Source: a virus
Lineage: Duplodnaviria > Caudoviricetes
Strand: one strand, 5' to 3'
Length of the DNA: 26,035 nucleotides
IMG/VR virus record: IMGVR_UViG_3300038316_000164
Location: 1-26,035 of that record
Under the pieces are notes generated by a model, which saw only the letters and a list, made by a program, of their open reading frames with translations, did no database searches and had not been told where the DNA came from. A program made the position numbers and the translations under genes. This document shows, piece by piece, positions 1 through 26,035 of this stretch (position 1 is its first letter; every line of letters begins with the position of its first letter).

Positions 1-32
1 ATTTTAATGGCTTTACGGCAAACATTTCATAT

Positions 33-76
33 TGGCGGGAGCATGTGGGAATCGAACCCACCTAACGTGGTATTAG
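33..76 (-). other. Prophage attachment site: duplicated 3' fragment of tRNA-Sec (selC), not a complete tRNA
   Basis: - strand reads CTAATACCACGTTAG-GTGGG-TTCGATT-CCCAC-ATGCTCCC-G-CCA: 5-bp T stem, 8-nt acceptor strand, G discriminator and CCA, the 8/5 geometry of bacterial tRNA-Sec. No matching 5' acceptor strand (GGGAGCAT), D arm or anticodon arm upstream. The right boundary is approximate. Confidence 0.85.
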
Positions 77-102
77 TTCGCTTTTAAACCTTATCAGCAA
101 TG

Positions 103-154
103 GACAAGCATAGTCAAAAGATAGTATTTTCAGCGGTTTTAAACCATGCTTGTC
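103..154. repeat. Inverted repeat near att (GACAAGCAT / ATGCTTGTC)
   Basis: Perfect 9-bp arms at 103-111 and 146-154, extendable imperfectly on both sides. Confidence 0.6.
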
Positions 155-190
155 TACATTTTTAATCAATAGTTATCATGCTAAATCAAT

Positions 191-214
191 TTTTTACACC
201 CATTTTTACACCCA
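191..214. repeat. Tandem 12-bp direct repeat, likely integrase arm-type binding sites
   Basis: TTTTTACACCCA at 191-202 and 203-214, about 120 bp inside the att core, where tyrosine-integrase arm sites typically lie. Confidence 0.65.
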
Positions 215-263
215 ATTTAGATTTTAGTTTCTTTTAAAAAAATGTATACTCTTACAAGATTTA

Positions 264-272
264 TGATAAAAT
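264..272 (+). promoter_or_regulatory. Extended -10 sigma-A-type promoter for the 292-453 ORF
   Basis: TG-A-TAAAAT at 264-272, directly upstream of RBS AAGGAGGG (278-285). Confidence 0.5.
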
Positions 273-291
273 AACATAAGGAGGGATTGCA

Positions 292-453
292 ATGAAATTT
301 ATAATTTTTTATGAAATAAATCATGGAGAATATCAATTAAGCATGGAAATTCAGGCAGATAAATTTGAAAAAATAGATAAAAGAACTATAAAAGTAAATG
401 GCGCATTAATAGAGCTTGAAGATGCCATTATTGTTGATATTAAAAAAATATAG
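292..453 (+). CDS. Small hypothetical protein, 53 aa (moron; not in ORF track)
   Basis: Manual translation MKFIIFYEINHGEYQLSMEIQADKFEKIDKRTIKVNGALIELEDAIIVDIKKI; strong RBS, own promoter and own terminator. Confidence 0.8.
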   Translation: MKFIIFYEINHGEYQLSMEIQADKFEKIDKRTIKVNGALIELEDAIIVDIKKI

Positions 454-457
454 TGAT

Positions 458-497
458 TAGCCCTCAAGGATTTCCCATGGAGGGCTATTTTATTTTG
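458..497 (+). terminator. Rho-independent terminator
   Basis: TAGCCCTC (458-465) / GAGGGCTA (480-487) stem followed by TTTTATTTT. Confidence 0.85.
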
Positions 498-557
498 CTC
501 TTATTCTACTGGCTTTTTAAAAAAACTTTAACATAGCTTTAAAAGTGGCAGGAAGCA

Positions 558-602
558 TACTAAATTAGATACTAAAAAAGGTACTAAATGCATTTAGTAC
601 CT
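558..602. repeat. Phased TACTAAA repeats and perfect 24-bp palindrome (candidate oriT/relaxosome site)
   Basis: TACTAAA at 558, 570 and 582 (12-bp period) plus an inverted copy at 593-599; AGGTACTAAATGCATTTAGTACCT (579-602) is a perfect palindrome. The function is inferred. Confidence 0.75.
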
Positions 603-661
603 GAACCACTCTTAAAGCATTGAGTTTACTGTATTTATCTAAGGCAAAATTCTTGTGATAC

Positions 662-1153
662 TTATAGTATTATATAGTGAACTCCGTTTATTTCTTCTTT
701 TCTTTTACCTTTACATACTACACAAAATTCGAATTCCACTCCCGTCCTCTTCAATGCTGCCATTACACCATTTATTTTTTCCTTGCTTGTTCTATTATAT
801 ATATCTATTTCTACTATTATTATTTTGTCCGTTTTTAATATTATTATGCAGTCTACAATAAATTTTTTAATTTTATATTCTCTCTGAATAAACTTAATAT
901 TATCTTTATATTTTATTATAAAGTCATTTAGGATTAATGAATGGTATGATGGCATTTTCTTAGTGTAATAAACTTTTTTACCCAGCACTGGATGAACTGC
1001 TGCTTTAAGAAATTTATTGTCTGAAAGTTTCTTAAGCCTAATACTGCAAGTTGTATAATTTGTAAAGAATAATTTATTTATTTGTTCTATAGTTGCACCC
1101 TTATTATCGGTTATCCAGTTTATTATTTCAGTATCTCTATCCGTTAAGTGCAT
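662..1153 (-). CDS. Replication-relaxation (Replic_Relax / MOBC-like) protein: winged helix plus PD-(D/E)xK-type nuclease
   Basis: N-terminal LTDRDxxII...TIEQI..LFF...RLKKL winged-helix pattern, an HxL motif, then VDCII...IVEID acidic motif; overlaps the end of the FtsK-like gene. Confidence 0.8.
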   Translation of the reverse strand: MHLTDRDTEIINWITDNKGATIEQINKLFFTNYTTCSIRLKKLSDNKFLKAAVHPVLGKKVYYTKKMPSYHSLILNDFIIKYKDNIKFIQREYKIKKFIVDCIIILKTDKIIIVEIDIYNRTSKEKINGVMAALKRTGVEFEFCVVCKGKRKEEINGVHYIIL

Positions 1154-2309
1154 TTAATATATCCATAATATCTTGCTTCACAGGCACAACTGGAGCAATA
1201 TCTTTTGATTTTTCTACTATTTTATCTTTAATGTTGGTCATAACTAAATTATGGTTCATGGTATAACTGTACCCTTGTTGCTCTCCTAATGTTCTACAAA
1301 TTAATTCTCTTTCTTGTAATTTAGTAGCATTGCCATTACCCAAAATAACTTGTGCTGCTGGTTCATCTGCTATTTTTAAACTTATCCTGGTGCACAACTG
1401 GGCTTTGATGTCTGAAGGTATACTATCAGAAGTAGGTTTTTGAAGTGCAGTAATGAGAAATACTCCTGATGATCTGCCTACATTTACTATGGTTTTGATG
1501 TGTTTTAAGCACTCTGCTTTTAACTTCTTTTCCGCTTTAGTATCTCCACGTGAAATATTAAGAAACGAAAATTCCTCTATAACAACATAAATATATTTAA
1601 GCTTACATTGAGCTTTTTTATTATAATCTTCTACACTATAATATCCTTTAGTATTATCTATTAGATTTTCTCTTTTTTTGCATTCCATATCTATATATTC
1701 CAGGCTCTCCAAAACTTCATCTAATGTTTTGCTATTTGTTTTTACCTGTATACAATTTGTAAATACTCCTAAATCATTTTTTCTTACTTGCAGCAAATGT
1801 ATTTCTACATTAGAGCAATACTTTATTAGATTAGTTAGAATTAATAATAAAATCCTACTTTTACCCGTCCCTGTATCCCCTCCAATAAGCATATGTGGAA
1901 ACTTATTCATGTCTATTATTATTGGACCGGTTAACCCTCCAGCGATAAGTAATTTATTTGGAGGTAACTTTATAGGTTCATATTCCTTAAAATTAAATTC
2001 TTTTATACAATACATATCTACTATATTATTTTCTGTTTTAAGTTGTATAGCTTTGTACCCCAAACCTTCTTTAAATACATCTAAATCCTTCTGCAATTGC
2101 TCAAATGTATAGCCATAAGGCAGCTCTATTTGTATTATGTGACCATAGCCTGTGCGTTGTATGGACCATATTTTTAATGTTTTATCTAATTTATTTGTAA
2201 ATTCATTTTTACTATAAGTTATTTGTTTCCACTTTCTTCTTATGTTTATTTTATCCCAATTGTTATAAGTATAAGCAATACAACCTAGGATTAGGGTTTC
2301 CACAATCAT
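1137..2309 (-). CDS. FtsK/SpoIIIE-family ATPase (coupling-protein-like DNA translocase)
   Basis: PHMLIGGDTGTGKS Walker A, YVVIEEF Walker B variant, GRSSGVFLITALQKP motif; short hydrophobic N-terminus; no obvious gamma domain. Confidence 0.92.
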   Translation of the reverse strand: MIVETLILGCIAYTYNNWDKINIRRKWKQITYSKNEFTNKLDKTLKIWSIQRTGYGHIIQIELPYGYTFEQLQKDLDVFKEGLGYKAIQLKTENNIVDMYCIKEFNFKEYEPIKLPPNKLLIAGGLTGPIIIDMNKFPHMLIGGDTGTGKSRILLLILTNLIKYCSNVEIHLLQVRKNDLGVFTNCIQVKTNSKTLDEVLESLEYIDMECKKRENLIDNTKGYYSVEDYNKKAQCKLKYIYVVIEEFSFLNISRGDTKAEKKLKAECLKHIKTIVNVGRSSGVFLITALQKPTSDSIPSDIKAQLCTRISLKIADEPAAQVILGNGNATKLQERELICRTLGEQQGYSYTMNHNLVMTNIKDKIVEKSKDIAPVVPVKQDIMDILNALNG

Positions 2310-2446
2310 TTTTTCACCTTCTTATTGGGTGAAACTGTTTCTGCTATAAATAATATAGCTGTTAAAAAAACAAATTGTTTAATAGGATCCGTAAAAAGGC
2401 TTTGTATAGATTTTATAAATAACTTATCTAACACAAATAGGTCCAT
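2306..2446 (-). CDS. Small hydrophobic/membrane peptide, 46 aa (not in ORF track)
   Basis: MDLFVLDKLFIKSIQSLFTDPIKQFVFLTAILFIAETVSPNKKVKK; RBS AGGAGA; its stop overlaps the FtsK start (ATGA coupling). Confidence 0.75.
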   Translation of the reverse strand: MDLFVLDKLFIKSIQSLFTDPIKQFVFLTAILFIAETVSPNKKVKK

Positions 2447-2588
2447 TATTTTCTTCTCCTTTTTCTAAGTGCTTAATATAAAGCTCTATTGCTTTTTTAA
2501 CGAATTCTGATTTTTCCTCCTGAATCATAACTGCATTATATAATTTCGTATCTCTCGTAGTTTTTTTAAAACTTACATCAACTTTCAT
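2424..2588 (-). CDS. Putative ribbon-helix-helix DNA-binding protein, 54 aa (not in ORF track)
   Basis: MKVDVSFKKTTRDTKLYNAVMIQEEKSEFVKKAIELYIKHLEKGEENNGPICVR: alternating beta strand, helix, then KSEFVKKAI helix typical of CopG/ParR-like RHH proteins; RBS GGGGTGG. Confidence 0.7.
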   Translation of the reverse strand: MKVDVSFKKTTRDTKLYNAVMIQEEKSEFVKKAIELYIKHLEKGEENNGPICVR

Positions 2589-2626
2589 TAAATCCACCCC
2601 ATTAATTCTTAATCTTTACTACTAAT

Positions 2627-2660
2627 ATATTCGTTGCTTATAATGATATTGCCTGTCCAC
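2627..2660 (-). promoter_or_regulatory. Candidate sporulation-sigma promoter (sigma-H-like, or sigma-E-like with a SpoIIID-like box) for the RHH-FtsK-relaxase operon
   Basis: ACAGGCAAT-N12-AACGAATAT versus B. subtilis sigma-H consensus RNAGGAWWW-N11/12-RNNGAATWW (1 mismatch); overlapping GGACAGGC resembles the SpoIIID box GGACAAGC. Confidence 0.45.
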
Positions 2661-2695
2661 TAGAATATATCTATTAATTAGCAGATATATTATTT

Positions 2696-2733
2696 AAAAA
2701 AATATGGCACTTATTTATCTAAGTACCATATTT
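2696..2733 (-). terminator. Terminator overlapping the end of the XRE gene
   Basis: - strand AAATATGGTACTTA-GATAAA-TAAGTGCCATATTT running into a T tract. Confidence 0.7.
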
Positions 2734-2913
2734 CCTCTATTTTCATATTCAATTTTTCAGCTATAATAAGTGCAGTTTCTAATGTTACTTGTTTATTATT
2801 GTTTTCAATTCTATTGTAATCTTTATTATTTATATTTAAAAGCTCAGCAAAGTCCTTTTGAAATTTATAGCCCATTTTTAATCGTATTTCTAAAAGCCTA
2901 TTTTTTACCCCAT
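2711..2913 (-). pseudogene. XRE/Cro-family helix-turn-helix regulator with an apparent 1-nt frameshift just after the start codon
   Basis: RBS GGAGGGGTG then ATG GGG TAA; the neighbouring frame reads GVKNRLLEIRLKMGYKFQKDFAELLNINNKDYNRIENNNKQVTLETALIIAEKLNMKIEEIWYLDK. The span is 203 nt and one extra G would restore a 67-aa protein. An in-frame ATG at 2875 gives a 54-aa truncated form. Confidence 0.75.
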
Positions 2914-2943
2914 GAACTCACCCCTCCACTTTTGTATATGTAA

Positions 2944-2972
2944 ATATTCTCCACATTTTATTATTTACCTTT
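2944..2972 (-). promoter_or_regulatory. Candidate sigma-H-like promoter for the XRE gene
   Basis: AAAGGTAAA-N11-GGAGAATAT (1 mismatch to RNAGGAWWW-N11/12-RNNGAATWW), about 15 nt upstream of the RBS. Confidence 0.5.
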
Positions 2973-3205
2973 TTTATTTTTAATTTTTTCTAAGAAATTT
3001 TAAAAGATTAATAAAAAGCAGGGCAAAAACTTTTAAAAATGTCCTTAAAAATATCTGAATTATGCTAACCATGCTTTAAATGCTCCTACAGGCTCACCAT
3101 GCGTTTTTACCCCATTTTAGATATAAATATCCTTTCGCATAGGAAAATGAAGAACATTTTTGAGCGGTAAGTATAAAATATGCAAGATTAAAACAATACA
3201 GTTTC

Positions 3206-3242
3206 AAAAAATAAAAAAAGACCTGGAGAAAAAACTCCAGGT
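3206..3242 (-). terminator. Terminator at the end of the lysis cassette
   Basis: ACCTGGAG (3221-3228) / CTCCAGGT (3235-3242) stem followed on the - strand by CTTTTTTTATTTTTT. Confidence 0.9.
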
Positions 3243-3547
3243 TAAGCATCATGAGCTATATCTTTAGTATTTTCTTTTAAATTGTTTATGCTACTAAGTA
3301 AATCATGTATAAAATTAGAACCTCTGCTAATTAATAATCCAGAAAGAATTATGCCTATATATGGTATCGAAAGAGGCTGTCCAACAATTCCAAACAAATC
3401 TATATTTGCTCCAAAACATAAAAGTTCACTGACTATCAATGAACCAATTCTATCAATTGATATTTTTCCATTAGGATAAAACATTTTGCAAGTTTCCCAA
3501 ACTGCCTCACAGATTATTGCTATTGTTAAAACTCCTAAAATATTCAT
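3242..3547 (-). CDS. Putative holin
   Basis: 101 aa with about three hydrophobic segments and a charged C-terminus; abuts the endolysin gene; RBS GGAGGT. Confidence 0.65.
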   Translation of the reverse strand: MNILGVLTIAIICEAVWETCKMFYPNGKISIDRIGSLIVSELLCFGANIDLFGIVGQPLSIPYIGIILSGLLISRGSNFIHDLLSSINNLKENTKDIAHDA

Positions 3548-4315
3548 TTACTTTACCTCCACTTTCTTTTTATTTCCAAAATAAAAATCATTCTCATTTT
3601 GACTTGTCATAATATGGCCATTAAAAGTTGTAACAAAGTTTGTTGGTGTAAGCATAAAACCTTCAAACCCATAAGGGCCTGTTTCCCTATTCCAGCTATA
3701 CTTTTTTCCATTAACTTCAAATAATTGTTCAACTTTTTGATTTTCTTTTGGATCTTGCCACTGCAAACCAAAATATTCAACTATAGCTCTGGATATACCT
3801 TTAGCATAATCTTCTTGAAATTCTTTTGATGTAACTTTTGGAGTATCTGATATAAAGTCTCCTTCTGTTATAATTGATGTCATTTTGGTGTTTCTTATCA
3901 TAAAAAAATAGTCATTATTTCTGTGACTATTCCATTTTTGTATTACACCACGATTATTAATGCCTGTATATTCTGCAATATAATTTGTTGCAAGTGTAGC
4001 CAATTTATAGCCAACATTCCCCGGCTTAGCAAATACAGAAGCATAAGCTTCTACTCCTGTAACACCGAGTAAATACATATTAATGTGTATAGATACACAT
4101 ATATCTGCATTTGATTTATTAACTAATGAAGTACGCGGCTCTGGATCTAAAGTTACATCATTAGTTCTTGTGTACAGCACTGTTATAGGATAAGGCTTTA
4201 AAAATTCTTCTACTTTTAAGCCTACAGCTAAGTTTATATTTTTTTCATATATATTTCCATTAACTGACCCCGGATCTGTCCCTCCATGCCCTGGATCTAA
4301 AACAACTTTAGGCAC
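3548..4315 (-). CDS. Endolysin, N-acetylmuramoyl-L-alanine amidase (Amidase_3)
   Basis: LDPGHGGTDPG, EK, SIHIN and TEGDF zinc/catalytic motifs. GTG at 4315 is preferred from RBS spacing (the ORF track starts at 4324). Confidence 0.93.
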   Translation of the reverse strand: MPKVVLDPGHGGTDPGSVNGNIYEKNINLAVGLKVEEFLKPYPITVLYTRTNDVTLDPEPRTSLVNKSNADICVSIHINMYLLGVTGVEAYASVFAKPGNVGYKLATLATNYIAEYTGINNRGVIQKWNSHRNNDYFFMIRNTKMTSIITEGDFISDTPKVTSKEFQEDYAKGISRAIVEYFGLQWQDPKENQKVEQLFEVNGKKYSWNRETGPYGFEGFMLTPTNFVTTFNGHIMTSQNENDFYFGNKKKVEVK

Positions 4316-4320
4316 ATTTA

Positions 4321-4617
4321 TCACTCCCTTTCAATATTTTCAAGCCTATCTATCCTTTTATGTGCTTGTTTACTACTTTCCTCAACTTTTGTTACTCTTT
4401 CAGCGAGTGCATAGTGCCTTGTCTCCGCTGATTCCTGCTTTCTTTTCAAATCGTCAATGCCAGCTTTAATATATCCTATGTCACTCATCAGGGCACCGCT
4501 GCTTTTGCCACTTTCAGTACTCTCTTTTTGAAGTCCCTTTCTGTAGCCAATATAACCAAATATAATGCTGCATATCGTTCCAACAACTCCAACATAAGCT
4601 ATAAGGTTTTTATCCAT
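4321..4617 (-). CDS. XhlA-like / holin-associated membrane protein
   Basis: Single N-terminal TM helix plus coiled-coil C-terminus (ERVTKVEESSKQAHKRIDRLE); ATG at 4617 with RBS AGGAGGTG; first gene of the lysis cassette. Confidence 0.75.
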   Translation of the reverse strand: MDKNLIAYVGVVGTICSIIFGYIGYRKGLQKESTESGKSSGALMSDIGYIKAGIDDLKRKQESAETRHYALAERVTKVEESSKQAHKRIDRLENIERE

Positions 4618-4721
4618 TTTACACCTCCTATTTTGCCTCTGTTGGTACATTTATGTTCCCACTTTAAACGCCCATAGAGCGTTTAAAATTAATGCTTTAG
4701 GCCTATTACATATCCTGAAAA

Positions 4722-4764
4722 GGCAAAGAAAAAAGACCATTCACTTATGGTCCCTTGCTTTGCC
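4722..4764 (-). terminator. Terminator after the tail/adhesin genes
   Basis: - strand GACCAT-AAGTGA-ATGGTC then TTTTTTCTTT, with outer GGCAAAG/CTTTGCC pairing. Confidence 0.7.
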
Positions 4765-4808
4765 ATTAGATTGCTTTTTCTATTTGTACATAGTTCATAT
4801 TTTACCTC

Positions 4809-5945
4809 CTATTCATACCATTTACCAAAGAACTTAATAGATGAATTTTTACTATCTTTAAATATAATTAAAGGACTTTCAAAATCACTATAATCACAGA
4901 TAGATGATAATTCACCACTTGAATATGTGTAATAAATTTTAAATTCAGTATCTCCATAAGATTTTTTAAATATATATAAAGGGTTATTTACAACAGAATA
5001 ATCAGTAAAACTTACAAAAACATCACCATTGTTATTTGTAATAATAGATGGGTTCTCAGTTCTGTCATTAGCATTATAAATAAGTAACTCCTTACTCCAC
5101 GTAACACCACCATCAACTGAATAAATATATCTTACTCTATTTTCATTTAAGACATTATCTACTCCATGCCATACTATGTGAATTATTCCATCTTTATCTA
5201 CACATGCTGATGGTGAGAATTGTTCTCCATATCCATTATATATACTTTTTACAGACCAAGTACTATTCATTTTGCTAAAAAAATATATAATAAAAAAACA
5301 CTTACAAATTATTACAGGCATATCATTATTTATAATAATGGCTGGATCTATATAATTAAAATAGTCGTCACCGTTTGTACTTACTTGTTCCACATTTCCC
5401 CAAGTAACGCTGCCATCTGCATTTATAGTTCCCTTGCAATATCTAATATTAAAACCGTTTGGGTAAGTTGAGTTTTTACTACTCCAACAAGCGTGGAGTT
5501 CTGTCCCTGCTGAATTAATTGCAAGGGAACAATTATCTATAGCTGTTTGTAAATCTAAAACAATTTTTGGAGATACTATAACTCCATTGGAATTATAAGT
5601 AATGAATTCTTGTGTATCATTATCTATGCCAAATAACACACCTATATTATTCCCCATTGCAACTAAAGATAAGCTATTAAAATTAGTTTTATAACCAGTA
5701 TCTGTTACAAATAAATCCCATGTGTTTCCATTATCAGTACTTTTGTATAATCTATAACCTCTATTTGGAATATCTATTATACCTGCAACCAATAATCCAT
5801 TATTTAATTTAATTAATTTTCTACCACCATTACCACTTATATCATAATCACTATTTACAACTGTTACAGGAGTAGTCCTGTCAATTAAAGTTTTGCTATC
5901 CTTTTTTTTGATGGCTGCCATAAGTAATCTAAATGCTGTATTCAA
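4809..5945 (-). CDS. BNR/Asp-box beta-propeller (sialidase-like fold) protein, probable receptor-binding subunit
   Basis: Asp-box motifs KSTDNGNTW and YSVDGGVTW, repeated beta-blade pattern; TTG start with RBS GAGGTG; last tail gene. Confidence 0.7.
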   Translation of the reverse strand: MNTAFRLLMAAIKKKDSKTLIDRTTPVTVVNSDYDISGNGGRKLIKLNNGLLVAGIIDIPNRGYRLYKSTDNGNTWDLFVTDTGYKTNFNSLSLVAMGNNIGVLFGIDNDTQEFITYNSNGVIVSPKIVLDLQTAIDNCSLAINSAGTELHACWSSKNSTYPNGFNIRYCKGTINADGSVTWGNVEQVSTNGDDYFNYIDPAIIINNDMPVIICKCFFIIYFFSKMNSTWSVKSIYNGYGEQFSPSACVDKDGIIHIVWHGVDNVLNENRVRYIYSVDGGVTWSKELLIYNANDRTENPSIITNNNGDVFVSFTDYSVVNNPLYIFKKSYGDTEFKIYYTYSSGELSSICDYSDFESPLIIFKDSKNSSIKFFGKWYE

Positions 5946-5964
5946 AATATCACCTCATTATCCA

Positions 5965-7161
5965 TTATATTGCAAGCTTATTGCCTATTAAAAATCCATG
6001 CCATCTGTTACCGCCATCTTTTGTTACAAAAACAAGAATATTTGTTTTGCTGACTGTAGATATATCCGGAATTGTATCATTCCCCCACTTCACACTTACA
6101 GGCCATGTTACTGTTTGAGCTGTGGCACCTTGGTTAACATATAATGTAAATGCAAATACATTTCCAGCAGCAGGAGGATTAATAAAATTAAATGTTGTAC
6201 TGCCAGTAAGTGTTACATTAAAACTGTTTGCTCCCGATAAATCCAAGTTTACTGTCCCAGTAGCACTTGCTATAGTTATAAGTTTTTCATGTGCTGTAGT
6301 AAGATTATTTTTGTGTATATCGTCATCATCTTTTAATATTTTCCCTTGAGCTGCCGACAATGCTTCTACTGTACTTGTACTTGTTAAAGTATTATTTACA
6401 ATTGCATCTTTCCCGGGGTCTCCTTTGTCCCCTTTTACTCCTTGTATACCTTGAATTCCCTGCTCTCCTTTATCACCTTTAGGACCTTTGAGAGATAATA
6501 AGTAATTATTAATAGTGCCAGTGTTACCTGCCTTGAGCCAAACTTGATATGCACTATCGCCAGTGTCTCCCTTATCACCTTTTACTCCTTGGATTCCTTG
6601 AATACCTTGATCACCCTTATCACCTTTTACTCCTTGTATACCTTGGTCGCCTTTGTCTCCCTTATCTCCCTTATCTCCCTTATCTCCTTTTACCGCTTCT
6701 AGGGTTTTTACATAATCAATTAAATCATTTATTTCTTGGACTTTTTTAGTTAAAGTTGGAAATTCATTAGTGCTTTTTACAGTTTCATAATTTACAAGAC
6801 TTGAACGTACATAAAAATTAAATTTTGTAGATGTTAATACATTGTTATCCTTTATAATTCTAACCTCTGCGGTTACTATTCCAGGACAGGCTATTGTATT
6901 TGTCGACAATACACATTTAATCGTCCCATTAATTTCATCTACAATACTTACACCTGTATCTTTATCTTGCAGTACAGTAGTACCATCTGGTTTTCTAAAA
7001 GCTATCTCTACATTTAAGTCTGTAAGATTATATAAATTTAATTCGTCCTGCAAAGTTATATTAAATACATTGCTCCCATAATCATCTTGTACAACTTCAA
7101 TATACTTTATATTATTCTTTTCTTTTATGTTTAATGAAATATTAAATTCTTTTAATTTCAA
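5965..7161 (-). CDS. Upper baseplate (BppU-like) tail fibre protein with collagen-like repeats
   Basis: N-terminal VQDD...FRKPDGT...PGIVTAEV BppU-like domain, two Gly-X-Y tracts, LTSTSTVEALSAAQGKILK fibre repeat and a beta-rich C-terminal domain. TTG at 7161 is preferred from the RBS (track start 7170). Confidence 0.85.
   Translation of the reverse strand: MKLKEFNISLNIKEKNNIKYIEVVQDDYGSNVFNITLQDELNLYNLTDLNVEIAFRKPDGTTVLQDKDTGVSIVDEINGTIKCVLSTNTIACPGIVTAEVRIIKDNNVLTSTKFNFYVRSSLVNYETVKSTNEFPTLTKKVQEINDLIDYVKTLEAVKGDKGDKGDKGDKGDQGIQGVKGDKGDQGIQGIQGVKGDKGDTGDSAYQVWLKAGNTGTINNYLLSLKGPKGDKGEQGIQGIQGVKGDKGDPGKDAIVNNTLTSTSTVEALSAAQGKILKDDDDIHKNNLTTAHEKLITIASATGTVNLDLSGANSFNVTLTGSTTFNFINPPAAGNVFAFTLYVNQGATAQTVTWPVSVKWGNDTIPDISTVSKTNILVFVTKDGGNRWHGFLIGNKLAI
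6410..6690 (-). repeat. Collagen-like coding repeats (GDK)n and GDQGIQGVKGDK
   Basis: 9-bp tandem units such as TCTCCCTTA near 6650-6690 and longer repeated blocks, split by a non-collagen spacer (SAYQVW...YLLSL). Confidence 0.85.
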
Positions 7162-7205
7162 AAATATCACTCCTATCCGTATAATCCATAGGCTTTGAAA
7201 TCATT

Positions 7206-7433
7206 TTATATCACCTTCCCCATTATTACACCATCAAGCATAATTACTCTATCATTCGCAGTAGGAACATATGAAGATAAATAAGGATAAGCTTTGCCGC
7301 TTACAATATCTTCACCATCAAATTTAATTTTAGGTCGACCTCCTGAATAATTTGAATCCACTTGTCCATATTTAATTAGATTTATTTTTGGTTTATTGCT
7401 CATAACTTCTATAAATTTATCTGCATCTATCAT
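7206..7433 (-). CDS. Small tail-tip/baseplate protein
   Basis: 75 aa, ATGA-coupled to the upstream hub gene; YVPTANDRVIM..VIMGKV resembles OB-fold-like tip proteins. Confidence 0.6.
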   Translation of the reverse strand: MIDADKFIEVMSNKPKINLIKYGQVDSNYSGGRPKIKFDGEDIVSGKAYPYLSSYVPTANDRVIMLDGVIMGKVI

Positions 7434-8539
7434 ATCTGAATTACCCTCCTAACCTTGTGTTTCATATGTGCTCCTATTTCAAATTTTATATTCCAACTTG
7501 TTTCAATATAATTGCCACAAATATCAAGTGGTCTATATATTAATTCAAGGGCGTCCATATAACTATGAAATGGCATTATTGCGGTTTCAAACGTAACATC
7601 ACCATAAACTTGGCTTGCTTCATATGCTATTCTTTTTGTATAACTATCAAGGCTTGTTTGATCTGCAATATTATTAATTTCTCTATAATCCACGATCCAG
7701 CGTCCTCTATTTTGATAAGAAGTTAAAGAAAATGGGTTTTCGTTTTTATAAGTAGAAACCAAAGGTTCTTTTTCTGCATTAGATTGTACAACAACCCATT
7801 TGTTGGGTACATTGAAAAGATCTATTTTTTCTTCAGCTCCGGGAAAAATAATTGATTGTTCATCATCTTTATAATTGTATTCAATAGTTCTTTCATTCGG
7901 AAGTCTATATTTAGCTGCTGTATAAAAACCATATTCATCTACCCATAAGCTTGTATAATTAATCTCCTGTAGTAGTTCATTTATAATTGCTAATTTACAA
8001 GTTCCGGGCTCCCATTCCTTAGATATTGGTAAAGCCTTGTCTGTTTGTTCTATATTGTATTTTGTTATACTTGCCCCAATTAATAAATTAATAATAACAG
8101 TTATATAATTAGTCCCTATTTGTATAGTATATCTTGTATCAATCTTATCATCTTCCAGTATAACAAGCCCATCATAGCATTCTACTTCACAATATTTATT
8201 ACCATTCTTTTCTTTGTTTGTAGGACTGTTTAAAAGAAAAATCCCTTGTGACCATTCAACCCAATCGCTACCAATTTTAAACATTATAAAAGGCTGAATA
8301 CGATCATTCAGCCAATCAATATCTATATCATCTTTTAATTTAATATCTGCAGTCCTTTTGATATTTGCAAGTGAATTCATATCGACTTCGCAGTCTGTAA
8401 TGGTTTGTAATGTTTTCTTTTTCCTTTCAAATTTATCAAGAAGATCATATTTAAAATCAATTATCCTTGGGGTGCATTTTCCATGTAGAGCGGCCATAAT
8501 TTGTTCTTTAGAATACCCTTTTTGCTCTATTTTTTGCAT
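7430..8539 (-). CDS. Baseplate hub / Tal-like tail protein
   Basis: Second gene after the tape measure; 369 aa with hub-like GIFLL..P, YDGLVIL and WVDEYG motifs. Confidence 0.7.
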   Translation of the reverse strand: MQKIEQKGYSKEQIMAALHGKCTPRIIDFKYDLLDKFERKKKTLQTITDCEVDMNSLANIKRTADIKLKDDIDIDWLNDRIQPFIMFKIGSDWVEWSQGIFLLNSPTNKEKNGNKYCEVECYDGLVILEDDKIDTRYTIQIGTNYITVIINLLIGASITKYNIEQTDKALPISKEWEPGTCKLAIINELLQEINYTSLWVDEYGFYTAAKYRLPNERTIEYNYKDDEQSIIFPGAEEKIDLFNVPNKWVVVQSNAEKEPLVSTYKNENPFSLTSYQNRGRWIVDYREINNIADQTSLDSYTKRIAYEASQVYGDVTFETAIMPFHSYMDALELIYRPLDICGNYIETSWNIKFEIGAHMKHKVRRVIQI

Positions 8540-8542
8540 TTA

Positions 8543-10366
8543 TTAAGCCTCCTTCTGATAAAATGTTTTAACAAAATTAAATTCTACATCCCACCACCCT
8601 ATTTGAGTTTCTTTAATTTGTAATCCTTCAGGGACTATCCCAAAAACACACTGCTTTTTATTATCCCTATATAAAAGCGTTTTCATGCTATCTATAATAT
8701 TTTGCAATTTATTTAATTCTTTTTCATCTTTAATTGTAAAAGATAACTTTATATTTTTAGAGTAATTTTGTTTAAATTCAGGAACAGGATCCTTTCTCCC
8801 TGAAAACTCCAAAAGAATCCCTTTATACCCTTGCGTTCTTTGACGTTCTGGGTTATATGCAAGTTTAACCCAATTGTCATAATCCCCAACTATTGCAATT
8901 TGAGAATTTCTAATTTTTACTTTGGAGTTTATAATATCTGAATCTTTATATCCATTTTCCCCTATTGCTCTAACAAAATACTCATAAAATGTATCATGCA
9001 TAGGGGTATAATCAACAAAGCTATTTGTAATATTAGTTGCTATTCTTAACCAATTAGCAGCTCCTTTTTCTCTTCTATATACCTCATTATATACTGCTTG
9101 TTCTTCATTTTCCTGTGGATTAGGATTATTAATATCTAATTTTATACTCCCTCTAATTGTATCTATATATGTTGTTACTATAGGTTTTGGCGGCATTTTA
9201 AAAATGATAGTAATATCTTTTTCTCCATATAAACTCCAAATACCATATTCATTTCTTATTTTAACTTTAACTTTATATATTGTATTATTTGTAAGTCTTG
9301 TCTTAACATTATAATTATTTATATCCCCATTAACATTTCCACTGTCTTCAATTAATTCAATATTCTTGTATATCTCTACCTCATAACCATATTGACCTTC
9401 TATTGTGTCCCACATCACTTTTGGAGTTGATGTACTTGCTCCTGAAACTGTTACAATAGGTGTTTCAGGTCTTTCTCCTATCTGAATAAACAGTGGAGTT
9501 GAAAAATCACTATATATGCCGTCATTGTCCTTGATTCTTAATTTTATATATAAGTTCCCTTGTTGAATATTATTTAGGTTAAAATTGTAAAATTTATTTG
9601 TACTATTTTGTTTTATACTATTCCACGTGTAATTGTCTTGGCTATATTGCAGCTCAAAGCCTGCCTGTCCTGCACTTTCCCATTCAATTTTTACAGTTAA
9701 ATTATCGGCTTTATTTATTACATCACCACTTTTAGGATCCATTATTACAGGTTGCTGTAGTCTATTCATAGAATAAGTTACTGTAGCATAATTGGGGGAA
9801 ACATTTTCATTACTATTTAATATAACACAGGCATCATTAAAAATATAATACGGATAAACATTAGGATCCTTATTATATCTTGTATCATTGATAAACTTAT
9901 TGTTTATTCCATTATTTATTACAAATACAAATCCATATTTTCTTTTATCCCAATATTCTGTTAAGTCAACATTTAAATTGCCATCGCTATTAGAAAGTGT
10001 TAGAAAATCTTTTTTTAGTAGTTCAAGTTTTGGGGCATTATCAAATGTGAGTGTATATTCATCCCACGGGCTTAAAGCTGTATATAAATCAATATTAAGC
10101 GATTCATCATATAACACCGAATCCCTATTTGAAGGATTTTGCTTCCATAAATATATACGCGTTGTCTGATATAAATTTAAAATTACATTTGTTATTTGGG
10201 CATCTAAAGGTATTTTTTCAAACGGATTAAAATCAACAAAAAACTTTTGATAGTTTAAATCAGTATAATATATCATATAAATTTGAGTAGATCGTCCGTT
10301 TGCGCCTTTACCGACTATGCTATAAACATAAGTATCCATTATTTTATCTATTCTTACTGTATTCAT
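8543..10366 (-). CDS. Distal-tail-position protein with N-terminal DNRLRE/CBM-like and FN3-like domains
   Basis: Directly follows the tape measure; DTYV...IP.DAQI..V.LNLY...WDEYTLTF.NAP pattern, FN3-like YxVxVR...GxWS repeats and a Dit-like C-terminus; ATG at 10366 with RBS GAGGGG. Confidence 0.65.
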   Translation of the reverse strand: MNTVRIDKIMDTYVYSIVGKGANGRSTQIYMIYYTDLNYQKFFVDFNPFEKIPLDAQITNVILNLYQTTRIYLWKQNPSNRDSVLYDESLNIDLYTALSPWDEYTLTFDNAPKLELLKKDFLTLSNSDGNLNVDLTEYWDKRKYGFVFVINNGINNKFINDTRYNKDPNVYPYYIFNDACVILNSNENVSPNYATVTYSMNRLQQPVIMDPKSGDVINKADNLTVKIEWESAGQAGFELQYSQDNYTWNSIKQNSTNKFYNFNLNNIQQGNLYIKLRIKDNDGIYSDFSTPLFIQIGERPETPIVTVSGASTSTPKVMWDTIEGQYGYEVEIYKNIELIEDSGNVNGDINNYNVKTRLTNNTIYKVKVKIRNEYGIWSLYGEKDITIIFKMPPKPIVTTYIDTIRGSIKLDINNPNPQENEEQAVYNEVYRREKGAANWLRIATNITNSFVDYTPMHDTFYEYFVRAIGENGYKDSDIINSKVKIRNSQIAIVGDYDNWVKLAYNPERQRTQGYKGILLEFSGRKDPVPEFKQNYSKNIKLSFTIKDEKELNKLQNIIDSMKTLLYRDNKKQCVFGIVPEGLQIKETQIGWWDVEFNFVKTFYQKEA

Positions 10367-10367
10367 T

Positions 10368-12368
10368 TTATCCCCTCGCTCTCGCTGTTTGTGGCAATTT
10401 TTCAAAGAGCTCTAATAAATCAGCTATGCTTCTTATATTCATGCTCCCCATATCTAAATTTACATAAAAAGTATTTTCTCCACCACTGCCTAAATCAGCA
10501 TTACTAGCATTAGGATTGTATGGGTTCTCATCTTCTCGTTGCACCCTCTCACCTTTGTGCAGCTCTGCCCGATACCCATCAAACGGAACATAATCTAAAC
10601 CGCTCTTATGACTACCATGAACTGCATAGTTAGGCATTTTGTTTGTTTGATTTTGTATCTCTTGCGTATATTTTTGAGTTGTCCCTGTAGCAGAATTAAA
10701 TACTTTTTCAACATCAGACGCTTTATTTGTTAATGCAGCAATTAAACCAAGCACAACGGCAAGTGCTGCAGCAACTGCCATTATTATACCTACCCACTTT
10801 AAGGCGGTTGCATCCATACCAGCCGTTAGAAGCTTCAATCCTTTTATTGTTTCAGCCGTTGCTAATATCGTTTTTGCAACTGTTCCAATAACCAAAGCCA
10901 CCATTCCTAAAACTGCAATTGTAGCAATTACACCAGGAGGAATTTTTGCAACTAATTCTAAAAAACTTGAAATTAGATTTAAAATCGGGCTTAATGCTCC
11001 CCCAGTATCTATAAGTGAATTTTTTATTTTATTTAATGCTTTATCGAATCTTTCACCAGGTGTTTGTAAATCTTTTAATGCTTTTTCAGCTGCACCGCTG
11101 CTGTTTTTTATTTTATCAATATCCTCTGCAAACATCTTAGCCCCACTCCCAGTTAAAATAAACATACTATTTAACCCTTCAACTCTTCCAAATAATTTTG
11201 CCATGCTCTCACTATTTCCTCTTGTTTTGTTTTGCACATCTTCTAAAAAACCTGAAAGCCCCTTACTTTGTAATGCGGTTAAGTTGAATTGTAATCCTAA
11301 TCTCTTTGCTTCTTCTGCTGCTTCTCCAGTTGGTTTAATTACTGCACTTATAATTCCCTTTAAACCAGTTACCGCTTCACTTGTTTGAATACCATTTGTT
11401 GTTAAGGTTGCTATGGCTGCCAACAATTCTTCAATAGGAATTTTTGCTGTAGCGGCTAATCCTGCTATTTTTCCAAAGCTATCCCCAAGGTCACCTACTG
11501 TCAATTTCCCTAATTTTTGTGTTATTATTAGTTGATCTGTTATCTTCGTAGCATCATCTACACTTATTTTATATGAATTTATTATTGTGGTGAGTATATC
11601 AACCGCTGTTGTGGTGTCTGTAAAACCAGTTTTGGCAAGTAATGCAGCACTATTTAAAACCTTTAAACTATCTGCAGTATCAATATTTGAAGAAATTATA
11701 TTATATAAACCCTCTGCCATATCTGTAGCGGCTAAATTCATATCACCACTTATTTTTAAAGTACCTTCCCTTAGATCTTCAAAACTTATTTCTGTAGTAT
11801 CTGCAATAGTTCTTGCCTTTGCCATTTCTTTATCAAAATCAGAGCTCATTTTAGTAGCCGCAACACCAATTCCAGTTAAAACCATTCCAACTTTTTGCAT
11901 TGTGCCTGCTAATTTGTTTAAATCAACTCCTGCTTGTTTGGATTTTTCCGCATAATCAGAAATAGCATTCGCTGCTTTACCTAATTTTGTGTTTTGCTGG
12001 TTAACTTCTTTATTCACATCTTCTAATTCTTTTTGTACCTTTAGCAATTGTGTTTCAGCATTTTTAAGCTCAATAGTTTTTTCTGCTATTGCTTTTTCAT
12101 TTTTCTTTTCAGCATTTGAAAGTTTTTCTAATTCTTTTTTTAATTCGCTTATTTTATCTGCCTGCAGTTTTGCTTTATTAGCAAGCATTTCCTGCTTTAT
12201 TCCTAATTTATCCAAACTATTACCAGTTTGATTAGCCTGTTCCATTTGCTTTTTAAATTCAGCATTAAGAAGTGCCATCTGCTTATTTACTTGTGGTACC
12301 CCTTTTTTTACTTCGTCATAATTAAAATCAAGGTATATAGATTTCTTATATCCTTTAAATCCCGCCAT
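10368..12368 (-). CDS. Tail tape measure protein (TP901-type core)
   Basis: N-terminal coiled coil, Ala/Gly-rich helical core, hydrophobic segments and C-terminal GLDYVPFDGYRAELHKGERV motif; follows the tail chaperones. Confidence 0.95.
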   Translation of the reverse strand: MAGFKGYKKSIYLDFNYDEVKKGVPQVNKQMALLNAEFKKQMEQANQTGNSLDKLGIKQEMLANKAKLQADKISELKKELEKLSNAEKKNEKAIAEKTIELKNAETQLLKVQKELEDVNKEVNQQNTKLGKAANAISDYAEKSKQAGVDLNKLAGTMQKVGMVLTGIGVAATKMSSDFDKEMAKARTIADTTEISFEDLREGTLKISGDMNLAATDMAEGLYNIISSNIDTADSLKVLNSAALLAKTGFTDTTTAVDILTTIINSYKISVDDATKITDQLIITQKLGKLTVGDLGDSFGKIAGLAATAKIPIEELLAAIATLTTNGIQTSEAVTGLKGIISAVIKPTGEAAEEAKRLGLQFNLTALQSKGLSGFLEDVQNKTRGNSESMAKLFGRVEGLNSMFILTGSGAKMFAEDIDKIKNSSGAAEKALKDLQTPGERFDKALNKIKNSLIDTGGALSPILNLISSFLELVAKIPPGVIATIAVLGMVALVIGTVAKTILATAETIKGLKLLTAGMDATALKWVGIIMAVAAALAVVLGLIAALTNKASDVEKVFNSATGTTQKYTQEIQNQTNKMPNYAVHGSHKSGLDYVPFDGYRAELHKGERVQREDENPYNPNASNADLGSGGENTFYVNLDMGSMNIRSIADLLELFEKLPQTARARG

Positions 12369-12382
12369 ACGCTTACCTCACT

Positions 12383-12610
12383 TTATACAAATCCCTCTAT
12401 ATCTCTCATACTTGTTACTTCATTTACTCGTTCCTTCTGCTCCCCGGCATATTTAATCTTATAATGTAAATCAATTAATCTAACTACTTTGCCTATACTG
12501 CTTTTTAAAAATTCCCCTTCAGGTCTGTTCATTTCAATACAATACAAATAATATAAATTATCCCAATCTATTTCTGTTTCTGTGATAGTTTCAGCAGCTC
12601 TGTCTGTACC
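12383..12610 (-). CDS. Tail assembly chaperone extension (gpT-like), reached by -1 frameshift
   Basis: Open -1 frame GTDRAAETITETEIDWDNLYYLYCIEMNRPEGEFLKSSIGKVVRLIDLHYKIKYAGEQKERVNEVTSMRDIEGFV starts at the A9G slippery run and ends just before the tape measure RBS. Confidence 0.85.
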   Translation of the reverse strand, partial: GTDRAAETITETEIDWDNLYYLYCIEMNRPEGEFLKSSIGKVVRLIDLHYKIKYAGEQKERVNEVTSMRDIEGFV

Positions 12611-12945
12611 TTTTTTTTTACTTCATCATTGTCTATTCCTTCAAAGCTTTCAAGTGTACATTCGAGTATAGTCTCTATAAGTGGTAATCCCCCACCTATT
12701 ACAATACTTTTTACTTCTTCATATTTCACATCATTATCAAGTATTTTCATGCCACAATACAAAATTTTGGAAGCCAAATCGTAGGGCTTATTTGATTCTT
12801 CTTTTGCTAATGTGGATAAATCGCCAAATTCCTCTTGCATAAGCATAAAAGCCTCAACAGTAAATATAGCTTCCTTAACGGTCCCATCTGAAAATTCAAT
12901 TTCTAATGGCTCTATTGGTTTTACCACTATTCTTTTTCTTGCCAT
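12568..12945 (-). CDS. Tail assembly chaperone (gpG-like)
   Basis: Between major tail and tape measure genes; ATG at 12945 with RBS GGAGGG; slippery site near the 3' end. Confidence 0.85.
   Translation of the reverse strand: MARKRIVVKPIEPLEIEFSDGTVKEAIFTVEAFMLMQEEFGDLSTLAKEESNKPYDLASKILYCGMKILDNDVKYEEVKSIVIGGGLPLIETILECTLESFEGIDNDEVKKKVQTELLKLSQKQK
12610..12619 (-). promoter_or_regulatory. Programmed -1 ribosomal frameshift slippery site
   Basis: GTA AAA AAA AAG contains A AAA AAG in the correct phase. Confidence 0.85.
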
Positions 12946-12963
12946 ATATTTCCCTCCAAACAC

Positions 12964-13005
12964 AAATAAAAACACTCTATTAAAAATTTTAGAGTGTTTT
13001 TATTT
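12964..13005. terminator. Bidirectional-type terminator after the major tail gene
   Basis: 16-bp perfect inverted repeat AAATAAAAACACTCTA / TAGAGTGTTTTTATTT. Confidence 0.85.
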
Positions 13006-13017
13006 TATATTAATTTT

Positions 13018-13605
13018 TTATACAGTAGTCCCTGGCACCTTAGTAAACCATTGTGCAGCCATTTCTGATGTGAACGTACTATCCGCACTATCAGCAAAAC
13101 GTCTTATTTCTCTATCGAATTCTCTTGGCACAAACTCAACCGTCAATGCATCTGTACTAAAATTTATGTTTTCAGTCGCCTGCTGTACGTTACTCCCAAT
13201 AGGCTGCGGCTTTCCTTTTAACAACCAAATATATTCCGCTGTCTTCTCTGTTTGTTCTACCATGTATCCTATTGCTATATCAGGAGCCTGATCATCTGCA
13301 TTTTCTACAAGAACTCCATTTTCGTATTTATTGCCTTGTATGTCTGCTCTAACGTCAATTTGTATCTTGTTACTATCTAAAGTTAGTGTTAATCCTGTAA
13401 GTTTGCTCATAACTTCTTGCTTTACCCCATCACCATATAAAACACCTTTTGCTAATCCAGGTGATATCTGCACTTGCATAGCTTTTGCTAATGGTTTAAT
13501 TTCACTGTATTGGACTCCACTTGCATCATCTTTAATGCACTTTGCATATACTACATTTTTTATATTTATCCTATTGGTCTTTTTTATTGTACTTTCTCCT
13601 GCCAT
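13018..13605 (-). CDS. Major tail (tube) protein, phi13-like
   Basis: 195 aa; NIKNVVYA, LYGDG, APDIAIG and WLLKGK motifs; followed by a terminator and the chaperones. Confidence 0.9.
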   Translation of the reverse strand: MAGESTIKKTNRINIKNVVYAKCIKDDASGVQYSEIKPLAKAMQVQISPGLAKGVLYGDGVKQEVMSKLTGLTLTLDSNKIQIDVRADIQGNKYENGVLVENADDQAPDIAIGYMVEQTEKTAEYIWLLKGKPQPIGSNVQQATENINFSTDALTVEFVPREFDREIRRFADSADSTFTSEMAAQWFTKVPGTTV

Positions 13606-13607
13606 AT

Positions 13608-13940
13608 TTATACCTCGCTTTCATAATAATAATTAAAAATTAAAATTTTATGATATACTTTTATTTCAGATTCGAAATCATCCCTTCCATCCATAAATAA
13701 AAATCCGTTTTGTTTCATTATTTTTTTTACCTGCTCAACTGTGCTCGCATAATCTCCTTTGCTCCATATATCAATTTGACAAGCTGCTCCGCTTGTTTCC
13801 TCCTCACCATCACCATATAATTCTCCACCTTCATTAAAAAAGTGATAGGTTATACTTGGAAAGCTTTCAGGTCTTAATTGCCATAAAACTGGTACATTTA
13901 AAGGTTTTAGGATATCATATACCAAACTAATTAAATCCAT
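13608..13940 (-). CDS. Tail terminator/completion protein
   Basis: 110 aa, PSITY...QIDIWSK...MKQNGF pattern; immediately precedes the major tail gene. Confidence 0.8.
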   Translation of the reverse strand: MDLISLVYDILKPLNVPVLWQLRPESFPSITYHFFNEGGELYGDGEEETSGAACQIDIWSKGDYASTVEQVKKIMKQNGFLFMDGRDDFESEIKVYHKILIFNYYYESEV

Positions 13941-14342
13941 CTAAAACCCTGCCTTTCTCATTTCTTCTTCAAATATTCTTTCAAGTTCTCCTTCTTCAAG
14001 CATTTTCACGGTCCAATCCATAAAATGTGTTGCTTCACTTCTGTATGTTCCGTCATTTACCAAATGCCATTTTGTGCCCGTCTTTTTTCCTCCAGCAACC
14101 CTTGCAACTTTATACCCAAATTTATCTTTCTTTATATTAAGGTGGACATCATCTTTCATGTGCTTATAATCAATATTATTATTTTTAGTAGCAAGTTTAC
14201 CAAGAACACCTTTAACCATATCTTTCGTAGCCTGCCCTGCACGCTTTAAATATCTGTCCTCAACTTCTTCAGTTGCTTTTTCTATCCCATTTAAAAATAC
14301 TTGTAATGCATCACTATCTTCATATCTCATTTTGATTCCCAT
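13941..14342 (-). CDS. HK97 gp10-like tail component
   Basis: HMKDDV and WHLVNDGT...HFM motifs; ATG at 14342 with RBS GAGGTG. Confidence 0.8.
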   Translation of the reverse strand: MGIKMRYEDSDALQVFLNGIEKATEEVEDRYLKRAGQATKDMVKGVLGKLATKNNNIDYKHMKDDVHLNIKKDKFGYKVARVAGGKKTGTKWHLVNDGTYRSEATHFMDWTVKMLEEGELERIFEEEMRKAGF

Positions 14343-14356
14343 AAAATCACCTCGTA

Positions 14357-14383
14357 GAAAAAGCACTCTTGAATTGAGTGCCC
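14357..14383 (-). terminator. Moron terminator
   Basis: GCACTC-AATTCAA-GAGTGC followed by TTTTTCT on the - strand. Confidence 0.75.
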
Positions 14384-14389
14384 ACTGTA

Positions 14390-14908
14390 CTATTTATGTT
14401 CTTCCATTATTCTTTTTCTATTTATTCTTACCATGATATGGGATATTACTATATAAGCAAGAAAACCGAAAATTAAAATCCTAGCTATATCAGTTCCAAA
14501 GTCCCCAAATGCAATATTCAGAATTTTAATTAATATTAAAAGCAATATTGCAACTGTAACTATAATAACTGATAAACCTAAGAAAGGATTACCTGCCACC
14601 ATAGAGGATTCAAGTATTAAATCTGATAAAAAATTACTGGACTTCAATTTTAGCATAGTTCCAGTTTTATCATATTCATTGAAAATCCTTACTGCATCTC
14701 GTTTATTTTTCTTTGGTATTACTATAGTTAAAGCTAAATCATTTTCAAAATCTTTGAAAATATTCATTAAACCATCTTCTATTGTGATTTTTTTAACTTC
14801 CTCTTTTCTTAATACAGTTTTAATATCAGTATCTGCATCAAGGTATATAATCCTTTCTTTGTTAGCATTTAAAATATTACCTTCTCCATCTTTCCATTTA
14901 ATATCCAT
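14390..14908 (-). CDS. Moron: membrane protein with two C-terminal TM helices
   Basis: Interrupts the head-closure/gp10 gene pair; ATG at 14908 with RBS GGGAGGGG; own promoter and terminator; two long hydrophobic segments. Confidence 0.8.
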   Translation of the reverse strand: MDIKWKDGEGNILNANKERIIYLDADTDIKTVLRKEEVKKITIEDGLMNIFKDFENDLALTIVIPKKNKRDAVRIFNEYDKTGTMLKLKSSNFLSDLILESSMVAGNPFLGLSVIIVTVAILLLILIKILNIAFGDFGTDIARILIFGFLAYIVISHIMVRINRKRIMEEHK

Positions 14909-14930
14909 AGAACCCCTCCCCTTTACCAAT

Positions 14931-14959
14931 ATTATACAATGGTGGCAGGGATTTATCTA
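14931..14959 (-). promoter_or_regulatory. Sigma-A promoter of the moron
   Basis: TAGATA-N17-TATAAT; the -35 element uses the upstream gene's TAG stop. Confidence 0.7.
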
Positions 14960-15307
14960 CATATCACGCTTAATTTCATAAGCCTTTACAATCATATACA
15001 TTCTGTCATTGTCCAATGGTAATATTCCTTCTATTGCATAAAATTTATCATTAAATTTAATTCTCATGCTTTCATCTAAATCATCTCTATACCTTATTTT
15101 CCATTCTACATCTGTTTTAACATTAGCAGCCCTTGCAGCATAAAAATTTTTGCCTCTTAAAAATCTTGTTTCCGCCCATATAGAAATATAATCTTCATAT
15201 TCTTCTAAGGGAATAATGGGTCCTATAGTCTCTATTTTCTTTTGGAAGGTAATGTATGCGTCATATACTGTCCCAACGTCCTTCATGGCCATCCTTCTAT
15301 CCTTCAT
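14957..15307 (-). CDS. Head closure / head-tail joining protein (SPP1 gp16-like)
   Basis: ITFQK, IWAE, WKIRYR.DLDESMRI...YAIEGI motifs; start uncertain (15316, 15307 or 15292). Confidence 0.88.
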   Translation of the reverse strand: MKDRRMAMKDVGTVYDAYITFQKKIETIGPIIPLEEYEDYISIWAETRFLRGKNFYAARAANVKTDVEWKIRYRDDLDESMRIKFNDKFYAIEGILPLDNDRMYMIVKAYEIKRDM

Positions 15308-15584
15308 CAGCAACAACTTCCTTCTTAAAATCTTTAGCCGCTTCTTTTAACTGTAACCTTAATATTTCTTGCTGAAAGTTCCCCTCGAAGTATTCGATAG
15401 CATTATTATAATAGTACCTGCAATAATCAAAAAGAAGGCTTTTCGCTTGTCCTTCTTCCTCAAAATCTAGTTCAATTCCTGCTAAGTCCTTTAGATATTC
15501 TTCTCCTTTGACAATTATGCTTTGTAAATAGCTGTCTTCACTATTCCAAGTTATTTTAAGATAATCCTTTAATTCCAGCAGCAT
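15297..15584 (-). CDS. Head-tail connector (gp6/gp15-like)
   Basis: LLELKDYLKI...EDSYL...LLFDYCRYYYN pattern; RBS AGGTG. Confidence 0.88.
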   Translation of the reverse strand: MLLELKDYLKITWNSEDSYLQSIIVKGEEYLKDLAGIELDFEEEGQAKSLLFDYCRYYYNNAIEYFEGNFQQEILRLQLKEAAKDFKKEVVADEG

Positions 15585-15595
15585 TTAATCATCAC

Positions 15596-15763
15596 CTACT
15601 TTTTAGTAGATTTCTTTTCTGTTTTAATCTCCTTAACAAAAACACCAAGAGCGGTTGAATTTATTTCTTCAAACCGCTCTTTAGTAATTTCTAAAGTTTC
15701 GCCTATTTCGTGAAGGAGATTAGTATATTTATCTCTATATCTTTTTACTACCTTCACTTTCAT
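15596..15763 (-). CDS. Small phage protein, 55 aa (not in ORF track)
   Basis: MKVKVVKRYRDKYTNLLHEIGETLEITKERFEEINSTALGVFVKEIKTEKKSTKK; RBS AGGAGATG; fills the capsid-connector gap. Confidence 0.8.
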   Translation of the reverse strand: MKVKVVKRYRDKYTNLLHEIGETLEITKERFEEINSTALGVFVKEIKTEKKSTKK

Positions 15764-15776
15764 TATTTATCATCTC

Positions 15777-16898
15777 CTAAACTGCTGGTACTGTCATTCC
15801 GCTTATATCAAAGAGTAAAAATGAATTATTATCTATAGGGCGGCCATTTGCATATTGTTTTGCTATATATGTTCGTTCGTCCTCAAGGAATTTATAGTGA
15901 TCTGAATACTCTATTTTTTGCGTAGAGCCTACTCCCATAAAATAATCTTTTGCCATGCCTGCTATCATTTTGCCCTGAGGAACTGCTATAGATTGAATTA
16001 TTTTAGCTGGTATAGGTAATATTCCGTATACATATGTTCCTGCTGCACTCATAAAAGTAGTATTTGGGAATATTTTAGACCAATAATCTAAAGGATTTAC
16101 TATTATGAGTGCACTTGGCACTGCTCTTGTCCCTCCTTTGGTTAATGGAGACATTACCTCTGTCCCTAATGTTGCTGGCTTAAGATCATTTATTTTCTTT
16201 GCTGCTTTATCTGGATATACTCCATCAACTACGGCACCAGCCAAGTCTTTCATCATTCCGATTGGCTGTTCTTTGCCCGTACCCGCAATGATAGCTAATT
16301 CTAAAGCTATCGACAGTGATTCAAACAATATTTCCCTTACAAACCTATCTAACCACTCAGGTCCTAAATCAAGCATTGCTTTACATACTGGCACATATGC
16401 ACTTAATTTATAGAGATCTGTCCTTTCTTTCTTAAATGCCATCTCAAGTTTCTTTTTGATAGCATCACACAAAGGACCCCACCAAGCGGCTTCCACATCA
16501 TTATTCCTAGTTACCCATTCAGTTACCCCTGTAGTATTTACAAAGTCAATTTCAGATAATAAGGGATGATTTTGCCTTAAGTCTTCAAAAACTCTTTCAA
16601 ATACAGTGGGCGGTACTAATTTTTGTACTTCGGAGAATCCACCGGCACCTATTACTTCATTATAGTATTCTCTTTCTTCTTTAGTTAATGGATTTAACCC
16701 TCTTTTAACCATTATTGCTTGGTCATTTATATCTTCATTTCTTGCTTCTTTAGCCTCTTTTAAAATTCTTGTTTCAATTTCTTTCCCCAACTCTACCTGC
16801 GCTTCTGCAAAAGCCTCGCTGTCGCCTTTTTCAATTGCGCTCTTGATTTTTTCCTTTACCTCTGTTTCATTTTTTTTCTTTAAATCTAAATTTTCCAT
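15777..16898 (-). CDS. Major capsid protein, HK97 fold
   Basis: Coiled-coil N-terminus (delta-like), HPLLS, LDLGPEWLDRFV and GTGKEQPIG motifs; follows the protease. Confidence 0.95.
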   Translation of the reverse strand: MENLDLKKKNETEVKEKIKSAIEKGDSEAFAEAQVELGKEIETRILKEAKEARNEDINDQAIMVKRGLNPLTKEEREYYNEVIGAGGFSEVQKLVPPTVFERVFEDLRQNHPLLSEIDFVNTTGVTEWVTRNNDVEAAWWGPLCDAIKKKLEMAFKKERTDLYKLSAYVPVCKAMLDLGPEWLDRFVREILFESLSIALELAIIAGTGKEQPIGMMKDLAGAVVDGVYPDKAAKKINDLKPATLGTEVMSPLTKGGTRAVPSALIIVNPLDYWSKIFPNTTFMSAAGTYVYGILPIPAKIIQSIAVPQGKMIAGMAKDYFMGVGSTQKIEYSDHYKFLEDERTYIAKQYANGRPIDNNSFLLFDISGMTVPAV

Positions 16899-17626
16899 TA
16901 ATCATTACCTCCTAAATTTTGTTTTTTAAAAGCATTAAAAAGAGTGGGCTTTCCCTCCTCCACCTTTGGAGTGTTTGCTGATATATTTTTGTTATATTTA
17001 TTAAACAATGTTTGTTTAATACTGTTTTCAGGAGCTTCTTCTTCTCTCTTCTGTTCTAATATTTCATCACAAAGTCCAAACGCTAAACATTCTTCGGCTG
17101 TAAGCCAACTTTCTTCTTTTAGCAAAGCTTCCAATTCTTCATCATTTCCGACAAATCTGCTTTTATAGCTTGCTTTGACCGCTGAATCAATTTTATCTAA
17201 GTCATTAGCTACCTTTCTAAGTTCGTCAGCATTTCCTGCTGCATATGTCCATGCTTTGTGAATCATCATCATAGTATTACTAGGCATGTATATTTTCTTT
17301 CCTGCCATGGCTACAATGCTCGCTCCGCTTCCTGCTAATCCATCAATGTAAATATTTATATCCCCATCATGCTGTTTAAATAAATTGCATATAGTTATTG
17401 ATTCAAATACATCACCACCTCCAGAATTAATATGAACATTTACATCCTTACCTTTTAATTCTTTTAGCGCATTTCTTACCCTTTTAGCTGAAATTACGTC
17501 CTCCTCATCATCCCACCAATAAGCTTGTCTAATAGCACCATATAAATAAAGCTCGGCTGTTTCATTGTTGGCTTCGTTTTTTACCTCTAATCTGGTTTCA
17601 ATTTTGGGAATTTTAAAATTCTCCAT
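16898..17626 (-). CDS. ClpP-like head maturation protease
   Basis: HINSGGGDVF, IDGLAGSGAS, MMMIH and ESWLTAEE motifs. Confidence 0.95.
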   Translation of the reverse strand: MENFKIPKIETRLEVKNEANNETAELYLYGAIRQAYWWDDEEDVISAKRVRNALKELKGKDVNVHINSGGGDVFESITICNLFKQHDGDINIYIDGLAGSGASIVAMAGKKIYMPSNTMMMIHKAWTYAAGNADELRKVANDLDKIDSAVKASYKSRFVGNDEELEALLKEESWLTAEECLAFGLCDEILEQKREEEAPENSIKQTLFNKYNKNISANTPKVEEGKPTLFNAFKKQNLGGND

Positions 17627-17685
17627 TTATTCACCACCTTTCCGTACTTAAAACATTTAATACTAACACTTCTTCATTTATCAAA

Positions 17686-18837
17686 TTATCCATCTCCTTT
17701 ACTCCTGGTTTCAATTCTTTCATAGTTTTTAGTCATCCACCTAGCTTTGGACCAATCAGTGTCAAGCGGTTCCATGCCCAAAGCTTTTAAGCTGTCATCT
17801 ACACAATAAGCCCCTATCCTTGTCAAAACATCTAGAGCATTAGCTATATCCTTTAGATCCACTACTTTAATATTTGTAATATCACATTTTACATATGTTT
17901 TAGCGTTATACAATTTTATTCCATACATTTTCCTATTTAATTCATCAGTAATAAACTTAACCAATGGATTTAAACAAAATGTAAGGAAGTCATTTACTGC
18001 ATTACTTGTATCCTGAATATTACCTTTTAGTAATTGTGGAGGGATCCTTAAAGCAATGGCCACAAAATCAAATATATCATCAATAAAATCCCTGATTTCT
18101 CTGCCGCCTTCTGTATTTTTGGACGATTTCTCGTTGCCATCTCTTTCGGTATATTTTAAACCGTCTGTTAAAGGTATTAGGGCATCACCTTCAGCCTCAA
18201 AATATCTTTTGAATCGGTTATCCATTAAATCTTGTAGGTCATTTTGTGCTTCATCAGTTTGAGGGTAATTTGTTGGAACTTCTAGCACGCCTTTTTTCCC
18301 TTTGCTTCTTTTATAGCTTTTGCTGCTAACCTCAATTAATTTAGAGTATTCCGTATTGAGCCCATCAATTATTGTTTTTAGTTTGGGGTTATACCATTCA
18401 AAATATAAAACCTCTGATTCCTTAAAAATGTCCCTCAATTGATAATCTGATATTACTATATTTTTATAAATGTTTTCTTTAAAGGCTAACTCTACTCTTT
18501 CAAAATCATCCGCTACATATAACATATTATTTTGCATAATTACAAGGCATTTTTGCTTATAAATGAGATTACTAATAACATCTCTCCAAAACCTACTAGC
18601 AGGTGTGTTTTGATTAGCTTCTATATTCAAAATATAATGATTTATTTTTTGCACTTCTTTCCCGTTTTCATAAGTTAAGAATTTACTTTTTACTATAGAG
18701 TTTGATATCAAATTTATGCTAGCCTGTAAAGCTAATTCTTTATAAAAGATACTGCCTGTTAAGGACCCTATATATTCATCTAGATTTATTGTTTCTTTAT
18801 CTTTAAATAATCCCATAAACCAATTTGCTATTGCCAT
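17686..18837 (-). CDS. Portal protein (HK97 family)
   Basis: 383 aa between TerL and protease; LNIEANQN and VAIALRIPPQLL motifs. Confidence 0.93.
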   Translation of the reverse strand: MAIANWFMGLFKDKETINLDEYIGSLTGSIFYKELALQASINLISNSIVKSKFLTYENGKEVQKINHYILNIEANQNTPASRFWRDVISNLIYKQKCLVIMQNNMLYVADDFERVELAFKENIYKNIVISDYQLRDIFKESEVLYFEWYNPKLKTIIDGLNTEYSKLIEVSSKSYKRSKGKKGVLEVPTNYPQTDEAQNDLQDLMDNRFKRYFEAEGDALIPLTDGLKYTERDGNEKSSKNTEGGREIRDFIDDIFDFVAIALRIPPQLLKGNIQDTSNAVNDFLTFCLNPLVKFITDELNRKMYGIKLYNAKTYVKCDITNIKVVDLKDIANALDVLTRIGAYCVDDSLKALGMEPLDTDWSKARWMTKNYERIETRSKGDG

Positions 18838-18849
18838 CTATTCACCTCC

Positions 18850-20496
18850 CTAATAGGTTCTTACATCTAATTTCCTAAATGTTCCTGTGTATTCTTTTAA
18901 ATCTCCATCTTTAGTTAAAGCATGTATAAAAGCAAAAAAACCGTCTGTTTTCCTTGTCAGCGGCTCTATTTTTAAATAAGTTGTATTACCTTTCCCATCA
19001 AGTTCCTGTTTAGTATTGTTAATATACCATCTCATTGTGGGGTTGTCTCCAAATGCTACTTTTTCATCCGCAAACATAACCTCTATCATTGGAGCTAGTT
19101 TTGCATGGGTTATAGGACCGCTTCTGCATACACTTAATGGCAATCCTCTTTTTTCAAATTCCTCTTTTAATATACTAACTCTGTAATCATCTGCAACAAT
19201 ATCTAAAATATGATAATCTTTTACTTTATCCAAAAACCACTGCGATAGGTATTCAGGCTTGATAAAATCATCATTAACTATGGTTATCAATCCTCTATCT
19301 GCCATTTCGCGTACTGGGAACTTAATCTTTCTGTTCTCCATTTCTAAAGCTTTACGGCAAACAAAAGTATGCTCCATCCAATATCTCATACCATTATATT
19401 TAAACAATAACCCTGCACTACAAAAATCATTTATTTGAGCATAGTCAATTGCTCCTATACAAGATAAACCTTTTAATTTGTCATAGGGTATTAATTGATT
19501 AGTCTTTAAAATCTTTTCCCATGGGACTGCTGGGGTGTAATTATCTTCTGTAGGAAAATTCATCCTCTTAGTCATAAAGTCAACATAAATATGAGGCTGA
19601 TACTTCATTTTTATAAAGTCTTTATTCATTTCCTTTTGTAATTCTGGGAAATAAGGTAAAGAAGGATTAGCCTTAACCCACATTTTAGGATTTTCAGCTT
19701 CTTTTTTTTTATCTATTTTATATATAAGAGGGCATAAACCTAAGTCTTTAATTTCCCCGCTTAATACCCTTTTAGCCATGTCAAGTTCTTCATCAAGAAC
19801 ACCACCTCTAACATAACCATTAGTAGTTATCTTAAATGTCCTTGAATATTTTCTTTTACCAAATCCTCTAGTAAAAACATTTATAGTATCATAATTTTCA
19901 TATTCATGTATTTCATCAAAAACCAAACAAGCAGTTCTTTTACCATCTTTAGTTTTCGCGTTGGAGGTATTAAATTTTATATACGATCCAGTTTTTAAGT
20001 TTTTAATTATTTCTTTAGTTTTATAAAAAAACTTTTTTGATTTTGCCCATGTCCTATCTAAAACATTGTAAACGTCCTCAAATGATGTTTGGGCCTGTTC
20101 TTCGTTGTTTGCCACAATGTCAACGTTATATCCCTTGACCCCGTGGTATTGGGTAGTGAGGTACCATATTAGCGGAGATATAAAACCATTCTTTCCATTG
20201 CCCCTTCCCGTTACGATTAGAAATTCATCAAATATTACCATGTCCTTTGACTTGTAATAACAATGGATTAGTGCCAATATAAAAAGCTCCCAATTAAGGA
20301 GCCTGATGTTGAAATATCTTTCTATTAGTTCAACTGCTTTATTTATTTTTTCCGTATCTATAAATACATCTGGGCTGTCCAATTTAAATTCAATATAATC
20401 CATGGCCAATTTCATTTCTTTGGAGGATGGTATTGCGCCACTTCTTATATCGTCCATGTATTTATCAATATACGGATGATAATCTCTTTTCCTCAA
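18850..20496 (-). CDS. terL: Terminase large subunit
   Basis: GRGNGKNG Walker A, LVFDEIHE Walker B, ITTNG motif, KANPSL and C-terminal nuclease GAID...KTDG; TTG start. Confidence 0.96.
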   Translation of the reverse strand: MRKRDYHPYIDKYMDDIRSGAIPSSKEMKLAMDYIEFKLDSPDVFIDTEKINKAVELIERYFNIRLLNWELFILALIHCYYKSKDMVIFDEFLIVTGRGNGKNGFISPLIWYLTTQYHGVKGYNVDIVANNEEQAQTSFEDVYNVLDRTWAKSKKFFYKTKEIIKNLKTGSYIKFNTSNAKTKDGKRTACLVFDEIHEYENYDTINVFTRGFGKRKYSRTFKITTNGYVRGGVLDEELDMAKRVLSGEIKDLGLCPLIYKIDKKKEAENPKMWVKANPSLPYFPELQKEMNKDFIKMKYQPHIYVDFMTKRMNFPTEDNYTPAVPWEKILKTNQLIPYDKLKGLSCIGAIDYAQINDFCSAGLLFKYNGMRYWMEHTFVCRKALEMENRKIKFPVREMADRGLITIVNDDFIKPEYLSQWFLDKVKDYHILDIVADDYRVSILKEEFEKRGLPLSVCRSGPITHAKLAPMIEVMFADEKVAFGDNPTMRWYINNTKQELDGKGNTTYLKIEPLTRKTDGFFAFIHALTKDGDLKEYTGTFRKLDVRTY

Positions 20497-20531
20497 TTAC
20501 ACTTTCGCCACCTCCCAATCGGCGTTACTTG

Positions 20532-20867
20532 TTACATTTCTTCGTCTTGATCTGATCTTTCACTTCCCATTTCTGGTGGTTTCAATCCTAAAAACTCAAG
20601 TGTCTTTTGCATTTGAACATTCATTTTAATCATGATTTCTATACTCTCATTATTTACAATCTGTTTCTGACCCCTACTATCTAACTTTGTAACCTTACTT
20701 CCACGATTTTTAATGTCTTCGGTAAGTTCTTGCTTTGCCCTCCAATATGTAAGCCAATCCTCTACCATATCGTTGTAATAGCTGCCAACTGTCCCGTTAC
20801 GTTCTAACTGATCCAATAAATCTTGTCTAAATATTTCAGTTTGTTCATTGCTTGATTTCTTGAACAC
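20532..20867 (-). CDS. terS: Terminase small subunit (P27-like)
   Basis: Directly upstream of TerL; EDIKNRG...NNES...QMQKTLEFLGL pattern. GTG at 20867 with RBS GAAGGTG is preferred over the track start 20993, which runs through the cos region. Confidence 0.85.
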   Translation of the reverse strand: MFKKSSNEQTEIFRQDLLDQLERNGTVGSYYNDMVEDWLTYWRAKQELTEDIKNRGSKVTKLDSRGQKQIVNNESIEIMIKMNVQMQKTLEFLGLKPPEMGSERSDQDEEM

Positions 20868-20894
20868 AAATTCACCTTCTTTCATAAAAAACAT

Positions 20895-20981
20895 ACGCGC
20901 GCGTGGAAAAATATCTTTTGTAGTGTCGAATACACGGTCAAACTGTTTTGCGGAAAAATTCAAATTTCCAACCTGGGGGTA
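20895..20981. other. Putative cos packaging region
   Basis: Between HNH and terS; - strand TACCCCC tract, GACCGTGTATTCGAC core, A/T runs and ACGCGCGCGT palindrome (20895-20904), a layout like that of 3'-cos Firmicute phages. The cut site was not determined. Confidence 0.55.
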
Positions 20982-21133
20982 CACTGTGGCCATCTTTTGA
21001 TAAATTCTTCCTTTGTTCCTTTGTCAAAAGGTTTTAACATTCCATTACATTTGTTACACCTATGTCCATCCGATATCCTTTCTGGATATATAACTACATG
21101 ATTGCATTGTATACACTTAAAGGCTATATACAT
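20960..21133 (-). CDS. Small zinc-ribbon protein, 57 aa
   Basis: CIQC...CNKC; ATG at 21133 with RBS AAGGA. Confidence 0.65.
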   Translation of the reverse strand: MYIAFKCIQCNHVVIYPERISDGHRCNKCNGMLKPFDKGTKEEFIKRWPQCTPRLEI

Positions 21134-21140
21134 ACTATCC

Positions 21141-21470
21141 TTACCACCTTTCCTCATTAACAAATGCTTTCTTTTTTTTATATTCTCCTAACCTATCAGG
21201 ATGGCAAATATTCTCATGACAATTTTCACAAACAGTCAATAGATTTTCATTCACTAATGCAAGTTCAGGATATGTTTTCAATTCTTTTATATGATGTACT
21301 ATTAATGGATTATCCTCTGTCCCTACTGTTACCTTACCGTTTTGTTTGCATATCTGGCACTCGTTGTTATCTCTAATCAATATTACTTTTCTTTTATTTC
21401 TCCAAGTCCAGCTTGTATAAAAGTAATGAACATTTCCTTTTCTAATTGCCTGCAATAATTTCTTATCCAA
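21141..21470 (-). CDS. HNH endonuclease (terminase-associated)
   Basis: RDNNECQIC, VHHIKE, NLLTVCENCHENICH; lies upstream of terS. Confidence 0.93.
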   Translation of the reverse strand: MDKKLLQAIRKGNVHYFYTSWTWRNKRKVILIRDNNECQICKQNGKVTVGTEDNPLIVHHIKELKTYPELALVNENLLTVCENCHENICHPDRLGEYKKKKAFVNEERW

Positions 21471-21487
21471 TTACATCAAACTCCAAT

Positions 21488-21519
21488 AAAAAAAGCACCT
21501 GGTGTTTTTCCAAGTGCTT
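21488..21519 (-). terminator. Terminator-like hairpin in the late leader
   Basis: GCACTTGG-AAAAACA-CCAGGTGC followed by T7. Confidence 0.7.
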
Positions 21520-21542
21520 ACCTAATTTTTCTTACTATATAC

Positions 21543-21551
21543 ATAATATCA
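21543..21551 (-). promoter_or_regulatory. Putative late promoter (extended -10, poor -35)
   Basis: TG-A-TATTAT downstream of the activator gene and upstream of HNH/terS. Confidence 0.5.
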
Positions 21552-21585
21552 CTAACCATACCCTTATTACTGCAGACTTTTCATT

Positions 21586-21798
21586 TTATTTTATTTCAGT
21601 CATTAAGTCTATATCATAATAACTCGAAACATAAAAATCATAATTTTTATCTTCAAATTCCTTTCCAATTAACTTATTTATATTAATGTTTTTAAGCTTG
21701 TCCTGAACTTCCTGTATATCTTTAGCATATATTTTTACTAAAATATTATCATAATTATTTTTATTATCCTTTAGCATCAAAATAAATAATTTATCCAT
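21586..21798 (-). CDS. Hypothetical protein
   Basis: 70-aa AT-rich ORF with RBS AAGGTAGTG; no recognised motif. Confidence 0.65.
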   Translation of the reverse strand: MDKLFILMLKDNKNNYDNILVKIYAKDIQEVQDKLKNININKLIGKEFEDKNYDFYVSSYYDIDLMTEIK

Positions 21799-21823
21799 TT
21801 TATCACTACCTTTCTTAAATCAA

Positions 21824-22267
21824 TTATATCCTTAATCCTCTATTTATTGCAAATATTTTCCTCGCCTTACTTAACCAATTGTATATTGTTCTTTCACTTG
21901 CCGGAATATTTATTTCTGCTTGATGAACTCTATTATATATATCACCCTTTTGAAGTTTTTTATCAGCATCCTTAAAATAAACAAATTCAATAGCCTGTAC
22001 ATAATCTCTATATTTACTTGCATTTAGTTCAGCCATTGTCAATTCAACTGCTTCCATATCTTTTATTTCTGCAACTTTTTCATTTACAGCTGTTTCTGCT
22101 CTCATTATTGCAGCCTCTGTAGGTTTAGATATTCCTGATCCTTTTTCTTTACTTAGTTCTTGTAACGCTTCATCATATATTTTTTGTTTATACTTTTCAG
22201 CAGACTTTCCGTTTCTTGCATAAAATCTAAATGCCTCAGTTGCATAATCTCTTATATGATTTTTCAT
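21824..22267 (-). CDS. RinA/ArpU-like late transcriptional activator
   Basis: SKPTE motif, AIEFVYF and C-terminal HTH ASERTIYNWLSKA; last major gene before the packaging module. Confidence 0.75.
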   Translation of the reverse strand: MKNHIRDYATEAFRFYARNGKSAEKYKQKIYDEALQELSKEKGSGISKPTEAAIMRAETAVNEKVAEIKDMEAVELTMAELNASKYRDYVQAIEFVYFKDADKKLQKGDIYNRVHQAEINIPASERTIYNWLSKARKIFAINRGLRI

Positions 22268-22473
22268 GCTATCACCTTCCTTTCTCTATTTAAAATTTTT
22301 TCTAATTTAAACATCATATTACTTAGTTGATTGGTTATTTTTATAAACTCTGGCATCCATTTTTCAACTTCTGCATCAGTAGCAACATTGGTTAGATAGT
22401 TCTCAGCATTTTTTTCACGCTTGAGAAGTCTGTTATATTCAATCTTTAAATTATTCAAGTCCACTATACCCAC
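22264..22473 (-). CDS. Hypothetical helical protein
   Basis: 69-aa ORF overlapping both neighbours; start uncertain. Confidence 0.6.
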   Translation of the reverse strand: MGIVDLNNLKIEYNRLLKREKNAENYLTNVATDAEVEKWMPEFIKITNQLSNMMFKLEKILNRERKVIA

Positions 22474-23288
22474 ACTTCTTTCTTTTTAACGTTGGGAGTC
22501 TCTTGTTTCAAACATTCGCCCCACTCAACATATTTTTCAAAGCTGGTATATATTTGACTTCTTGCATTACTGTTTTTTGTAAGTGGCTTGTCTTGTTTAT
22601 AAATAGCAAACTTTTCAATTGCACGCTGCAAGTCCAACGCTGGAAACTTTTTTGATAAATCTTCGTACATTTTTATGTCACTTTCAATATCAAGGGGATA
22701 ATTATCAATGGTCTTTAATATCTCAATAAAATCTTTTTGGATGTCAGAAAGATTAATTTTGGAAATAGTTATTTCCTTATTATTTACTTTACTTTTCTTT
22801 ACTTTTCTTTTCTTTACTTTACTTTGTGTACTTTCTCCAGAGTTTATTGAGTTTTCTCCTTCTGAAACCCCAGTTAATTCCGTAATAACCCCCATTAATT
22901 CGGAATTAACTTTAAGTAGGTAATTTTTGTTAATTGAAATTTTTTTCCTTTTGCAATCTTTACATATTTTTAAGTATCTATTTTGAATTCCACGCGAAGT
23001 AAGTATTTTATATTTTTCATATAAATTTCTATCAAAAATATTTTCATCAAAACACGTTTCAATAACCTTTTCAATTGTTGTTTTTTTAGCATTAATCTTC
23101 CTTGAAAATAAACTTAGAATTTTATTATCCCACTTCGTATAATACCCTTCGCGATAAATTTTTTGGAAAAGTCCTATAACTATTCCAAATCCCTCTGCAC
23201 CATGTTCAGCAATAATATAATTCATATTATCGTCAAATGTAACGTCAACCGGGAAATAGTCTATTCCCTGTTTTTGCGGTCTTGCCAT
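22464..23288 (-). CDS. Replication initiator / replisome organizer (DUF4373-type N-terminus)
   Basis: MARPQKQGIDYFPVDV start, ILTSRGIQNRY, Lys-rich QSKVKKRKVKKSK linker with internal DNA repeats. Confidence 0.85.
   Translation of the reverse strand: MARPQKQGIDYFPVDVTFDDNMNYIIAEHGAEGFGIVIGLFQKIYREGYYTKWDNKILSLFSRKINAKKTTIEKVIETCFDENIFDRNLYEKYKILTSRGIQNRYLKICKDCKRKKISINKNYLLKVNSELMGVITELTGVSEGENSINSGESTQSKVKKRKVKKSKVNNKEITISKINLSDIQKDFIEILKTIDNYPLDIESDIKMYEDLSKKFPALDLQRAIEKFAIYKQDKPLTKNSNARSQIYTSFEKYVEWGECLKQETPNVKKKEVWV
22780..22910. other. Putative phage replication origin inside the initiator gene
   Basis: Imperfect 21-bp tandem repeats (22866-22886, 22887-22907), perfect inverted repeat GTTAATTCCG/CGGAATTAAC (22873-22882, 22901-22910) and an adjacent strand-biased (TTTAC/TTTTC)n tract. 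Confidence 0.6.
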
Positions 23289-23303
23289 TGTATATCACCT
23301 CAC

Positions 23304-25100
23304 TTAAAAAGGACATTCTTCATTATGGACCTCATAAAAGCCTAATTGCTCCTGTTTATTCCATCCATATTGTTTAAGGTAACCTGTTTCATCTGACTTT
23401 TCATAGAATCGTTTTGATTCAGGTTCAAATTTAAGCCCAATGGTTATATCTTGTTTGCCTGAAAATCTATTTTTTAATATATCAATACTAGTATCACATC
23501 CTAATAAATCTAAGTCACTTGTATCAGGATTAACCCTTGCCACGCTAAAAACATTATCTGCTCTATTTGTTATATCTCCACTACCTGATATGTCAATCTT
23601 TTGTACTGTTCCGTTTACCTTTCTTGGATGTGCTACAACGTGTACGTGTATGTTATATTTATGTGCAAAGTCTACAATCTTCCCGACAAATTCACTTTGT
23701 GCATGGTAAAAATCTTTATACCCATCTGAAAAGCCTGTCATCATAAGATTATCTATAAGAAAAACTTTACAATCATATCTCATTGCAGCATATTGAAAAG
23801 TTCTTAATATATCTGTATCTTTTGTACTTGTTGAATTATCATATAGAAAGAATTTATCTCTATACCAGTTCCTCATTTCCTCTTGTACCTCTTTTGGTAC
23901 ATAAGGGACCTCCGACTGCTTAATTTCATCATATTTCTCTTTTAAATTGTCTTTCCCAGCCATCTGTAATTCTATCCAATATCTAAATATTGGTGCAGGA
24001 AGTTCACCTGAAAAGGCACAAACATTAAATCCTCTATCAACGCTTTCTATCAATAATTGCCCTAAAAATGTACTTTTACCTGAAGAGTTTGATCCTGTCC
24101 AAACACTAACTTGTCCCATCATAAAACCGCCTACAGCTTTATCGACCAGTGATAATCCTGAGCTTACTCTTTGTACTTTGCTATAATCAAAATTTTCAAC
24201 ATCTGCAAGCCTTAATAATCCTGCGATAGGAACTTCTTTTGGATTATCAGCTAATTCCTTTACCTTATCTTTACCATCAAAGAATAAAACTTCGTTTGCA
24301 TCTTTCCTTTCACATTGAACAACATAGCACCTATATTCCCCTAATCGATTAATTACTTTCTTAACCATTTCCTGTCCTGGTTCGTCCTGATCTCCCCAAA
24401 TATAAATTTTCTGAAATTGTTGCAACCATTCCCAACAGGTTTCAATCCATGTAAGATCCTCCGCTCCACTTGGGACACTAACAACATTCTTTACCCCTGC
24501 TTCATCCAAGGCCAGTGCGTCCATTTCTCCCTCAACGATAACCAATGGATCCGCAGGATTACAATCATCCATTCCCCATAGGACAGGCTTTCCATCTTTC
24601 TCTCTCCAAGATTTCATTTCCCCTTTTTTAATCTTATGAGGTGGTCTAAACTTTACAAAAACAAGCTCACCATTTTCATAGTATGGCATTACAATATTTC
24701 CCTTATCGTCTGTTCCAACCTTCCTATGTTCCCATGTCTCCTTTGAGAAGCCTCGTTTAGTTAAATATTCTTCCATAACCTTAGTAGCAGGATTTATGAC
24801 TGTTTCAGGCTTTTTGTACTTTTTTTTAGGCTGCTTTTTATATTCAAAATTATTGCTTTTTTCCCATTCCAATTCTGAATCCGCCTTCTCTCCAAAATCT
24901 CTGCAAAGCTGTTGGAAAGTCCCTGTTCTTCCACAGCTGCCACGTCTGCAATTAAAAGTTAGCTTATTAATATTTAAAGCAAAAGATTCTTTGTCCTTAT
25001 GCTGCCCTCCATGACAATAAGGGCAGTAGCGAGGGACTATTTCTTCCCCCCGCTGCTTCCATTCTCCTAAATGTTTATCAGCAAACTCATATACATTCAT
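23304..25100 (-). CDS. Primase-helicase, T7 gp4/Twinkle-like (Zn finger, TOPRIM, SF4 helicase)
   Basis: CPYC...CRRGSC, IVEGEMDAL, SVPSGA, GDQDEPG, KDANE, GSNSSGKST, IDNL, VAHPRK, SGSGDI and KNR motifs; ATG at 25100 with RBS GAGGTG. Confidence 0.93.
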   Translation of the reverse strand: MNVYEFADKHLGEWKQRGEEIVPRYCPYCHGGQHKDKESFALNINKLTFNCRRGSCGRTGTFQQLCRDFGEKADSELEWEKSNNFEYKKQPKKKYKKPETVINPATKVMEEYLTKRGFSKETWEHRKVGTDDKGNIVMPYYENGELVFVKFRPPHKIKKGEMKSWREKDGKPVLWGMDDCNPADPLVIVEGEMDALALDEAGVKNVVSVPSGAEDLTWIETCWEWLQQFQKIYIWGDQDEPGQEMVKKVINRLGEYRCYVVQCERKDANEVLFFDGKDKVKELADNPKEVPIAGLLRLADVENFDYSKVQRVSSGLSLVDKAVGGFMMGQVSVWTGSNSSGKSTFLGQLLIESVDRGFNVCAFSGELPAPIFRYWIELQMAGKDNLKEKYDEIKQSEVPYVPKEVQEEMRNWYRDKFFLYDNSTSTKDTDILRTFQYAAMRYDCKVFLIDNLMMTGFSDGYKDFYHAQSEFVGKIVDFAHKYNIHVHVVAHPRKVNGTVQKIDISGSGDITNRADNVFSVARVNPDTSDLDLLGCDTSIDILKNRFSGKQDITIGLKFEPESKRFYEKSDETGYLKQYGWNKQEQLGFYEVHNEECPF

Positions 25101-25110
25101 AGGTCCCACC

Positions 25111-25647
25111 TCAATTTTTTAGACATTCATAAAGATAATATTTCAATGAATGGTAAATATAGTTTCCTGCATATTTCTTATCTACAAATGCAGTGGTAAA
25201 ATTATATCTACTTTCAAAAGCTTTAAGACTACCTAATAACGCTTTTGGATCATATTCGGACCTATAGTTGTGATTTATTATGTTCTCATAACCCTTAGCA
25301 TCCTCAATTAATAAAAATATTTTTACATTATCTCCAACTGCCCTTATAAATTCTGATTCAAATCTCGTTCTATCTTTAAAACTCCCTGCAAGCTCGTCTA
25401 TGCTGTTTTTCTTTTCAATAGTTACTGGTATATAGCAATCCCTTAAAAAACCCATCTCAGGGTTAGCTGTAAGCTTAATTGAATAATCCCCTGCATCTAA
25501 CTTTCTAACTTCATATTTTATTTTTTTATTTGAAAAATAATCTAAAATGTGTTGGTTCTGCTGTTCCCTGGTATCTACAACTATTTCAAGATTCTCTTTT
25601 AAAAGCTTTTTAATTTCCGTATCAGTAAATTTGTATTTTATGTCCAT
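25111..25647 (-). CDS. ERCC4-domain nuclease
   Basis: VVDTREQ, LDAGDY and IEKKNSIDEL motifs. Confidence 0.92.
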   Translation of the reverse strand: MDIKYKFTDTEIKKLLKENLEIVVDTREQQNQHILDYFSNKKIKYEVRKLDAGDYSIKLTANPEMGFLRDCYIPVTIEKKNSIDELAGSFKDRTRFESEFIRAVGDNVKIFLLIEDAKGYENIINHNYRSEYDPKALLGSLKAFESRYNFTTAFVDKKYAGNYIYHSLKYYLYECLKN

Positions 25648-25796
25648 TAAATCACCTGCTCTTTTTCTCTTCTAACTAAATATAAATATCCGTCCAAATT
25701 CTCTATATAATAATTTTTAAGATACTTTTTAGTAAGCCTTATTCGCTCTTTAAAGTTTTTGTAAGGGATTATCATTGCTTTGATTCTCGCATCCAT
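25647..25796 (-). CDS. Small hypothetical protein, 49 aa (not in ORF track)
   Basis: MDARIKAMIIPYKNFKERIRLTKKYLKNYYIENLDGYLYLVRREKEQVI; RBS AAGGTG; TAATG-coupled to the ERCC4 gene. Confidence 0.7.
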   Translation of the reverse strand: MDARIKAMIIPYKNFKERIRLTKKYLKNYYIENLDGYLYLVRREKEQVI

Positions 25797-26035
25797 ATAA
25801 TCACCTTATCCTTTATTTTAGTTGTATTAATAGCCTTCCTCTTCGCATATTCCTTGCAATGCGAATTAAACTTTTCTTAATACTGTTAAATTAATTTTAT
25901 CCTCTTCGACATTTGTAACCATTCCATGCATATTTTCAAATACTATTCCATTTTCTCTTTTTTTGAAAATCCCGCCCAATTGCAAAATCTTATATACTTA
26001 CAATGTAAGCAGCATATTCCATTGCCCTTACATTC

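Follow-up and report, generated by a model that had tools for sequence, protein, structure and literature searches.

The window, that is, the whole stretch of 26,035 nucleotides of phage DNA analysed here, carries a compact cassette of four minus-strand open reading frames (ORFs), which encode a putative ribbon-helix-helix (RHH) protein (2424–2588/2597, 54–57 aa), a predicted membrane peptide (2306–2446, 46 aa), an ATPase (1137–2309, 390 aa) and a nuclease (662–1153, 163 aa). Neighbouring ORFs overlap by 23, 4 and 17 bp, which bears out the four overlapping genes described in an earlier note on this DNA. The lysis terminator is at 3221–3242, and the cassette lies between the lysis genes and the attachment (att) site. 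The att core (31–76, minus strand) matches the 3' end of a tRNA-Sec: in the related locus L001 the sequence continues past the core into the gene of a tyrosine integrase that has an arm-binding domain, in L024 the core matches a tRNA beside selenocysteine genes, and the tRNA contigs diverge from the window at 76. Arm-type repeats stand at 191–214; ARAGORN reported no full tRNA, and an Rfam search of positions 1–5000 gave no match at gathering level. The phage has primase-helicase and integrase genes of its own, and a family search for VirB4 and other mating-pair proteins found none among the 31 ORFs of the window, a contig covering only part of the phage, in agreement with what had been noted before.

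The order of the cassette is common to Clostridium phages. A lack of conserved order had been named beforehand as grounds for abandoning the proposal; the FtsK-like gene lies upstream of the nuclease gene in all 20 loci with a near-complete nuclease (L001–L020, among which L002 and L013 are one contig and the FtsK gene of L004 is split by an inserted ORF), and the RHH-like and XRE genes are matched in 15 and 12 of the 20, respectively. Actin-like ParM genes are found upstream in L002, L005 and L006 and a ParA gene downstream in L007, and Clostridium plasmids of 45–59 kb also carry the cassette. Six chromosomal remnant loci are devoid of the ATPase and of the front half of the nuclease; they were considered as products of transfer and rejected as such, since in L021 and L025 an XRE-like start is fused to mid-nuclease, which gives the remnants the look of internal deletions.

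The XRE/HTH_3 regulator gene that had been reported upstream is present (2711–2913, minus strand; PF01381, 29.6 bits) but not intact, as frame analysis places a frameshift just 3' of the start codon. The ATG that has a ribosome-binding site (2913) runs into GGG TAA and is not in frame with the open part, 2711–2875, which is without the first helix; the gene looks broken, and the letters at the frameshift are identical in contigs of three runs from three studies, one run possibly being the source of the window. The protein of 2424–2588 (minus strand) matches phrog_18533 (E 2.6e-18), a family without assigned function, and has a conserved VxVSF followed by two helices in a low-confidence monomer model (pLDDT 68). 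Its RHH label is a lead only: RHH families are among its ESM Atlas neighbours, with scores up to 0.81, and no match in Pfam, Foldseek or PDB confirmed it. The peptide of 2306–2446 (minus strand), which has a basic tail, is predicted to span the membrane once, on a borderline hydropathy maximum of 1.58; positional homologues of the same pattern occur in 15 loci, and the family databases searched gave no match.

The product of 1137–2309 (minus strand) is an ATPase of the FtsK/TcpA type without a gamma domain, matched by PF01580, phrog_1358 (E 3.4e-73) and PDB entries; with 33.7 bits against PF01580 (cut-off 24), its earlier identification as FtsK-like holds. The best PDB match, 6O1W-6O1Z, a 'DNA translocase coupling protein' (E 4e-24, as against E 8e-15 for FtsK), is presumably TcpA, for which a near-identical code is given in a review, and the comparison places the ATPase closer to this clostridial coupling protein than to chromosomal FtsK. 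Residues G144, G149, K150, E246, Q290 and R308 are invariant in 65 sequences, and the protein carries Walker A and B motifs (the latter EE in 61 of 65), a sensor Gln and an Arg finger, with a short, hydrophobic N-terminus that offers a weak anchor only. A review (PMC4113786) places the ATPase gene of Bacillus phage Fah among the 'delayed' lytic genes. FtsK-like matches in one mycobacteriophage, one cyanophage and two Listeria/Staphylococcus records, both unverified, were set aside, having no nuclease homologue nearby.

The 163-residue protein (662–1153, minus strand) has a predicted winged-helix plus PD-(D/E)XK nuclease fold with acidic catalytic residues: its AF2 model (pLDDT 94) matches NucS, Bax1 and MarR-type structures in the PDB and proteins of Bacillus phages JL and G (TM 0.62), and H71, D101 and E115 are invariant in 75 sequences. 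As for the Replic_Relax identity proposed at the outset, the fold and a link through homologues stand, but its own score against PF13814 does not (13.5 bits, under the cut-off of 25.3). PF13814 is weakly matched by 12 of 41 close homologues (best E 4e-4) and passed by 11 of 42 distant ones, and the profile of the window's family matches annotated replication-relaxation proteins of PfEFR-4, PM1, 276BB001 and Leo2; tblastn against the phage collection and a profile search of PDB sequences gave no match. A Lys-Tyr that follows the E-x-D/E motif in MOBC proteins, and has a role in TraX, is not kept in the window: the Tyr position is I, V or L in all 41 close homologues (Ile in the window), and Tyr fills it in 49 of 75 sequences of the wider family.

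A motor beside a nuclease could also make up a moron that serves as an ATPase-nuclease defence against phages or acts by abortive infection, an idea to which the location between lysis genes and att, the PD-(D/E)XK fold and the matches of the ATPase domain to the PADLOC models SspH, mad8 and HerA lend themselves. We regard it as very improbable, for the nuclease matched no PADLOC nuclease model (only a weak N-terminal CARF3 match), a dedicated cis site accompanies the genes, lytic phages retain the cassette and the six chromosomal remnants are without the ATPase and the front half of the nuclease.

That cis site lies downstream of the nuclease gene. A structured site had been placed at 540–660; it is indeed present, but reaches about 670 and so overlaps the nuclease stop codon. 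Its distal part (555–602, minus strand) comprises candidate protein-binding repeats with a 12-bp period at 555–564, 567–576 and 579–588 and an inverted copy at 593–602, and an intrinsic-terminator-like hairpin with a T-run at 579–602, in which six of nine pairs show compensatory changes and 93.8% of cells are paired. Next comes a candidate DNA-bending site at 612–627 (minus strand), which has one mismatch in the window to what we take to be the IHF consensus; of 17 dereplicated loci, 9 have this IHF-like box exactly and 13 with at most one mismatch, compared with 0.2% and 4% of shuffles. Finally, a short palindrome at the stop codon of the nuclease gene (655–670, no strand assigned), a candidate cut site, is kept whether it falls within or outside the ORF, at a constant 82–84 nt from the downstream T-run and 67–105 bp from the repeats. 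Conservation is 0.77 in the palindrome and 0.80 in the box, against 0.61 in the spacers, with fixed spacing. The site is absent from six more distant loci and from all Bacillus phages tested. Its sequence looks laid out like a MOBC oriT, in which TraX repeats stand 70–120 bp from nic (PMC12857230), and the hairpin also reads as a terminator.

There is the slightest of chances that the site is no more than a terminator with some inherited sequence, or else a former recombination arm, in a cassette copy that is decaying, as the covarying hairpin with its invariant T-run, the XRE frameshift and the attP arm of the phage, in which 12-bp repeats likewise adjoin an IHF-like box, would allow; the conservation of palindrome and box above the spacers at fixed distances argues against this, as do four intact cassette ORFs with full catalytic motifs. 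A small-RNA reading of the site was dropped, since the region upstream of the site has no conserved promoter. DNA pattern scans of viral contigs gave 120 loose matches and added no information. One RNA run gave a 256-nt contig over 484–739 at a depth of 2.9, a signal that is too weak and may be DNA.

Upstream of the operon, alignment of 20 regions points to a predicted mother-cell promoter of the sigma-E/sigma-K type at 2624–2652 (minus strand). The motif AA(C/T)-N16-CATA-N3-T occurs in 16 of the 20 regions and in 1.35% of shuffles, whereas a sigma-A pattern is not enriched (9 of 20 versus 42%). The motifs emerged post hoc, from an alignment of sequences that are related. With a leave-one-out score of 10.3 the promoter ranks at the top of 29 upstream regions of the window, and the matrix matches all seven near-clade loci left out of training as well as C. 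perfringens phage LPCPA58; it matches none of eight distant Clostridium loci, and the motif is absent in 8 of 10 regions of nine other phages, regions that may miss the operon start. The -10 box of the window, AATATATT, departs by one base from the clade consensus, most relatives having CATA(T/C)ATT; this A-variant stands at 15 bp from ATA, and in C. difficile A-variant boxes also lie upstream of the start sites mapped for spoIVA and spoIIIAA. In PMC3789822 the mother-cell consensus is a -10 of CATATTAT or CATATAAT and a -35 of ATA or AC at a spacing of 16–18 bp, which the predicted clade promoter fits in the 16 of 20 regions. A phage-encoded sigma factor could also read the same promoter, and no consensus Spo0A box was found near the cassette.

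The timing that such a promoter implies bears on two further explanations. Sigma-E and sigma-K become active after polar septation. It is distinctly unlikely that the cassette serves plasmid-type prophage maintenance, with the nuclease initiating or resolving replication and the motor and RHH/ParM partitioning copies at the division or polar septum: the ParM and ParA neighbours and the carriage by plasmids would suit it, and PMC9658697 takes such genes as relics of plasmid-prophages, but sigma-E/K timing would follow the septation in question, the phage replicates and integrates with genes of its own, and lytic phages keep the cassette. Autonomous spread of phage DNA between cells over vegetative septa, in chains or biofilms, as with Streptomyces TraB/Spd, appears to us more improbable again. 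It is proposed in PMC3357382, TraB functions without a type IV secretion system (T4SS), and in Bacillus phages the ATPase is flanked by VirB2-like (a weak match, below cut-off) and TrbL-annotated membrane genes; set against these are a promoter that is not sigma-A-like and a window cassette without a wall hydrolase or channel gene.

A second pointer to sporulation comes from the relatives. Inside their cassettes, though not in that of the window, lies a SpoIIIAC-family gene, which passed PF06686 in four of four cases tested (38–40 bits, cut-off 24) and was found by a SpoIIIAC-like profile in 13 of 22 metagenome loci; the host spoIIIAC is under sigma-E control. No match to the SpoIIIAC-like gene of the relatives turned up in the phage collection, nor did its profile hit the Bacillus phage membrane genes, so that homology with the latter is not claimed. 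The survey of restriction to spore formers that had been called for gave 103 of 105 and 23 of 26 phage records with a relaxase-like gene from spore formers, a tally biased by the use of Bacillus proteins as queries of the phage collection. In a GTDB sample all seven genomes with the cassette carry spoIIIAA, compared with 322 of 400 (Fisher p 0.22). The FtsK-relaxase pair is annotated in more than 100 Bacillus phage records, and PMC3357382 places the lytic phages 0305phi8-36 and SPO1 among the carriers.

The main rival to transfer into the forespore is a mobilisation module of relaxase, coupling protein, RHH protein and oriT, by which the phage genome would travel through the mating channel of a conjugative plasmid or ICE resident in the same cell. 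It is unlikely in our view. In its favour, the best solved relative of the ATPase is a clostridial coupling protein, the downstream site resembles an oriT, and CloDF13 encodes a MOBC relaxase with its own coupling protein. PMC5357655 cuts both ways: a tcpA-then-relaxase order without T4SS is typical of streptococcal IMEs there, yet these IMEs pair MOBC with VirD4, never TcpA. Moreover, mobilisation leaves the mother-cell-type promoter and the SpoIIIAC gene unexplained, and in the two tallies of phage records given above, phages of non-sporulating Bacillota almost entirely lack the FtsK-relaxase pair.

The cassette type as such has been known since 2012, when a phage 'DNA translocation operon' was described in Bacillus phage 0305phi8-36 and, in other versions, in SPO1, GBSV1 and Gamma (Pathria et al., PMC3357382), so that the idea of the earlier note is not new. 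Both that operon and the window set a MOBC-related HTH-nuclease beside a coupling-type ATPase and membrane genes, predicted in the case of the window, in a phage of a spore former without a complete conjugation system; here the adjacent translocase ATPase passes PF01580 and overlaps the nuclease gene by 17 bp, next to it in 20 of 20 loci. Unlike the operon in the parts of that description covered here, the window belongs to a Clostridium clade, has an FtsK/TcpA-type motor, a 46-aa peptide in place of VirB6/MreB partners and a nuclease without the conserved Tyr, and adds a conserved promoter and cis site. The nuclease shares HTH plus PD-(D/E)XK and the D101/E115/D117/K126 pattern with the MOBC proteins TraX of pAD1 and MobC of CloDF13 and with PF13814, and its candidate repeats lie 67–105 bp from the palindrome much as the TraX bind site does from nic (PMC12857230), but it scores below the PF13814 cut-off and has Ile where 49 of 75 members have Tyr. 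Like TcpA of C. perfringens pCW3 and the TcpA-relaxase IMEs, the ATPase gene sits directly upstream of the relaxase gene; unlike them, it has no T4SS genes around it (31 ORFs, partial contig) and a weak N-terminal anchor, its carrier is a virion-encoding phage and the relaxase is of MOBC type, not MOBT or MOBM. With the host SpoIIIE and SpoIIIA-SpoIIQ channel, and with virospore formation, the cassette shares an FtsK-family motor, a predicted mother-cell-type promoter and, in relatives, a SpoIIIAC-family subunit, whereas the phage motor is without a gamma domain and comes with a separate nuclease and cis site. The literature covered, most subscription papers aside, gave no experimental function for the cassette.

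Our preferred reading, held tentatively and somewhat short of probable, is that the cassette moves phage DNA out of the mother cell and into the forespore, timed to sporulation. From the genes, their order and folds, the motor and nuclease residues, the upstream motif and the downstream site, we infer the following course. Sigma-E or sigma-K RNA polymerase would transcribe the RHH-peptide-ATPase-nuclease operon in the mother cell; the winged helix of the nuclease would bind the 12-bp repeats (555–602) while a host bending protein acts at 612–627, and the PD-(D/E)XK domain would cut near the palindrome 655–670, probably with no tyrosine-DNA link being formed. The ATPase, anchored to the membrane through the 46-aa peptide and the short, hydrophobic stretch at its own N-terminus, could then drive the free phage genome through the mother cell-forespore membranes, joined in some relatives by a SpoIIIAC-like subunit. 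This would save phage copies that are excised, exist in plasmid form or have newly infected the cell and are otherwise lost at mother-cell lysis. In favour of the reading, besides the promoter, the SpoIIIAC-family gene and the spore-forming hosts, no mating-pair genes were found, the geometry of the site (67–105 bp) fits that of a MOBC oriT (70–120 bp), and dispensability in vegetative plaque assays, where deletion in one phage had no laboratory phenotype (PMC3357382), fits a role confined to sporulation. Against it, the cassette of the window has no SpoIIIAC gene, a deviant -10 box and a frameshifted XRE gene; promoter motif and downstream site are absent from the more distant loci named above; the Fah ATPase gene is a 'delayed' lytic one; spoIIIAA is also common in the GTDB sample at large; the host tally is biased by its queries and the motifs emerged post hoc; a phage sigma factor could read the promoter; and since this phage encodes an integrase, a copy in the chromosome would enter the spore along with it. 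Of the earlier proposal that the cassette cuts and pumps phage DNA, the sporulation route has gained from the promoter type and the relatives' SpoIIIAC-family gene, and anti-phage defence has found little support.

What is added here to the known cassette type is a predicted mother-cell-type promoter, a SpoIIIAC-family gene in relatives and a site of fixed geometry, which name when, where and on which sequence the cassette should act. A wider suggestion, appreciably more doubtful than our preferred reading, is that phages of endospore formers, temperate and lytic alike, possess a minimal machine for 'conjugation into the spore' with its own oriT, an active virospore route in which a mother-cell-timed relaxase would work with a coupling motor and a membrane subunit, sometimes a captured SpoIIIAC. 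The cassette bears on the question of how phage genomes enter endospores; if the reading is true, it would represent a new route of phage persistence through dormancy and possibly a tool for DNA delivery into spores.

The cassette is real and conserved, and is of a type already known yet unexplained. Its four overlapping minus-strand reading frames, namely a putative RHH gene (2424–2588) and a putative membrane peptide (2306–2446), both so labelled from sequence pattern, an FtsK-type ATPase (1137–2309) and a nuclease (662–1153), were borne out as the earlier note had them, together with the lysis terminator and the downstream hairpin. Pathria et al. 2012 (PMC3357382) described an operon in phage 0305phi8-36 with a MOBC-related relaxase, membrane genes and a coupling ATPase; versions of it occur in SPO1, GBSV1 and Gamma, and no plaque defect was reported on deletion. 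For two phages of Bacillus pumilus, PMC9658697 records FtsK, Replic_Relax, RHH and VirB2-like genes. The same ATPase-nuclease pair occurs in the annotated records of c-st, LPCPA58, 276BB001, PfEFR-4, Leo2 and PM1, and was not found in those of SP-15, Atlee and Grass. No experimentally tested function for the cassette was found in the literature searched.

Terminase, portal, capsid, tail, lysis and primase-helicase genes are present among the window's ORFs in the 26-kb record. Its left end matches a tRNA-Sec 3' end, and an identical locus, L001, extends on into a tyrosine integrase and a repressor; therefore, the window is a fragment of a temperate siphophage. The attP lies in the tRNA-Sec 3' end and is flanked on either side by 12-bp arm repeats (window 31–76 and 191–214; L001:5940–6240), and one cassette remnant (L024) is close to selenocysteine genes. 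Between att and the downstream site, a 53-aa ORF (292–453, plus strand) that has a hairpin and a ribosome-binding site of its own runs opposite to the cassette, and matches only phrog_32163, weakly. Homologues with names come from Clostridium and Caloramator. In c-st (L027:1932–3272), the cassette adjoins an FtsZ-like partition gene and a regulator.

FtsK lies upstream of the nuclease in all 20 related loci with a near-complete nuclease, of which 15 match the RHH-like gene and 12 the XRE gene. Six more loci are chromosomal remnants, in which the downstream site and the 3' half of the nuclease gene are all that is left of the cassette. The left ends of these remnants (L021–L026) all fall 239–297 nt inside the nuclease gene, two being fused to an XRE-like start. 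The XRE gene loses its reading frame just past the start codon, with identical letters in three runs; the start codon is out of frame within a short G-run (2908–2913), and the gene may be either a slippage switch or a pseudogene that has become fixed. A 14-bp inverted repeat marks the XRE 3' end (2700–2733), and short repeats resembling att-arm sequence lie upstream (3064–3130).

The 390-aa ATPase proved FtsK-like as claimed, scoring above the PF01580 cut-off in an HMM check, and Walker A, a Walker B reading EE, the sensor Gln and the Arg finger are retained across 65 sequences. Its closest solved structure is the 'DNA translocase coupling protein' 6O1W–6O1Z (E 4e-24), which we take to be TcpA, with FtsK ranking behind; no gamma domain was matched in the ATPase, and its N-terminus is only weakly hydrophobic. 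In one relative (L004:3058–4014), a 318-aa ORF interrupts the ATPase gene and may represent an intron or a homing endonuclease. The 163-aa nuclease is confidently modelled (pLDDT 94) as a winged helix plus PD-(D/E)XK fold, and Bacillus phage proteins match it over its whole length in structure comparison. The window protein itself falls under the PF13814 cut-off. Its profile draws 308 cluster representatives, and 11 of the 42 distant members scanned passed that cut-off; when widened, the profile reaches proteins annotated as replication-relaxation in four Bacillus phages. The link to Replic_Relax is thereby one of fold and of profile matches through homologues. All 75 sequences compared share H71, D101 and E115; a Tyr, present in 49 of the 75, is missing in the window's clade. 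A 650-aa protein, P0297, naturally fuses the FtsK and nuclease domains, which fits joint action of the two.

A short palindrome (window 655–670), a AAATCAAT box (612–627) and a hairpin with T-run (579–602) follow the nuclease stop in most near-clade loci. The distance from palindrome to T-run is 82–84 nt in 19 of 20 loci measured, and 6 of 9 hairpin pairs covary, a figure that related sequences can inflate. Among 17 dereplicated loci, palindrome and box are more conserved than the spacers, and in nine the box exactly matches the IHF consensus. Of 17 loci found through the ATPase and having sufficient flank, 11 matched a site model immediately 3' of the nuclease, at least four of them being training loci found again. 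No match was obtained in more distant loci, six of them from Clostridium and seven from GTDB, or in nine phage records. A YdjM-type inner-membrane gene, checked against PF04307 for L003 alone (5637–6038), often lies 3' of the site (also L005, L006, L009–L011, L014, L017, L021), and is missing from the window. According to the review PMC12857230, TraX, a MOBC relaxase, attaches to direct repeats situated 70–120 bp away from the nick, and no covalent intermediate is detectable; the candidate 12-bp repeats here (within 555–602) lie 67–105 bp from the palindrome. By inference, the downstream site is likely an oriT, and its hairpin would double as operon terminator.

Upstream of the RHH-like gene, AA(C/T)-N16-CATA-N3-T occurs in 16 of 20 regions, against 1.35% in shuffles, and the same 20 regions show no sigma-A excess. 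This motif agrees with the sigma-E/sigma-K consensus that PMC3789822 gives for the C. difficile mother cell. In the window (2624–2652, minus strand), A replaces the first C, a variant that PMC7438776 places upstream of mapped spoIVA and spoIIIAA starts, and the site ranks above all 28 other upstream regions of the window by matrix score. The matrix recovers the motif in all seven near-clade loci left out of training, four of which were already in the alignment where it was first spotted; it also matches LPCPA58, and Leo2 weakly, and finds nothing in 8 distant Clostridium loci or 8 other phage regions. A true SpoIIIAC-family gene (PF06686) sits inside the cassette of many relatives; the window's cassette is without one. 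Spore-formers account for 103 of 105 and 23 of 26 phage records with the relaxase-like gene, tallies biased by Bacillus queries. A GTDB test of spoIIIAA carriage in cassette-bearing genomes was underpowered (7/7 versus 322/400, p 0.22).

The best-supported reading, to which we give slightly less than an even chance, is one whose every functional step we infer: the mother cell would express the cassette, the downstream site would be cut, and free phage DNA would be pumped into the forespore. Excised, plasmid-form or newly infecting phage copies would benefit, an integrated copy having no such need. Among the rival readings, helper-dependent mobilisation is rather unlikely, maintenance of a plasmid-prophage with ParM or ParA unlikely, vegetative cell-to-cell spread distinctly improbable, defence very improbable, and a mere terminator or decay hardly plausible. 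Against spore entry count the report in PMC4113786 that Fah expresses its gene as a 'delayed' lytic one, the restriction of promoter and site to the clade, and a possible phage-encoded sigma factor. Three added features make this specific spore-entry hypothesis testable.
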